Shown here: one piece after another, positions 1-64,000 of the stretch
How the letters are laid out: every line of letters begins with the position of its first letter
Position numbering within the stretch: the stretch's first letter is position 1
Source: Dyella sp.
GTDB taxonomy: Bacteria > Pseudomonadota > Gammaproteobacteria > Xanthomonadales > Rhodanobacteraceae
Length of the DNA: 64,000 nucleotides
Assembly (NCBI RefSeq): GCF_035277725.1
Contig: NZ_DATEJY010000222.1
Coordinates: 3,337 to 67,336, forward strand
Direction of reading: 5' to 3'
Position numbers and translations under genes: made by a program
The notes under the pieces: model-generated
What the model saw: only the letters and a program-made list of their open reading frames with translations
The model's database searches: none
Told to the model about the DNA's origin: nothing

Positions 1-33
1 CTTGCCGGCTTGCACGCCATCGGGTGATTTCAC

Positions 34-591
34 ATGCTCAACGACATCAAACGCGATGCCCAGACCCGCATGGGCAAGAGCATCGATGCCCTCAAGCACG
101 ACTTGTCCCGCCTGCGCACCGGCCGCGCAAGCACGACGCTGGTCGATGGCATCAAGGTGCCTTACTACGGCTCGGACATGCCGCTCAACCAAGTGGCGAC
201 GGTTGCCCTGGCCGATGGTCGCTCGATCGTCATTACACCGTTCGAAAAAAGCATGGTCGGTCCGGTCGAAAAAGCCCTGCTGGCTTCCGACCTCGGCATC
301 ACGCCCACTACCGCCGGCACGGTGATTCGCCTCAACATGCCGCCGCTCACGGAGGAGCGTCGCCGCGAGCTGGCCAAACACGTGTCGCATGAAGGCGAGA
401 ATGCGAAGATCGCCATCCGCAACGTGCGTCGCGACGCCTTGCAGCAGGTCAAGGATCTGCTCAAGGAAAAGAAGATCACCGAGGACGAAGAGCGCAAGGC
501 GGACGAAGATATCCAGAAGCTCACCGACCAGTTCGTCAAGGAAGTCGACAAACTGGCCAAGGCAAAAGAAGAAGAGTTGATGTCCATGTAA
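34..591 (+). CDS. frr: ribosome recycling factor
   Basis: 185-aa ORF (MLNDIKRDAQTRMGKSIDALKHDLSRLRTGRAS...) collinear with the RRF family. It sits upstream of uppS-cdsA as in other Proteobacteria. Confidence 0.97.
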   Translation: MLNDIKRDAQTRMGKSIDALKHDLSRLRTGRASTTLVDGIKVPYYGSDMPLNQVATVALADGRSIVITPFEKSMVGPVEKALLASDLGITPTTAGTVIRLNMPPLTEERRRELAKHVSHEGENAKIAIRNVRRDALQQVKDLLKEKKITEDEERKADEDIQKLTDQFVKEVDKLAKAKEEELMSM

Positions 592-855
592 GGCCATCGC
601 AGCATGCCGAGTCACCATGACCGGCATGCGCGTCCACGCCGATTGACGGAGGAGCAAAGAAGGGTGAGGGGTCCATCTTGCACTGCCACCGTCCCCATGC
701 GGGCTCCGGGCCAACGGAACGCGTGAACCTGCTTCCGCCAGCATTGTCCCTGCAGCGGGGGCAGAACGGGGCCGATATCTGGCCTTTCGCTGGCGAATGC
801 GGTTTCGGCAAGCTCCCGGACGCAGCAGCGTAGCCGCCACCGTTACTCTCCATCC

Positions 856-1602
856 ATGACCACGACCACGTTCAAACACATACCGCGCCATATCGGCATC
901 GTGATGGATGGCAATGGGCGCTGGGCGAAAGCCCGTCATCGTCCGCGCAGCTTTGGCCACAACGCTGGCCGCAAAGCCGTGCGCGAAGTCGTGGAAGGCT
1001 GCATTCGCCATGGCGTGGAAGCGCTGACGCTGTTCGCCTTCTCCAGCGAGAACTGGCAGCGGCCACCGGACGAAGTCAGCGCGCTGCTGGAACTCTTCAT
1101 GCGCGCGCTGGACAAGGAAGTGGACGAACTGGACGAAAACGGTGTGCGCCTGCGCTTCATCGGGGATTTGTCCGCCTTCGACAAGGCACTCCAAAAGCGC
1201 ATGATCGATGCGATGCATCGCACCTCAGGCAACATCAAGCTGCATTTGAACATCGCCGTGAACTACGGTGGCCGCTGGGACGTCGTGCAGGCTGCACGCA
1301 AAGCGGCCATGGCGGTGGCGCAAGGCGAGCTGTCGGTGGATGACATCGACGAAGCGTCGTTCGACCGCTGGACCAGCCTGTCCGAAGTGCCGCCGCTGGA
1401 CCTGTTCATTCGTACCGGCGGCGATCATCGCATCAGCAATTTTCTGCTGTGGCAGCTAGCCTATGCGGAGCTGTACTTCACCGAGACGCTGTGGCCGGAC
1501 TTCAACCAGGCTTCACTGCAGCTTGCCATCAACGACTTTGCCCGTCGTGAACGGCGCTTCGGCCGCACCGGCGACCAGGTCGCCCAGGCAGCGGTACGTT
1601 GA
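856..1602 (+). CDS. uppS: undecaprenyl-diphosphate synthase (cis-prenyltransferase)
   Basis: 248-aa ORF with HIGIVMDGNGRWA near the N-terminus and FIRTGGDHRISNFLLWQLAYAELYF near the C-terminus, both typical UppS motifs. Confidence 0.96.
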   Translation: MTTTTFKHIPRHIGIVMDGNGRWAKARHRPRSFGHNAGRKAVREVVEGCIRHGVEALTLFAFSSENWQRPPDEVSALLELFMRALDKEVDELDENGVRLRFIGDLSAFDKALQKRMIDAMHRTSGNIKLHLNIAVNYGGRWDVVQAARKAAMAVAQGELSVDDIDEASFDRWTSLSEVPPLDLFIRTGGDHRISNFLLWQLAYAELYFTETLWPDFNQASLQLAINDFARRERRFGRTGDQVAQAAVR

Positions 1603-1774
1603 GCCGGCCTGCGCTGGCCTGGCGGCGCGGCCTGAATCTTTCTGCTCAAGGGGCGAGGAGTAACCAAGGCATGCGTGCCGACGTGCGACGACATGTAAAT
1701 CCGGCCAGCAGCCATGCCTTCCGGCGCTCCCTTTCCCGCACAGCAGCTGCCGCTGCGAGCTGCTAGGAAACTCT

Positions 1775-2602
1775 ATGCTGCGACAGCGTGTCATTACCGC
1801 CCTGCTCCTTGCGCCGCTCGCGATCCTGCTGATCCTGTTGCTGCCGACCAGCGTATTTGCCTGCCTGCTGGCCGCGGCCTTCTTGGCCGCCACCTGGGAG
1901 TGGTCGCGGCTGGCCGGCATGACAAGCCGCGCGGCACGCGGCGTACTGCTCGGTTTCGCCCTGCTGGCCTTCGTGGCTCTATGGTGGTTGCGGAGCACGC
2001 CATGGCTATGGCCCGCACTGATCGTGGCCGGCGTGGCGTGGTGGCTGCTGGTGTGCGTATGGCTACGCCATTTCGCTTTCGCGGCGGCGCCGACTCCTGA
2101 AAACCGCAACCTGAAACTGCTGGCCGGAGCGTTCGTGGTATTTCCCGCCTGGGTGGCCGCGCTGGACATTCATGGCAGTCCATCGCACGGCCATGCATGG
2201 ACTTTCCTGGCCATGCTGCTGGTGTGGGCGGCCGACACCGGCGCCTATTTCGCCGGCAGCTGGTTCGGCAAGGGCAAGCGCAAGCTGGCGCCGCAGATCA
2301 GTCCCGGCAAGACCTGGGTGGGGGTATATGGCGCCTTCGCCACCAGTTCCCTGGTGGCGGCCGCGGCCGGGTGGTTGCTGGGTGTGCACGATCTGCGCCT
2401 GCTCGGCCTGATCGTGGTCAGTATCGTGACGGTCGCCGCCTCGATCATCGGTGACCTGCTGGAAAGCCTGATGAAACGCCACGCGAACGTGAAAGACTCC
2501 GGCGCTCTTTTCCCCGGCCACGGTGGCCTGCTGGACCGCCTGGACAGTGTGTTCGCTGCCTTGCCGGTTTTTGCGCTTGGAAAGCTCTTGCTGGGGCTTT
2601 GA
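1775..2602 (+). CDS. cdsA: phosphatidate cytidylyltransferase (CDP-diglyceride synthase)
   Basis: 275-aa polytopic membrane ORF. The C-terminal signature SLMKRHANVKDSGALFPGHGGLLDRLDS matches the CdsA family motif. Position after uppS. Confidence 0.93.
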   Translation: MLRQRVITALLLAPLAILLILLLPTSVFACLLAAAFLAATWEWSRLAGMTSRAARGVLLGFALLAFVALWWLRSTPWLWPALIVAGVAWWLLVCVWLRHFAFAAAPTPENRNLKLLAGAFVVFPAWVAALDIHGSPSHGHAWTFLAMLLVWAADTGAYFAGSWFGKGKRKLAPQISPGKTWVGVYGAFATSSLVAAAAGWLLGVHDLRLLGLIVVSIVTVAASIIGDLLESLMKRHANVKDSGALFPGHGGLLDRLDSVFAALPVFALGKLLLGL

Positions 2603-2789
2603 GGCGCGCCACACCTACATCCCTCGCCAGCAAGCGGCAGGAGAGGAAAGAACGGAACTGCCGCTGCCGACCGCGGTCGATATCCCAATCCCGAGCGTAC
2701 GCCACCGCGCAGCTTTTCCAGTCGCCCGGCGGGTACTTCGCAACGCTAGCTGATAAGCTTTGAATTCCTAAGAAGACGTACCCGCTTTG

Positions 2790-4142
2790 ATGAATCCCTT
2801 TTTCGGCTCGGTGTTCTGGTTACTGGTCACGCTAGGCGTGCTGGTGACCTTTCACGAATTCGGACACTACTGGGTCGCCCGCCGCTGCGGTGTGAAAGTG
2901 TTGCGCTTCTCGGTCGGCTTCGGCCGTGCCATCTGGAGGCGCATCGGCCGCGACGGCACTGAATACCAGATCGCCGCGATTCCACTCGGCGGCTACGTCA
3001 AGATGCTCGACGCGCGCGAGGGTGAGGTCGATCCTGCCGAACGCCATCAGGAGTTCACCGCGCAGCCGATCTGGAAACGCATCGCCATCGTCGCCGCCGG
3101 CCCGGGCTTCAATATCATTTTCACCATTGCCGCGTTCTGGCTGATGTTCGTCATGGGCCGCACGGACTACGCGCCGATCGTGACCGCCGCCCCGCAAAGC
3201 CTGGCCGCCGAGGCAGGCATCCATGAGGGCGATCGCCTGCTCACCGTTGGCGGCGAGCCGGTCACCACCTGGAGCGGTTCGTACGACGTCATCGCCAACG
3301 CGCTGCTTGGCCGCACGCCCCTGGCCGTCACCGTGCGCGGCACGGATGGCACGGAACGTTCGCTGGTTCTGCCGCTCAACCGCCTGCCGGCCGGCGAAGA
3401 CGTGGGGCAATACCTGGACAAGCTGGGCCTGGAACTGGCGCCGCCTCCACCGGTCGCCGCCACCGTCGAACCCGGCGATCCTGCCGCACTGGCCGGCTTG
3501 CAGGGTGGTGATCGCATCCTGCGCATCAACGGCACCGCGGTGAAGAACGATTTCAATGACATCGGCACGCTGGTGAAGGCCGCTGCCGCGAAATCGCCGC
3601 GCCTTTCGGTGGACGTCGAGCGTCATGGCAAACCGATGAACTTCATCGTCACGGCGCAGATGAAATCCGAAAAAGGCCAGCCGGTGCAGTGGATCATCGG
3701 CATCACCAGCCCGGCCGCCGAAGTCGCCATCCAGCATTACGGCCCGGCCAAGGCGATGGTTGAATCGCTCAGCCTCACGTGGCAGCGCACCACCGACACC
3801 TTCAGCATGGTCGGCAAGATGATTACCGGCGAGGCGTCGACCAAGAACATTTCAGGCGTCATCGGCATTGCGCAAGTCGCCAACGCGGCAGCGCAAATGG
3901 GGCTGGATCGCTTCCTGGAATTTCTCGGCCTGGTGTCACTGAGCCTGGCCATCATCAACCTGCTGCCCATTCCGGTCTTGGATGGCGGCCATCTGCTGTA
4001 TTACCTTATCGAGCTGATCAAAGGCAGCCCGGTCAGCGAACGGACCATGATCGCGGGCCAGTACGTGGGCATCGCCTTGCTGTTCACGCTGATGGGGTTG
4101 GCGTTCTACAACGACATCCATCGCATCATCCTGCCCTCGTGA
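2790..4142 (+). CDS. rseP: RIP zinc metalloprotease RseP (site-2 protease)
   Basis: HEFGHYW (HExxH) in the first TM helix, a central PDZ-like region and a C-terminal NLLPIPVLDGGH motif. The ATG at 2790 follows an in-frame TTG at 2787. Confidence 0.95.
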   Translation: MNPFFGSVFWLLVTLGVLVTFHEFGHYWVARRCGVKVLRFSVGFGRAIWRRIGRDGTEYQIAAIPLGGYVKMLDAREGEVDPAERHQEFTAQPIWKRIAIVAAGPGFNIIFTIAAFWLMFVMGRTDYAPIVTAAPQSLAAEAGIHEGDRLLTVGGEPVTTWSGSYDVIANALLGRTPLAVTVRGTDGTERSLVLPLNRLPAGEDVGQYLDKLGLELAPPPPVAATVEPGDPAALAGLQGGDRILRINGTAVKNDFNDIGTLVKAAAAKSPRLSVDVERHGKPMNFIVTAQMKSEKGQPVQWIIGITSPAAEVAIQHYGPAKAMVESLSLTWQRTTDTFSMVGKMITGEASTKNISGVIGIAQVANAAAQMGLDRFLEFLGLVSLSLAIINLLPIPVLDGGHLLYYLIELIKGSPVSERTMIAGQYVGIALLFTLMGLAFYNDIHRIILPS

Positions 4143-4362
4143 GACGGATGCGCGCCGCCTGCAACCTCATGGTTGAGTGCTGGCCGCGGTCATCCTATTG
4201 CGTGGCAAACCTCGCGCCCTGCGCGGTGACCGGTGTCTCTTTACCGGTGCTGCCAGCGCAAGTGGGGAAAACAACATGAGGCCGGGATGATGCCGGCTTT
4301 GGAAAAAATGCAGCGGGGCGGCCGCATGACCGCCCCGTCCGAATAACACAACGGAATCGACG

Positions 4363-6795
4363 ATGAAGCGTATCGCCGCCCTGATCCTGCTTGCCTCCCT
4401 GTCCACCAGCGCGTTCGCGCTGGACCCCTTCGTCGTTTCCGACATCCGCATCGAAGGCCTGAACCGCATCTCCGCCGGTACCGTATTCAACTACCTGCAG
4501 ATCAACAAGGGCGACCGGCTCACCTCCGAAGAAGCCCAACAGGCCATTCGCGCGCTGTACAACACCAAGTTCTTCAGCGACGTAGAGCTGGATCGCGACG
4601 GCAACATCCTGGTGATCAAGGTGACCGAGCGTCCGTCGATTGCCAAGCTGTCGATTCGCGGCAATAGCGACATCAAGACCGACGACTTGAAGAAGGGCCT
4701 GAAGGACATCGGCCTGTCCGAAGGCGAGACCTTCGACCGCCTCGCATTGGACCGCGTGCAGCAGGAACTGATCCGCCAGTACTACAACCGCGGCAAGTAC
4801 AACGTGTCGGTGATTCCGCACGTCACCACGCTTGACCGCAACCGCGTATCCATCGACATCGAAATCCGCGAAGGCAAGGTTGCCAAGGTCAAGGAAGTGA
4901 ACATCGTTGGCAACACGGCGTTCACCGACAAGGAAATCGAAGACAACTTCGAAACCGGTACGACCAACCTGCTCTCGTGGTATTCGAAGAACGACCAGTA
5001 CTCGCAGGACAAACTGTCGGGCGACTTGAAGAAACTGCAGTCCTACTACATGGATCGCGGCTACGCCGACTTCGGCATCGACTCCACCCAGGTCACCATT
5101 GCGCCGGACAAGCGTGCGATGTACATCGCCGCCGACGTGATCCAGGGCGACATCTACCACATCTCCGGCACGCACCTGCTCGGTCAGCTGATCCTGCCCG
5201 AAGACACGCTGCGCAGGCTGGTGTTCGTGAAAGATGGCGACCTGTTCAACCGCCGCGCCATCGAGGCAACCTCCGATTCGATCAAGGCACTGCTGGCCAA
5301 CATCGGTTACGCCTTCGCCAAGGTCAATTCGGTACCCAAGCTCGACAAAGACAAGAAGACTGTCGACGTGACCTGGTATATCCAGCCGGGTCCGCGCGTG
5401 TACGTGCGCCGCGTGATCTTCCAGGGCAATACCCGCACGGAAGACGACGTGCTGCGTCGTGAAATGCGCCAGCTCGAAGGCTCGTGGTACTCGCAGGCCG
5501 CGATCGACCGTTCGAAGATCCGCTTGCAGCAGCTGGGCTATTTCAAGACCGTCACCATCGACAAGCAGACCGTACCGGGCAGCGATGACGAAGTCGATCT
5601 GACGGCGAAGGTGGAAGAACAATCCGCCGGCAGCCTGACCTTCGGCGTGGGTTACTCGCAGTACTCGGGCATCATCCTGTCCAGCTCGGTATCGCAGAAG
5701 AACTTCCTCGGCACCGGCGACCAATTCAGCATCGGTGCGCAGCGCAGCGATTACCTCACGTCGATCAACGCGGGCTACTACAACCCGTATCTGACCGAGA
5801 ACGGCATCGGCATCGGCTACAACGCCACCTTCTCGAAGGCCGACTACAGCAGCCTGGGCAGCCAGTACGCGAGCTATTCGAACAGCACCAAATCATTCTC
5901 GACCACCATCGGCATTCCGATCACCGACTTCGACCGCCTGAGCGGCAGCCTCGGTATCGGCAGCACCAAGATCAACACCTATTACGGCTACACGCCGCAG
6001 GTGCTGATCGACTACATCAACGCGCTGGGCCACGAGACCATCCATACCTGGACCGGCTCGCTGAGCTGGATCCACGACACGCGCAACTCGTATTGGGCGC
6101 CCACACACGGCGGTCAGCTCACCGCGGGCGTGAACGTGGCACTGCCAGGCTCCACCGTGCAGTATTGGACCTTTAACGCCGAAGCCAACCATTACTGGCC
6201 GCTGTGGAAGGGTTTCGTGCTGTACCTGGATGGCAAGGTGGCCTACGGCGATACCTACGGAACGCAGAAATTCGAGAACACCACGGCTGACTACAATGCC
6301 GCCACCGGTGTCGGCTACAAGGCTGGCGACAAGGTCACCTTCCCGTTCTGGATGAACTTCTACGCGGGCGGTGTGACCGACCTGCGCGGCTTCCAGGACA
6401 ACACCCTCGGCCCGCGCGCTTGCGCCGGCGCGGCTACCGACGGTTCGCCCATCAAGCCCGCCGCCAACGGCTACTGCCAAGGCAGCCCCTATACCTATGC
6501 GCAGCCGATCGGCGGTGCGTTCAAGGTGCTGGGCACGGCCGAGATCTACCTGCCGCTGCCGTTCCTCAAGGACATCAACACCGCACGCGTGTCGTTGTTC
6601 ATGGACGTCGGCCAGGCCTATCAGAACGTCCAGAGCTTCAGCACGAAGACGCTGGATGCATCGGCCGGCATCTCGTTGCACTGGCAGGCACCGATCGGCC
6701 CGCTGATCATCAGCCTAGGCACGCCGATCCGCTCGCAGCCTGGCGACAGCCAGTACGAAGAACGCATCCAGTTCACCTTCGGCAGCCAGTTCTAA
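4363..6795 (+). CDS. bamA: outer membrane protein assembly factor BamA
   Basis: 810-aa ORF with signal peptide MKRIAALILLASLSTSAFA, POTRA-like N-terminal repeats and a beta-barrel ending in ...IQFTFGSQF. Position after rseP. Confidence 0.97.
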   Translation: MKRIAALILLASLSTSAFALDPFVVSDIRIEGLNRISAGTVFNYLQINKGDRLTSEEAQQAIRALYNTKFFSDVELDRDGNILVIKVTERPSIAKLSIRGNSDIKTDDLKKGLKDIGLSEGETFDRLALDRVQQELIRQYYNRGKYNVSVIPHVTTLDRNRVSIDIEIREGKVAKVKEVNIVGNTAFTDKEIEDNFETGTTNLLSWYSKNDQYSQDKLSGDLKKLQSYYMDRGYADFGIDSTQVTIAPDKRAMYIAADVIQGDIYHISGTHLLGQLILPEDTLRRLVFVKDGDLFNRRAIEATSDSIKALLANIGYAFAKVNSVPKLDKDKKTVDVTWYIQPGPRVYVRRVIFQGNTRTEDDVLRREMRQLEGSWYSQAAIDRSKIRLQQLGYFKTVTIDKQTVPGSDDEVDLTAKVEEQSAGSLTFGVGYSQYSGIILSSSVSQKNFLGTGDQFSIGAQRSDYLTSINAGYYNPYLTENGIGIGYNATFSKADYSSLGSQYASYSNSTKSFSTTIGIPITDFDRLSGSLGIGSTKINTYYGYTPQVLIDYINALGHETIHTWTGSLSWIHDTRNSYWAPTHGGQLTAGVNVALPGSTVQYWTFNAEANHYWPLWKGFVLYLDGKVAYGDTYGTQKFENTTADYNAATGVGYKAGDKVTFPFWMNFYAGGVTDLRGFQDNTLGPRACAGAATDGSPIKPAANGYCQGSPYTYAQPIGGAFKVLGTAEIYLPLPFLKDINTARVSLFMDVGQAYQNVQSFSTKTLDASAGISLHWQAPIGPLIISLGTPIRSQPGDSQYEERIQFTFGSQF

Positions 6796-6810
6796 TTGCC
6801 ATCACCTTAC

Positions 6811-6836
6811 GACGCCGCGGCCCGGTCCGCGGCGTC
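6811..6836 (+). terminator. GC-rich hairpin just after the bamA stop (possible terminator, no U-tract)
   Basis: Perfect 10-bp stem GACGCCGCGG / CCGCGGCGTC with loop CCCGGT, starting 15 nt after the bamA stop codon. No T-run follows. Confidence 0.4.
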
Positions 6837-6954
6837 GCCGTGTCCAGCCTTGCAAACACAGGCTCGCGCACACCGGTCTACCGGATCCGATCGTTCCGCC
6901 ATCGTTCCGGGGCATTCCCAAGTTCGACGCTCTGCTCGTGAAGTGAGGGGAACG

Positions 6955-9024
6955 ATGCAAGCTGTCCGGTCAATGAGAACTAACTCATCCACCCTGTCAC
7001 GCAGGCAGCGGACGCTCGTCTGGGGCGCGGCCGTGGCGCTGCTTTTGCTGTTCACCATGCAGGTGTTCAACGTGGTGCGGCAGGAATCCCTCAGCTGGGA
7101 CGAAGGCGACCACATCTTTGCCGGCTATATGGGATGGAAAACCCACGACTTCGGGTTCAATCCCGAGCATCCGCCGCTGATGAAAGCCGTGGCGACGATC
7201 CCGCTGCTGGGATTGCCGTTGAAGGTATCCACCGACCAGCATCGTTTCTTCAAGGACGAGGCCTATCTTGATGGCCGCGCCTTGTTGTTCGACAACGCGC
7301 CGTTCAATGCGCAGTCCTTGACCTTGCGTGTGCGGCTGGCGGCCGGCGTGGTGGCGCTGTCGCTGGCCGTACTGGTGTTTGCGGCAGCATGGGAAATGTT
7401 CGGCGCCGGCGCGGCGTTGCTGGCATTGGCGCTGCTGTGTTTCGAACCGAACGTGCTGGCACACAGTGCATTGGTCACCACCGATATCGGCGTTTCATGC
7501 TTCCTGCTGGCTGCGGTGTACGCGTTCTACCGTTACAACAAGGCTCCCTCGTTGTGGCGCTTGTTGATCGCTGGTGTGGCGGCCGGACTCGCCTTGGCGA
7601 CGAAACACTCCGCCATCCTGCTGGTGCCGATGCTTGCTGCACTCGCCGTCGTGGAGCTTATCTGCCCGGCCGATCGCAACACCCCGCTCGATGCTCCTTT
7701 ACCCAAGCGTATCCTGCGATTGGGAGGTGCCCTGATCGCCATCGGTGCCGCCGGCCTGCTGGTGCTGTGGAGTTTCTACGGTTTTCGCTATGCCGCGCGC
7801 CCGGATGGACTCCAGCTTGCTCCGTCACTGATCGAGTATGTGAAACCGCTGCGCCCCCTTGAGGCAAAGGGCATCCTGCTGCTGGCGCGCTGGCATGTGC
7901 TGCCGGAATCCTATCTTTATGGCCTGACGGACGTGCGCTCGATGGCCAACGGCATGCCGAGTTTCATCTTCGGCAAGGTCTACGACCACGGCGTCTGGTT
8001 CTACTTCCCGGCCATATTGGCGATCAAGTCCACGCTCGGCTTTCTCGGCATGCTGCTGCTTGCGATCGCCGCACTCGTTGCGCGTAGCTGGCCACGCCCG
8101 CGCGAGGCGCTGTACCTGTTGCTGCCGGCACTGATCTATCTATGGGTGGCGATGCAGTCCAGCTTGAATATCGGCGCCCGCCACATCATGCCGGTGTATG
8201 TCTTCCTGCTGGTGTTTGCGGCCGGCGGTTGCTGGGCCTTGATGCAACGCGGCGGAGCCTGGCAACGCAAATCCACCGTGCTGATAGCCTTCTTGCTGGC
8301 CGCACACGTGACCTCCTCGGTGCGCGCCTATCCCAACTACATGGCCTATTCGAACGAACTGTGGGGAGGTCCGGCGCAAACCTATAAGGTGCTCACGGAT
8401 TCAAGCGCGGATTGGGCGCAACAACTGCTGGCCGTGAAACAGTATCTGGACAGCCGCGGCATCAAGAACTGCTGGTTCGCCTACTTTGCACAGCCTTTCA
8501 TAAGGCCTGCGGACTACGGCATTCCATGCAAGCTGCTGCCGACACCCGATGGCATCTGGCAGAAGATGGATACCGACGTGCCACCCGTCATCCACGGCCC
8601 TGTACTGATCAGCGCGGGCGACTGGACGTGGTACGAGATGGGCCCCAGCTCGCCCAATCCTTACGAGTCGTTTCAACACCTGCAACCCGTGGCCAACATC
8701 CAGGATGGCGTGCTGGTTTACGAAGGCGACTTCCACGTGCCGCTGGCTTCGGCGCTGGGCCATATCCAGCGTTCCAGCAACCTGCTGGAGCAGAAAAAAA
8801 CCGCCGAAGCCGTAGCCGAAGCACGCACTGTCGTGGCTATCGCGCCCGATGCCGTGCAAGCCCAACTGGCGCTCGGCGATGCGCTGGCCGCGCAGGCTGA
8901 CAGCGGCGGCGCCCACGCCGCTTATCGCGCCGCATTGAGTTTGGCCGCCCAGATGGCGCCAGGCGCGCGGGAAACCTGGAGCGAACGCATCCGGCAGAAG
9001 CTGCAGACGGTGACCCCGCCGTGA
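6955..9024 (+). CDS. GT-C fold glycosyltransferase (family 39 / PMT_2 / ArnT-like) with C-terminal TPR-like tail
   Basis: Start chosen at ATG 6955, preceded by GAGGGG. There are many TM segments and an acidic first-loop motif SWDEGDHIFAGY...NPEHPPLMK typical of PMT/ArnT-like enzymes. The C-terminal ~90 aa is Ala-rich and helical-repeat-like (AEAVAEARTVVAIAPDAVQAQLALGDALAAQ...). Confidence 0.8.
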   Translation: MQAVRSMRTNSSTLSRRQRTLVWGAAVALLLLFTMQVFNVVRQESLSWDEGDHIFAGYMGWKTHDFGFNPEHPPLMKAVATIPLLGLPLKVSTDQHRFFKDEAYLDGRALLFDNAPFNAQSLTLRVRLAAGVVALSLAVLVFAAAWEMFGAGAALLALALLCFEPNVLAHSALVTTDIGVSCFLLAAVYAFYRYNKAPSLWRLLIAGVAAGLALATKHSAILLVPMLAALAVVELICPADRNTPLDAPLPKRILRLGGALIAIGAAGLLVLWSFYGFRYAARPDGLQLAPSLIEYVKPLRPLEAKGILLLARWHVLPESYLYGLTDVRSMANGMPSFIFGKVYDHGVWFYFPAILAIKSTLGFLGMLLLAIAALVARSWPRPREALYLLLPALIYLWVAMQSSLNIGARHIMPVYVFLLVFAAGGCWALMQRGGAWQRKSTVLIAFLLAAHVTSSVRAYPNYMAYSNELWGGPAQTYKVLTDSSADWAQQLLAVKQYLDSRGIKNCWFAYFAQPFIRPADYGIPCKLLPTPDGIWQKMDTDVPPVIHGPVLISAGDWTWYEMGPSSPNPYESFQHLQPVANIQDGVLVYEGDFHVPLASALGHIQRSSNLLEQKKTAEAVAEARTVVAIAPDAVQAQLALGDALAAQADSGGAHAAYRAALSLAAQMAPGARETWSERIRQKLQTVTPP

Positions 9025-9077
9025 ACGCGGCAGGGGCCAACCCTCTACAATGCCGCCGCTGCCTTGGAGTTTGAGGA

Positions 9078-10106
9078 ATGAATCCAATCCGTTACAGCGT
9101 TGCCCAGCTTGCCGAACGTTTCGCCCTGGAGTTCCAGGGTGACGGGGCACGCATCATCGATGGTGTCGGCACACTTGCCGCTGCAGGTCCGACCCAGCTG
9201 AGCTTTCTTTCCAACAGCAAATACGCCGCGCAACTGGCCACCACGCGCGCCGGCGTGGTGGTGGTGAATCGCGATGCCGCGGAAAGTTGTCCCACCGCGA
9301 CCCTGATCGCCCGCGATCCGTACGTGGCCTACGCGCACATAGCCGCCTTGTTCGAGCGCCTGCCGGCCGCGACGCCGGGCGTGCATCCCACGGCGGTGAT
9401 CGCACCGAGTGCGCGCGTCAGTCCGTCGGCAAGCATCGGCCCCTGCTGCGTCATCGAAGACGGCGCCGTGGTCGAAGACGGCGCCATCCTCGGCCCGCAT
9501 TGCATCATCGGTCCCGAATGCACGGTCGGTGCGCAGTCGCGGCTGGTCGCGCGCGTCACCTTGGTAATCCGCGTGACGCTGGGCAAGCGCGTGCTGGCGC
9601 ATCCGGGCGCGGTGATCGGCTCGGACGGCTTCGGCCTGGCGTTCGATCGCGACCACTGGGTGAAGCTGCCGCAGCTGGGCGGCGTGCGCATCGGCGACGA
9701 CTGTGAAATCGGCGCCAACACCACCATCGATCGTGGTGCGCTGGACGACACCGTGCTGGAAGAAGACGTGCGCCTGGACAACCAGATCCAGATCGCCCAC
9801 AACGTCTACATCGGTGCACACACCGCCATGGCCGGCTGCGCCGCCGTGGCCGGCAGTGCGAAAATCGGCCGTTATTGCATGATCGGCGGCAATGCCGGCG
9901 TGCTCGGCCATCTCGAATTGGCCGACCGGGTTACCATTACGGCCAAGAGCCTGGTGACTCATTCGATTCGGGAGGCTGGCGAGTATTCCTCCGGGGTGCC
10001 GCTGCAGGAGAACCGACAGTGGCGCCGCAATGCTGCGCGCTTCAAGCACCTGGACGAATACGCGCGCCGATTGTCGGCGCTGGAAAAGGATAAGAACGAT
10101 GATTAA
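9078..10106 (+). CDS. lpxD: UDP-3-O-acylglucosamine N-acyltransferase
   Basis: 342-aa ORF with hexapeptide (left-handed beta-helix) repeats, followed by fabZ-lpxA-lpxB in canonical order. Confidence 0.96.
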   Translation: MNPIRYSVAQLAERFALEFQGDGARIIDGVGTLAAAGPTQLSFLSNSKYAAQLATTRAGVVVVNRDAAESCPTATLIARDPYVAYAHIAALFERLPAATPGVHPTAVIAPSARVSPSASIGPCCVIEDGAVVEDGAILGPHCIIGPECTVGAQSRLVARVTLVIRVTLGKRVLAHPGAVIGSDGFGLAFDRDHWVKLPQLGGVRIGDDCEIGANTTIDRGALDDTVLEEDVRLDNQIQIAHNVYIGAHTAMAGCAAVAGSAKIGRYCMIGGNAGVLGHLELADRVTITAKSLVTHSIREAGEYSSGVPLQENRQWRRNAARFKHLDEYARRLSALEKDKNDD

Positions 10107-10130
10107 GAGCCTGTGTTCACACTCCAAGCA

Positions 10131-10243
10131 CCTCGCATTGCGCCGGAGTGGCCGCCATGCGGCCGCGCGCGACTTGGCCAGACCGCCAGTCTGGTGCTGC
10201 GCCGCGCACGACCACCTGACAACCACTCCGGCGCAATGCGAGG
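10131..10243. repeat. 113-nt inverted-repeat element (21-bp perfect arms) in the lpxD-fabZ spacer
   Basis: Left arm CCTCGCATTGCGCCGGAGTGG (10131-10151) is the exact reverse complement of right arm CCACTCCGGCGCAATGCGAGG (10223-10243). The 71-nt interior contains further hairpins, e.g. CCAGAC-CGCCA-GTCTGG. Confidence 0.85.
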
Positions 10244-10253
10244 CACTTGGAAT

Positions 10254-10736
10254 ATGAACACAAGCTCTAACAACACCACCCCGATCACGCTGCCGGTAGG
10301 CGTCGAGCAAATCCAGCAATTGCTGCCGCACCGCTACCCGTTCCTGCTGGTGGATCGCGTGATCGAGATCGTGCCCGAGCAAAGCGTGGTGACGCTGAAG
10401 AACGTCACCATCAACGAGCCGTTTTTCAATGGCCATTTCCCAGGCCATCCGGTGATGCCTGGCGTGCTGATCGTGGAAGCCATGGCGCAATCCGCCGGCC
10501 TGCTCACCCAGATCAGCGCGCGCCTGAAAGGCAACGCGGCCAGCCCGCTGTTCTATCTGGCCAAGGTCGACAACGCCCGTTTCAACGCACCGGTAGTGCC
10601 GGGCGATCAGCTGCGCATGGAAGTGAAGCTCAAGCGCCTGCTGCGCAGCATGGGCCTGTTCGAGGCGCGCACCCTGGTCGATGGCCGCGAAGTGGCCAGC
10701 TGCGAACTGATGTGCGCCGCGAGGTCGGAGAAATGA
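10254..10736 (+). CDS. fabZ: 3-hydroxyacyl-ACP dehydratase FabZ
   Basis: Hot-dog dehydratase motifs [13 protein letters not shown] and [26 protein letters not shown] 10254 was chosen because the upstream part of the 207-aa ORF lies within the inverted repeat. Confidence 0.95.
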
Positions 10737-11506
10737 TCCACCCCACCGCGCAGATCGATCCCTCAGCCGTCATCGGCAACAACGTAAGCATCGGCGCCTT
10801 TACCGTCATCGGCGCCGAGGTGGAAATCGGCGACAACACGGTGATCGGCCCGCACGTGGTGATCCAGGGCCCCACCAAAATTGGCCGCGACAATCGCATC
10901 GCGCAATTCGCCTCGCTCGGCGGCGATCCGCAGGACATGAAGTACGGCGGCGAACGCACCGAACTGGTCATCGGCGATCGCAACCTGATCCGCGAATTCG
11001 TCACCATCAATCGGGGCACCAGCGAAGGCGGCGGCGTCACGCGCGTTGGCAACGACAACTGGCTGCTGGCCTACGTGCACGTGGCGCACGATTGCAAGGT
11101 CGGCAACCACACCATCTTCTCCAACTATTCGGCGCTGGCCGGCCATGTGGAAGTGGGCGACTGGACGGTTTTCGCCGGCTATTCCGGTGCGCACCAGTTC
11201 TGCAAGATCGGCGAGCACGCCTTCATCGCCATGGGCTGCCTGCTCGGCGCCGACGTGCCGCCGTTCCTGATGATGGCCAACGACCAGGCGGGCCGTCCGC
11301 GCGGACTCAACACCACCGGCCTCAAGCGCCGCGGCTTCGAGCCGGAACGCATCACCGCGATCAAGCGCGCCTACCGCACGCTCTACACCTCGGGCCTGTC
11401 GCTGGCCGAGGCGCGCGAGCAACTCGCCACGCAAGCCAAGGAAAGCGAAGACGTGCGGGCGATGCTGGCATTTCTGGAACGCAGCGAACGCGGGTTGGCG
11501 CGCTGA
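10733..11506 (+). CDS. lpxA: acyl-ACP--UDP-N-acetylglucosamine O-acyltransferase
   Basis: [15 protein letters not shown]... with hexapeptide repeats. The ATG overlaps the fabZ stop as ATGA. Confidence 0.96.
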
Positions 11507-11567
11507 CAATATGCGCCCCCGCATATGGTTAGATCAGGCACGGGCTTTTTGCTTTTGAGGCATTGCC

Positions 11568-12791
11568 ATGCCCACTGACGCCAACGCTCCGCTGATCGCC
11601 CTCATCGCCGGCGAAGACTCCGGCGATCAACTCGGTGCCGATCTGATCACCGCCTTGCGGCGCCACTATCCCGATGCACGCTTCGTCGGCATCGGCGGTC
11701 GCCGCATGCAGAAGCACGGTTTCGAATCGTGGTACGACATCCGCGAACTGTCTCTGTTCGGTTTTGCGGAGGTAATCAGCCATCTGCCGCGGCTGTTGAA
11801 ACTGCGCAAAGAACTGATCACACGCCTGCTCGCGGCCAGGCCCGCGATCGTGGTCGGCATCGACGCTCCCGATTTCAACCTCGGTCTCGAACGCCGCTTG
11901 AAGCAAGCGGGCCTGCGCACCGTGCATTACGTCAGCCCGTCGATCTGGGCCTGGCGCGAAAAGCGGGCGGACAAGATCGGCCACAGCGTGCATCGCGTGC
12001 TGTGCCTATTCCCGATGGAGCCACCGATCTACGCGCGCCATGGCATCGATGCGCGTTTCGTCGGCCATCCATTGGCCGATCGCTTTCCGCTCGTATCCGA
12101 TCGCGTACCGGCACGCCGCACGTTACAGCTGCCGCTCGACGCCCCTGTGTTGGCGCTGCTGCCTGGCAGTCGCCATTCCGAGCTGGAACGCATGGGCGCC
12201 ATCTTTTTGGATACCGCACGCCGCGTGGCCACCGCCATGCCCGGCTTGCGCGTGGTAATTCCCGCCGCGAATTCGCGTGCACTCGCCACACTCAAGGCCA
12301 TGCTTGCACACGGGCCGCATGATGATGCCTCGCCCATCCTGATCGACGGCCATGCCCACGAAGCAATGCTCGCTGCCGACGTCGTGTTGCTGGCATCCGG
12401 TACCGCCACGCTGGAAGCGATGCTCGCCAAGCGTCCGATGGTGGTGGGCTATCGCGTATCGCCATTGAGCTATCGCATCGCGCGCCTGTTCAACATGCTC
12501 AAGACCGACGTCTACGCACTGCCCAACATCCTTGCCCGCGCCTGCGGCATGGGCAAGGACGCGCTGCTGGCACCGGAACTGATGCAGGACGACTTCACCG
12601 CGGAGAAGCTCACGCACGCCACGCTGCAATTGTTCCGCGATAGCGAGCGGCGCGGCGCCATCGTTGCCGCCTTCGAGCAATTGCATGAAGCCTTGCGCGG
12701 TCATCTGCCCGGCCACGCCGGCGACCATGCGGCGGCGGCGATCATTGAATTGATCGAGCAACCAAGCTCCCTCCCCCGGGAAGAGGGTTAG
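11568..12791 (+). CDS. lpxB: lipid-A-disaccharide synthase
   Basis: 407-aa ORF (...LIALIAGEDSGDQLGADLI...VHYVSPSIWAWREKR...) collinear with the LpxB family. Position after lpxA. Confidence 0.95.
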   Translation: MPTDANAPLIALIAGEDSGDQLGADLITALRRHYPDARFVGIGGRRMQKHGFESWYDIRELSLFGFAEVISHLPRLLKLRKELITRLLAARPAIVVGIDAPDFNLGLERRLKQAGLRTVHYVSPSIWAWREKRADKIGHSVHRVLCLFPMEPPIYARHGIDARFVGHPLADRFPLVSDRVPARRTLQLPLDAPVLALLPGSRHSELERMGAIFLDTARRVATAMPGLRVVIPAANSRALATLKAMLAHGPHDDASPILIDGHAHEAMLAADVVLLASGTATLEAMLAKRPMVVGYRVSPLSYRIARLFNMLKTDVYALPNILARACGMGKDALLAPELMQDDFTAEKLTHATLQLFRDSERRGAIVAAFEQLHEALRGHLPGHAGDHAAAAIIELIEQPSSLPREEG

Positions 12792-12945
12792 GGTGAGAGG
12801 CTGGGCTTGCGGGAACGCATCAATACGTTCAGGCTTTTTACTGCATGCACCAAAATGACATCCCGCCAGATTCGCCCCTCACCTCACCCCATTCCCCTTG
12901 GGGAGTGGGAAAAGATAATGAGCCCTCCCCGGAGGGGAGAGGAGG
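12768..12945. repeat. cluster of G/C-rich imperfect palindromic units (CCCTCCCC...GGGTTAGGGTGAGAGG type)
   Basis: Three related units: CTCCCTCCCCCGGGAAGAGGGTTAGGGTGAGAGG (12768-12800), CCCCTCACCTCACCCCATTCCCCTTGGGGAGTGGG (12885-12910) and GCCCTCCCCGGAGGGGAGAGGAGG (12921-12945). The second is roughly the reverse complement of the first. Confidence 0.45.
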
Positions 12946-13558
12946 CGGACGCGAAGAGCGCGTTACTCAATACGTCACCCGCTACGTGGCCGGCGTGGAC
13001 GAAGCCGGACGCGGCCCGCTGGCCGGCCCCGTGGTCGTGGCGGCGGTGATCCTCAACAAGCGCCGCCGCATCAAGGGCCTGGACGACTCCAAGAAGCTGA
13101 GCGAAGCCAAGCGCGAGGCACTCTTCCCCCTGATCGTTGAACGCGCACTGGCCTACAGCGTGGTCGTGGTGGATCGCGAAGAAATCGATCGCATCAACAT
13201 CTTCCAGGCCACCATGATCGGCATGACGCGTGCGCTGCGCGCCCTGGCGCCAGCCGCCACGGAAGCACTTATCGACGGCAACCAGTTGCCCAAAGAGTTG
13301 CCCTGCCCTGCCCGCGCCATCATCGGTGGCGACGCGCTGGAACCCTCGATCAGCGCCGCGTCGATTCTGGCCAAGGTCAGCCGGGACCGCCTGATGGTGG
13401 CGATGGATACGCAATTTCCCGGCTATGGTTTCGCCGAGCACAAGGGCTATTCCACGCCCGGGCATCTCGCCGCGCTGCAACGGCTCGGGCCTTGCCTCGA
13501 ACATCGACGCAGCTTTGCGCCGGTCAAGCTGTTGTTGGATCAAGGGCAGCTTTTCTAA
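12845..13558 (+). CDS. rnhB: ribonuclease HII (start uncertain)
   Basis: Core motif [22 protein letters not shown] and the rest are collinear with RNase HII. The first ~45 codons of the 237-aa ORF run through a repeat cluster, so in-frame GTG starts at 12905 or 12986 are plausible alternatives. Confidence 0.88.
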
Positions 13559-13767
13559 GCCTGTTGAACTTTTTTTCTGAAGGCTGCCATGTCCATGGTT
13601 CTATGCAACCTTACCTATTGCGCGCGCATCTGAGCAGGTATGGGATGGATTCGGAACGCCGCTGCGCAGACATGCGAACGCCAGCGTAGCGGCCGCGTTG
13701 CACGGACGCGCCACCGCCCAGTGCCAGCAAAACTCGAATCAGACACCGGGCTTTCGAGGAGGGTGCC

Positions 13768-13968
13768 ATGATGTTCCCGTTCCGTCGTCGCACAACGTCG
13801 AAATCCACTGCCGAAAAACACGCGCCGAAGCTCAACGCAGAAAACCCGCCGAACGTCACCGAGCTGCATCTGCAGCATCTCGACTACAACGGCGAGCCGA
13901 TGAGCGTGGAAAGTCTGTCGCATTACTTCGCGCCCACGGACAGCAATGAACGGTTCCGTGTGCACTGA
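13768..13968 (+). CDS. hypothetical small protein (66 aa)
   Basis: ORF MMFPFRRRTTSKSTAEKHAPKLNAENPPNVTELHLQHLDYNGEPMSVESLSHYFAPTDSNERFRVH, preceded by GAGGAGGG 5 nt upstream of the ATG. No family recognised. Confidence 0.45.
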   Translation: MMFPFRRRTTSKSTAEKHAPKLNAENPPNVTELHLQHLDYNGEPMSVESLSHYFAPTDSNERFRVH

Positions 13969-14134
13969 GATGGCGTCAGTCGAACACCGCCAATAGTTAA
14001 AACGGGTGCCCGCAAGCTTGCCCGTCGCCGCTTTTACGAATGTCCGGGCGACGACTTACGATTCGGGACTGCTGTCAATGCTTGCCCGTACCCGGCCGGC
14101 TCGCTAGGCTGAGCTATTGCTTCGCGTGCGAGCC

Positions 14135-17100
14135 ATGTCCGTCCGTTTCGCTCATCTGCATCTGCACAGCGAATATTCGCTGGTCGACTCGACCATCCGC
14201 ATCAAGGCGCTGGTGGCTGCCTGCGTGCAGGCCGGTGCGCCCGCTGTCGCGCTCACCGATGAGTGCAACATGTTCGCCCTGGTGAAGTTCTACAAGGCGT
14301 GCAGCGCGGCCGGCATCAAGCCGATCGGCGGCTGCGACTTGTGGATAAGCGCTCCGGACGATCCGCGCCCCTGGCGCATGACCGTGCTGTGCCAGAACCG
14401 CGACGGCTATCTCAACCTTTCCCGCCTCGTCTCGCGCGCCTGGCGCGAAGGCCAGCAAGGCGGCCGTGCGCTGGTCGACGCCACGTGGCTCACGCCGGCT
14501 GCGACAGACGGCTTGATCGTGCTGCTCGGGCGCGAAAGCGAAGCGGCCCGCATGGCCGTCAACCAGGGCACGGATACGGCGGCACCGCGTCTGCAAACGC
14601 TGCTGCAATTGTTTCCCGATCGCCTGTACCTGGAACTCACCCGCTGCGGCCGCGAGGGCGAAGAAGCGTGGAACAACGCCGCGCTCACCCTGGCCACCGC
14701 ACTCGATCTGCCGGTGATCGCCAGCAACGACGTGCGCTTCCTGAAGCAGGACGACTTTGAAGCGCACGAAGCACGCGTGTGCATTCACCAAGGCCGCGTT
14801 CTTGCCGATCCCAAGCGCCCGCGCGACTACAGCGACCAGCAATACCTGAAAACGCCCGAGCAGATGGCCGAGTTGTTTGCGGACATCCCCGAAGCGCTGG
14901 AAAACACGGTCGAACTGGCCAAGCGCTGCAACCTGGAACTCTCGTTCGGCACCTACTACCTGCCGAACTTCCCGGTACCGGAAGGCCACGACCTCGACAG
15001 CTACATCCGCGAAACCGCGCGCGAAGGTTTGAAAGAACGCCTCGCCCACGCGCCGTTGGCAGCCGGCTACACGCTCGCCGATTACGAAGCACGCCTGGAA
15101 CGCGAGCTGGACGTGATCATCAAGATGGGTTTTCCCGGTTACTTCCTGATCGTGGCGGACTTCATCAACTGGGGTAAGCAGAACGGCATTCCGGTCGGCC
15201 CGGGCCGCGGTTCGGGTGCAGGCTCGCTGGTGGCGTGGGTGCTGAAGATCACCGATCTCGATCCGCTGCAGTTCAACCTGCTGTTCGAGCGTTTCTTGAA
15301 TCCAGAGCGCGTGTCGATGCCGGACTTCGACATCGACTTCTGCATGGATCGCCGCGACGAGGTGATCGACTACGTCGCGCGCAAATACGGCCGCGACCAC
15401 GTCAGCCAGATCATCACCTACGGCTCGATGGCTGCCAAGGCGGTGCTGCGCGACTCCGGCCGCGTGCTCGGCATGGGCTACAACGCGGTCGACAAGATCG
15501 CCAAGCTGATTCCGGCGCGCCCGCTCGACCTCACGTTGTCATGCGCACTTGGCCGCTCGGAAAAAGCGCAGAAAGAACCCGACCGCGTGGTCAAGGAATT
15601 CTGCGAACTCTACGAACAGGACGAAGAAGCCAAGACGCTGATCGACCTGGCGCTGAAACTGGAAAGCCTCACGCGCAACGCCGGCAAGCACGCCGGTGGC
15701 GTGGTGATCGGGCCCAAACCGCTCACCGAATTCGCACCGCTGTACTGCGAACCGGGCGGCGCTGGCGTCGTTACGCAATACGACAAGGACGACGTCGAAG
15801 CCGTCGGCCTGGTGAAGTTCGACTTCCTCGGCCTGCGCACGCTCACCATCATCGATTGGGCGGTGAAGGCGATCAATGCGCGCCGCGCGCAAAGCGGCGA
15901 AGAACCGCTGGACATCGCCGCGCTGCCGCTCGATGACGTCCCCACCTACGAGTTGTTGAAACGCGCGCAGACCGTCGCCGTGTTCCAGCTCGAATCCTCC
16001 GGCATGCAGCGCATGCTCAAGGATGCGAAGCCGGACCGCTTCGAAGACATCATCGCGCTGGTGGCGTTGTATCGCCCCGGCCCGATGGACCTGATCCCCA
16101 GCTTCGTCGCGCGTAAACATGGTCGCGAAGAAGTGATCTATCCCGATCCGCGCGTCGAGCCGATCCTGAAAGAGACCTACGGCATCATGGTCTACCAGGA
16201 GCAGGTGATGCAGATGGCGCAGATCGTCGGCGGCTACTCGCTCGGCGGCGCCGACCTGTTGCGCCGCGCGATGGGCAAGAAGAAAGTCGAGGAAATGGCC
16301 AAGGAGCGCGCCAAGTTCCGCGAAGGCGCCGCCAAGGACGGGCTGACTGGCGAGAAAGCCGATGCCATCTTCGACGACATGGAAAAGTTCGCCGGCTACG
16401 GCTTCAACAAGTCGCATGCCGCCGCCTATGCCGTGGTGTCGTACCAGACTGCATGGCTGAAGGCGCACTACCCCGCCGAATTCATGGCCGCGACCATTTC
16501 GTCGGACATGGACAACACCGACAAGGTGGTGATCTTCCTCGACGAATCGCGCGCGATCGGCTTGAAGATCCTGCCGCCGGACGTGAACGCATCGGAGTTC
16601 ATGTTTGAGGCCGTCGAACCGAGGGTCATTCGCTATGGCCTCGGCGCCATCAAGGGCGTCGGCCAGGGTGCTTGCGAAGCCATTGCCGAGGAACGCAAGA
16701 AAGGCGGCCCGTACAAGGATCTGGCCGACTTCTGCCGCCGCGTTGATCCCAGCAAGCTCAATCGCCGCGTGCTGGAAGCACTGATCTACTCCGGCTCGCT
16801 GGATGCCCTGGCCCCCACCCGCGCCAGCCTGATGCTGCAGTTGCCGGATGCGATCAAGGCGGCCGAACAGCATCTGCGCGATCGCCAGTCCGGCCAGAAC
16901 GACATGTTCGGTGCCATGGTCGGCGCCGTCACCCCCGTCGTGGAGATCAACCTGCCCACCGCGCCCGAATGGCCGCTGGAGCAGAAACTGCAAGGCGAGC
17001 GCGACACGCTCGGCCACTACCTGTCCGGCCACCCCACCGATCCCTGGCGCGAGGAACTGGCCCAGCTCTCCACCTGCCCGCTCGGCGAGATCGCCGACCG

Positions 17101-17671
17101 CTACCAGCCCCCGCGCCCGCGCAAGAACGACGGCGACGACAACCGCTTCCGCCGCGGCCCCGATACCCCCTGGACCGTCGCCGGCATGGTGGTGGCCGTG
17201 CGCAAGCGCGGCGACAGCGACGCCTTCGTGCGCCTGGAAGACAGCACCGGCAGCATCGAGGTGAGCTTCTTCGGCGAGCTGTACCAGCAAGCCGCCCCGC
17301 TGCTCACCCGCGACGAGCTGATCGTGGTCGAAGGCGGCCTGCGCATCGACGAATTTTCCGGCGGCGGTTTCCAGGTACGCGCCCGCAGCGCCATGTCCAT
17401 GGCCGACGCCTGCCGCCGCTACGCGCGCCTGCTGCGCGTCAAGGTCAACGGCATCGGCCCCGACTTCATCACCCAGTTCCGCCAGGCCCTCGCCGGCCAT
17501 CGCGGCGGCAATGCGAGCGTGCTGCTAAGCGGCTACCACAACGCCGTGGCGCAGGCGGATTTCGAATTCGGGCAGGAATGGAAGGTGCACGCCATCCCCG
17601 AGCTGCTGCGCACCGTGCGGGGGATGCCTGGGGTGCTGGGCGCGGGTGTGCGGATCATCAAAGCCGACTAA
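14135..17671 (+). CDS. dnaE: DNA polymerase III alpha subunit
   Basis: Starts MSVRFAHLHLHSEYSLVDS (PHP domain). About 1178 aa, collinear with DnaE. Position after rnhB. Confidence 0.98.
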   Translation: MSVRFAHLHLHSEYSLVDSTIRIKALVAACVQAGAPAVALTDECNMFALVKFYKACSAAGIKPIGGCDLWISAPDDPRPWRMTVLCQNRDGYLNLSRLVSRAWREGQQGGRALVDATWLTPAATDGLIVLLGRESEAARMAVNQGTDTAAPRLQTLLQLFPDRLYLELTRCGREGEEAWNNAALTLATALDLPVIASNDVRFLKQDDFEAHEARVCIHQGRVLADPKRPRDYSDQQYLKTPEQMAELFADIPEALENTVELAKRCNLELSFGTYYLPNFPVPEGHDLDSYIRETAREGLKERLAHAPLAAGYTLADYEARLERELDVIIKMGFPGYFLIVADFINWGKQNGIPVGPGRGSGAGSLVAWVLKITDLDPLQFNLLFERFLNPERVSMPDFDIDFCMDRRDEVIDYVARKYGRDHVSQIITYGSMAAKAVLRDSGRVLGMGYNAVDKIAKLIPARPLDLTLSCALGRSEKAQKEPDRVVKEFCELYEQDEEAKTLIDLALKLESLTRNAGKHAGGVVIGPKPLTEFAPLYCEPGGAGVVTQYDKDDVEAVGLVKFDFLGLRTLTIIDWAVKAINARRAQSGEEPLDIAALPLDDVPTYELLKRAQTVAVFQLESSGMQRMLKDAKPDRFEDIIALVALYRPGPMDLIPSFVARKHGREEVIYPDPRVEPILKETYGIMVYQEQVMQMAQIVGGYSLGGADLLRRAMGKKKVEEMAKERAKFREGAAKDGLTGEKADAIFDDMEKFAGYGFNKSHAAAYAVVSYQTAWLKAHYPAEFMAATISSDMDNTDKVVIFLDESRAIGLKILPPDVNASEFMFEAVEPRVIRYGLGAIKGVGQGACEAIAEERKKGGPYKDLADFCRRVDPSKLNRRVLEALIYSGSLDALAPTRASLMLQLPDAIKAAEQHLRDRQSGQNDMFGAMVGAVTPVVEINLPTAPEWPLEQKLQGERDTLGHYLSGHPTDPWREELAQLSTCPLGEIADRYQPPRPRKNDGDDNRFRRGPDTPWTVAGMVVAVRKRGDSDAFVRLEDSTGSIEVSFFGELYQQAAPLLTRDELIVVEGGLRIDEFSGGGFQVRARSAMSMADACRRYARLLRVKVNGIGPDFITQFRQALAGHRGGNASVLLSGYHNAVAQADFEFGQEWKVHAIPELLRTVRGMPGVLGAGVRIIKAD

Positions 17672-17796
17672 GCCCTTGGACACCATGACGTTGATGGTGA
17701 CGCTGGCCGACCTTAAGCTGGTTTTTAACGAGTCCGCACTCCTCCATATCCCGGCGAACGCCGGAGCCCAGTGTCTTTGCTTTTGAGGCAACCAAA

Positions 17797-17816
17797 GTTG
17801 GGGCTTTCGCCCCAAC
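17797..17816. terminator. palindromic hairpin between convergent dnaE and the Ivy-like gene
   Basis: GTTGGGGC-TTTC-GCCCCAAC, an 8-bp stem. On the minus strand it is followed by TTTGGTTG. It lies 8 nt beyond the stop of the minus-strand gene. Confidence 0.45.
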
Positions 17817-17823
17817 CGGGAAA

Positions 17824-18294
17824 CTACATGGATTCGGGCAGATAACCGGTAAACCGGTTTTTGATCGCTGCCGGCAGTATCGAGTAATCATCGACGTTGC
17901 CAAACCACCGCGTAGAAACGCGATGGTCCTGTCGCTCAAAAAAGCCAACCCACAACCGTGGCTTGTTCAAATCAATAACGACCATGGCAAAGGCTGCGGG
18001 ACAGTTATGCGGCATGCACTGATGGATAACGAGGAAATCACCCTGCTGCTCGATTTTGTCTTCCACGCCGTAGCTGGCGAGCGCTTTCCGGTCCGCGGGC
18101 GACAACAGGCCATGCAGCGCGGCCTGGATGGACGGCTGATCCAGAAAACCACCCTTTTTTCCGTTCGTATAGACCGAAGGATATTTCCCTACCCAGGATA
18201 AAAGCGCCGCCTTGTCCCAGGTCTGGGCACTGTCGGCTGCATAAAGCGAAGCCGGCATACACAGCGCCAACATCAGTGTAAGCATCATTCTCAT
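17824..18294 (-). CDS. secreted Ivy-like (inhibitor of vertebrate lysozyme family) protein
   Basis: Start taken at MRMMLTLMLALCMPASLYA/ADSAQ (Sec signal peptide). Contains FLVIHQ-CMPHNC-PAAFAMVVI, collinear with the E. coli Ivy inhibitory loop YQVMSA-CKPHDC-GSQRIAVMW. 156 aa. Confidence 0.7.
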   Translation of the reverse strand: MRMMLTLMLALCMPASLYAADSAQTWDKAALLSWVGKYPSVYTNGKKGGFLDQPSIQAALHGLLSPADRKALASYGVEDKIEQQGDFLVIHQCMPHNCPAAFAMVVIDLNKPRLWVGFFERQDHRVSTRWFGNVDDYSILPAAIKNRFTGYLPESM

Positions 18295-18299
18295 CGATA

Positions 18300-18716
18300 T
18301 CACCTGTGATTGATCTGCAGCGCGGCCATAGGGTGGGAGCCATCGTTTTTCAGCGCTTTTTCGCAGGCACAAATGGATTTGGAATAGCCTGCTCCCGTGC
18401 CGAACGATTTATCGACGCCAGCGAGTTTGGTCTTGCAGATGTCCAGATAACAGGTGCCGCACTGGATATTTTTTGCCGCATCGGTCATGTCATCGTGACT
18501 GAAATGAATGCCGGCCGGGCTGTTTTTGTTGACCAGGTCGACCGCCCCTTTCGTAAGCTGCATTAGCCCTGTTGCGGTGGATCCTCCGTTGACGACTTCC
18601 GGGTCAAAATTCGTTTCCTTCCATGCCAGACAGATCACGAATTCATCGGAAAAGATTTTCGATCTGTTGTTGTCCTTGACCAGCTTTACCATCTGCTCGT
18701 AACTGAGCCCGCTCAT
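18300..18716 (-). CDS. small SLT-domain (lytic transglycosylase / lysozyme-like) protein without signal peptide
   Basis: ATG at 18716 is preceded by AAGGAGAG. Motifs LAWKETNFDP (catalytic Glu) and STATGLMQLT are typical of the SLT family. The N-terminus MSGLSYEQMVKLVKDNNRSK is hydrophilic. The stop lies 5 nt before the next gene's start. Confidence 0.75.
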   Translation of the reverse strand: MSGLSYEQMVKLVKDNNRSKIFSDEFVICLAWKETNFDPEVVNGGSTATGLMQLTKGAVDLVNKNSPAGIHFSHDDMTDAAKNIQCGTCYLDICKTKLAGVDKSFGTGAGYSKSICACEKALKNDGSHPMAALQINHR

Positions 18717-19004
18717 CCCACTCTCCTTAAGCGATATCCAAGAAACATCCATAGAAATGGGCGCCGTTCATGGCGCCCCGCAGATCATGCGTCAGGCGTC
18801 GAAACCCTGGCAACATCTTCACGTCACAGCCCTCGAAGCTCCGGGCTGCCCCGGCACTTCGCCCAGCACCGCGGGTTTATCAGCGACCGTTGCCGCCTCG
18901 GAGGCTGAGGGACAAAGCGCTTTCCCAGCCCCCATACGCCCCCGTTCCCGCCCCGTCACGCACCCCGGGTATACTGCCCCGCTTCTGTGCCACGTCAGTG
19001 ACCG

Positions 19005-19961
19005 ATGAACCCGAATTTCCTCGATTTCGAACAACCGATTGCCGAGCTGGAGGCCAAGATCGAGGAGCTGCGGCATGCCAGCTCCGGCCAAGCGTTCAAC
19101 ATCGACGAGGAAGTCGCCCGGCTGCGCGAGAAGCTCAAGCTGAAGACGGCGGATATCTTCCGCACCCTCACGCCCTGGCAGGTGACCCAGCTGTCGCGCC
19201 ACCCCGCGCGTCCCTACACGCTCGATTACATCGGCGTGATGTGCGAGGAATTCCACGAACTGGCCGGCGATCGTGCGTATGCCGACGATGCCGCCATCGT
19301 GGGCGGCCTGGGGCGCATCAACGGACGTTCGGTGATGATCATCGGTCATCAGAAAGCGCGTGATACCAAGGGCAAGGTGCGCCGCAACTTCGGCATGCCG
19401 CGACCGGAGGGTTATCGCAAGGCCCTTCGCCTGATGAAGATGGCTGAACGTTTCAACCTTCCGCTACTGACACTGATCGATACGCCCGGCGCCTATCCGG
19501 GTGTGGGCGCCGAAGAGCGCGGACAGAGCGAAGCCATCGCGCGCAACCTGCTGGAAATGGCCGAACTGAAAGTGCCGATCATCTGCACGGTGATCGGTGA
19601 AGGCGGCTCCGGCGGCGCGTTGGCGATCGGCGTGGGCGACAGCACGATCATGCTGCAATACTCGACCTATTCCGTGATTTCGCCCGAAGGTTGCGCCTCG
19701 ATTCTCTGGAAGAGCGCCGACAAGGCGAAGGATGCCGCTGAAGCCTTGGGCTTGATCGCACCACGCCTGCTGGAGCTCGGCCTGATCGACAAGGTGGTGC
19801 GCGAACCGCTAGGCGGTGCCCATCGCAATCCCCATTCGATGGCCGTACGCCTGAAAGCCGTGCTGCTCAACGAACTGGACCGGCTCGAAGGCATTCCCGC
19901 GCCGGAATTGCTCGAACAGCGTTATCGCCGCCTGCGCGATTACGGCGCCTATAACGAATAG
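19005..19961 (+). CDS. accA: acetyl-CoA carboxylase carboxyltransferase alpha subunit
   Basis: 318-aa [26 protein letters not shown]...[13 protein letters not shown]... collinear with AccA. Confidence 0.97.
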
Positions 19962-19972
19962 GTGCCTGCGCC

Positions 19973-20359
19973 ATGGCGGGTGTGCAAGGCATCGATCACG
20001 TCAACCTCAGCGCACCCGCCGAGCTGCTGGAACGGGTTCGCCATTTCTACGTCGAGATCATCGGCCTGCACGAAGGGCCTCGCCCCACGTTTCGCTCGGG
20101 TTCGCGCGGTTATTGGCTGTATGCCGGCGCCGAACCGATCATGCATCTGACCTCGCGCGGCAGAGGCGAGGCGTCGGCGCAAGACACCGGTTGGCTGGAC
20201 CATATCGCGTTTGCCTGCACCAATCTTCCCGCCATGCGGGCCAAGCTCGACGCAGCCGGTGTTGCCTATCGCATCGACGTGGTGGACATGCCGCCGCAAG
20301 TGCAGCTGTTTCTCACCGATCCGGCCGGCGTCGGCGTGGAACTCAATTTCCGCGGCTGA
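19973..20359 (+). CDS. VOC (glyoxalase/bleomycin resistance/dioxygenase) family protein
   Basis: 128-aa ORF, IDHVNLSAP...HIAFAC...VELNF pattern of the paired beta-alpha-beta-beta-beta fold. It occupies the slot of yaeR between accA and tilS in E. coli. Confidence 0.85.
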   Translation: MAGVQGIDHVNLSAPAELLERVRHFYVEIIGLHEGPRPTFRSGSRGYWLYAGAEPIMHLTSRGRGEASAQDTGWLDHIAFACTNLPAMRAKLDAAGVAYRIDVVDMPPQVQLFLTDPAGVGVELNFRG

Positions 20360-20360
20360 C

Positions 20361-20438
20361 GTAGGTTGGGGTGAGGCGCAGCCGAACCCCAACATGGCGT
20401 GCAGCGTCCGGAACGTTGGGGTTCGCACCCCAACCTAC
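20361..20438. repeat. GTAG-bounded REP pair
   Basis: GTAGGTTGGGGTGAGGCGCAGCCGAACCCCAACAT...AACGTTGGGGTTCGCACCCCAACCTAC, two head-to-head palindromic units. Confidence 0.85.
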
Positions 20439-20505
20439 GTGGCCGTTGCCGATCACGCCCCTTTGCTGAAGAATCCCTCCGGGGTTCCAGACAAGCGAAG
20501 CTTCC

Positions 20506-22041
20506 ATGCAGGCTCTTTCCGTTTTGCGCCGCGCGATCGCGACGGCGACCATCATTTTTGCGGCTCAACTTTCGGCGCAGGCACTACCCACACGTAGCGA
20601 TACCGCCGAGGCACGCACCGCCAAAGCATTTGAAAGCGCGCGCCAGCAAGGTCCATTGGCCCTGCATGCTTTCCTTGCCGAGATGCCCAAGGGCGGCGAC
20701 TTGCACAACCATCTGAGCGGCGCGGTCTATGCAGAATCGTGGATCGCCGACGCAGCCGCCGATGGGCTATGCGTGGATATCGCCACCTCAAGCCTGGTCG
20801 ACAAGAACGATGCGAGTGCACCCCATTGCGGAACCGGCCAACGTCCCGCGGCTGATGCACTAAACGATCAGCACTTCTACGACACCTTGGTCGATGCGTT
20901 TTCCATGCGCAGCTTCGTGCCCTCCGCCGGTCGTTCTGGCCACGATCAATTCTTCGATACGTTCGGCCGCTTCCAGGCGGTGACGCCGCAGCAGCACATG
21001 GGCGACTGGCTCAACGAAGTGAGCTCACGCGCCGCCGCGCAAAACGAGCAATACCTCGAATTGATGGTGACACCGCCTTTCGCGCATGCCAAGGAACTGG
21101 CACGGACATTAGGCTGGCAGGCCGACTTCGACACCCTGCGCAAGCAGTTGCTTGAGCAGGGCTTGAAAGACGAAATACCCACCGATGAGCGACTGCTCTC
21201 GCAAGCATTAGCCGAACGCACACGCCAGCAACATTGCGACGATGCCAAACCCGACGCTGCGTGCAGCGTGCAGATCCGCTTCCTCTACCAGGTATTGCGC
21301 GGCGCGCCGCCCGAGCGCGTATTTGCGCAAACGCTGCTTGGTTTTGAGCTGGCCTCGGTCGATTCACGCTGGGTCGGCATCAATTTCGTGATGCCGGAAG
21401 ACGGCTATCTGTCGATGCGCGACTACAGCTTGCAGATGCGCATGCTCGATTATCTGCACCGCCTGTATCCCAAGGTGCATATCAGCCTGCATGCCGGCGA
21501 ACTGGCGCCTGGGCTGGTTCCGCCGGATGGCCTGCGCTTCCATATCCGAGAGGCGGTGAACCTCGGCCACGCCGAACGCATCGGCCACGGCGTGGATGTG
21601 ATGTACGAAGATCACCCGGAACAACTGCTGCAGGAGATGGCGGCACGCCACGTGATGGTGGAAATCAACCTGACCAGCAACGACGTGATTCTTGGCGTGC
21701 GCGGCGCCGATCATCCGCTGCCTATGTACATGAAATACGGCGTGCCGGTCGCACTATCCACCGACGACGAAGGCGTCTCGCGCATCGATCTCACTCACGA
21801 ATACGTACGCGCTGCCGAGGACTTCGGTCTGGATTATGCGACGCTCAAACAGATGGCGCGCAACAGCCTCACCTACAGCTTCCTGCCAGGTGACAGCCTG
21901 TGGAATGCCAGCGCGTGCCAAGGTCAGTCGTCCGCCAGCCACACCAGCACAGCTTGCCAACGATTCCTCGCCGCGAGTGAGAAAGCCAAGGCACAGTGGG
22001 AACTGGAGCGTCGCCTGCGCGTTTTTGAGGCAAGCCACTGA
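20506..22041 (+). CDS. secreted adenosine deaminase family protein
   Basis: Signal peptide MQALSVLRRAIATATIIFAAQLSAQA. Metal/catalytic motifs GDLHNHLSG, HISLHAGE, ERIGHGVD and ALSTDDEGVSR of the adenosine/AMP deaminase superfamily. Confidence 0.85.
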   Translation: MQALSVLRRAIATATIIFAAQLSAQALPTRSDTAEARTAKAFESARQQGPLALHAFLAEMPKGGDLHNHLSGAVYAESWIADAAADGLCVDIATSSLVDKNDASAPHCGTGQRPAADALNDQHFYDTLVDAFSMRSFVPSAGRSGHDQFFDTFGRFQAVTPQQHMGDWLNEVSSRAAAQNEQYLELMVTPPFAHAKELARTLGWQADFDTLRKQLLEQGLKDEIPTDERLLSQALAERTRQQHCDDAKPDAACSVQIRFLYQVLRGAPPERVFAQTLLGFELASVDSRWVGINFVMPEDGYLSMRDYSLQMRMLDYLHRLYPKVHISLHAGELAPGLVPPDGLRFHIREAVNLGHAERIGHGVDVMYEDHPEQLLQEMAARHVMVEINLTSNDVILGVRGADHPLPMYMKYGVPVALSTDDEGVSRIDLTHEYVRAAEDFGLDYATLKQMARNSLTYSFLPGDSLWNASACQGQSSASHTSTACQRFLAASEKAKAQWELERRLRVFEASH

Positions 22042-22144
22042 AGTACGCTGTTTGTGAAAACGGGGCCCGCTTTCTCATTCCTGACAGGCCGTGGCGCACG
22101 CATCGAGTGCGCTACCATCCAGGCGGGGTTCTCGGAGACATGCC

Positions 22145-22897
22145 ATGGCCAACGATCCAGCCGCCAAACTCGCCGTTCTGATCGATGCCGACAACACCCA
22201 GCCCGCCATCGCCGAAGGCCTGCTGGCCGAGGTCGCCAAGTACGGCACCGCCCACGTGAAGCGCGCCTACGGCGACTGGACCGGCCAGCAACTCAAGAGT
22301 TGGAAAGAGCAACTGCTGACGCAATCGATCCAGCCCATCCAGCAGTTCGGCTATACCAGCGGCAAGAACGCCACCGATTCGGCGATGATCATCGACGCCA
22401 TGGACCTGCTCTATTCCGGGCGCTTCGATGGCTTCTGCATTGTTTCCAGCGACAGCGATTTCACTCGGCTGGCAGCGCGCATTCGCGAGTCGGGACTGAT
22501 CGTCTATGGCTTTGGCGAGCGCAAGACACCCGGACCCTTCGTCGCCGCCTGCGACAAATTCATCTATACCGAGATTCTCACCGCCAAACCGGATGAGGAG
22601 CAGCCGCTCAAGCCACGCTCGCCTGCGCAGATGAAAAAGGACACCGCCCTGATCAATCTGCTGCGCAACAGTATTGATGCAGCCTCCGACGACGAGGGCT
22701 GGGCAGGCTTGGGTGGCGTCGGTTCGATCATCACCAAGCAGCGCCCGAACTTCGACTCGCGCAGCTACGGCTACGGCAAGCTGAGCGACCTGATCGCCGC
22801 CATTGACCTGTTCGAACTGGATCGGCGCAGCCCAGGCGAAGGGCGACCGAAAGCGATCTACGTGCGCAATAAACGGAAACCGGTGGCGCGTGACTAA
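22145..22897 (+). CDS. NYN (LabA-like PIN) domain protein with C-terminal OST-HTH/LOTUS domain
   Basis: MANDPAAKLAVLIDADN...KRAYGDW...GKNATDSAMIIDAMDLLY...GFCIVSSDSDFTRLAARIRESG..VYGFG is the NYN pattern. The C-terminal ~70 aa (GWAGLGGVGSIITKQRPNFDSRSYGYGKLSDLI) is OST-HTH-like. Confidence 0.85.
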   Translation: MANDPAAKLAVLIDADNTQPAIAEGLLAEVAKYGTAHVKRAYGDWTGQQLKSWKEQLLTQSIQPIQQFGYTSGKNATDSAMIIDAMDLLYSGRFDGFCIVSSDSDFTRLAARIRESGLIVYGFGERKTPGPFVAACDKFIYTEILTAKPDEEQPLKPRSPAQMKKDTALINLLRNSIDAASDDEGWAGLGGVGSIITKQRPNFDSRSYGYGKLSDLIAAIDLFELDRRSPGEGRPKAIYVRNKRKPVARD

Positions 22898-24194
22898 CGA
22901 CGCATCCTTGCAGCGCACACTGCAGCACGCGCTGCATAAACACCCGGAGGGCTCGCTCTGTGTCGCTTACAGTGGCGGTCCCGATTCCACCGCCCTGCTG
23001 CACATCTTGGCGCACCTGCCCGAAGCACGCGCACGCGGTTTGCGCGCCATGCATGTGGATCATGGATTGCATGAAGAAAGCGCGTGCTGGGCTGCGCATT
23101 GCCGCGCGTTCTGCGCCACGTTGGGAGTTGCATGCGAGGTGCACGTGGCCAAAGTGGATCGCGCCAGCGGCATCGGCCTGGAAGCGGCTGCACGGCAGGC
23201 GCGTTATGCGATCTTTGCCGAGTATCTGCAGGCGGATGAAAGGCTGGTATTCGGCCATCACCAGGACGATCAGGCAGAAACCGTGCTGCTGAAACTGCTG
23301 CGCGGCGCCGGGCCGGAAGGATTGGGCGGGATGCGTGCGGAACGTCCACTGGGACGCGGTACCGTATGGCGGCCGCTACTCGACATCCCGCGACAGGTGT
23401 TGCGTGACTACGTCGACGCGCATGATCTGCCTTGCATCCATGACCCATCCAACGATGACCGCCGACTTGCGCGCAATCATTTGCGCCACGAGATCCTGCC
23501 GTTGCTCAAAACGCATTGGCCGCAGGCGGCCATGTCCATCACGCATAGCGCCATGCTGTGCCGTGGTGCTGCCGACACGCTGCAACAGGATTGGCTGGCT
23601 GCGTTTGAAGATTTGCGTGACGACAGCACCAACAGCCTCGATGCACGAGGCTGGCTCGCTTTGCCACCTGCCCTGCGCGATCCACTGCTGGCGCACTGGC
23701 TACATGCGCAAGGCCTCACCGCACCCACCACGGCGCAACGTCGGCAGATCGAGCAACAGTGCACCGCGCAGGATGGCCAATTGCCATGCATCCGTTGGCC
23801 CGGCACGGAAGTGCACGTCTGGAAGCATCGCCTATGGGCGATGGCGCCACGCGATCGAACGCCATCGCAAAGGGACATGCCTTGGCTCGGCGAAACACTG
23901 CAGCTGCCCGATGGCGGCTTGCTGATGCTGGAACCTGATGCACGGCTTTCCGTCAGCCTGACGGTGCGTTGGCGCAGTGGCGGCGAACGCATCAAACCCG
24001 CAGGCGATCGCCACACGCGCGAGCTGCGTGCACTGTTTCAGAGCGGTGCGATTCCGCCGTGGCAGCGCGATGCCTGCCCCCTTCTGTATGAAGGCGATGA
24101 ACTCATTGCCGTGGCAGATCGCTGGTCAAGCGCACGCGCGGAAGCGATTTTCCATGAAGCAAAAGCCCGGCCGTGCTGGCGGCCGGGCTCTTGA
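22890..24194 (+). CDS. tilS: tRNA(Ile)-lysidine synthase
   Basis: PP-loop motif CVAYSGGPDSTALLH. The GTG start at 22890 overlaps the stop of the NYN gene (GTGACTAA). Collinear with TilS. Confidence 0.9.
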   Translation: MTNDASLQRTLQHALHKHPEGSLCVAYSGGPDSTALLHILAHLPEARARGLRAMHVDHGLHEESACWAAHCRAFCATLGVACEVHVAKVDRASGIGLEAAARQARYAIFAEYLQADERLVFGHHQDDQAETVLLKLLRGAGPEGLGGMRAERPLGRGTVWRPLLDIPRQVLRDYVDAHDLPCIHDPSNDDRRLARNHLRHEILPLLKTHWPQAAMSITHSAMLCRGAADTLQQDWLAAFEDLRDDSTNSLDARGWLALPPALRDPLLAHWLHAQGLTAPTTAQRRQIEQQCTAQDGQLPCIRWPGTEVHVWKHRLWAMAPRDRTPSQRDMPWLGETLQLPDGGLLMLEPDARLSVSLTVRWRSGGERIKPAGDRHTRELRALFQSGAIPPWQRDACPLLYEGDELIAVADRWSSARAEAIFHEAKARPCWRPGS

Positions 24195-24207
24195 TGGATG
24201 CATCCAC

Positions 24208-24230
24208 GTAGGCTGGGATGAAATCCCAGC
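24208..24230. repeat. single GTAG REP unit (CTGGGATGAAATCCCAG variant)
   Basis: GTAGGCTGGGATGAAATCCCAGC between convergent tilS and the MFS gene. The same unit occurs as a pair at 48712-48773. Confidence 0.8.
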
Positions 24231-24247
24231 ATCGGCGATCAAAACCG

Positions 24248-25528
24248 CTACTTGCTTTCCTGCGGCAACGGCGCAACCGCAGCAGCCGCGCCCATCACCC
24301 TGCGATTGACGAAATACATCATCACGAACGACGCCAGCGTGGTGAAGACCAGGATGTCACCCAGCACGTCGAAATGCAGCAGCCGTCCATTCGACAGCTG
24401 CACCACTACCATGCCACCGAGCAACGCGGCTAGGCCACCGGACATCTGCTGCAGGGACGAGCTGATCGACATATAAGCGCCCCGATCAGACGGCTTGGGT
24501 AGCGCGGACATCAATGCCGACGACGAAATGATGCGCGAGAAGATACCGATCTGCAGCAGCGCGCTCACCGTAATCAGCGTCCACAAGCCCACATTGGACA
24601 TCCGCGTGTAGATCACCACCATCACGATCGTCACCACGCAGCCAAAGGCAAATATGCGGAACTTGCCGAAGGCGTCGCTGGCCTTGCCGAGCAGCGGCCC
24701 CATCACCGCCGACACCAGGCCGGTGATCAGGTACACCACCGACAACATCGACATCGGAATGCCGAGGTTGTTGACGATAAACAAGGTGGAATACGGCATC
24801 AGCATGAAGCCGCCCATGGTCAGCAACGCCGTGGTGGCAAAGCCGATCAAATAAGAGCGCGTGGTCAAGGTATGCAGCAAGTGATGCAGCGGCTTCTTGT
24901 CCGGACGCAACGCCAGGTGCGCGTTGACCGGACGCAGGCGCCCAATGATCGCGCCACCCACCACGGTGCACACCGCCACGATCAGGAAGAACGGCGCATT
25001 CCAGCCCCAGTGGCTGGACAACCATAGACTCAACGGCAAACCCAACACCGTGCTCGCCGCAAACGCCGATTGGATGTAACCCATCACGCGTCCGCGCATG
25101 GACAGCGGAAACAGATCGGTAACGATAGCCATCGATGCCGCGCCAACGACACCCGCAAACAAGCCGGTAAACATGCGGGCCAGCAGCAGCAACACGTAGG
25201 TGTGGGCGAGCGCGCAGAACAAGGTGCCGAGCATGAAGCCGGCATAGAAAATCAGCAGCAGCCTTTTGCGGTCGAACCGATCGGCAAAGCCGGCGGCAAC
25301 GATGCCGGACACGCCCGCGGCAAAGGCATACGCCGAAACGACGTCGCCGAACTGCTCGGGCGTGATGTGCAAGGCCGGCACGACCAAAGCACCCAGCGGC
25401 GCCAGCAGCATGAAATCGAGCACGATGGTGAATTGCAGAAAAGCCAGCACGGCCACCACGAACTTCTGGTAGCCGGAAAAACCCATGCCGCCAGCTTCCG
25501 CGGCATGCGTTGGCGAAGGATTGGTCAC
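24248..25528 (-). CDS. MFS transporter
   Basis: 426-aa ORF with about 12 hydrophobic segments and the loop 2-3 motif GFADRFDRKRLLL typical of the major facilitator superfamily. Confidence 0.9.
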   Translation of the reverse strand: MTNPSPTHAAEAGGMGFSGYQKFVVAVLAFLQFTIVLDFMLLAPLGALVVPALHITPEQFGDVVSAYAFAAGVSGIVAAGFADRFDRKRLLLIFYAGFMLGTLFCALAHTYVLLLLARMFTGLFAGVVGAASMAIVTDLFPLSMRGRVMGYIQSAFAASTVLGLPLSLWLSSHWGWNAPFFLIVAVCTVVGGAIIGRLRPVNAHLALRPDKKPLHHLLHTLTTRSYLIGFATTALLTMGGFMLMPYSTLFIVNNLGIPMSMLSVVYLITGLVSAVMGPLLGKASDAFGKFRIFAFGCVVTIVMVVIYTRMSNVGLWTLITVSALLQIGIFSRIISSSALMSALPKPSDRGAYMSISSSLQQMSGGLAALLGGMVVVQLSNGRLLHFDVLGDILVFTTLASFVMMYFVNRRVMGAAAAVAPLPQESK

Positions 25529-25590
25529 AGTGACTCCTAGGAGCGAGCCTCTCCCGGCTTGCTCGGATGGGGGGATGACGCAGAGTACAG

Positions 25591-25606
25591 TTTCGATATA
25601 TCGAAA
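25591..25606. promoter_or_regulatory. perfect 16-bp palindrome in the divergent MFS/xseB promoter region (candidate operator)
   Basis: TTTCGATATATCGAAA, AT-rich in a GC-rich spacer, 63 nt upstream of the MFS start codon. Confidence 0.35.
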
Positions 25607-25742
25607 TCAAGCCTTTCGGGACAGGTCGAAACAGCGGACTGCCACAGCAACACGCATCGCTCCCATGCAAACGCCTGGCTGCATCACGCAGGCGTACTGC
25701 GGCGATTGATTCCGCCTCTTCGCTGCGTTAGCGTTGCCCGCC

Positions 25743-26000
25743 ATGGCCAAGCCCACTTCCGCCCCTGCTGAAACGACCTCGGTCGCCGACTTCGAGCATT
25801 CGCTCGACGAACTCGAACAACTGGTGGCGCGCATGGAAGGGGGCGAAATGAGCCTGGACGAATCGCTCAGCGCCTTCGAACGCGGCATCGGCCTTTATCG
25901 CCACTGCCAGCAGGCGCTCGACCAGGCCGAACTGCGCGTGCGGCTGCTGCTCGATCCGGACGCGCCAGAAAAAGCCGAGCCGTTCACGCCCGAAACCTGA
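25743..26000 (+). CDS. xseB: exodeoxyribonuclease VII small subunit
   Basis: [70 protein letters not shown]... is collinear with E. coli XseB. An in-frame TTG at 25734 is an alternative start. Confidence 0.92.
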
Positions 26001-26003
26001 GCC

Positions 26004-26077
26004 GCAGGTTGGGATGCGAACCCCAACATTCCTTTCCTCGTCGACGTCGAAATGTTGGGGTTCGCACCCCAACCTAC
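26004..26077. repeat. GTAG-type REP pair (first copy)
   Basis: GCAGGTTGGGATGCGAACCCCAACAT-(24 nt)-ATGTTGGGGTTCGCACCCCAACCTAC, immediately after the xseB stop. Confidence 0.85.
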
Positions 26078-26081
26078 GGCT

Positions 26082-26263
26082 CTGAAACGACCCCGGTCGC
26101 CGACTTCGAACATTCGCTGGACGAACTCGAACAGCTGGTGGCGCGAGATGAGCCTGGACGAATCGCTCAGCGCCTTCGGACGCGGCATTGGCCTTTAGCA
26201 GGCGCTCGACCAGGCCGAACTGCGCGTGTGGCCGTTGCTCGATCCAAACGCACCGAACACGGC
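26082..26263 (+). pseudogene. decayed tandem duplicate of xseB
   Basis: Nucleotide-level copy of 25768-26000 that starts inside the gene with no start codon. It carries a 14-nt deletion (GCGCGCATGGAAGGGGGCGAAATGAGC becomes GCGCGAGATGAGC), a 12-nt deletion creating TAG (GGCCTTTATCGCCACTGCCAGCAGG becomes GGCCTTTAGCAGG) and a truncated 3' end. Confidence 0.8.
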
Positions 26264-26337
26264 GTAGGTTGGGGTGCGAACCCCAACATCCCTGTTCTCA
26301 TCGACATCGAAATGTTGGGGTTCGCACCCCAACCTAC
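26264..26337. repeat. GTAG-type REP pair (second copy)
   Basis: GTAGGTTGGGGTGCGAACCCCAACAT-(24 nt)-ATGTTGGGGTTCGCACCCCAACCTAC. Confidence 0.85.
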
Positions 26338-26343
26338 ATGCGG

Positions 26344-26775
26344 CTATTTGATCAGGCGCAACGCGAACGGATAGCGATAACGCACGCCTTCGTTGGCTTT
26401 GACGCCGGCAATGATGGTCAGCACCAGCCAGCCAATGCCGATGATCACCCACAGCGGAATCGCAATGATCAAGCCGATACCGAACGTGATGGCCGAGAGC
26501 ACCAACAGCACCAGGCTGGCAATCGCCACGGAGATGTTGAAGTTCAACGCTTCCTTGGCCTGATCGGCAACGAAAGGCATGGTGTCTTTCTTCACCAGCC
26601 AGATCACCAGTGGGCCGATGAAGCAGCCCCAGCCGGCGCCGAGCGAAGCGGTAAGCAAGGCACCCAGCAAGGCCGACAGATGCGCGAACATCGCCCAGGT
26701 GCGCTCTTCGGCAGGAATATCACCGATGTGCTCGCTCGGTGGAGGCGGTACAACGGACTCGGGCGGAACGCTCAT
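26344..26775 (-). CDS. DUF4870-like small membrane protein
   Basis: Pro-rich N-terminus then TM helices. ERTWAMFAHLSALLG, KEALNFNIS and a C-terminal ANEGVRYRYPFALRLI resemble the DUF4870 pattern. AAGGAG lies 6 nt before the ATG at 26775. Confidence 0.75.
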   Translation of the reverse strand: MSVPPESVVPPPPSEHIGDIPAEERTWAMFAHLSALLGALLTASLGAGWGCFIGPLVIWLVKKDTMPFVADQAKEALNFNISVAIASLVLLVLSAITFGIGLIIAIPLWVIIGIGWLVLTIIAGVKANEGVRYRYPFALRLIK

Positions 26776-26885
26776 AAGCATCTCCTTTCAAGTCGTGCAA
26801 AACACCGGCGCATGCCGGTGAAAAGCATCCTAGCAGGGTGCGCAGGAACTTGCTGCGCAGCTTTTGGCCTAGGCATTTTGGTGGG

Positions 26886-28256
26886 CTACTCGCCCGCAAT
26901 CGTCATGCGATCGATCAGGATCGAACCGGTCAGCAGGTGCGAGCGCCTGTCCACGTCCGCGCCCACCGCCACGATGCCGTTGTACATATCGCGCAGATTG
27001 GCAGCGATGGTGATCTCCTCGACCGGATAGGCGATTTCACCGTTCTCCACCCAGAAGCCCGCGGCGCCGCGCGAGTAGTCGCCGGTGATGGTGTTGACGC
27101 CCTGCCCCATCACCTCCGTCACCAGCAGCCCGGTACCGAGCCGGCGCAGCATGCCGCCGAAGTCGTCGGCAGCACCGCCATCGGCATGGCCCGGCTCGAC
27201 CACCAGGTTGTGGATGCCGCCGGCATTGCCCGTGGATGCCAGCCCCAGCTTGCGTGCGGAATAACTGCTCAGTACATAGCGTGCAAGCACGCCGTTCTCG
27301 ATCAGCACGCTGTCGCGCGTCGCAACACCTTCCGCATCGAAGGCACCCGAGCCTTGTCCGCCCAGTAGATGCGGGCGCTCCACAATGTTCAGCCAGGTCG
27401 GCATGACTTGCTTGCCGGCGTGGTCCAGCAGGAAGCTCGCGCGGCGATACAGCGCGCCGCCACTGACCGCGCCAACCAAATGACCGATCAATCCACGCGC
27501 AATCTCCGGCGAAAACAGCACTGCTGACTGGCGCGTCGACAAACGCCGGGCACCTACGCGGGCAAGCGTGCGCTCGGCGGCGGTATCGCCCAACACCCGC
27601 GCGCTCATGAAATCGTTGGCGCTGCGCACGCTGTCATACCAGTAATCGCGCTGCATGCCCGCTTCATCGCCAGCGATCAAGGCCAGCGACAGCGAATGCC
27701 GCGTACCGCGTTCGCGCCCGATAAAGCCGTGCGAATTGGCATAGACGGACAAGCTCTCGCCCATCTGCACGCTGGCGCCATCGGAATTGGTGATGCCGGC
27801 ATGGGCGCGTCCGGCCGCCTCGATCTCCTGGCCCAACGCAATCGCCGCCGGGGTATCGATGGCCCACGGATGCCACAGGTCCAGATCGGGAAATTGCGTG
27901 GCCATGCGCGCGGCATCGGCCAGGCCAGCTGCCGCGTCTTCCTCCGTGTACTGCGCAATGGCGCAGGCCTGGTCCAGCGTGGCCTGGATGGAATCCGCGT
28001 TCAGGTCAGCGGTACTGGCCGAACCTTTGCGCTTGCCGAAATACACCGTCAGGCCAAAACCGCGATCGCGCGTGTGCTCGACCGTTTCCACCTCGCCCAG
28101 GCGCACGTTGACGTTGAGGCCGGCGTCGATGCTGGCCGACACCTCCGCCTGGGTGGCGCCGGCGGCACGGGCGCGGCGGATCACGTCTTCGGCCAGCTCG
28201 GCCAAACGGTCGAGTTCGCGCTGGCTGGTGTCCTGACTGATGGCAACGTCGCTCAC
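26886..28256 (-). CDS. pmbA: metalloprotease PmbA (TldE)
   Basis: 456 aa from a GTG preceded by AGGAAG (6-nt spacer). Collinear with the PmbA/TldD family. Divergent from yjgA as in E. coli. Confidence 0.93.
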   Translation of the reverse strand: MSDVAISQDTSQRELDRLAELAEDVIRRARAAGATQAEVSASIDAGLNVNVRLGEVETVEHTRDRGFGLTVYFGKRKGSASTADLNADSIQATLDQACAIAQYTEEDAAAGLADAARMATQFPDLDLWHPWAIDTPAAIALGQEIEAAGRAHAGITNSDGASVQMGESLSVYANSHGFIGRERGTRHSLSLALIAGDEAGMQRDYWYDSVRSANDFMSARVLGDTAAERTLARVGARRLSTRQSAVLFSPEIARGLIGHLVGAVSGGALYRRASFLLDHAGKQVMPTWLNIVERPHLLGGQGSGAFDAEGVATRDSVLIENGVLARYVLSSYSARKLGLASTGNAGGIHNLVVEPGHADGGAADDFGGMLRRLGTGLLVTEVMGQGVNTITGDYSRGAAGFWVENGEIAYPVEEITIAANLRDMYNGIVAVGADVDRRSHLLTGSILIDRMTIAGE

Positions 28257-28358
28257 TTGGGGCTTCCTGTTGGGTACGTGGATACAATAGGCAGACGTGG
28301 GGCCGCCCAGACCCATTGCCAATGTCCGAAACGTCACAGGTTGCCATAGGAGCGGCCC

Positions 28359-28610
28359 ATGTCCATAGCCACCGGCATCTACCGTCATTACAAAGGCCAG
28401 AGTTACCGCGTGATCGGCACCGCCCGTCACAGCGAAACCATGGAAGAGCTGGTCGTCTATCAAGCCCTGTACGGCGACTACGGCCTGTGGGTGCGCCCTG
28501 CCACCATGTTCGCCGAAACGGTGGAGCTGGAAGGCGAACCCATTCCCCGCTTCGCCCTGATCGAAGCCATGCCGGCCGAATTCACCCAGGCCGACCGGAA
28601 CATCCCGTGA
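28359..28610 (+). CDS. DUF1653-like small protein
   Basis: 83-aa ORF; YRHYKGQSYRVIGTARHSETMEELVVYQALYGDYGLWVRPATMF matches the DUF1653 pattern as I recall it. Confidence 0.75.
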   Translation: MSIATGIYRHYKGQSYRVIGTARHSETMEELVVYQALYGDYGLWVRPATMFAETVELEGEPIPRFALIEAMPAEFTQADRNIP

Positions 28611-29128
28611 ACCGCACTTACACCGACGATCCCGAACACGACTACGGCCCTACCCGCACGCAGCAGCGGCGCGATGCGCTGGCGGTGCTGGCGTTCGCTT
28701 CACAGCTGGCCGAATTGCCACCCTCGAAACTGGCGCGTGCGAACTTGCCGGACGACGTGCTGCGCGAAATCGACAACCTCAAGCGCATCACGTCGCACAT
28801 CGCCCGCAAACGCCAGCTGGGTTTTCTGGCCAAGGTGATGCGGAGGCATGACGATGAAGCGTTCGACGGCGCGCGTGCGCTGCTGGGTGAAAACCGCGAG
28901 CAGCAGCGCAAGGAAACCGCCGCCATGCATCGCCTGGAAGCGCTGCGCGAACGCCTGCTGGAGAACGACGACACTCTGCAGGCATTGATCGACCAACATC
29001 CCGATGTCGATCGGCAGCACATGCGCTCATTGATTCGCCAGGCACGCATCGAGCGCGACGGCAACAAACCGCCACGCGCCTATCGCGAAATTTTCCAGCT
29101 GCTGAAGACGCTGAACGAAGACGCGTAA
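28607..29128 (+). CDS. yjgA: ribosome-associated protein YjgA (DUF615 / DarP)
   Basis: GTG at 28607 overlaps the DUF1653 stop (GTGA). ...RDALAVLAFASQLAELPPSKLARANLPDDVLREIDNLKRITSHIARKRQLGFLAKVMR... is collinear with YjgA. The longer 270-aa ORF overlaps the DUF1653 gene in another frame. Confidence 0.85.
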   Translation: MNRTYTDDPEHDYGPTRTQQRRDALAVLAFASQLAELPPSKLARANLPDDVLREIDNLKRITSHIARKRQLGFLAKVMRRHDDEAFDGARALLGENREQQRKETAAMHRLEALRERLLENDDTLQALIDQHPDVDRQHMRSLIRQARIERDGNKPPRAYREIFQLLKTLNEDA

Positions 29129-29180
29129 CACGTCGGTTGCCATGAAACCGCATGCCCTCTGATCCGTCGCCCGGCGACCA

Positions 29181-29304
29181 CCGGGGCCCGGTGTCTTTGC
29201 TTTTGGCATCTGAAAAAGTCGCTGAACTCCGGTGCGAACCCCAGCGTCGCAACACGATCGCAAGATTACGATGTTGGAGTTCGCATGCGCCCACTCCAAT
29301 CTAC
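29181..29304. repeat. conserved box plus degenerate GTAG REP pair
   Basis: CCGGGGCCCGGTGTCTTTGCTTTTGGCA (also at 17761-17790), followed by a decayed REP pair GAACTCCGGTGCGAACCCCAGCG...ATGTTGGAGTTCGCATGCGCCCACTCCAATCTAC. Confidence 0.55.
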
Positions 29305-30471
29305 ACGGTCGGATTCGGCTTTCTGCGTAAATGATTCATCACCTAATTGCGCGTGATAAAACGCCAGCGCGGGTTCGTGCCGGCCAAACGTCATGGTGGT
29401 CTGCACGCGCGCTTCATAGCCGCGCTGCATGTCTTCCGCCACGGCCAGGTCTTCCTCTACCACCGTGCGAATCAGCAGCTCCATATTGCGACGCCAATGC
29501 TCGCGTGCCGAATCCGTTCGCGCGGGCTCGGGCGTATACAGCGAAGCCTCGGCAACGCACTCGCCCGGCGCGCCGTTCTTGTTCGGAAAAACACGCCATA
29601 TCTCCAGGTGATCGCCTTGCCAGTTGACCAGCGTGTTTGGAAACAGCACGTAAAGCACGACACTGTGTTTCAGCAGGTCCCATTCCGATTCGGGCTGTGC
29701 GCGTAATTGAAGTACCGAACGGCGCGGATAAACCACACGCACATGCGGCCCGAAACGATCGGCGAGGCCAACGCCGGAAAGAAAAATGGGCGCAATGCTC
29801 TGTCGATGCAGCACGTTGAAATGCCAGCTTTCCAGAAAGCCGTCGATCACCAGTTTCCAATTCGTGCGCGCGTGCAGCACCTTGGTTTCGAAGTGGGAAA
29901 AGCCGGAGAAACCGTATGCTGCCAGCTCCGCGTCCAAATCGGCGAACAATCGCGTTTCGTCGATGTGCGCGCCAGCCTTCGGCAACACCCAGACCAGGCC
30001 ATGCCGCTCGACCACCGGCAGGCGCACCAACCCATAGCCATACCGATGCAGGCCGGCGAAACCATCACGCGGCACGAGATTGCGCAGGTGTCCTCCCAGG
30101 TCATAACACCATCCATGAAACGGACATACAAAGGCTCGCGCATCGCGCCCACAGCCACTCGCCAAGCGCGCGCCGCGATGGCGGCACAGGTTGGCAAAGG
30201 CATGCAGCCGACCTTCGCCATCGCGCGTCAGCAGCAGAGGAACAAAGCCGAGATCATCCGTCACGTAGTCGCCTGGTGCGGCCACATGACTGCCATGGGT
30301 GACCAGTAACGGATAACGGGAAAACAAGTATTCGCGTTCCCACGCCAAACGCGCAGCGCTGATATACGCCTCAGTCGATTGCTGCCAGCACGCATCATTC
30401 AACTGTGTGCCGCCGCTATCGATCAACTCGAACAACCGATGCAACAGGGCCATTTGCGTACGGCGTTCCAT
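29266..30471 (-). CDS. Rieske [2Fe-2S] aromatic-ring-hydroxylating oxygenase, alpha subunit-like
   Basis: Rieske motif CRHRGARL...CPFHGW plus a C-terminal catalytic-domain-like region. Start taken at the ATG preceded by GGAGAA (30471). The last ~15 codons run into the degenerate REP. Confidence 0.85.
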   Translation of the reverse strand: MERRTQMALLHRLFELIDSGGTQLNDACWQQSTEAYISAARLAWEREYLFSRYPLLVTHGSHVAAPGDYVTDDLGFVPLLLTRDGEGRLHAFANLCRHRGARLASGCGRDARAFVCPFHGWCYDLGGHLRNLVPRDGFAGLHRYGYGLVRLPVVERHGLVWVLPKAGAHIDETRLFADLDAELAAYGFSGFSHFETKVLHARTNWKLVIDGFLESWHFNVLHRQSIAPIFLSGVGLADRFGPHVRVVYPRRSVLQLRAQPESEWDLLKHSVVLYVLFPNTLVNWQGDHLEIWRVFPNKNGAPGECVAEASLYTPEPARTDSAREHWRRNMELLIRTVVEEDLAVAEDMQRGYEARVQTTMTFGRHEPALAFYHAQLGDESFTQKAESDRVDWSGRMRTPTS

Positions 30472-30501
30472 GCGTTTCTCCGCGTCAACGGAAAACCATC
30501 G

Positions 30502-30541
30502 CCACAAAGAAAATGCGGCAGCGTCGCCATGACGCTGCCGC
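30502..30541 (-). terminator. intrinsic terminator downstream of tldD
   Basis: 11-bp stem GCGGCAGCGTC / GACGCTGCCGC with loop GCCAT, followed on the minus strand by ATTTTCTTTG. Confidence 0.6.
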
Positions 30542-30635
30542 TGCGTGGCGGTCGCACAGAAACTAAGAACAGGTGCGTAATGTCACCGTCAAAACACAAG
30601 AAAGAAGTGCTTAGGCACTCCGTGCCACTTACAAA

Positions 30636-32075
30636 CTATGACGCCGTACCACCCACCGTCATGCTCTCCACGCGCAACGTCGGCTGGCCCACACCCACCG
30701 GCACGCTCTGTCCATCCTTGCCGCATACGCCGATGCCTTCATCCAGGGCGAGATCGTTGCCGATCATCGACACGCGCGTGAGCACATCCGGGCCGCTGCC
30801 GATCAAGGTGGCGCCTTTCACCGGCGTGGTGACCTTGCCGTCTTCGATCAGGTAAGCCTCGCTGGCGGAGAACACGAACTTGCCGTTGGTGATGTCCACC
30901 TGGCCACCGCCGAAGTTCACCGCATACAGGCCCTTCTTCACCGAACGGATGATTTCCTGCGGATCGTGCTGGCCGGCCAGCATGTAGGTGTTGGTCATGC
31001 GCGGCATCGGCAGTTGCGCGAAGGATTCGCGGCGGCCGTTGCCGGTTGGCGCCATGCCCATCAGGCGTGCGTTGAGCTTGTCCTGCATGTATCCCTTGAG
31101 AATGCCGTCCTCGATCAGGGTGGTGCAGGAGGTAGGCGTGCCTTCGTCGTCCACACTCAGCGAGCCGCGGCGGCCCGGCAAGGTGCCGTCATCCACCACG
31201 GTGACGCCCGGCGCGGCAACGCGCTGGCCAATGCGCCCGGCAAAGGCGGAACTGCCCTTGCGGTTGAAGTCGCCTTCCAGGCCATGGCCAATCGCTTCGT
31301 GCAACAACACGCCGGGCCAGCCGGGGCCCAGCACCACGGTCATGGTGCCGGCGGGCGCGTCGACTGCGTCCAGGTTGACCAAGGCCTGGCGCACGGCTTC
31401 TTCCGCAAAGGCGTGCGCGCGGCCATTTTCAAGCAACTCACGATAGCCATAGCGACCGCCACCGCCCGCATAGCCTTGTTCGCGGCGGCCGTTCTGCTCG
31501 GCGATCACCTGCACGGACAAGCGCACCAGCGGGCGTACGTCGGCGGCCAGGGTGCCGTCGGAACCGGCGATCAGCACGGTATCGAGCGTGGCGTTGATGC
31601 TGACGATCACCTGCTTGACGCGCGGGTCGCGCGAGCGCGCGTAGGCATCCACTTCGCGCAGCACGGCGATCTTCTCGGGATTGGGCAGGCTCTCCACCGG
31701 ATCGATCGCCGGATAAAGCGACTTCACGCCATTCACCGCCAACGGCCTGCCCGCGCCATGGCCCCCCTGCGCGATCGCCCGCGCGGCCTTGGATGCTTCC
31801 AGCAGCTGCGGCAGCACGATCTCGTCGGAATACGCAAAACCGGTCTTCTCGCCGCTGATGGCGCGCACGCCCACGCCCTGTTCGATGGAGTGGCTGCCGT
31901 CCTTGACGATGCCCTCTTCCAGCACCCAGGACTCGCTGCGCGAATGCTGGAAGTAAAGATCGGCGGCGTCGATGGACGGCCCCATCAGCTGGGTGAACAC
32001 GCGCTCAAGGTCGCCGGTGGCCAGCCCGCCGGGGGTAAGCAAGCGATTTTCGGCCTGGGCGATAAGGGAGTTCAT
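30636..32075 (-). CDS. tldD: metalloprotease TldD
   Basis: [13 protein letters not shown]... about 479 aa with the [11 protein letters not shown] zinc motif. Collinear with TldD. The ORF's first codon (32111) is TTG, so the ATG at 32075 is preferred. Confidence 0.95.
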
Positions 32076-32213
32076 GGATGTGGGCCTGTTTGAATGAAGC
32101 GGTTTGGTCAATCTGGGGTTAGACCGGCCAGTTTAAAACCCATGCGGCATGCGGTCGACGATGCCGCTACGATAAAACCAACGATGGCCACCCACCGCAC
32201 GTGAAGGAACACC

Positions 32214-33425
32214 ATGACCGAGACCTCCAAGCCGGAACTGCTGGACAAGCTCATCGACCGAACGCTGAAGACACCGGTCGAGGAAACCCGCGAACTGCTG
32301 CGCAGCGACGGCGAGCTGAAACCCGGCCAGGGCACGGTCAGCAGCGTGATCGCCCTTTCGCTCGGCATCCTGTGCCTGCTCGCCGTGCTGGCCTTCCACT
32401 TTCCGCAGTACCTGACCACACCGGATCTGCGCCACAAATATTCAGTCGATGTGTTGCGCCAGTTGTTGCTGGTAGGTCTGCTGGTCGCCGGCGGTTTGTC
32501 CTTGGCCAATGTGATCCTGGGACGGCGGCGCGAGATCAGCATCGTCGCGTTCGCGTGCGTGGTGCTTGCCACCGCATTGGGTGGATCGCGCGTGCCGGTG
32601 GGCACCTTTCCCGATCACACGCCGTATATCGGGCTGGACTGGTTCATTCTGGACCTGCTTGGATCAACACTGATTTTCGTGGTGATCGAAAAACTCTTTC
32701 CGTTGTACAAGGGCCAAGCGGTCTTCCGGAAAGAATGGCAGACGGATCTGAAGCATTTCGCCGTCAATCACTTCATTGTCGGCCTGGCGCTGCTGACAGT
32801 GAACTTTCTGCTGCACCATTTGTTCGGCGGACTGCTCAACAGCACGTTCCAGCACTACGTGCAGCACATTTCCTTCTTGCCGCAGTTGCTGCTGTGCATT
32901 CTCGTCGCCGACCTGGCGCAGTACTGGACGCACCGCGCCTACCACGAGGTGCCATTCCTGTGGCGCTTCCATGCCGTGCATCACAGCGTGAAAACCATGG
33001 ACTGGCTGGCCGGTTCGCGCCAACACATGCTTGAATTGATCGCCACGCGCGTCTGCGTACTCGCTCCGTTGTATGTGCTCGGCTTCAGCGAAGCAGTGAT
33101 GAATGCCTACATCATCGTGGTCGGCTTCCAGGCGGTGTTCAATCACGCCAACGTGCATGTGCCGTGGGGACCGCTCAAGTACCTCTTGGTGACGCCGAAT
33201 TTCCATCACTGGCATCACGCGTCCGACGACGAAGCGATCGATCGCAACTACGCCGCCCACTATGCGTTTCTCGATTACCTGTTCGGCACCGCCGTCGCGT
33301 CCAGCAAGAAATTTCCCGAGAAGTATGGCGTGGTTGGCGATTACATGCCCGACGGTTTCGTTCGGCAGCAGTTGTTTCCCTTCCGCGGCAGCACGAAGCC
33401 GGTGGAGCCGAACAGCGCCGCCTAA
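32214..33425 (+). CDS. fatty acid hydroxylase / sterol desaturase family membrane protein
   Basis: N-terminal TM segments then histidine boxes WTHRAYHE, HAVHHS and FHHWHH, characteristic of the di-iron FA hydroxylase superfamily. Confidence 0.85.
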   Translation: MTETSKPELLDKLIDRTLKTPVEETRELLRSDGELKPGQGTVSSVIALSLGILCLLAVLAFHFPQYLTTPDLRHKYSVDVLRQLLLVGLLVAGGLSLANVILGRRREISIVAFACVVLATALGGSRVPVGTFPDHTPYIGLDWFILDLLGSTLIFVVIEKLFPLYKGQAVFRKEWQTDLKHFAVNHFIVGLALLTVNFLLHHLFGGLLNSTFQHYVQHISFLPQLLLCILVADLAQYWTHRAYHEVPFLWRFHAVHHSVKTMDWLAGSRQHMLELIATRVCVLAPLYVLGFSEAVMNAYIIVVGFQAVFNHANVHVPWGPLKYLLVTPNFHHWHHASDDEAIDRNYAAHYAFLDYLFGTAVASSKKFPEKYGVVGDYMPDGFVRQQLFPFRGSTKPVEPNSAA

Positions 33426-36400
33426 TGCGCGGCGCTTGAAGCGGATGCCGGTGGCGCAGACGACGAACTGCTCGCCGGCGCATCCGGTGTTGAAGATCCT
33501 ACCGAGGTAAACACCGGCTTATCCCAGCTGCCGGTGATGTGATAGCGCTTGATGGCGACGTGGTTGAGCCCCTTGCCCAGCACGCTCTGCACGGCAAAAC
33601 CCGCCGCCGCGCCGATCGGCCCGCCGACTACCGCGCCCACCACCGGCAGGCTGTTGCCGATGTGCGGAATCACCACCATCTGCTGGTCGTAATCCTTGTT
33701 GCGCAAGCCGGTGCGTCCTTTGACGGTGATCTCCGCCGCGGAGCCGTGGATCTTAAGATTGTCGGTATACGCGCTGCCATCGCTCAGCTTGAAATCGCCT
33801 TTGATCAGGTCGAAGCCGAAGCCTTTGCCGAACACGTCGTTGAAATCGAACGACAGACGGCGCGGCAACTCCGCGATCGATGCCAAGCCGAACAGGCGGC
33901 CGACACCGGGCGATGCTTTCGGGATGCTGCCGTTGGTAACGTCCACGGCAAGCGTGCCATCCATATTGCCCAGCTCGAACGCCCACGGGCCGCCGGGCCA
34001 CGTAGCGTTGAGCACGTCGTGCGTTTTGCCGCCGTCGAAGATGCCGGCGAAACCGAACGCGGTGAGCATCTCGCCCAGGTTGTTGGCACTGAAATCCACT
34101 TGCAGATGCGTGCTGCTCTTGGTCGGCGTGCCGTTCCAGTCGCCGCTGCCGCTGACCTGCACGTGGTGCGATTGCGTGGAAAGCTGATCGATATGCATGC
34201 CATCGGGCGTCGGCCAGGTTTCCAAACGTGCTTCGCCGAGCTTGGCGTCATCCAGCCGCAGATCGTTCACCCAGAAATGCAGCGGCGGCATGCTGTGCGG
34301 ATCGATGCCGGTATTGGCCGGATCGGTCGCCGGCGGCGGTGCTTCACCCGGCTTTTTGGCCAGCGTCGGTTGCTTGGGCCAGTACATGCGTTGCAGGCGC
34401 GCGGTGATGCCGCGCTTGTTGAGATCCACCGTCGGCACGCTGAAGTGGCCGGCGGCCGCGGCGCTGTCCACGTCCAGTTCCAAGGTGTCAGCCTTCGGTG
34501 CCGCCGTCACATGCATGTGCGCAAAATCGCGGCCGAACACTTCGGCATGTTCCGTGTTGACATCGATGGTTTCCAGGCTCATGCCATTACCGCTGGCACC
34601 GCCGGCGATCGATTGCTTCACCCAGCCGGTAACATCCAGTTCCGGTGCATCGCCACGAATACGCATGCCTTTGGCCGGCAGGGTATCGGCATCCGGCATT
34701 TGATCGCCGAACACAAACGTGGCGGCCAGGGGCGATGCTTCGCCATTCGATAGTCGCAGCCGGCCTCGCGCTACCGATCCCAGCGCCAACTGCATGGGGG
34801 CGCCGGCTGTCGGCACACCCAACGTGACATGCAAAGGCAGCTCGCCATCCGCCGGTTTGCTCAGCGGCACCGGGAAATTGAGCGCCACGCCGGACAGCGG
34901 CGAATCGATGCTGAGCGTCTGGACGTCCGAAACACCATCGTCACCATGCGCAATCTGGTAGCCGATATTGAATTGGCTGCGCCCATCGGCGATGTCGCCC
35001 AGCCACTTCAACTGCGGATAATCCTGCAGCAATTCCTGCACGGTGTAGCTGCCGTTGATCTTCGCAGCCAGCACCACATTGGGGTTGGCGGTCGCACTGG
35101 CGATCGCCAGATCCACCTGCGTCGGCTCGCCATGGAAACCACCAGCGAGCGGTCCGGCATGGAAGCCATGCGCATCGAACGTGGCCGGGCCATTGAGCTT
35201 GTCGAGCTGCAATTTCCAATCCGGCGCACTGAGATCGACGTCCTTGAACTGCGCCGTGCCATCGAGCAGAAAGTTGTGCATCTCGTGCGTCGGCAGCGAC
35301 AGATGGAAATCGAAGTTGCCGGTGCCGCCCAGCTGCAGTTTGGCCAACACGTCGGCGTGCTTGTTGGCGATCGGGCTGTTGCCGACGAAGTTGAGCAAGT
35401 CCGATGCATTGCCCTCGCCGCTGACATTGAGATCGAGCACGGTATGGCCCAGCTCGGGAATCACCCCCACCGCACGCGTGACCTTGACGCCCATCGCTTC
35501 ACCGGTCGCCTCCACCAGCATGCCGGCGTCGATGAAGTTGGCCGTGGCTTGTACGTGATCCGCCACGGGCCAGCTCTTGCCGTAGGCCAGCGTGAGATCG
35601 CTGATATCGGCGCGCGCCTCGAACCGGCCTTCGTTGTGATGGAACGGCCAGTTCGCCAGACTGCCGCGCACCACGACGGCCGCATCGTCGATACGGCCGG
35701 ACACGAACGCCTGGTCCAGCCATCCTATCGCGTGCGGGTTCAAGGAATCGATGGGCCAGAACTGCTTGGCCGCTGTGATATCCGCGTGCGTGAGCGCCAG
35801 ATACACATCAAGGAACGGACGCCCGCCGTCGGCAGGCAAAGCGATTTCACCCTGCGCATTGCCGCCAAAACCCTGGCCTTCGAAGTCCAGCTTCGCGATG
35901 CCGATGTGCGTGGCATCGTCATCGCGCCATGCGGCCATGATGCCGCCCAGCTGGCTCATGACGAAGGGCCCGCGGAACGTGTGCGGATCGTTGATGGTGG
36001 CGGTTTGCGTGGGCAATTCCAGCGAAACGGATTCGGCATCGCCGCGCACTTCGCCTTGCAGATGATCCAGGCCAGGCAGTTTGTCGACGGCGGTGATGCC
36101 GAGATTGTCGAACGCGGCGTCCAAGGTATTCAGCCCGGCCGCCGCGTTCCAGTGAAATACCGCGCGCTCGATCTGCCCGTGCGGCGCGCCTGCACCCAGC
36201 CATTGCGCCAGGCCTGGCGACAGACCCGGCTTCAAACCCAGCCAAGGCATCAGCGGCGCCAGCTGCAATTTACTGGCGACGGCGCGGATATCGGATTGCG
36301 GTGTGCCGAAGTGGTCCACGTCCACTTTCATGGCGCCGCCGTCGTGGTCGGCCCAACGCACGGTGTAGCCGCCCTCGTGACGGCCAAGTTCGGCCAAGCC

Positions 36401-37279
36401 GTTCAACTGCGCGACATTGACTTTGATGCCGGCGGGATTGGTAACGGCGAGATCGCGCAGGTTGAGCTGGAACAGCTCGCGCACGATCTGGTTCTCATGC
36501 CAATCCATCCACACGGCTATATCGCCATGGCCGCTATGAATGGCGTAGCCGCCCATGTCGAAGCCAGCCACCATGCCATGCAGATCGGCGTTCTGTGCCG
36601 CCATCCAGAACTTGCCGCTGGCGCCATCGTCGCGAAACCAGCCGGCCGCGCGCAGCACCCCGGTGGCGCCGATGCGGTGGATGCGCCCACCCACGCGTAT
36701 GTGGCTGCCCTGATGCGTGAGGCGAAGCTGTTCGGCCAGCAACGTGTAACGCTCGTTGATGAGCTGATCGTCGATATTGATGCGCAGATTGTCTAGCCAC
36801 AGTTCGACGGATAGACGTCCAAACGAAATGTGCTGCCGTTGCGCACCGCCAGCCGTGCCAAGTCCATTGATTTGCCAGCGGCCGTTGGCATCGCGCGTGA
36901 TATCCAGCTCCAGATTGCTGGCTTGCAGATTCAACAGATGCCGCGACGGCAGCAACCAGCCGCCGAAATCCAGCTTCAGGTCCATCTCCGGCACCTGCAA
37001 CGGCGTACCGCCCGCCTCACCAGGGCCGAAGCTGACGTTGCGCATGATGAAGCGCGGCCCGGACGGCTCCCAGCGGCCATCCATCGACGCGAACGCCACC
37101 GGCCGTTGCAGCTTCTCGCTCAACTCCTGCGCCACCCACTGCGGGTGTTTCGCCAGCAGCGGCAGTAGCACTTGTGCCAGCGCGGCGGCGAGTGCGAGCG
37201 CAATCACCGCCACGCCAACCGTCCAGCCAAGCGCACGTGTCACACGATGTGTCTTAACTTGCGACCGCATGCCTACCAA
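33422..37279 (-). CDS. yhdP: YhdP family (AsmA-like) envelope lipid-transport protein
   Basis: 1285-aa ORF with an N-terminal TM anchor (WTVGVAVIALALAAALAQVLLPLL). Immediately downstream of rng, as yhdP is in E. coli. Size and architecture fit the YhdP family. Confidence 0.88.
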   Translation of the reverse strand: MVGMRSQVKTHRVTRALGWTVGVAVIALALAAALAQVLLPLLAKHPQWVAQELSEKLQRPVAFASMDGRWEPSGPRFIMRNVSFGPGEAGGTPLQVPEMDLKLDFGGWLLPSRHLLNLQASNLELDITRDANGRWQINGLGTAGGAQRQHISFGRLSVELWLDNLRINIDDQLINERYTLLAEQLRLTHQGSHIRVGGRIHRIGATGVLRAAGWFRDDGASGKFWMAAQNADLHGMVAGFDMGGYAIHSGHGDIAVWMDWHENQIVRELFQLNLRDLAVTNPAGIKVNVAQLNGLAELGRHEGGYTVRWADHDGGAMKVDVDHFGTPQSDIRAVASKLQLAPLMPWLGLKPGLSPGLAQWLGAGAPHGQIERAVFHWNAAAGLNTLDAAFDNLGITAVDKLPGLDHLQGEVRGDAESVSLELPTQTATINDPHTFRGPFVMSQLGGIMAAWRDDDATHIGIAKLDFEGQGFGGNAQGEIALPADGGRPFLDVYLALTHADITAAKQFWPIDSLNPHAIGWLDQAFVSGRIDDAAVVVRGSLANWPFHHNEGRFEARADISDLTLAYGKSWPVADHVQATANFIDAGMLVEATGEAMGVKVTRAVGVIPELGHTVLDLNVSGEGNASDLLNFVGNSPIANKHADVLAKLQLGGTGNFDFHLSLPTHEMHNFLLDGTAQFKDVDLSAPDWKLQLDKLNGPATFDAHGFHAGPLAGGFHGEPTQVDLAIASATANPNVVLAAKINGSYTVQELLQDYPQLKWLGDIADGRSQFNIGYQIAHGDDGVSDVQTLSIDSPLSGVALNFPVPLSKPADGELPLHVTLGVPTAGAPMQLALGSVARGRLRLSNGEASPLAATFVFGDQMPDADTLPAKGMRIRGDAPELDVTGWVKQSIAGGASGNGMSLETIDVNTEHAEVFGRDFAHMHVTAAPKADTLELDVDSAAAAGHFSVPTVDLNKRGITARLQRMYWPKQPTLAKKPGEAPPPATDPANTGIDPHSMPPLHFWVNDLRLDDAKLGEARLETWPTPDGMHIDQLSTQSHHVQVSGSGDWNGTPTKSSTHLQVDFSANNLGEMLTAFGFAGIFDGGKTHDVLNATWPGGPWAFELGNMDGTLAVDVTNGSIPKASPGVGRLFGLASIAELPRRLSFDFNDVFGKGFGFDLIKGDFKLSDGSAYTDNLKIHGSAAEITVKGRTGLRNKDYDQQMVVIPHIGNSLPVVGAVVGGPIGAAAGFAVQSVLGKGLNHVAIKRYHITGSWDKPVFTSVGSSTPDAPASSSSSAPPASASSAAH

Positions 37280-37294
37280 ACGCCCGGGGCGGCT

Positions 37295-38776
37295 TCAAAG
37301 AAGTACAACATCGAACTGTTCCTGCGAATAATGCTCCTCTGCCTGGAAGCGTATGCTTTTGGAGATGAATTCTTCCAGCTCGGCCACGGCAGCAGACTCT
37401 TCCTCAAGAATGCGGCCGACCACTTTGGAACTGGCCATCACCAGCAGTTTCTGCGCATTGAATTGGCGCACGGCGCGGGTGATCTCGCGGAAAATTTCGT
37501 AAGTGACCGTTTCGGCGGTTTTCACCGTGCCGCGCCCCATGCATGCGGGACATGGCTCGCACAGCTGGCGTTCCAGGCTTTCGGTAGTGCGCTTGCGCGT
37601 CATCTCCACCAGGCCGAGCGGCGACATCGGGTAGACCGTGGTCTTGGCGTGATCGCGCGCGAGGCCTTTCTCCAGCATGCGGATGACCTGACGCTTGTGT
37701 TCCTCATCGGTCATGTCGATGAAATCGATGATGATGATGCCGCCGAGATTGCGCAGCCGCAGCTGGCGCGCAGCCGCCTGGGCGGCTTCGAGGTTGGTTC
37801 GATAAACGGTTTCTTCCAGATTCCGTGTACCGAGATAACCGCCGGTGTTGACGTCGATGGTGGTCATCGCCTCGGTCTGGTCGACGATCAGATAACCGCC
37901 CGATTTCAGCGGCACTTCCTTGCGCAGCGCGCGCTGGATTTCGTCTTCCACACCGTACAGGTCGAAGATCGGGCGTTCGCCGGCGTAATGTTCGATGCGA
38001 TCGTCCAGGCTCGGCATGAACTTGTGCACGAACTTGGCAACCTTCTCGTAGGTTTCGCGCGAATCCACGCGCACCTTTTCGATGTCGTCGTTGAGCAGAT
38101 CGCGCAACGCACGCAGCGGCAGCGAAAGTTCTTCGTAGACACGTTCGCCCACCTTGGCCTTCGCAATATTTTCCTGCACGACGCGCCAGACCTTGCCGAG
38201 GTAGATGACGTCGAACGCGAGCGATTCGGCGGATTGCCCTTCGGCGTTGGTGCGCACGATGTAGCCGAGCGGGTTTTCGCCGATCAACGGCGTCAGCACG
38301 TCTTTCAGCCGCTGCCGCTCGTTGTCGTCCTCGATGCGGGTGGAAATGCCCAGCGTGCGCGCATGCGGCAGCAGCACCAGGTAGCGCGAGGGAATCGACA
38401 GATGCGTGGACAACCGCGCACCCTTGGTGCCGATCGGATCCTTCACCACCTGCACCACGATTTCCTGCCCTTCGTGCACCAGCTCGCTGATCGACGGCAT
38501 ATGGCCGTTGCCATTGCCGGTGCTCACTTCCGCCCCTTCCGGCAGCGGCGGACGCACGATATCGGAGGCGTGCAGAAAAGCCGCCCGTTCCAGGCCGATG
38601 TCCACGAACACCGCCTGCATGCCCGGCATCACCCGCTGCACCCGTCCCTTGTAGACATTGCCGACGTACCCGCGCCGGGACGCCCGCTCGACATGCAGCT
38701 CCTGCAGCATGCCGTTTTCCACCACGCCGACTCGCGTCTCGCGCGGGGTCATGTTGATCAGGATTTCTTCGCTCAC
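37295..38776 (-). CDS. rng: ribonuclease G
   Basis: VSEEILINMTPRETRVGVVENGMLQELHVER... (S1 domain start), collinear with RNase G/E catalytic domains. GTG start at 38776. Confidence 0.93.
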   Translation of the reverse strand: MSEEILINMTPRETRVGVVENGMLQELHVERASRRGYVGNVYKGRVQRVMPGMQAVFVDIGLERAAFLHASDIVRPPLPEGAEVSTGNGNGHMPSISELVHEGQEIVVQVVKDPIGTKGARLSTHLSIPSRYLVLLPHARTLGISTRIEDDNERQRLKDVLTPLIGENPLGYIVRTNAEGQSAESLAFDVIYLGKVWRVVQENIAKAKVGERVYEELSLPLRALRDLLNDDIEKVRVDSRETYEKVAKFVHKFMPSLDDRIEHYAGERPIFDLYGVEDEIQRALRKEVPLKSGGYLIVDQTEAMTTIDVNTGGYLGTRNLEETVYRTNLEAAQAAARQLRLRNLGGIIIIDFIDMTDEEHKRQVIRMLEKGLARDHAKTTVYPMSPLGLVEMTRKRTTESLERQLCEPCPACMGRGTVKTAETVTYEIFREITRAVRQFNAQKLLVMASSKVVGRILEEESAAVAELEEFISKSIRFQAEEHYSQEQFDVVLL

Positions 38777-38881
38777 CGGTTTCCCCAAGCTATCCAGCCA
38801 TTTATAGCCTTTAGCTGAGAGAACTGTCGATGCGCAGTGCACGTCTCCTGCTGTACTGCCGAGTTCGGTAAAGTGACTGCC

Positions 38882-39421
38882 ATGCGCCAGCCCCAAGCCA
38901 TCACGGTTTCTTCTGACAGCCCGATCCTTCCCGACGTTCTGCGCCCCGGCCTGCGGCTGGTGTTCTGCGGCACCGCGGCCGGCAAGCGGTCGGCCCAGGA
39001 GGGCGCCTATTACGCCCATCCGGGCAATATGTTCTGGCGCGCGTTGTTCCAGGCGGGACTCACGCCACGGCTCCTGCTGCCGCAGGAGTTTTCCTCGCTG
39101 CCCGAGTTCGGCATTGGCCTGACCGACCTGGCCAAGCGCCATGTGGGCAATGACGATGAATTGCCCAAGGAGGCGTTCGACGTTCCGGCGCTGCTTGCGA
39201 AGATCGAACGCTATGCGCCAGCGTTATTGGCCTTCACCAGCAAGCATGGTGCGCGTGCGGCGCTCGGCAACAACCATGTCACCTACGGGCTGCAGGATCG
39301 TGCATTCGGTTCGACGCAAGTGTTCGTGCTGCCCTCGCCATCCGGGCAAGCACGTGGACATTGGGATCTCGCGCATTGGATTACGCTGGCCACCCATGTA
39401 GCAAACCGTAGGTTGGGTTAG
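38882..39421 (+). CDS. mug: G/U mismatch-specific DNA glycosylase (UDG family 2, Mug-like)
   Basis: LRLVFCGTAAGKRSAQEGAYYAHPGNMFWRAL and FVLPSPSGQA motifs of the Mug/TDG family. The last codons run into a REP. Confidence 0.85.
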   Translation: MRQPQAITVSSDSPILPDVLRPGLRLVFCGTAAGKRSAQEGAYYAHPGNMFWRALFQAGLTPRLLLPQEFSSLPEFGIGLTDLAKRHVGNDDELPKEAFDVPALLAKIERYAPALLAFTSKHGARAALGNNHVTYGLQDRAFGSTQVFVLPSPSGQARGHWDLAHWITLATHVANRRLG

Positions 39422-39484
39422 CGCAGCGTAACCCGACAGCTTTCACGCAAAACCGTTGGGTTACGCTGCGCCAACCCAACCTGC
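39408..39484. repeat. GTAG-type REP pair (TTGGGTTACGCTGCGC variant)
   Basis: GTAGGTTGGGTTAGCGCAGCGTAACCCGAC-(22 nt)-CGTTGGGTTACGCTGCGCCAACCCAACCTGC. Confidence 0.8.
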
Positions 39485-39604
39485 GACGGCTGCGCAAATC
39501 GCAAATAGATGCGGGAACGTGCATTGCCTTCGGCCTATGGTTGCCGTCAGAAAAATTGTCTAGGCTACTATTTTCCCGGCACCCTCCTAAAGTCAGTTGA
39601 TGCA

Positions 39605-39618
39605 AACGGACGTCCGTT
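39605..39618. promoter_or_regulatory. perfect 14-bp palindrome upstream of the RND pump gene (candidate operator or 5' UTR hairpin)
   Basis: AACGGACGTCCGTT, 27 nt upstream of the RND start codon. Confidence 0.3.
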
Positions 39619-39644
39619 CGCAAGGCTGATGGAAAGCATCGGTT

Positions 39645-42600
39645 ATGTGGATCGTCAAAATCGCGCTCGAGCGTCCGCTCACCTTCATCGTTCTGGCGCT
39701 GTTGCTGCTGATCCTCGGGCCGTTGGCGATCCTGCGCACGCCGGTGGATATCTTTCCCAATATCGATATCCCGGTGGTTTCCGTGGTGTGGCGCTACACC
39801 GGACTGCCCGCCGAGGACATGAACAACCGCATCGTCTCTGGCTACGAGCGTGCGCTGACCACCACGGTCAATGACATCGAGCACACCGAGACGCAATCGC
39901 TCAACGGCATCGGCCTGGTGAAGGTGTATTTCCAGCCGAACGTGAAGATCGACATGGCGGTGGCGCAGGTCACCGCGATTTCGCAGACGGTATTGGGCGG
40001 CTTGCCACAGGGCACCAATCCGCCGCTGATCCTGGTGTATAACGCCTCCACCGTGCCGATCCTGCAATTCGCACTGTCGTCGAAGGAGCTGTCGGAAGCC
40101 GCGATCTTCGACAATGCCAACCAGACGGTGCGCACCTTCATCACCTCGGTGCGCGGCGCGGCCACGCCCTACCCCTATGGCGGCAAGCAGCGGCAGGTGC
40201 AGGTGGATATCAATCCGCAGGCATTGCTCGCGCATGGCCTCTCGCCGAGCGACGTGGTCGCGGCCATCGGCGCGCAGAACCTGATCCTGCCTGCGGGCAC
40301 GGAAAAGATCGGCGCGACCGAGTACAGCGTGAAATTGAACGGCAGTCCGCTGCAGGTCGACGAGTTGAACAATGCGCCGATCCGCACCGTCAACGGCGTC
40401 ACCACGTATATTCGCGACGTGGCGTATGTGCACGATGGCTCGCCGCCTCAGACCAACGTGGTGCGCGTGAATGGGCAGCGCGCGGTGCTGATGTCGATCC
40501 TGAAAATCGGCGATGCTTCCACGCTGGATATCGTGGACAGCCTGCAACATTCGCTGCCGGCGATCCGCGCGGCGATTCCGCCCAACCTGGAGATCCATTC
40601 GCTTTCCGATCAGTCGCTGTTCGTGCGCGCGGCGATCGCCGGCGTGATTCGCGAAGGCGTGATCGCGGCGGGTCTGACCGGCTTGATGATTCTCTTGTTC
40701 CTGGGCTCGTGGCGTTCGACGCTGATCATTGCGATCTCGATTCCGCTGTCCATCCTGGCGTCGATCATCGCGCTGTCGGCACTGGGCCAGACCATCAACA
40801 TCATGACGCTGGGTGGCCTGGCGCTGGCGGTGGGTATTCTCGTCGACGATGCCACCGTGACGATCGAGAACATCAACTCGCATCTGGAAGAAGGCAAGGA
40901 GGTCTACGACGCGATCATGGAAGGCGCGCATCAGATCGCGGTACCGGCATTCGTGTCGACCTTGTCGATCTGCATCGTGTTCGTGCCGATCTTTTTCCTG
41001 GGCGGCGTGGCCAAGTATCTGTTCGCACCACTGGCCGAAGCGGTGGTGTTCGCCATGTTGGCCTCGTACGTGTTGTCGCGAACGTTGGTGCCGACGCTTT
41101 CGCTGTACTGGCTGAAGAAGCACAACCACAACAAGCAGGCAAGCGGTCCCATGGGCCGCTTCCAGCTTGCGTTCGAACGTCACTTCGAGCGCTTGCGCGA
41201 TGGTTATCGCGGCGCGCTGGAAACCACCGAGCGCCATCGCGGGTTGTTTGCGATCCTGTTCTTTGCCAGCTGTGCCCTGTCAGTCGGTTTGCTGGTGCCG
41301 TGGCTGGGACGCGATTTCTTTCCTTATGTCGACGGCGGCCAGATCAAACTGCATTTCCGCGCACCGGTCGGCTTGCGCATCGAGGAAACGGCGCGGCTTG
41401 CCGATGGCATCGAGGGCGTGATTCGCGACACGATCCCGAAGCAGGAGCTGGCCAGCATTGTCGATACGCTGGGCATTCCCTACAGCGGCATCAATCTTTC
41501 CTATAGCAATACCGGCGTGGTGGGCACCTCGGACGGCGATGTGTTCGTGACGCTCAATGAAGACCACCATCCCACCATCGACTACGTGCGCAGCCTGCGG
41601 CGACAACTCGCGCAGAAATATCCGGGCGTGATCTTCTCGTTCCTGCCAGCAGACATTGTTGGGCAGATTTTGAACTTCGGCGCGCCCGCGCCTATCGACG
41701 TGCAGGTGTCCAGCCATGACGCGAACGCATCGGCCCAGGTCGCCAAGGAACTCTACGGCGATCTGTTGAAGATCCCCGGACTGGTCGACTTGCGCATCCA
41801 GCAGGCACTCAATCTGCCGCAGATCAACGTGGACGTGGATCGCACGCGCGCGAGCCTGGTTGGCCTCACGACGCAGGACGTGGCAAGCAACTTGCTGACC
41901 GCGCTGGCCGGCTCTTCGCAGGTCAATCCCACGTTCTGGGTAGATCCGAAAACCGGCATCAGCTACAGCATTGCCACACAGACACCGCAATACCGCATGG
42001 ATAGCTTGCAAGCGTTGAAGAACCTGCCGATCCACAGTGCTTCCGGCAATAGTGCGGCAAGCGGCAGTTCTTCCGGTTCGACCATCAGCCAAACACTGCA
42101 AAACCTGGCTGATTTCTCGCGCAGCGAAGGGCCGGCCATCGTCACGCACTACAGCACGCGGCCCACCATGGATCTGTACGCCTCGGTCGATCGCACCGAC
42201 CTGGGTACGGTAGCGGGCGACGTGCAGCGCGTCATCGACGAGCACTCCAAACATTTGCCGCGCGACGTAAACATCAACCTGCGCGGCCAAACGCAGACCA
42301 TGCAGTCTTCCTACCGGGGATTGCTGGGCGGACTGCTGTTTGCGATCGTGCTGGTGTATCTGTTGATCGTGGTGAATTTCCAGAGCTGGCTGGATCCGCT
42401 GATCATCATTGCAGGCTTGCCGGCTGCCTTGGCCGGCCTGGTGTGGATGTTGTTTCTTACCGGCACCACGCTATCGGTGCCGGCCTTGATGGGCGCGATC
42501 ATGTGCATGGGCGTGGCCACTGCCAACTCGATCCTGGTGATCAGCTTTGCGCGCGAACGGCTGGCGCATCACGGCGACCCGGTGCAAGCGGCCGTCGAAG

Positions 42601-42830
42601 CCGGCTTTCAGCGTTTCCGCCCGGTGTTGATGACGGCATTGGCGATGATCATCGGCATGGTGCCGATGGCGCTGGGCATGGGCGAAGGCGGCGAGCAGAA
42701 CGCGCCGCTGGGCCGCGCCGTGATCGGCGGCCTGGTGCTGGCCACGGCCGCCACTCTGTTTTTTGTACCGACCTTTTTCAGTCTGCTGCATCGACGCCGC
42801 AAGGCGCGTCTCGATGCGGCTGCAGCGTGA
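39645..42830 (+). CDS. RND efflux transporter permease (AcrB/HAE family)
   Basis: 1061-aa ORF MWIVKIALERPLTFIVLALLLL... with 12-TM, two-large-periplasmic-loop architecture typical of AcrB-like pumps. Confidence 0.95.
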   Translation: MWIVKIALERPLTFIVLALLLLILGPLAILRTPVDIFPNIDIPVVSVVWRYTGLPAEDMNNRIVSGYERALTTTVNDIEHTETQSLNGIGLVKVYFQPNVKIDMAVAQVTAISQTVLGGLPQGTNPPLILVYNASTVPILQFALSSKELSEAAIFDNANQTVRTFITSVRGAATPYPYGGKQRQVQVDINPQALLAHGLSPSDVVAAIGAQNLILPAGTEKIGATEYSVKLNGSPLQVDELNNAPIRTVNGVTTYIRDVAYVHDGSPPQTNVVRVNGQRAVLMSILKIGDASTLDIVDSLQHSLPAIRAAIPPNLEIHSLSDQSLFVRAAIAGVIREGVIAAGLTGLMILLFLGSWRSTLIIAISIPLSILASIIALSALGQTINIMTLGGLALAVGILVDDATVTIENINSHLEEGKEVYDAIMEGAHQIAVPAFVSTLSICIVFVPIFFLGGVAKYLFAPLAEAVVFAMLASYVLSRTLVPTLSLYWLKKHNHNKQASGPMGRFQLAFERHFERLRDGYRGALETTERHRGLFAILFFASCALSVGLLVPWLGRDFFPYVDGGQIKLHFRAPVGLRIEETARLADGIEGVIRDTIPKQELASIVDTLGIPYSGINLSYSNTGVVGTSDGDVFVTLNEDHHPTIDYVRSLRRQLAQKYPGVIFSFLPADIVGQILNFGAPAPIDVQVSSHDANASAQVAKELYGDLLKIPGLVDLRIQQALNLPQINVDVDRTRASLVGLTTQDVASNLLTALAGSSQVNPTFWVDPKTGISYSIATQTPQYRMDSLQALKNLPIHSASGNSAASGSSSGSTISQTLQNLADFSRSEGPAIVTHYSTRPTMDLYASVDRTDLGTVAGDVQRVIDEHSKHLPRDVNINLRGQTQTMQSSYRGLLGGLLFAIVLVYLLIVVNFQSWLDPLIIIAGLPAALAGLVWMLFLTGTTLSVPALMGAIMCMGVATANSILVISFARERLAHHGDPVQAAVEAGFQRFRPVLMTALAMIIGMVPMALGMGEGGEQNAPLGRAVIGGLVLATAATLFFVPTFFSLLHRRRKARLDAAAA

Positions 42831-42839
42831 GAGCCGATC

Positions 42840-44018
42840 ATGTCTTCTGTCCATGCTCCACACCCCGCCAAGCCTTCGCGCGGCGCACGGCTCGTTCTGA
42901 TCGGGCTTGGCGTCGTGCTGGTGGTGCTGGCTGTCTTCGGCATCGTCAAGCGCGTGCAGGCGCGTCATGAATTGACGGCTGACACGGACCGCAACGCCGT
43001 CGCTACCGTCGCCACGACCACGCCCAAGGCATCGCCGAAAGATCAGAGCCTGAGCTTGCCTGGTACGGTTGCCTCGTGGCAGGACGCACAGGTGTATGCG
43101 CGCACGACCGGCTACGTGGCCAAGTGGTATGTCGACATCGGTGCAAAGGTGAAAAAAGGCCAGCGCCTGGCTGACCTGGACACGCCGGACGTCGACAACC
43201 AGTTGCTGCAAGGCAAGGCTCAGATGCGTACCGACCAGGCCACCATGGCCTTCGCCAAAGTCACGGCTGACCGCTACGCGAAACTGGCGACGCAAGGATT
43301 GATCGCGCAGCAAACGGCCGATCAGTATCTGGCGCAATACAAGGCGGATGCCGCGACCGTGCAGGCGGATGAAGCCAATGTGGCTCGCTTGCAGAACCTG
43401 GAAGACTTCAAGCACATCGAAGCGCCGTACGACGGCGTCGTGACGCAGCGCAATCTCAATCTCGGCGCGTTGGTGGATGCCGGCGCCAGCGGCAGCAATC
43501 TGTTCGTGATTGCCGACACCAGCACGCTGCGCGTGTTCGTGGATGTGCCGGAAACCTATGCGGCCAGCGTGCACGTCGGCATGCCCGCCGATGTGAGCCT
43601 GAACACCTACGGCGCCAAGCCGATCACCGGTACCGTGGCACGCACGGCTGATGCGCTTGATCCGAACACGCGCACGCTGCGCACGGAAATCGATGTCAGC
43701 AATACGGAGCAGCAATTGCTGCCGGGCGTCTATGCCAACGTGAGGCTGCAAGTATCCACTGCGACGCGCAACTACATCGTCCCCGCCAACGTATTGTTGT
43801 TCCGTGCCGAAGGCTTGCGTGTTGCGCTGGTGGACGGACAACAACGCGTGCATCTGCAACCGGTGACGTTGGGGCGTGATTTTGGCAGCACGGTGGAGAT
43901 CACCGAAGGATTGAATGACGACGATCGCATCGTGCTGAGTCCGTCGGATTCCTTGGCTGAAGGCCAGCAGGTGAACGTTGTCGAGCCTAACAAGGCGCAG
44001 CAGCAACGGATGCCCTGA
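42840..44018 (+). CDS. efflux RND periplasmic adaptor (membrane fusion protein)
   Basis: 392-aa ORF with an N-terminal TM anchor, coiled-coil segment (DNQLLQGKAQMRTDQATMAFAKVTADRYAKL...) and lipoyl/beta-barrel-like regions typical of the HlyD/AcrA family. Confidence 0.9.
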   Translation: MSSVHAPHPAKPSRGARLVLIGLGVVLVVLAVFGIVKRVQARHELTADTDRNAVATVATTTPKASPKDQSLSLPGTVASWQDAQVYARTTGYVAKWYVDIGAKVKKGQRLADLDTPDVDNQLLQGKAQMRTDQATMAFAKVTADRYAKLATQGLIAQQTADQYLAQYKADAATVQADEANVARLQNLEDFKHIEAPYDGVVTQRNLNLGALVDAGASGSNLFVIADTSTLRVFVDVPETYAASVHVGMPADVSLNTYGAKPITGTVARTADALDPNTRTLRTEIDVSNTEQQLLPGVYANVRLQVSTATRNYIVPANVLLFRAEGLRVALVDGQQRVHLQPVTLGRDFGSTVEITEGLNDDDRIVLSPSDSLAEGQQVNVVEPNKAQQQRMP

Positions 44019-44023
44019 GAAAC

Positions 44024-45316
44024 TCAGTCGATCGGCGTGTGCCGATAGGTTGCCACGTCACGTTCCTGCACCGCCGCAGCATGGTTCGACCAGGCGTGCC
44101 GGATATACGTCACCACCGCCGCGACATCCGCGTCGCTTAGTTGCTGCGCATACGGCGGCATGGAGTACGGCCGTGGATTGCCTTTCGTCACGGCGGAGAA
44201 TCCGCCCAGCAATACGACGCGCGTGGCGTTGATGCCGATGGGATCCACCACGGTGGCATTGCCATCCAGCGCCGGATAGATGCCTGGCACGCCCGCACCA
44301 TCCTTGCCATGGCAATTCGCACAGCGCTCGACATAGACGGCATTGCCGCGATCCATCAACGACTGGCTATCGAAGCTTGCACGCATCGGTGCCGGCGTGG
44401 CACGCGGCGGTAGCGAAAGCAGGTAATCGGCGATGGCTTGCAGATCCTCGTCGCGCAGGTATTGCGTGCTGCTGGCCACCACGTCCGCCATCGGCCCTAC
44501 TGCCGCGCTTTTCGATGATTGCCCGGTCTTCAGCACGTCGACGATGTCTTGCCGGCTCCAACCTTGCAGACCGCCGTTGGCCTGTGTGCTCAGATCCGGC
44601 GCATACCAGCCTTGCTCCGGAATCAGTCCGCCCGACAGGGCTGCATGGCTTTCCGAACCGCCCCATTGATCGCGCATGGCATGGCATTCGTTGCAGTGCC
44701 CAAGCCCCTGCACCAGATAGGCACCACGGTTCCACAACGCAGATTGCGTGGCATTGGGCTGGTACATGCCCGCCTTGAAATACATCGCACGCCACGCCGT
44801 AAGCGTGCTGCGCAGGTTGTAGGGAAAGCGCAATCCCAGCGTTGCATCCGGCTGATGCACGGGCGGCAGCGAACGCAGGTACGCGAAGATCGCGATGGCA
44901 TCGTTGCGCGTGACCTTGGTGAACGAGGTGTACGAAAACGCTGGATAGAGTGGTTCACCCTGGCGTCCGATGCCGTCGTGCAGCGCTCGCCAGAAATCAT
45001 TGAAACTCCAGTTGCCGATGCCTGTTTCCGCATCCGGCGTGATATTGGGCGCAGGGATATTGCCGAACGGCGTCGGCAGCATGCGGCCACCCGCATAGGC
45101 GTGGCCATCGCGCGTGGTGTGGCAGGAAGCGCAATCGCCAGCCGTGGCCAAGTAGCGGCCTTTGGCAATCACGCCGGGATCCTTGAGCATGTTCGCGATA
45201 GCAAGGTCTTCCGGAGCAGCAGATTGCTGCCGATGCCGCTGCGACAGCCACCATCCGCCGGCCAGCACGATCACCAGCAGCACGATGGGAATCCACAGCC
45301 AACGCAGCCGCGTCAT
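44024..45316 (-). CDS. membrane-anchored tri-heme c-type cytochrome
   Basis: Start MTRLRWLWIPIVLLVIVLAGGWW (preceded by AAGGAGAG). Three CxxCH motifs: CASCH, CNECH and CANCH. Resembles cytochrome subunits of membrane dehydrogenases. Confidence 0.85.
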   Translation of the reverse strand: MTRLRWLWIPIVLLVIVLAGGWWLSQRHRQQSAAPEDLAIANMLKDPGVIAKGRYLATAGDCASCHTTRDGHAYAGGRMLPTPFGNIPAPNITPDAETGIGNWSFNDFWRALHDGIGRQGEPLYPAFSYTSFTKVTRNDAIAIFAYLRSLPPVHQPDATLGLRFPYNLRSTLTAWRAMYFKAGMYQPNATQSALWNRGAYLVQGLGHCNECHAMRDQWGGSESHAALSGGLIPEQGWYAPDLSTQANGGLQGWSRQDIVDVLKTGQSSKSAAVGPMADVVASSTQYLRDEDLQAIADYLLSLPPRATPAPMRASFDSQSLMDRGNAVYVERCANCHGKDGAGVPGIYPALDGNATVVDPIGINATRVVLLGGFSAVTKGNPRPYSMPPYAQQLSDADVAAVVTYIRHAWSNHAAAVQERDVATYRHTPID

Positions 45317-46026
45317 GCGCCCTCTCCTTGCGGTTGCAGCACGCCACAGCGCAAGGGCGGCGTGATCGAACCTGCGGGCTGCGGGTGCGTATCGGCTGGC
45401 GTTTCCTGGCTTGCCAACCATGCCGATACGGCGGTGATGTCGGCCGGTGCGAGGCGATTGGCAATCTGCGCCATGCAATCCGGGGCGGCGGATGCACGCG
45501 TACCCGTTCGCCATGAACCCAGTTGCGAGCTGATGTAGTCGTACGGCAGGCCGACCAGACCGGGCACCGAAGGCTCGGTCCCCGTCAGTTGTTTTCCGTG
45601 GCATGCCTGGCAAGGCGGTATCTGGCGGCCCGGATCGCCGGCGGTGACCAGCTGCTGGCCACGCTGCAACATCGATGGCGCGAGTGCGGGAACCGGTTTA
45701 CGTTCGTATGGCACCTGCTGCGCAGCGAAATACGCAGCGATCTCGTGCATGTATTCCGGCGTGAGCAGGCGCACGGTGTATTCCATCGGCGCGTATTTGC
45801 GTAGCCCGCGCTGGAAGTTCTGCATTTGCAAGGCAAGGTAGCCGGCCGGTTTGCCGGCCAGGCGCGGAAAGAAACCGCTACCGGGCGAGCCTTCGCCATG
45901 CACGCCGTGGCAGGTCGTGCAGGCGGCAATGCGTTGCTGCAGTGTGTCCGGCACAGCGGTTTGATCGGCATGCGCAAGCACACTGCAAAGCAGCAAGGTG
46001 AGCAGGATTATCCATCGCATCGACAT
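45313..46026 (-). CDS. di-heme c-type cytochrome (c4-like)
   Basis: Signal peptide MSMRWIILLTLLLCSVLAHA. Two CxxCH motifs (CTTCH, CQACH). The stop overlaps the next gene's start as ATGA. Confidence 0.85.
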   Translation of the reverse strand: MSMRWIILLTLLLCSVLAHADQTAVPDTLQQRIAACTTCHGVHGEGSPGSGFFPRLAGKPAGYLALQMQNFQRGLRKYAPMEYTVRLLTPEYMHEIAAYFAAQQVPYERKPVPALAPSMLQRGQQLVTAGDPGRQIPPCQACHGKQLTGTEPSVPGLVGLPYDYISSQLGSWRTGTRASAAPDCMAQIANRLAPADITAVSAWLASQETPADTHPQPAGSITPPLRCGVLQPQGEGA

Positions 46027-46137
46027 CGGCCGGCCCCTGGTACCCATGCCAGAAGTATAGGGGTGGCGCATGCGCCAGCCGTGACGCCTGCGGTTATGCT
46101 GCGGCATCACGCCACGCCCTATCCGGAGGTTGCTGCC

Positions 46138-47751
46138 ATGCTTCGCCCGTCGCTGTTGTGCGCCGCACTTGCGCTTGTTGTTTTCCCCTCTTCGCCACTT
46201 TTTGCCCAGGACAGCGACGTGACCTGGCAAAGCGTGACCGAACTGCAACAACGGATGGATGCCGGCAAGCTCACCAGCAAGGCATTGGTACAGGACGACA
46301 TCACGCGCATCCACGCGATTGACCAAGCTGGCCCTACGCTGCGTTCGGTGTTGGAGTTGAATCCGGATGCTGCGTCGATAGCGGCAAAGCTGGATGCGAA
46401 ACGCAAATCGTCGCATGGCCCGCTGTATGGCATTCCGGTATTGCTGAAGGACAACATCGACACCGGCGACCACACGCTAACCACCGCCGGCTCACTGGCT
46501 CTGATGGGCGCGCCGGCACCGCAGGATGCTGCCTTGGTAACGCGTTTGCGCAAAGCGGGCGCCGTGATTCTGGGCAAAGCCAATTTGAGCGAATGGGCGG
46601 ATTTTCGCTCCGCCCACGCCAGCAGTGGCTGGACAGGCCGTGGTGGGCAAACGCGCAATCCATATGCCTTGGATCGCAATCCCTGTGGATCGAGTTCGGG
46701 CTCCGCAGTGGCGGTAGCGGCGGGTCTGGTGCCGTTAGCAGTGGGCTCGGAAACCGACGGCTCGATCATCTGCCCGGCATCGATGAATGGCATCGTAGGT
46801 ATCAAGCCGACGCTGGGCCTGGTCAGCCGCAGCGGCATCATCCCGATCAGCCACAATCAGGACACCGCCGGACCGATGGCGCGCAACGTCACGGACGCAG
46901 CGATGTTGCTGACGGCATTGGCCGGCAGCGATCCGCATGATCCTGCCACCGCAGATGCGGATAAACACGCTACCGACTACACGCGCTTCCTCGATCCCAA
47001 TGGTTTGCGTGGCAAACGCATCGGCGTAGTGCGGCAACTGGCCGGCAACGAACCGAATGCCGATCGCGTGCTGGACGAAGCGATTGCGGTGATGAAGGCG
47101 CAGGGCGCGATCATTGTCGATCCGGTGACATTGCCTCATCTGACTGAACTCGGCGATCCGGAAATGACCGTGATGCTGTACGACTTCAAGCACGATCTCA
47201 ATGCGTATCTCGCCGGACGCAAAGGCTTGCAAGTCAAAAACCTCGCCGACCTGATTGCGTTCGACAAACAGGAAGCCGCACGCGAAATGCCGTGGTTCGG
47301 GCAGGATCTGTTCGAGCAGGCCCAAGCGAAGGGGCCGCTCACTGACCAGGCTTATGTGGATGCGTTGAACAAGGCGAAACAGCTGTCGGGGCCGCAAGGC
47401 ATCGATGCCGCGTTGCAGGCGAATCATCTGGATGCCCTGCTCTCGCCGTCATGGGGACCGGCGTATCTCACCGACCTGGTGCTGGGCGATCACATCGTCA
47501 GCGGCAATCCCACCATTGGCGGTGCGTCGCAACCGGCGGCGGTGGCGGGCTATCCGTCAATGACCGTGCCAGCGGGATGGGCGCACGGCTTGCCGGTCGG
47601 CATCGTGTTCTTCGGCACGAAGTGGAGCGAGCCAACATTGATTTCGATCGCTTACGGCTTCGAGCAACATACGCATGCCTGGCAGGCACCGAAGTTCTTG
47701 CCGACGGTGGATGCCGATGCGTATGCGCCGGTGTCAGCGCAAAGCCATTGA
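46138..47751 (+). CDS. secreted amidase (amidase signature family)
   Basis: GGAGG then ATG. Signal peptide MLRPSLLCAALALVVFPSSPLFAQ. AS motifs GIPVLLKDNI and GGSSSGSAVAVAAG-like CGSSSGSAVAVAAGL...GSETDGSI. Confidence 0.9.
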   Translation: MLRPSLLCAALALVVFPSSPLFAQDSDVTWQSVTELQQRMDAGKLTSKALVQDDITRIHAIDQAGPTLRSVLELNPDAASIAAKLDAKRKSSHGPLYGIPVLLKDNIDTGDHTLTTAGSLALMGAPAPQDAALVTRLRKAGAVILGKANLSEWADFRSAHASSGWTGRGGQTRNPYALDRNPCGSSSGSAVAVAAGLVPLAVGSETDGSIICPASMNGIVGIKPTLGLVSRSGIIPISHNQDTAGPMARNVTDAAMLLTALAGSDPHDPATADADKHATDYTRFLDPNGLRGKRIGVVRQLAGNEPNADRVLDEAIAVMKAQGAIIVDPVTLPHLTELGDPEMTVMLYDFKHDLNAYLAGRKGLQVKNLADLIAFDKQEAAREMPWFGQDLFEQAQAKGPLTDQAYVDALNKAKQLSGPQGIDAALQANHLDALLSPSWGPAYLTDLVLGDHIVSGNPTIGGASQPAAVAGYPSMTVPAGWAHGLPVGIVFFGTKWSEPTLISIAYGFEQHTHAWQAPKFLPTVDADAYAPVSAQSH

Positions 47752-47830
47752 ATAACCATGTCGCTGGCCGCAAGCCACTCGCTTCGGCCAGCTTCGGCAC
47801 CTAACGTGGCAGCTCTCTTTCGACACGGAG

Positions 47831-48715
47831 ATGTCCATGAAATGCTGGCCTGCAATGGGCGTAATGGCCTTGGCGTGCGCGACGGCTCATGCCGATGCCA
47901 CTACCGCTAGTGCGGATCTTCGCGCGACCTGGATACAACCGCAGAAGCCGTTCCGCATCTACGGCAATACCTATTACGTCGGCTCGCATGGCCTTAGCGC
48001 CATTCTGATCACGTCACCCAAGGGCCACGTACTGATCGACGGCACGTTGCCGGAAAACGCGCCGATGATTGAATCGAACATTCGCGCGTTGGGTTTCCGC
48101 GTGCAGGACATCAAGCTGATTCTCAACAGCCATGCGCACGGCGACCACGCGGGTGCAATTGCTGCGCTCGCGCGCGACAGCGGTGCGCAGGTTGCCGCCA
48201 GTGCGAAGTCGGCAAACATGATGAAACGTGGCGGAGATGATGCCGAGGATCCGCAACACGGCATGGCGCCGTTCTATCCCAAAGTCAGCAAGATTCGCAT
48301 CCTGGCCAACGGGGAAACGGTACACGTCGGCCCGCTGGCTTTGCACATGCATCCCATGCCGGGGCACACGCCTGGCAGTACCGGGTGGACTTGGCGTTCG
48401 TGCGAAGAAAAGCGTTGCCTGTCGATGGTCTATGCCGACAGCATTACGCTGCTCAGCACCGATGATTATCGCTACACCGATCCGGCACATCCGGAACGCG
48501 TTGCCGGCTATCGGCATATGTTGACGATGCTTGCGGCACTGCCTTGCGACATTCTGCTCACGCCGCATCCACGTGATGGTTTTTTTGAGAAGGCGGCAGG
48601 CATTGCGCCAGGCAAACCCAATCCTTTGATCGACACGCAAGCATGCAAGGCTTATGCGAACGAAGGACAGCAGAATCTCGAAGAGCGCGTAAAGAAAGAA
48701 ACCGGAGCCAAGTAG
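47831..48715 (+). CDS. subclass B3 metallo-beta-lactamase-like protein
   Basis: Signal peptide, then NSHAHGDHAG (HxHxDH), PGHTPGSTGW and LLTPHP, matching the B3 MBL zinc-ligand pattern (as in L1/FEZ-1/THIN-B type enzymes). Confidence 0.85.
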   Translation: MSMKCWPAMGVMALACATAHADATTASADLRATWIQPQKPFRIYGNTYYVGSHGLSAILITSPKGHVLIDGTLPENAPMIESNIRALGFRVQDIKLILNSHAHGDHAGAIAALARDSGAQVAASAKSANMMKRGGDDAEDPQHGMAPFYPKVSKIRILANGETVHVGPLALHMHPMPGHTPGSTGWTWRSCEEKRCLSMVYADSITLLSTDDYRYTDPAHPERVAGYRHMLTMLAALPCDILLTPHPRDGFFEKAAGIAPGKPNPLIDTQACKAYANEGQQNLEERVKKETGAK

Positions 48716-48773
48716 GCTGGGATGAAATCCCAGCTTTCTTGCGTTCCGATGCTGGGATTTCATCCCAGCCTAC
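48712..48773. repeat. GTAG-type REP pair (CTGGGATGAAATCCCAG variant)
   Basis: GTAGGCTGGGATGAAATCCCAGC-(16 nt)-GCTGGGATTTCATCCCAGCCTAC between the convergent MBL and DAHP synthase genes. Confidence 0.85.
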
Positions 48774-48783
48774 GTTTTCTCGA

Positions 48784-50148
48784 TCAGCTCATGCGCCCGG
48801 ATTTGCGCACGATCAGCATCGCCAGTTCCAACGATTGCTCGTAGTTGAGGCGCGGGTCGACCATCGATTTGTACGCGCGCTGCAGATCCGCTTCGCTCAA
48901 GTCGCGGGCGCCACCCATGCATTCGGTGACATCTTCGCCCGTCAACTCCAGATGCACGCCGCCCAGATGGGTGCCGGCGGCGGCGTGGATGTCGAACGCC
49001 TGATCCAGCTCGCTGCGGATGTTGTCGAAGCGGCGTGTCTTGTAGCCGTTGGACGTGCTTTCGGTATTGCCGTGCATTGGATCGGCCACCCATAGCACGC
49101 GGCGTCCGGCACGCTTCACCGCATCAAGCAGCGGCGGAAGTTTCTCGGCAACTTGCGCATGGCCCATGCGATGGATCAGCGTGAGGCGGCCCGGCTCATC
49201 CTCAGGGTTCAATGCATCGATAAGCGGCAACAGCTGATCGGGAGTGACCGATGGGCCGACCTTCACCGCGATCGGATTGCGGATGCCGCGGAAATATTCC
49301 ACATGGGCACCGTCGAGCGCGGCGGTGCGCATGCCGATCCACGGGAAGTGCGTGGAAAGATTGAACCAGCCGCGATGGCGCGGAACCTGGCGCGTGAGTG
49401 CCTGCTCGTAGTGCAGCAGCAAGGCTTCGTGGGAGGTAAAGAAATCCACGCGAGTAAAGCCAGCGATGGGACCTGCCAGCGTTTCCATGAAGCGCAGCGA
49501 ATCACCGATGCCCGTCACCATGCGGCGGTAATCGGCGGCCAGCGGTGAATGTTCCACCCAGGCGAGATCCCAATATTCGGGATGGTGCAAGTCGGCAAAG
49601 CCGCCATCGATCAAGGCGCGCACGAAGTTCATGGTGAGCGCGGAATGCGCATGCGCGCGGATCAGGCGCTGCGGATCGGGGCGGCGTGCTTCGGCGGTGA
49701 ATTCCGGACCGTTGATCACGTCGCCGCGGAAGCTGGGCAGCGTGACGCCATCGCGTGTCTCGGTGTCGGCCGAGCGTGGCTTGGCGTACTGCCCAGCAAA
49801 CCGGCCCACGCGCAGCACGGGCTGCTTGAGGCCGTGCACCAGCACCAGGCTCATCTGCAGCAGTACTTTCAGGCGGTTGGAGATCACGGGACTGGTGCAG
49901 TCGGCGAAGCTTTCCGCGCAATCGCCGCCTTGCAAGAGAAATCGCTTGCCTTCCTGGGCTTCGGCCAGTGCCTGCTTCAGCGCCAGCACTTCCCAAGATG
50001 TCACCAGCGGTGGCAGATGCGACAGCTCGCCGAGCGCGCGATTGAGCTCAGCGTGGTCTTCGTAGTGCGGCTGCTGAAGGGCTTTGCGCTGAAGCCAGGA
50101 CGCCGGCGTCCAGTTCAGGGTCTCGACGGAAGATGCTATCTCGCTCAT
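48784..50148 (-). CDS. 3-deoxy-7-phosphoheptulonate (DAHP) synthase, class II
   Basis: MSEIASSVETLNWTPASWLQRKALQQPHYED...RFLLQGGDCAESF... about 454 aa, collinear with plant-type class II DAHP synthases. Confidence 0.93.
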   Translation of the reverse strand: MSEIASSVETLNWTPASWLQRKALQQPHYEDHAELNRALGELSHLPPLVTSWEVLALKQALAEAQEGKRFLLQGGDCAESFADCTSPVISNRLKVLLQMSLVLVHGLKQPVLRVGRFAGQYAKPRSADTETRDGVTLPSFRGDVINGPEFTAEARRPDPQRLIRAHAHSALTMNFVRALIDGGFADLHHPEYWDLAWVEHSPLAADYRRMVTGIGDSLRFMETLAGPIAGFTRVDFFTSHEALLLHYEQALTRQVPRHRGWFNLSTHFPWIGMRTAALDGAHVEYFRGIRNPIAVKVGPSVTPDQLLPLIDALNPEDEPGRLTLIHRMGHAQVAEKLPPLLDAVKRAGRRVLWVADPMHGNTESTSNGYKTRRFDNIRSELDQAFDIHAAAGTHLGGVHLELTGEDVTECMGGARDLSEADLQRAYKSMVDPRLNYEQSLELAMLIVRKSGRMS

Positions 50149-50666
50149 AGGCGCAACCTCGGCGTCGCACGCTGCAAGCTTGCGCGGATCGCCAGTATCG
50201 AAAGGAGAACGAACCACAACAGAGCCCATAGCGGAATGGGCAGGCCCAGAAGCGGCTGGATCTTGGCGCACTCACCCGAGCCGGTGAACACCATCTTCAA
50301 GGCTTTCTGGAACGGGAAGGCGTCAAACATGTACGCCAAGTTGGGGCCACAAGCCGGGACCTGATCCGCGGGCAGCGACATGATCCACAGATGGCGAGCA
50401 GCGACAACGATGCCGAATAGCGCACCAAGCAGCACAAAGCCGGTATAGAACCAGCGGCCGCCGGCACGCGGTCCGTGAATCGCGCCGAACAGAAAGAACA
50501 CCGCCATGACCATGAAGCCGATGCGCTGGAAGATGCACAACGGACATGGTTCCAGACCCCACTGATATTCGGCAAACAACGCAAACCCAAGCAGGCCGAT
50601 ACAGATCAGGAAGCCAACAAAGAAGCTGACGCGGTAAGACCAGCGGAGGGGATTCATGGAAACCAT
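50145..50666 (-). CDS. dsbB: disulfide bond formation protein B
   Basis: 173-aa four-TM ORF with a CPLC motif in the first periplasmic loop (GLEPCPLCIFQR) and a second Cys pair. The stop overlaps the DAHP synthase start as ATGA. Confidence 0.9.
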   Translation of the reverse strand: MVSMNPLRWSYRVSFFVGFLICIGLLGFALFAEYQWGLEPCPLCIFQRIGFMVMAVFFLFGAIHGPRAGGRWFYTGFVLLGALFGIVVAARHLWIMSLPADQVPACGPNLAYMFDAFPFQKALKMVFTGSGECAKIQPLLGLPIPLWALLWFVLLSILAIRASLQRATPRLRL

Positions 50667-50739
50667 GCCATCGGGGTGGGGATGCTGACATTACCCGCTC
50701 CCCGCCACGCTGTCAGCAGGCGCATGCCATGACCTCCTA

Positions 50740-50775
50740 AAAGAGCAAACCCCGCCTGGTTGCCCAGGCGGGGTT
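50740..50775 (-). terminator. intrinsic terminator after rplQ (end of alpha operon)
   Basis: 12-bp stem AACCCCGCCTGG / CCAGGCGGGGTT with loop TTGC, followed on the minus strand by TGCTCTTTT. About 30 nt downstream of the rplQ stop. Confidence 0.65.
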
Positions 50776-50804
50776 CGCATTTGGACGTCCAAACGGTGTT
50801 TGGA

Positions 50805-51188
50805 TTATTCGTCAGCGGCAGCCTCGGCACGCGGGCGGTCCACCAGTTCGACATACGCCAACGGCGCGTTATCGCCCGGGCGGAAGCCGCACTTGAGGAC
50901 GCGCAGGTAGCCGCCGGGACGTTCGCGGTAACGCGGCCCCAGCTCGACGAACAGCTTGCCCACGGCCTGCTTGTCGCGCAGACGCGCAAAAGCAAGACGA
51001 CGGTTGGCTACGCTGTCAGACTTGGCCAGGGTAATCAGCGGCTCTGCCACGCGGCGCAGTTCTTTTGCCTTGGGCAGGGTGGTGCGGATCAGCTCGTGCT
51101 TGATCAGGGATGCAGCCATGTTCTTGAACATCGCTTCGCGATGCGAACTGGTGCGATTAAATTTGCGTCCGGATTTTTGATGGCGCAT
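50805..51188 (-). CDS. rplQ: 50S ribosomal protein L17
   Basis: [25 protein letters not shown]..., full-length L17. Confidence 0.97.
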
Positions 51189-51490
51189 GGCTAAAGCTCT
51201 CTTAGAGTCTGTTGTTATGAAAAACCGGCCAATAAACCGGCTTCCCGCGGTTACCCGCTGTTAAAGCCCTTGCTATAACGGGGCTTTTTAAGAGTGCAGT
51301 CATGAATGACTGTTTCGAATGCCTGGCTGACAATCAACACTCGCCAGGCTCATCGGTGAGCGATCAAAGGGGATCGCCAAGCTATCTTCTGCGCGGCCAT
51401 GGAGGCCGTCTTTTCATATCCAGGGGAGGCCTAAACACGCTCCCCATAACAGATTGCACCGACGATCAAGATGAGCGTCGGTGCAAATCA
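51189..51490 (-). other. 302-nt structured, lower-GC spacer between rpoA and rplQ
   Basis: Contains an 11-bp stem hairpin (51454-51486) right after the rpoA stop, a minus-strand stem plus U-tract (51220-51243) and a plus-strand stem plus T-tract (51263-51292). No credible ORF. Confidence 0.5.
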
Positions 51491-52489
51491 TCAACCCAGC
51501 TGCATGCCGTGCGACAAGCCCGGCGGCGGCCAGTTTTCAAGCTTCATGCCGAGGGCAAGACCGCGCACGCCAAGGACATCCTTGATCTCCGTGAGCGACT
51601 TCTTGCCGAGGTTCGGCGTCTTGAGCAATTCCACTTCGGTCTTCTGCACCAGATCGCCGATGTAGTAGATGCTCTCGGCCTTCAGGCAGTTGGCCGAACG
51701 GACGGTGAGTTCCAAGTCGTCGATCGGACGGAGCAGCAGCGGATCGAAACCGCCCTTCTCCGCCTTGTCCGTGGCACTCTCGCGACGCGAGAAATCGCCG
51801 AACACCGACAGCTGGTCGTTGAGGATTTCAGCGGCCTTGCGCACCGCATCTTCCGCACCGATGGTGCCGTTCGTTTCGATGTCGAGGACGAGCTTATCGA
51901 GGTTGGTGCGCTGCTCAACACGAGCGGCGTCCACTTCGTAAGCCACACGCAACACGGGTGCGAACGAGGCGTCCAGCTGCAGACGGCCGATCGGGCGCGC
52001 CTCGTCATCCGGATGCTGGCGTGAACTGGCCGGCTGATAGCCGACGCCACGACGCACCTTCAGACGCATGTTCAGCGTGATGTCCTTGGTGAGGTGGCAG
52101 ATCACGTGTTCAGGATTGATGATCTCCACCGAGTGGTCGACGACGATATCGCCTGCCGTGACCACGCCCTTGCCCTTCTTGGACAGGGTGAGGGTGACTT
52201 CATCACCCGTGTGTTGACGAATGGCCACTTCCTTGAGGTTGAGCAGGACTTCGATGACGTCCTCCTGCAAACCTTCCAGGGTGGTGTACTCGTGCAGCAC
52301 GCCATCGATTTCAACCTCGACGATGGCGCTGCCGGGGATCGATGAGAGCAGCACGCGACGCAACGCGTTGCCCAGGGTGTGGCCGAAACCGCGTTCAAGC
52401 GGCTCAACCACCACCTTGGCGCGATTCGGTCCGAGCTGTTCAACGCTGAGGCCACGAGGCCGCAGTACGCTGGTTGACGAAACTGCCAT
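51491..52489 (-). CDS. rpoA: DNA-directed RNA polymerase alpha subunit
   Basis: 332-aa ORF ...[27 protein letters not shown]..., full-length RpoA. Confidence 0.98.
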
Positions 52490-52505
52490 GCAGGGCTCCG
52501 GTTGA

Positions 52506-53132
<627 letters not shown>

Positions 53133-53143
53133 GGTGATGCTCC

Positions 53144-53533
53144 TTAGACGCGACGCTTCTTGGGGGGACGGCAGCCGTTATGCGGAATCGGCGTTACGTC
53201 AATGATGTTGAGAACCTTGTAGCCGAGCGCGTTCAGCGAACGCACTGCCGACTCACGGCCCGGGCCAGGGCCCTTGATCCGCACTTCCACCGTCTTTACG
53301 CCATATTCGCCGGCAGCGCGGCCGGCCTTTTCAGCGGCGACCTGGGCAGCGAACGGGGTCGACTTGCGCGAACCGCGGAAGCCTGCACCACCAGCGGTTG
53401 CCCACGAGAGCGCATTGCCCTGGCGATCGGTGATGGTGACGATGGTGTTGTTGAAGGAGGCCTGCACGTGAGCCACCGCATCGGTGACAACGCGCTTGAC
53501 TTTCTTCTTGGTCTTAACTGCTGGCTTTGCCAT
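53144..53533 (-). CDS. rpsK: 30S ribosomal protein S11
   Basis: ...[29 protein letters not shown]..., 129 aa. Confidence 0.97.
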
Positions 53534-53545
53534 GGCTTATTCCAA

Positions 53546-53902
53546 TTATTTCTTGATCGCGCGACGCGGGCCCTTGCGGGTGCGCGCATTGGTACGCGTG
53601 CGCTGGCCGCGCACCGGCAAGCCGCGGCGATGGCGCAGGCCGCGGTAGCAACCCAGGTCCATCAGACGCTTGATGGCAATACCGACTTCGCGGCGCAGAT
53701 CGCCTTCCACGACGTATTTGGCGATTTCGTGGCGGATCTTCTCCACCTCGCCTTCGCTCAGCGACTTGATCTGAACGTTCGGGTTCACACCCGCGTCCGT
53801 GCAGACCTTCTTAGCCCGGCTGCGGCCGATACCGTAGATGCTCTGCAGGCCAACCCAGACATGTTTCTGGACCGGCAAATTGACACCCGCAATGCGCGCC
53901 AT
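53546..53902 (-). CDS. rpsM: 30S ribosomal protein S13
   Basis: [26 protein letters not shown]... The start is the internal ATG of the 132-aa ORF. 118 aa. Confidence 0.96.
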
Positions 53903-54024
53903 GATGTACTTTCTCCGATGCTTTCTTGCGCGGTAAACGCGCAATTCTAACCTTAATCAAACTGTCAGGAAAGTCCTGGGACGCCTGCGCGCCACGGCCT
54001 TTCCACCGGAACCCACCTTGCGCC

Positions 54025-55350
54025 TCAGCCGCGGCGCAGGTTGGCCTTCTTAAGCAAACCTTCGTACTGGTGACTGACCAGATGCGCCTGCACCTGAGCG
54101 GTAAAGTCCATCACCACCACCACCACGATCAGCAGCGACGTGCCACCGAAGTAGAACGGAACGTGCCAGGCGTTCTGCATGAACGTTGGCACCAGGCAGA
54201 CCAGCACCAGGTAGAGGGCGCCGACACCGGTCAGGCGGGTCATTACCGAATCGATGTAATCCGCGGTTGAACGACCCGGGCGGATACCCGGAATCAAAGC
54301 GCCGGACCGCTTCAGGTTGTCAGCCGTGTCCTGCGAATTGAAGACGATCGCCGTATAGAAGAAGGCAAACGTGATCACCAGGACCGCATAAATGACGTCG
54401 TAGAGCGGCTCGCCGGGAGTCAGGGCCTGCACCAGATCCTGCAACCAGCGGGATTGGTGGCTGGCATTGCCCCAGGTTGCCGCCATCGCCGGGAACATCA
54501 GGATGCTGTTCGCGAAGATGGGGGGAATCACGCCGGACATGTTGATCTTGAGCGGCAGATGGGAGGTCTGGTTCATGTACGACCGCTGCCCACCCGAGCG
54601 CCGCGCGTAGTTCACGGTAATGCGCCGTTGCGCACGCTCCATGAACACCACGAACGCCGTCACCGCCAGCACCAGCGCCACTACCATGACCAGCTTGATC
54701 GTGCTCAGCTCGCCATTGCTGGACATCGACAAGGTGTGCCCCACCGCATTAGGCAAACCAGCCACGATACCTGCGAAAATCAACAGAGAGATACCGTTGC
54801 CGATACCGCGCTCGGTCATCTGCTCGCCCAACCACATCAGAAACAACGAACCAGCTGTCAGCCCTACCACCGAGGAAAGGATGAAACCAAAACCCGGCAT
54901 GTAGACAACGGGCACCCCGCCGCTCGTCTGCTGCTTCATCAGGGCTACTGCGATCCCGAACGCCTGGAAGGCAGACAGGCCCACCGTACCGATACGGGTA
55001 TACATAGTCAGCTGTCGCTGACCGGACTGCCCTTCTTTGCGCAATGCCTGCAGGCTTGGAATGACCGAACCCATCATCTGCACCACGATCGACGCAGAAA
55101 TGTACGGCACAACACCTAGCGCGAATACCGAAAACCGGCCCAGCGAACCACCCGAAAACATGTTGAACATGTCCAGGATGCCGCCGCTCTGACCGATCAA
55201 GTTGGCCATGGCATCCGGGTTCACGCCAGGAACCGGGATGAACGAGCCGAGGCGGTACACGATCAGCGCACCAATCACGAAAAAGATGCGCTGACGCAGC
55301 TCGGTCAATTTGCCGAGCGATCCGACCGATGGACCCTTGGCTGCAGCCAC
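54025..55350 (-). CDS. secY: preprotein translocase subunit SecY
   Basis: 441-aa 10-TM ORF ...ELRQRIFFVIGALIVYRLGSFIPVPG..., collinear with SecY. Confidence 0.98.
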   Translation of the reverse strand: MAAAKGPSVGSLGKLTELRQRIFFVIGALIVYRLGSFIPVPGVNPDAMANLIGQSGGILDMFNMFSGGSLGRFSVFALGVVPYISASIVVQMMGSVIPSLQALRKEGQSGQRQLTMYTRIGTVGLSAFQAFGIAVALMKQQTSGGVPVVYMPGFGFILSSVVGLTAGSLFLMWLGEQMTERGIGNGISLLIFAGIVAGLPNAVGHTLSMSSNGELSTIKLVMVVALVLAVTAFVVFMERAQRRITVNYARRSGGQRSYMNQTSHLPLKINMSGVIPPIFANSILMFPAMAATWGNASHQSRWLQDLVQALTPGEPLYDVIYAVLVITFAFFYTAIVFNSQDTADNLKRSGALIPGIRPGRSTADYIDSVMTRLTGVGALYLVLVCLVPTFMQNAWHVPFYFGGTSLLIVVVVVMDFTAQVQAHLVSHQYEGLLKKANLRRG

Positions 55351-55353
55351 GAG

Positions 55354-55785
55354 TTACTCCACGCTGCCGCCGGCAGCTTCGATGGCGGTCTTGGCGCCGG
55401 CCGTAGCCAGCAAACCCGACAGCTTCACCGCGCGCCCAATCTCGCCCTTGGCGACAACCTTGACCTTCTTGGCGCGACTGTCGATCAGGCCGGCCTGATG
55501 CAACACAACCGCGTCAATCACGTCGGCCTTCAGGCTGGCAAGCTGATACAGGAATACCTGCTGGCTTTCTGCCTTCTTCTGCGAGCGGAAGCCGACCTTC
55601 GGCAGACGGCGCTGCAGCGGCATCTGACCGCCCTCGAAACCAAGGCGATGAGTACGGCCGGTACGGGCATGTTGACCCTTATGGCCACGGCCCGCCGTCT
55701 TACCGACGCCCGAGCCGATACCACGACCAACACGTAGGCGCGTCTTGCGCGAGCCAGCTGCTGGCTTGATGTCATTCAGACGCAT
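55354..55785 (-). CDS. rplO: 50S ribosomal protein L15
   Basis: MRLNDIKPAAGSRKTRLRVGRGIGSGVGKTAGRGHKGQ..., 143 aa. Confidence 0.97.
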   Translation of the reverse strand: MRLNDIKPAAGSRKTRLRVGRGIGSGVGKTAGRGHKGQHARTGRTHRLGFEGGQMPLQRRLPKVGFRSQKKAESQQVFLYQLASLKADVIDAVVLHQAGLIDSRAKKVKVVAKGEIGRAVKLSGLLATAGAKTAIEAAGGSVE

Positions 55786-55790
55786 GATGC

Positions 55791-55979
55791 TTACTCCTCA
55801 ACCCGCACCAGGTAATAGACCGTGTTGATCAGACCGCGAACCTGCGGACTGTCTTTCAGTTCACGGACGTCATTGGTTTTGTTCAAGCCCAACGCCTTCA
55901 CACTCAAGCGGTGGCGGGCTTGTACACCACGCAGGCCCTTAACCAGGCGCACGCGAATGGTTTTTTCGGTATTAGCCAT
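55791..55979 (-). CDS. rpmD: 50S ribosomal protein L30
   Basis: [34 protein letters not shown]..., 62 aa. The start overlaps the rpsE 3' end by 8 nt. Confidence 0.95.
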
Positions 55980-56481
55980 TGCCCAGTACCTCTTCCACGG
56001 TCTTGCCACGCTTGGCAGCGATCTGCTTCGGCGAGGCAACGGCCTGCAGGCCCTTGATGGTTGCGCGCACCAGATTGATCGGGTTACGCGAGCCAACGGC
56101 CTTGGCCAGCACGTTCTTCACACCAACCACTTCCAGGACGGCACGCATGGCACCGCCAGCGATGACGCCCGTACCTTCGGAGGCGGGCTGCATGTACACG
56201 CGAGCCGCACCGTGGTTGGCCTTGATGGCGTACCAAAGCGTGCCATTGTTCAGATCGATGCTCACCATGTTGCGACGAGCGCGATCCATAGCCTTGGAAA
56301 TAGCTACCGGCACTTCGCGCGCCTTGCCGTAGCCGAAGCCGACCTTGCCCTCGCCGTCGCCGACCACGGTCAACGCGGTGAAGCTCATCTGACGGCCGCC
56401 CTTGACGGTTTTGGCCACGCGGTTGACGGCGATCAGCTTCTCGAGCAGGCCGTCTGTATTTTCGCGATCAGTAGAAGACAT
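55972..56481 (-). CDS. rpsE: 30S ribosomal protein S5
   Basis: ...[39 protein letters not shown]..., 169 aa. Confidence 0.97.
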
Positions 56482-56557
56482 TATCTTTTTCCGTATGCCC
56501 GGACCATCCGGGACTTTTACTTGCGGCTGAGCCGCTTGGAGTTGTTGTTGTTACCGC

Positions 56558-56911
56558 TTAGAACTTGAGGCCAGCTTCGCGGGCAGCGTCGGCAAGCGCC
56601 TTGATACGACCGTGATAGCGAAAGCCAGAACGGTCGAAGGCTACGGATTCAATGCCGGCCGCTTTTGCACGCTCAGCAATCGCCTTACCTACAGCAGCCG
56701 CTGCCTCAAGGTTCTTGGTACCCTTCAGGCCTTCGGCCACTGCCTTCTGCACCGTCGAAGCGGCTGCCACGACCTTCACGCCTGCGGCGTCAAACACCTG
56801 GGCGTAGAGATGCTGACCAGTGCGATGCACGGACAGACGAGCCACACCGAGCTTGCGGATATGGGCGCGCGTAGACTTGGCACGGCGCAGACGGGCTTCT
56901 TTCTTGTTCAT
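56558..56911 (-). CDS. rplR: 50S ribosomal protein L18
   Basis: [39 protein letters not shown]..., 117 aa. Confidence 0.97.
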
Positions 56912-56961
56912 CGTGTGTGTCTCCAGGAAGCGGATCGGCTACTTAGCGGAATGACCCGCTA

Positions 56962-57489
56962 TTAGGCCTTCTTGGCTTCCTTCAGGGTGATCTTCTCGCC
57001 CGCATAGCGCACGCCCTTGCCCTTGTAGGGCTCCGGCGGACGATAGCCGCGAATCTTGGCAGCGACCTCACCAACCAACTGCTTGTCGGAACCCTTGATC
57101 AGGATTTCGGTTTGCGATGGGGTCTCAAGGGTAATGCCCTCCGGCGCGTTGAACACGACCGGATGCGAAAAACCGAGGCTGAGATTCAGCGCCTTGCCAG
57201 CCATCGAAGCGCGGTAACCCACGCCAACGAGCTCCAGCTTACGCTCATAACCTTCGGAAACACCCTTGACCATATTGGCCAGCAGCGCACGAACGGTGCC
57301 ACCGAATTTATCTTCGGCACCTTCCGCCACTTGGACTTTTACCACGCCGTTTTCAACGGACACGGAAGCACCAGGAAGGGCGTGCACTGAGAGAGCACCT
57401 TTCGGGCCCTTCACGGCGATGCCGTCGTCGGCAACTTTGATCTCGACGCCCTTGGGCAGGGTAATGGGTTTCTTGGCAACACGAGACAT
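56962..57489 (-). CDS. rplF: 50S ribosomal protein L6
   Basis: [19 protein letters not shown]..., internal ATG of the 188-aa ORF. 175 aa. Confidence 0.96.
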
Positions 57490-57499
57490 CGGAGACTCC

Positions 57500-57895
57500 T
57501 TACGCGACCAGGCCGATGACTTCGCCACCCACGCCCCGGGCGCGAGCCTGCGCGTCGGTCAACAGACCGGCGGACGTCGAAATGATCGAAATACCAAGAC
57601 CACCAAGCACCTTGGGCAACTCGTCCTTGCCGCGGTACACGCGCAGGCCCGAACGGCTGACGCGCTCGATGCGCTCGATTGCGGGACGGCCTTCGAAATA
57701 TTTGAGCTTGATCTCGAGCACCGGCTTGCCCTCCGCTTCGGAGGTTTTGGCGTCGAGGATGTAGCCCTCGTTCTTGAGAAGGTTGGCCAATGCCACCTTC
57801 AACTTCGACGACGGTACGCTGACAACCTGCTTGCCCGTAGCCTGGGCGTTGCGGATGCGCGTAAACAGATCGGCGATGGGATCAGTCATGCTCAT
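57500..57895 (-). CDS. rpsH: 30S ribosomal protein S8
   Basis: [22 protein letters not shown]..., internal ATG of the 147-aa ORF. 131 aa. Confidence 0.96.
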
Positions 57896-58193
57896 GAAAA
57901 CATCCTTCAGAGTGCACCGATATCCGATAAAACCGGAGATCAATTCTAGATTGTGAACCGACGGACGCGCCGGCCTGCGATGCGCAGACCGACAAGTGTA
58001 TCAGCCTTTTCCAGCTTTTGCGAATACTGATGCGATAAAACAATCGTTACCCACCCTTTTCCTCTTTTCAGAAAAGGTCAAGGCGGGATTTTTGGCAACG
58101 ACGTCCAACTGCCTGGCGTTACCTGAAAATCTGGAGAAGCCGGCATCCAGCCAAAACTCTCTCCCGAGGGAGAGAGCTCAACACTGCAGGTAC
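57896..58193 (-). other. 298-nt lower-GC spacer between rpsN and rpsH inside the spc operon
   Basis: These genes are normally tightly linked. The spacer has a terminator-like hairpin at its 5' end and further hairpins (e.g. CCTTTTC...GAAAAGG). No credible ORF. Confidence 0.5.
58151..58176 (-). terminator. intrinsic-terminator-like hairpin 17 nt after the rpsN stop
   Basis: On the minus strand: CTCTCTCC-CTCG-GGAGAGAG followed by TTTTGG. Confidence 0.55.
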
Positions 58194-58499
58194 TTACCAG
58201 CTCGCCTTGCGGAGACCCGGAACGTCACCACGCATGGTTGCTTCGCGCAGCTTGTTACGGCCGAGACCGAACTTGCGATACACGCCGCGCGGACGGCCTG
58301 ACAGTTCGCAGCGGTTGCGCAGGCGGCTTGCACTGGAATCACGCGGCAGCTTCTGCAGCTTGGCCTGCGCATCCATCTTTTCCTCATAGGAGGACTTGGG
58401 GCTCGCCACGATAGCTTTCAGCTCGGCGCGCTTGCCGGCGTACTTTTTGATGAGCTTGGACCGCTTGATATCGCGGTTAACCATGGAGGTTTTTGCCAT
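58194..58499 (-). CDS. rpsN: 30S ribosomal protein S14
   Basis: [31 protein letters not shown]...RKASW, 101 aa. Confidence 0.97.
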
Positions 58500-58517
58500 A
58501 AATTTCTCGCGACTCTC

Positions 58518-59057
58518 TTAGTTGCGGAACGGGAAGCTGAAGGCTTCCAGCAGCGCCTTGGCTTCTTCGTCGGTCTTGGCCGTGGTGGTAATGGAGATAT
58601 CCATACCGCGCATGGCGTCAACGGCGTCGAAGTCAATTTCCGGGAAGATGATCTGTTCCTTGATACCGAAGTTGTAGTTACCACGGCCATCAAAGGCGCG
58701 ACCGGACACGCCGCGGAAATCGCGAACGCGAGGCAGCGAGATATTGATCAGTCGATCAAGGAATTCCCACATGGTCGCGCGGCGCAGCGTGACCTTGCAG
58801 CCGATCGGCCAACCATCACGGATCTTGAACGAGGCCACGGAAACGCGCGCCTTGGTCGTAATCGGCTTCTGGCCGGCGATCTTGGCCATGTCGGCCACGG
58901 CATTCTCGAGCACTTTCTTGTTGCCCGCCGCTTCGCCCACGCCCATGTTCAGCGTGATCTTGGTGATGCGCGGAACCTGCATCACGTTCTGGTATCCGAA
59001 CCGCTCGGTGAGCTTCTGGATGACCTGCTCTTTGTAAAAGGTTTCAAGGCGCGTCAT
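58518..59057 (-). CDS. rplE: 50S ribosomal protein L5
   Basis: [41 protein letters not shown]..., 179 aa. Confidence 0.97.
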
Positions 59058-59068
59058 GTTCGTGTTCC

Positions 59069-59383
59069 TCACGCGTCCACGACCTCGCCGGACGAACGGT
59101 ACACGCGGACCTTGCGCCCATCAGCGAGCGTTTTGGCACCGACGCGTTCACCCTTGTTCGTGGCGGGGTTGAACAGCTGCACATTGGAGATATGGATCGA
59201 GGCCTCACGCTCAACGATGCCACCGGCCTGGTTGGCCTGAGGATTCGGCTTGGTGTGACGCTTGACCAGGTTGACGTTGGAGACGAACACGCGATCGCCC
59301 TCAACGCGCAGCACGTCGCCGCGCTGACCTTTGTTTTTGCCGGTGATCACGATGACCTGATCACCCTTGCGGATACGGTTCAT
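59069..59383 (-). CDS. rplX: 50S ribosomal protein L24
   Basis: [27 protein letters not shown]..., 104 aa. Confidence 0.97.
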
Positions 59384-59397
59384 GGTTCTTCTCCGCC

Positions 59398-59766
59398 TCA
59401 GAGCACTTCGGGTGCGAGCGAGACGATCTTCATGAACTTCTCGCCACGCAGCTCACGAGTCACGGGCCCGAAGATACGGGTGCCGATCGGCTCGAGTTTG
59501 TTGTTGAGGAGCACGGCCGCATTACCGTCGAAACGGATCAGCGAACCGTCGGCGCGACGCACGCCCTTGGAGGTACGAACCACCACGGCGTTATAGACCT
59601 CGCCTTTCTTCACCTTGCCACGCGGAATGGCATCTTTCACGGTGACCTTGATTACATCACCGATCGCGGCGTAACGGCGCTTGGAACCGCCGAGCACCTT
59701 GATGCACATCAATTCCTTGGCGCCACTGTTATCGGCGGCAGAAAGCGTGCTTTGCATCTGGATCAT
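59398..59766 (-). CDS. rplN: 50S ribosomal protein L14
   Basis: [33 protein letters not shown]..., 122 aa. Confidence 0.98.
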
Positions 59767-59781
59767 GGCTGCACCCTCCCC

Positions 59782-60042
59782 TTACGCTTCGGCGCGCGTG
59801 ACGATTTCGACCACGCGGTGATGTTTGGTCTTGGAAAGCGGACGGCATTCCGAAATACGAACCACGTCACCCTCGTTCGCGCCCAGATCGTTCTGCGCGT
59901 GGAGCTTGGTGGAACGACGTACGATCTTGCCGAGCAGCGGATGCTGCACCTGCCGCTCGATCAGAACGGTGACCGTCTTTTCCATCTTGTTGCTGATAAC
60001 GCGACCCTCGAGGGTGCGCACATGTTTTTGGTTGTCGCTCAT
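59782..60042 (-). CDS. rpsQ: 30S ribosomal protein S17
   Basis: ...[42 protein letters not shown]..., 86 aa. Confidence 0.97.
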
Positions 60043-60054
60043 GTCGGCCGCCTC

Positions 60055-60240
60055 TTACTTCTTGCCGCCGAGCACGAACTTCGTGCGGGCGATATCACGC
60101 CGAACGCGGCGCAGTTGATGCGGCTGGCTGAGCTGGCCGGTGCCTTTCTGCATGCGCAGGTTGAACTGCTCCTTGCGCAGGTCCAGCAGATGCTGCTTCA
60201 GCTCTTCGGCCGACTTGGTGGTTAGGTCTTTGATGTCCAT
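60055..60240 (-). CDS. rpmC: 50S ribosomal protein L29
   Basis: [31 protein letters not shown]... The ATG overlaps the rplP stop (TGATG). Confidence 0.96.
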
Positions 60241-60653
60241 CACATCACCGCCCGGGTCACAAACTGGGTCTGCACCGACAACTTGGCAGCGGCCAGGCGG
60301 AACGCCTCACGCGCGGTAGCCTCGTCGACACCCTCGATTTCATAAAGCATGCGGCCCGGCTGGATCGGTGCGACCCAGAACTCCACGCCCCCCTTACCTG
60401 CGCCCATTCGGACTTCGATCGGCTTCTTGGTGATCGGCTTGTCGGGAAACACGCGGATCCACAACTTGCCGCCGCGCTTCACGAAACGCGTGATGCAACG
60501 GCGAGCCGCTTCGATCTGGCGCGCGGTCAGGGCGCCATGCGTGGTGGCCTTGAGGCCGTACTCGCCAAAGCTCACGAGGTTGGCGCTGAAGGCCAGACCG
60601 TCATTGCGGCCCTTGAATTGCTTGCGGTATTTGGTTCGCTTGGGTTGCAACAT
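60240..60653 (-). CDS. rplP: 50S ribosomal protein L16
   Basis: [21 protein letters not shown]..., 137 aa. Confidence 0.98.
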
Positions 60654-60664
60654 GGCAACTCTCC

Positions 60665-61429
60665 TTACTTCGCCGTCCGCTCGCGACGGCCTTCACCGCC
60701 CTCGCGATCGCGACGCCCTTCACGACGCCCCTCGCCACCCTCGCGCTCGCGGCGCGGTTGAGCGGCCTGCTCTTCCTTCGGCTCCTGGCCAACCTGGGAC
60801 AGGTCGAAGATTTCGCCCTTGTAGATCCAGATCTTGATGCCGATGATGCCGTAGGTGGTTTTCGCTTCGGCGGTGCCGTAGTCGATATCCGCACGCAGGG
60901 TGTGGAGCGGCACGCGACCTTCACGGCTCCACTCGGAACGTGCGATCTCGGCGCCGTTCAGACGGCCTGATACGTTGATCTTGATACCCAGCGCACCCAA
61001 GCGCATTGCATTGCCCACGGCACGCTTCATGGCGCGACGGAACATGATGCGGCGCTCAAGCTGCTGCGCGATCGATTCGGCCACCAGCTGTGCATCGAGT
61101 TCGGGCTTGCGCACTTCGTTGACATTGATGTGCGCCGGAACGCCCATCATGTCGCTGACTTCTTTGCGCAGCTTCTCAATGTCCTCGCCCTTCTTGCCGA
61201 TCACGACGCCCGGACGGGCGGTGTGAATCGTCACGCGGGCAGTCTTGGCCGGACGCTCGATCTGGATCTTCGAGATACCGGCAGCGGCCAGCTTCTTGCG
61301 CAGCATTTCGCGGACCTTGAGGTCGGCAGCGAGATACTGGGCGTATTCGCCCTTATTGGCGTACCACTTCGAGTTCCAGTCCTTGGCAATGCCGAGGCGG
61401 ATACCGGTGGGATGAACTTTATGACCCAT
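60665..61429 (-). CDS. rpsC: 30S ribosomal protein S3 (with repetitive Arg/Glu/Gly C-terminal tail)
   Basis: [24 protein letters not shown]..., 254 aa. The tail is ...[30 protein letters not shown]. Confidence 0.97.
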
Positions 61430-61442
61430 CGTTTACGTCCTC

Positions 61443-61778
61443 TCAGTTACCAACGACCACAGTGATGTGGCTGGTGCGCTTCAGGATGCGCGAACCGCGA
61501 CCTTTGGCGCGGGCATACATACGCTTCATCGCCGGACCTTCGTCCACGAAGATGCGCGAGACCTTCAGCTCGTCGACGTCGGCGCCGAGATTGTTCTCAG
61601 CATTGGCGACGGCCGACAGCAGCACCTTGCGAACGAGGTGTGCAGCCTTCTTGTTGGTGAACTGGAGCACGTCGCTGGCGCGGCCCACGGGCATACCGCG
61701 AACCAGGTCAGCTACCAGGCGTGCCTTCTGCGCTGAAATGCGAGCGCTGCGCAGGATCGCTTTGGCTTCAGTGCTCAT
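61443..61778 (-). CDS. rplV: 50S ribosomal protein L22
   Basis: [28 protein letters not shown]..., internal ATG of the 120-aa ORF. 111 aa. Confidence 0.96.
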
Positions 61779-61779
61779 C

Positions 61780-62052
61780 TCACTTGCCCTTCTTATCGCC
61801 GCCATGGCCCTTGAAAGTACGCGTCACCGCGAACTCGCCGAGCTTATGCCCGACCATGTTCTCGTTGACCAGTACCGGCACGTGCTGGCGACCGTTGTGG
61901 ATGGCGATGGTCAATCCGACCATTTCCGGCAGGATCATCGAACGACGCGACCAGGTCTTGATCGGACGCTTGGAATTGGTGGAAACCGCAGTTTCCACTT
62001 TCTTAATGAGGTGAAGGTCGACGAAGGGACCTTTCTTCAAAGAACGCGGCAT
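61780..62052 (-). CDS. rpsS: 30S ribosomal protein S19
   Basis: [20 protein letters not shown]...[16 protein letters not shown]..., 90 aa. Confidence 0.98.
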
Positions 62053-62063
62053 GACGGTTTCCT

Positions 62064-62885
62064 TTACTTACGACGACGCACGATGAACTGCTGCGTGCGC
62101 TTGTTGTTACGGGTCTTGTAGCCCTTGGTCGGCGTACCCCAGGGACTGACCGGATGGCGGCCGCCAGAAGTACGGCCTTCACCACCACCGTGCGGGTGGT
62201 CGACCGGGTTCATTACCACGCCACGAACGGTCGGGCGAATGCCCTTCCAGCGCGTGGCACCGGCTTTGCCCAGCTTGCGCAGGCTATGCTCGGAATTACC
62301 GACTTCGCCGATGGTGGCGCGGCAGTCGACCGGCACTTTGCGCATTTCGCCGGAACGAAGACGCAGGGTGGCGTAACCAGACTCGCGTGCGATCAACTGC
62401 ACCGAGGCGCCCGCCGAACGAGCGATCTGTGCGCCCTTGCCGGGCTTCATTTCCACGCAGTGCACCGTCGAACCGACCGGGATATTGCGCAGTGGCAGGC
62501 TGTTGCCGACCTTGATCGGCGCATCGTGGCCGGAGACCACGCGATCGCCCACCGCGACGCCGGCCGGCGCGATGATGTAGCGACGCTCGCCATCGGCATA
62601 GCACAGCAGCGCAATGTGCGCGGTGCGGTTCGGATCGTATTCCAGGCGTTCGACCTTGGCGGCAATGCCTTCCTTGTCGCGCTTGAAATCGATGATGCGG
62701 TAGGCCTGCTTATGACCGCCGCCGCGATGACGCGTGGTGATGCGACCAAAATGGTTGCGGCCACCCGTCTTGTTCTGACTCTCGGTCAGCGGTGCGTACG
62801 GTGCACCTTTGTGCAGCCCCTCGGTGCGGACGCTGACGGCGTCACGACGACCTGGCGAGGTTGGCTTGTGATTGATTAGTGCCAT
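62064..62885 (-). CDS. rplB: 50S ribosomal protein L2
   Basis: [19 protein letters not shown]...[15 protein letters not shown]..., 273 aa. Confidence 0.98.
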
Positions 62886-62902
62886 CTGTCAGAACTCCTG
62901 GC

Positions 62903-63196
62903 TCAGGCCTTGGCCGCCACGTCGATCGTCTGGCCGGCAGCAAGACGAACGTACGCCTTGCGCTTGCCCTGACGGTTGCCCGCGCGGAAACGGAAGGACT
63001 TGGCCTTGCCCTTGGCATTGACGAGGTTCACTTGCTCGACTTTGACGTCGAACATCTTTTCCACCGCTGCCTGGACGTCAGCCTTGGTTGCTTCAGGAGC
63101 AACCACGAAAACGTACTGGTTATGCTCGGCCAGACGGGCCGCCTTTTCGGAAATGTGCGGCGCGCGCAGCGTATTCAGAATGCGTTCGTTGCTCAT
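62903..63196 (-). CDS. rplW: 50S ribosomal protein L23
   Basis: [19 protein letters not shown]... The ATG overlaps the rplD stop as ATGA. An in-frame GTG at 63205 is an alternative. Confidence 0.95.
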
Positions 63197-63795
63197 GCCA
63201 GCCACTCCTCGACCTTCTTGACCGCTTCGACGGTCATGACCACATAGTCGGAACCGACCAAGCTGACCGGGTTCAGCGCAAGCACATCGACCACATGCAG
63301 ATAGGGGATGTTGCGCGAAGCCAGGTACAGCGCTTCGTTTGCATCTTCCGATACCAGCAGCACGCGACCCGACACCTCGAGCTCGGCCATCTTCGCGACC
63401 ATCGCCTTCGTCTTCGGAGCGTCGATGCCAAAGCCCTCGACCACCTTCAAACGACCCTGGCGATTGAGCTCCGAAAGGATGGAGCGGATCGCTACGCGAT
63501 AAGCCTTACGGTTGACCTTCTGCTCATAGCTACGGGGCTTGGCGGCAAAAGTGACACCACCACCGACGAAGATCGGAGCACGATAGTCACCGTGACGAGC
63601 ACCGCCGCCCTTTTGCTTCTTGAACTTCTTGGTGGTACCGGACACATCGCTACGCGAAAGCTGCGACTGCGTACCTGCACGACCACCGGCCTGGTAGGCC
63701 ACTACAACCTGGTGGACCAGAGCCTGCTTGAACTCACCGCCGAACACATCGTCCGACACGCTGAGCGGCTTGGCGCCAATAACATTCAGTTCCAT
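63193..63795 (-). CDS. rplD: 50S ribosomal protein L4
   Basis: [42 protein letters not shown]..., 200 aa. Confidence 0.97.
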
Positions 63796-63806
63796 GCCGT
63801 CTCTCC

Positions 63807-64000
63807 TCAACCCTTGGTGGTCGGACGGATGATGACGTCGCCGCCGGTAGCACCCGGCACAGCGCCCTTCACCGCAATCAGGTGACGATCACCGTCGACC
63901 TTGACCACTTCCAGGCCCTGCACGGTGCGGTTCACCGCGCCCATGTGGCCCGACATCTTCTTGCCCGGAAACACGCGACCTGGCGTCTGACGCTGACCGA
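63807..64000 (-). CDS. rplC: 50S ribosomal protein L3 (3' part only, runs off the window)
   Basis: My own minus-strand translation of the last 190 nt reads ...[63 protein letters not shown]-stop, which is an L3 C-terminus. It is not in the ORF track because the start lies outside the window. Confidence 0.9.

Follow-up and report, generated by a model that had tools for sequence, protein, structure and literature searches.

The window, that is, the whole stretch of 64,000 nucleotides of Dyella sp. DNA analysed here, carries an islet of two minus-strand genes in the 1333-bp gap between dnaE and accA. Its left boundary is dnaE (14117..17671, plus strand), an ORF of 1184 aa whose ortholog at locus L005 contains PHP, DNA_pol3_alpha and related Pfam domains, and its right boundary is accA (19005..19961, plus strand), an ORF of 318 aa whose L005 ortholog contains the ACCA and Carboxyl_trans domains. 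GC content drops to 0.52-0.56 within the islet compared with 0.62-0.72 in the flanks, so that the low-GC two-gene islet placed here by the preliminary description is correct in both position and composition. By their GC3 of 0.62-0.65 the islet genes are foreign to the genome; dnaE, accA and the other called genes of the upstream lpx cluster have values of 0.76-0.86. Apart from the pair, the content of the window is housekeeping only (frr, uppS, cdsA, rseP, bamA, the lpx cluster, rnhB, dnaE, accA, yhdP, rng, an RND pump and ribosomal-protein operons), and no vgrG, hcp, PAAR, adaptor, T6SS, eCIS, phage or other secretion genes are found in these 64 kb, as had already been remarked for T6SS, VgrG/PAAR and phage genes. 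Searches for direct and inverted repeats at the islet edges returned only short repeats at chance level, and the promoter and terminator scan of the islet gave nothing above the shuffled expectation. A hairpin, GGTTGGGGCGAAAGCCCCAAC, is readable directly 3' of the second gene (17797..17817, minus strand) and is probably a terminator or a REP-like element; it was missed by the terminator scan because it has no T-run, and its arms are common to REP-like palindromes elsewhere in the window.

The first gene of the islet (gene 1; 18300..18716, minus strand) encodes a free-standing, leaderless 15-kDa SLT module of 138 aa. It is preceded by a Shine-Dalgarno sequence AAGGAG (18723..18728, minus strand), which is separated from the ATG by 6 nt (18722-18717), and it ends with a TGA codon at 18302-18300. 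Its product matches the Pfam SLT family (PF01464) over residues 23-127 with 40.6 bits, well above the gathering score of 21.3 (E=2e-10). The motifs WKETNFDP and ATGLMQLT reported earlier, together with the AAGGAG, can all be read in the sequence, and they supply the catalytic motif W-K-E34-T and G50-L-M-Q53; the codon of the catalytic Glu34, assigned from motif and alignment, lies at 18615-18617 on the minus strand. In an alignment with MltC, Glu34 falls in the region of the catalytic Glu, and it is invariant, along with GLMQ, C29, C118 and H137, in all 37 aligned homologs. The AlphaFold2 (AF2) model (pLDDT 93.4) adopts a goose-lysozyme-like alpha-helical fold, and its top Foldseek matches are Slt70 (1qte), P. 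aeruginosa Slt (5ohu), MltC (4c5f) and MltE (2y8p), with probability 1.0 and TMq of 0.5-0.6. By its motifs and predicted fold, the gene 1 product is thus a family-1 lytic-transglycosylase domain. The earlier assignment of an SLT-type enzyme with a catalytic Glu and no export signal is thereby upheld, whereas the accompanying label of a muramidase was imprecise. Known T6SS targeting motifs (MIX, FIX, WHIX and PAAR) are absent from the protein.

At the junction of the two genes (18295..18305, minus strand), an SD-like AGGTGA (18305-18300) overlaps the gene 1 stop codon and is followed by a 5-nt spacer (18299-18295) and the ATG of gene 2 at 18294, exactly the distance given before. Called genes at other loci are likewise tightly spaced, by about 5-12 nt or with an overlap. 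Judged from this arrangement, translational coupling of gene 2 to gene 1 is plausible.

Gene 2 (17824..18294, minus strand) encodes a predicted secreted protein of 156 aa, for which profiles, the AF2 model and Foldseek suggest an Ivy fold and a putative role as the cognate immunity protein or inhibitor. A Sec-type signal peptide, MRMMLTLMLALCMPASLYA/AD, was read at residues 1-19 (18238..18294, minus strand). The protein contains the segment FLVIHQCMPHNCPAAFAMVVI, and the codons of the loop C93-M-P-H96-N-C98-P99 occupy 17998..18018 (minus strand). This loop is the counterpart of the inhibitory CKPHDC loop of Ivy: HMMER aligned CMPHNC (residues 93-98) to CKPHDC of 1gpq, and in the model the loop lies between strands 87-93 and 101-108. 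It is invariant in a 17-sequence alignment. Among 115 family members, conservation amounts to 100% for the first Cys, 91% for Pro, 95% for His and 99% for the second Cys, and eight members have the exact CKPHDC loop; the two cysteines may well form a disulfide that bounds it.

Family assignment of gene 2 was less direct than that of gene 1. The HMM search proposed in the preliminary description, which was clearly positive for SLT, stayed below the cut-off for Ivy with the local Pfam model (PF08816.16; 13.4 bits vs 21, E=0.088), and the NCBIfam Ivy model gave E=0.044. When PF08816.16 was applied to 17 gene 2 relatives, 12 of them matched at E<1 (best 0.0013) and none reached the cut-off. The precomputed matches of the newer PF08816.18 include, unmarked (E<=1e-5), a gene 2 ortholog of 93% identity and most of the relatives. 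A single-sequence search of the PDB yielded chance matches to RpfC only; a family profile was required, for which the best PDB match was E. coli Ivy (1gpq/1xs0, E=0.009). The top eight PDB matches of the AF2 model (pLDDT 80.5) in Foldseek were all Ivy structures (1uuz, 1gpq, 1xs0 and 4ps6; probability 0.69-0.99, TMt 0.44-0.56) with modest E-values of 0.06-0.3, while the next match had a probability of 0.08. We conclude from profiles and predicted structure that gene 2 encodes a divergent, signal-peptide-bearing Ivy-fold protein, in agreement with the secreted, Ivy-like character and the CMPHNC/CKPHDC collinearity proposed previously.

The two genes belong together well beyond Dyella. Counting as a locus each free-standing enzyme gene with downstream sequence available, we obtained 24 non-redundant loci, and in all 24 the SLT gene is followed by the Ivy-like gene, in constant order and in unrelated genomic contexts, which answers the earlier question of co-inheritance in the affirmative. 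These loci span Gamma-, Beta- and Alphaproteobacteria as well as Verrucomicrobiota. In Dyella acidisoli 4MZ03, whose complete genome is NZ_CP064031.1, the pair is present with 89% identity. No third gene, be it an adaptor, a holin or a spike, recurs in the cassette neighbourhoods, where apparent extra families proved to be antisense shadow ORFs. Divergence is correlated between the two proteins (r=0.73), and the Ivy-like partner evolves faster, with a mean identity of 38% compared with 59% for the enzyme. Besides, the split between compartments is family-wide: by a heuristic, a strongly hydrophobic N-terminal segment is present in 91% of the 115 partners but in only 4% of the free-standing enzymes. 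Throughout the family, an enzyme without an export signal precedes a signal-peptide-bearing partner, which is the layout of T6SS effector-immunity pairs.

In a tally of domain architectures over the 150 best representative clusters, the SLT module follows Rhs/YD repeats in 44 as judged by motif, seven of which are Pfam-confirmed by RHS_repeat, DUF6531 or the RHS core (P0246, P0280, P0302, P0264, P0274, P0257 and P0328); it follows eCIS_core/DUF4157, a published marker of eCIS toxins (PMC8213781), in nine, and it is free-standing in 24. Scaffolds with eCIS_core include P0200, P0203, P0207, P0216, L031 and L034, and module copies from cyanobacteria and Opitutae adjoin CIS tube and spike genes. 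In the Rhs and eCIS_core proteins the module of gene 1 forms the C-terminal toxin domain at full length (profile positions 3-137), whereas gene 1 itself has neither an Rhs nor an eCIS_core carrier. The module was also found at two T6SS-type loci of distant relatives. At L014 the pair is located between a PpkA-like kinase gene and genes for PP2C and T6SS_FHA_C, with a Tox-GHH2 and a YkuD-like effector nearby, and at L043 the module sits among VgrG-related, TssK, TssG, ClpV-like and TagH-like genes. Since Rhs and eCIS_core proteins carry the module at their C-terminal tip and T6SS loci contain it as well, it is a polymorphic-toxin C-terminal domain. Rhs-fused copies are immediately followed by genes for small exported proteins, none of which is Ivy-like according to the family HMM and Pfam, and downstream of eCIS-fused copies neither an Ivy-like gene nor any other partner was detected; the Ivy-like protein is hence not a universal antidote for the SLT module.

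Taken together, an effector/immunity pair, as suggested in the preliminary description, is the best supported reading, and it gains strong new support from the toxin use of the module in Rhs and eCIS_core proteins and from the T6SS loci. We consider it likely that the islet is an orphan interbacterial effector-immunity cassette that was acquired horizontally, with T6SS-type injection as the most likely carrier of the gene 1 product. With 138 aa and no part other than the lytic-transglycosylase domain, this product would be a minimal toxin which, lacking a signal peptide, would be harmless in the cytoplasm of its producer. Export would rely on a contractile injection machine encoded elsewhere, most likely a T6SS, to which the toxin may bind as non-covalent Hcp or VgrG cargo; T6SSs are present in some Dyella species (PMC6653060). 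Once in the periplasm of a neighbour, the putative toxin would cut the glycan strands of peptidoglycan, while the gene 2 product, exported by the Sec pathway to the periplasm, would shield the producer and its kin. We surmise that direct inhibition proceeds through the C-x-P-H-N/D-C loop, which, constrained by its disulfide, would plug the active-site cleft in the way that Ivy plugs that of lysozyme.

As an unlikely alternative, the islet might serve for defence only, with selection acting on the Ivy-like gene as an orphan immunity gene against lysozyme-fold toxins or environmental or host lysozymes, and with the SLT gene as an undelivered passenger. The lack of delivery genes in the 64-kb window would fit such a role, as would the fact that canonical Ivy, whose fold gene 2 is predicted to share, inhibits c-type lysozyme, and orphan immunity genes are indeed common in polymorphic-toxin systems. 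On the other hand, the cassette occupies the identical site in four diverged genomes of the Dyella clade, where dN/dS is 0.04-0.12 over both genes and 0.04-0.11 for the SLT gene, so that both are under purifying selection and the SLT gene is constrained at least as much as its partner. Moreover, its catalytic residues are kept in every aligned homolog, it has been lost from none of the 24 loci, and it has a strong Shine-Dalgarno sequence and an apparent translational coupling to gene 2.

The preliminary description had also offered a self-contained autolysin with its control factor. On this view, the enzyme would enter the periplasm of its own producer non-classically and remodel the wall there, for instance in turnover or in making space for an envelope machine, and it would be held in check by the Ivy-like protein, which would match the housekeeping role proposed for Ivy towards lytic transglycosylases. 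The position of the pair among envelope-biogenesis genes (the lpx cluster, bamA and yhdP) and its stable maintenance under purifying selection would agree with this idea, which we nonetheless regard as improbable. Enzyme and inhibitor are predicted to reside in different compartments throughout the family, the GC3 is foreign, the neighbours are unrelated between loci, and Rhs and eCIS_core proteins bear this module as their toxin tip. The distribution is very sparse, covering 31 of about 185,000 species genomes in a patchy manner over phyla, and specialised lytic transglycosylases are normally encoded alongside the machines they serve.

The carrier is a separate matter, as the pair could be an effector-immunity cassette delivered by something other than a T6SS, such as an eCIS released by lysis, outer-membrane vesicles, neighbouring two-partner secretion or another exporter. 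The neighbourhood check proposed earlier gave a divided answer here: 23 of the 24 non-redundant loci lack vgrG, hcp, PAAR, adaptor and other T6SS genes at a distance of up to 10 kb from the pair, and T6SS-type linkage was found for the pair at L014, the exception, and for the module at L043. Besides the missing linkage, eCIS_core proteins carry the module in phyla that generally do not have a T6SS, and at L009-L012 a TpsA/TpsB gene pair lies 630 bp upstream of the cassette. On the other side, the eCIS-fused copies have no Ivy partner, the free-standing protein possesses neither an eCIS_core domain nor N-terminal leaders, the adjacency to two-partner secretion genes is confined to one lineage, and the T6SS-type genes at L014 are the only machinery linked to a free-standing pair. 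A carrier outside the T6SS is thus rather improbable, and T6SS-type injection of the gene 1 product remains our preferred route.

Very improbable is a remnant of a phage lysis module, that is, an endolysin without its holin next to an unrelated periplasmic protein, since this would draw on the typical occurrence of leaderless SLT-type enzymes as endolysins and on a weak, sub-threshold Phage_lysozyme2 match of gene 1 (E=0.036), whereas 50,697 phage genomes contained no family member but only cystovirus muramidases of 32-36% identity, 2.9 million viral contigs gave a single distant match (38%), holin, spanin and other phage genes are absent from every cassette locus, and purifying selection acts on the two genes as a pair. 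The sole match in a plasmid search was a 737-kb replicon of Eleftheria terrae.

The interbacterial cassette can be compared with several known systems. Glycoside-hydrolase pairs of the T6SS (Tge1/Tse3-Tsi3, Tge2-Tgi2, VgrG3-TsiV3, A. baumannii Tse4 and C. violaceum CV_2665/CV_2666) likewise consist of a leaderless lysozyme-fold enzyme that works in the periplasm of the target and of a periplasmic immunity protein encoded next to it (PMC3792639; PMC13324451). In the C. violaceum case, a PAAR gene accompanies the SLT-domain effector and the signal-peptide-bearing immunity protein (PMC13324451). Those effectors are larger than the gene 1 product and have vgrG, hcp or PAAR genes linked to them, and among the Foldseek matches listed for either of our models, Tse3, Tge2 and the structures of their immunity proteins do not appear. 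To the best of our knowledge, the immunity proteins of these pairs are not Ivy-fold.

With the Ivy family (E. coli Ivy/YkfE, P. aeruginosa Ivyp1 and Ivyp2; 1gpq, 1xs0, 1uuz and 4ps6), gene 2 shares a similar size, a periplasmic location, which is predicted for gene 2, the fold according to Foldseek, and a Cys-x-Pro-His-Asp/Asn-Cys loop at the same position. Identity to the Ivy structures is only 13-21%, and gene 2 differs by an extra conserved (V)STRWY motif and a distinct N-terminal W..LLSWVGKYPS region. Moreover, classical ivy genes are solitary and stress-regulated, whereas gene 2 stands second in a fixed cassette, behind the gene of a dedicated enzyme. Since 2010 it has been disputed whether lytic transglycosylases are really under the control of Ivy proteins. 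In vitro inhibition of MltB by the P. aeruginosa Ivy proteins is attributed to the original study (Clarke 2010) by PMC10139938 and PMC3660660; for E. coli Ivy, only weak inhibition of lytic transglycosylases and no detectable binding are described (PMC10139938).

The closest parallel comes from Stenotrophomonas, whose members belong to the same order-level group as the Dyella host (Xanthomonadales/Lysobacterales). The vgrG2 operon of S. rhizophila encodes Tae2a/V2a, an effector with the annotation Slt-like, and the immunity protein Tai2a, which is annotated as an 'Ivy c-type lysozyme inhibitor' (PMC13340143); the same arrangement is found in S. maltophilia S25 (PMC13055248). The view expressed beforehand that an SLT effector with an Ivy immunity protein was undescribed has been overtaken by these two papers, both from 2026. 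In Stenotrophomonas as in Dyella, where its role is putative, a peptidoglycan effector of the lysozyme/Slt fold is coupled to an adjacent exported, Ivy-annotated protein. The CQAHQC loop of Tai2a aligns with CMPHNC of gene 2, and its VHWLG with TRWFG; with 14.7 bits, its match to Pfam Ivy is as weak as that of gene 2. There are clear differences as well. Tae2a is about 50 kDa in size and comprises an M23-type part and an Slt-like domain other than that of gene 1, and it was rejected as a homolog of gene 1, with no detectable sequence relation. Tai2a is a lipoprotein of 201 aa with a remote, marginal relation to gene 2 (E=0.044), and it is encoded upstream of its effector in a pair directly behind vgrG2, unlike the free-standing, minimal pair of the window without a linked vgrG. 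The Dyella pair is most likely an undescribed family of a known type of weapon.

If this holds, the cassette would provide a natural pair of an Ivy-fold protein and a dedicated lytic transglycosylase, and with it a handle on the native role of Ivy through binding, the complex and the loop. Such a pair would help to explain why free-living bacteria with no exposure to vertebrate lysozyme have Ivy homologs. As a tentative and so far doubtful extension, we speculate that Ivy folds may have originated, and in environmental bacteria may mainly serve, as immunity proteins against bacterial lysozyme-fold toxins rather than against vertebrate lysozyme, in which case the cassette would be a co-evolved pair with the loop as a dedicated lytic-transglycosylase plug, and the carrier may need no linked gene or recognisable targeting domain, possibly using an undescribed route in genomes without a T6SS. 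The catalogue of toxins gains a compact and widely exchanged module of 135 aa, which occurs on Rhs proteins, on eCIS_core proteins and in free-standing form. The pair is also a caution for genome annotation, where such small cassettes, set between core genes, can readily go unnoticed as 'hypothetical proteins'.

The gap between dnaE, which ends at position 17671 of the window, and accA, which starts at 19005, spans 1333 bp and holds two minus-strand genes, as the preliminary description had stated together with their Shine-Dalgarno motif, spacing and dip in GC content. An AAGGAG sequence (18728-18723, minus strand) lies 6 nt ahead of the ATG of gene 1 (18716-18300, 138 aa), and gene 2 (18294-17824, 156 aa) begins 5 nt past the TGA of gene 1. 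Since an AGGTGA overlapping this stop codon could act as ribosome-binding site for gene 2, translational coupling of the two genes appears plausible. The GC content of the islet is 0.52-0.56 compared with 0.62-0.72 in the flanks, and the GC3 of its genes is 0.62-0.65 compared with 0.76-0.86 in dnaE, accA and the other upstream lpx-cluster genes called. The islet is old and maintained in the Dyella clade, where it occupies the identical dnaE-accA junction in four genomes at approximately 7-23% nucleotide divergence from the window; that of D. acidisoli 4MZ03, one of the four, is complete. The enzyme has dN/dS values of 0.04-0.11 and the partner values of 0.06-0.12. In one Dyella MAG (locus L019, 9157-9907), the stretch from accA to the SLT gene is approximately 750 bases longer than in the window.

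Gene 1 had been described as a leaderless SLT-type enzyme, and the searches bear this out. It matches Pfam SLT with 40.6 bits (cut-off 21.3), NCBIfam and PDB sequence searches lead to Slt70 and MltC, and the AlphaFold model built from 37 homologs (pLDDT 93.4) retrieves Slt70, P. aeruginosa Slt, MltC and MltE as best Foldseek matches, all with probability 1.0. The catalytic Glu34 (W-K-E-S/T), the GLMQ motif, C29, C118 and H137 are invariant in the family alignment, and C86 is nearly so. Gene 1 encodes a lytic-transglycosylase domain without anything else. The N-terminus is hydrophilic, and a hydrophobic N-terminal segment is found in just 4% of the free-standing homologs. The window protein carries six cysteines, of which the family keeps C29, C86 and C118, along with the C-terminal H137; this set could form a disulfide network after delivery to the oxidising periplasm, or a metal site.

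The Ivy-like character ascribed to gene 2 is upheld by fold, loop and family profile, whereas its Pfam Ivy match (13.4 bits, E=0.088) stays under the cut-off of 21. The NCBIfam Ivy match has E=0.044, and Pfam Ivy is found at E<1 in 12 of 17 relatives, none of which reaches the cut-off, so that by itself the sequence evidence is marginal. The family profile, searched against all PDB sequences, matches E. coli Ivy best (1gpq, 1xs0; E=0.009) and sets CxPHNC onto CKPHDC of that protein. Among 115 family members, the two loop cysteines are conserved in 100% and 99%, Pro in 91% and His in 95%, while exact CKPHDC occurs in eight. The top eight Foldseek matches of the model (pLDDT 80.5) are all Ivy structures (probability 0.69-0.99, TM 0.44-0.56), past which the probability drops to 0.08. 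With the newer Ivy model PF08816.18, precomputed matches are strong both for the ortholog of 93% identity and for most relatives. We treat gene 2 as a probable distant member of the Ivy superfamily with a divergent Ivy fold. Its predicted secretion agrees as well: the N-terminus (MRMMLTLMLALCMPASLYA ahead of AD) is Sec-like and 91% of the family have a comparable segment.

The free-standing enzyme was located, through context look-ups and by scanning 185,579 species genomes, in Dyella, in the Betaproteobacteria Limnobacter, Rhodocyclus, Derxia, Uliginosibacterium, Rhizobacter and Eleftheria, and in Methylomonas, Acetobacteraceae and one Terrimicrobiaceae MAG. The family is rare (31 loci among species representatives), and the proposed co-inheritance holds: an Ivy-like gene directly follows on the same strand at every locus with downstream sequence available. 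Clustering of every ORF up to 5 kb from the enzyme gene at 25 non-redundant loci left the enzyme and its partner as the only recurring families; the other neighbours varied by locus and included ordinary metabolic genes, a transposase, a toxin-antitoxin/defence island and a two-partner secretion pair. Enzyme and partner diverge together (r=0.73 between their pairwise identities over 253 pairs), and the partner evolves faster (mean identity 38% versus 59%). The pair is a strict and mobile cassette. Acidocella facilis scaffold NZ_JHYG01000002.1 has two separate cassettes (L045 and L046) approximately 94 kb apart, and in one metagenomic lineage (loci L009-L012, 1-9368) 630 bp separate the SLT/Ivy genes from an upstream two-partner secretion pair, a TpsA-like exoprotein of >3500 aa and a ShlB/TpsB transporter.

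The main new result is that the SLT module is, by its domain architecture, a polymorphic-toxin domain. When 1.84 billion representative proteins were searched exhaustively with the profile, 56 clusters matched at E<1e-30 and 239 matched at E<1e-10, and in many of them the full module is the C-terminus of a longer protein. A motif-based tally of the best 150 clusters gave 44 Rhs-type, nine eCIS_core and 24 free-standing architectures, 45 with other N-terminal extensions (several visibly Rhs fragments), 12 with a C-terminal extension and 16 with a partial module. According to Pfam, seven of the tested proteins have Rhs scaffolds (RHS_repeat, DUF6531, TEN_YD-shell, RHS core), others have eCIS_core, the former DUF4157, and one has Peptidase_M15_4. 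DUF4157 marks eCIS toxins and is usually N-terminal to the toxin domain (PMC8213781), and the eCIS_core-SLT proteins adjoin CIS tube and spike (Phage_base_V) genes in Nostoc/Komarekiella and one Opitutae MAG. Small overlapping genes downstream of the Rhs-fused copies encode products with signal peptides but no Ivy relationship, and no partner gene was detected for the eCIS-fused copies. In a Dongiaceae MAG (locus L041, 9866-11041), the protein continues past the module for another 200 aa; this C-terminal extension is NlpC/P60- or CHAP-like by eye and has no Pfam match. Two genes of 1528 and 1721 aa precede the one for this protein, which may be a bifunctional wall hydrolase.

We regard an effector-immunity cassette as the best-supported reading of genes 1 and 2. 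Inside the producer's cytoplasm the toxin would do no harm; a contractile injection system encoded at another site would carry it out, and in the target periplasm it would cleave glycan strands. Producer and kin would hold the Ivy-like protein ready in their own periplasm, where it would block the enzyme by inserting its His-bearing, disulfide-bounded loop into the active-site cleft. Ivy inhibits lysozyme by such a loop (1gpq, 1uuz). Passages in PMC10139938 and PMC3660660 report in vitro inhibition of MltB by P. aeruginosa Ivy proteins, and E. coli Ivy is a weak inhibitor of lytic transglycosylases (PMC10139938). An endogenous autolysin with its regulator is disfavoured, as enzyme and inhibitor are split between compartments, the distribution is sporadic and horizontally spread, and the module is fused to Rhs and eCIS proteins. 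Selection on the Ivy-like gene for immunity only is likewise disfavoured, as the enzyme is strongly constrained and is always retained in the cassette. A phage lysis remnant is disfavoured too, the family not being found in phage collections, nor holins or phage genes in any locus.

Proximity to T6SS genes is seen in two relatives and not in the 64-kb window, which, in agreement with the preliminary description, has no T6SS or phage genes, nor any of eCIS; its remaining genes are housekeeping (frr, uppS, cdsA, rseP, bamA, lpx genes, rnhB, dnaE, accA, tilS, yhdP, RNase G, an RND pump, DAHP synthase, ribosomal-protein operons). At the relative's locus L014, a divergent free-standing SLT/Ivy pair has a PpkA-like kinase on one side and, on the other, PP2C and an FHA protein carrying T6SS_FHA_C; the genes enclosed by PpkA-like and PppA/Fha form a T6SS-type effector island. 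Further genes of this island (11348-12297 and 17634-18491) encode, next to the pair, a leaderless 162-aa YkuD-like protein (21 bits, slightly under the Pfam cut-off) followed by a 148-aa exported protein and, farther away, a Tox-GHH2 nuclease toxin (E=1e-18) with a HEAT-repeat protein. At L043 (45-9597; Longimicrobium MAG, Gemmatimonadota), an SLT copy extended by a 120-aa N-terminal domain of no known family, with no Ivy-like gene after it, stands in a divergent T6SS-like cluster of VgrG-related, TssK, TssG, ClpB/ClpV-like and TagH-like genes, whose matches are each under equivalog cut-offs, yet coherent as a set. Some Dyella species have a T6SS (PMC6653060). We infer that such a system may carry the gene 1 product as small non-covalent cargo; delivery by another route seems less probable.

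The statement that an SLT effector with Ivy-fold immunity was undescribed is out of date. In the vgrG2 operon of Stenotrophomonas rhizophila CFBP13503, Tae2a (V2a) is annotated as Slt-like transglycosylase (best structural match 1QTE) and its immunity protein Tai2a as 'Ivy c-type lysozyme inhibitor' (PMC13340143). In S. maltophilia S25, the gene immediately past vgrG2 encodes an Ivy domain (PMC13055248), and C. violaceum combines a PAAR gene, an SLT-domain effector and a signal-peptide-bearing immunity protein (PMC13324451). Most of the earlier interpretation holds. The window pair is nevertheless a distinct family from the Stenotrophomonas one. Tae2a shows no detectable sequence similarity to gene 1, and Tai2a, with a Pfam Ivy score (14.7 bits) near that of gene 2, is alignable to it solely over the loop and next strands (CQAHQC on CMPHNC, E=0.044). 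No source gives a functional name for any member, and we file the pair as an undescribed family in a known kind, that of polymorphic-toxin modules and of effector/immunity pairs built on peptidoglycan glycosidases. With an Ivy protein and a lytic transglycosylase naturally locked together, the cassette could settle the purpose of Ivy proteins, and how a minimal toxin without linked carrier gene is delivered is a second point of interest.

Intergenic REP-like palindromes (GTTGGGGTTCGCACCCCAAC), single or in inverted pairs, occur in the window at 20409-20441, 26002-26080 and 26262-26340, and a hairpin directly downstream of gene 2 (17797-17817; GGTTGGGGCGAAAGCCCCAAC) has arms identical to them. 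An approximately 300-bp tandem duplication (25768-25966 and 26082-26254, 90-94% identity) spans a small gene, XseB-like by eye, and a REP-like pair follows each copy.
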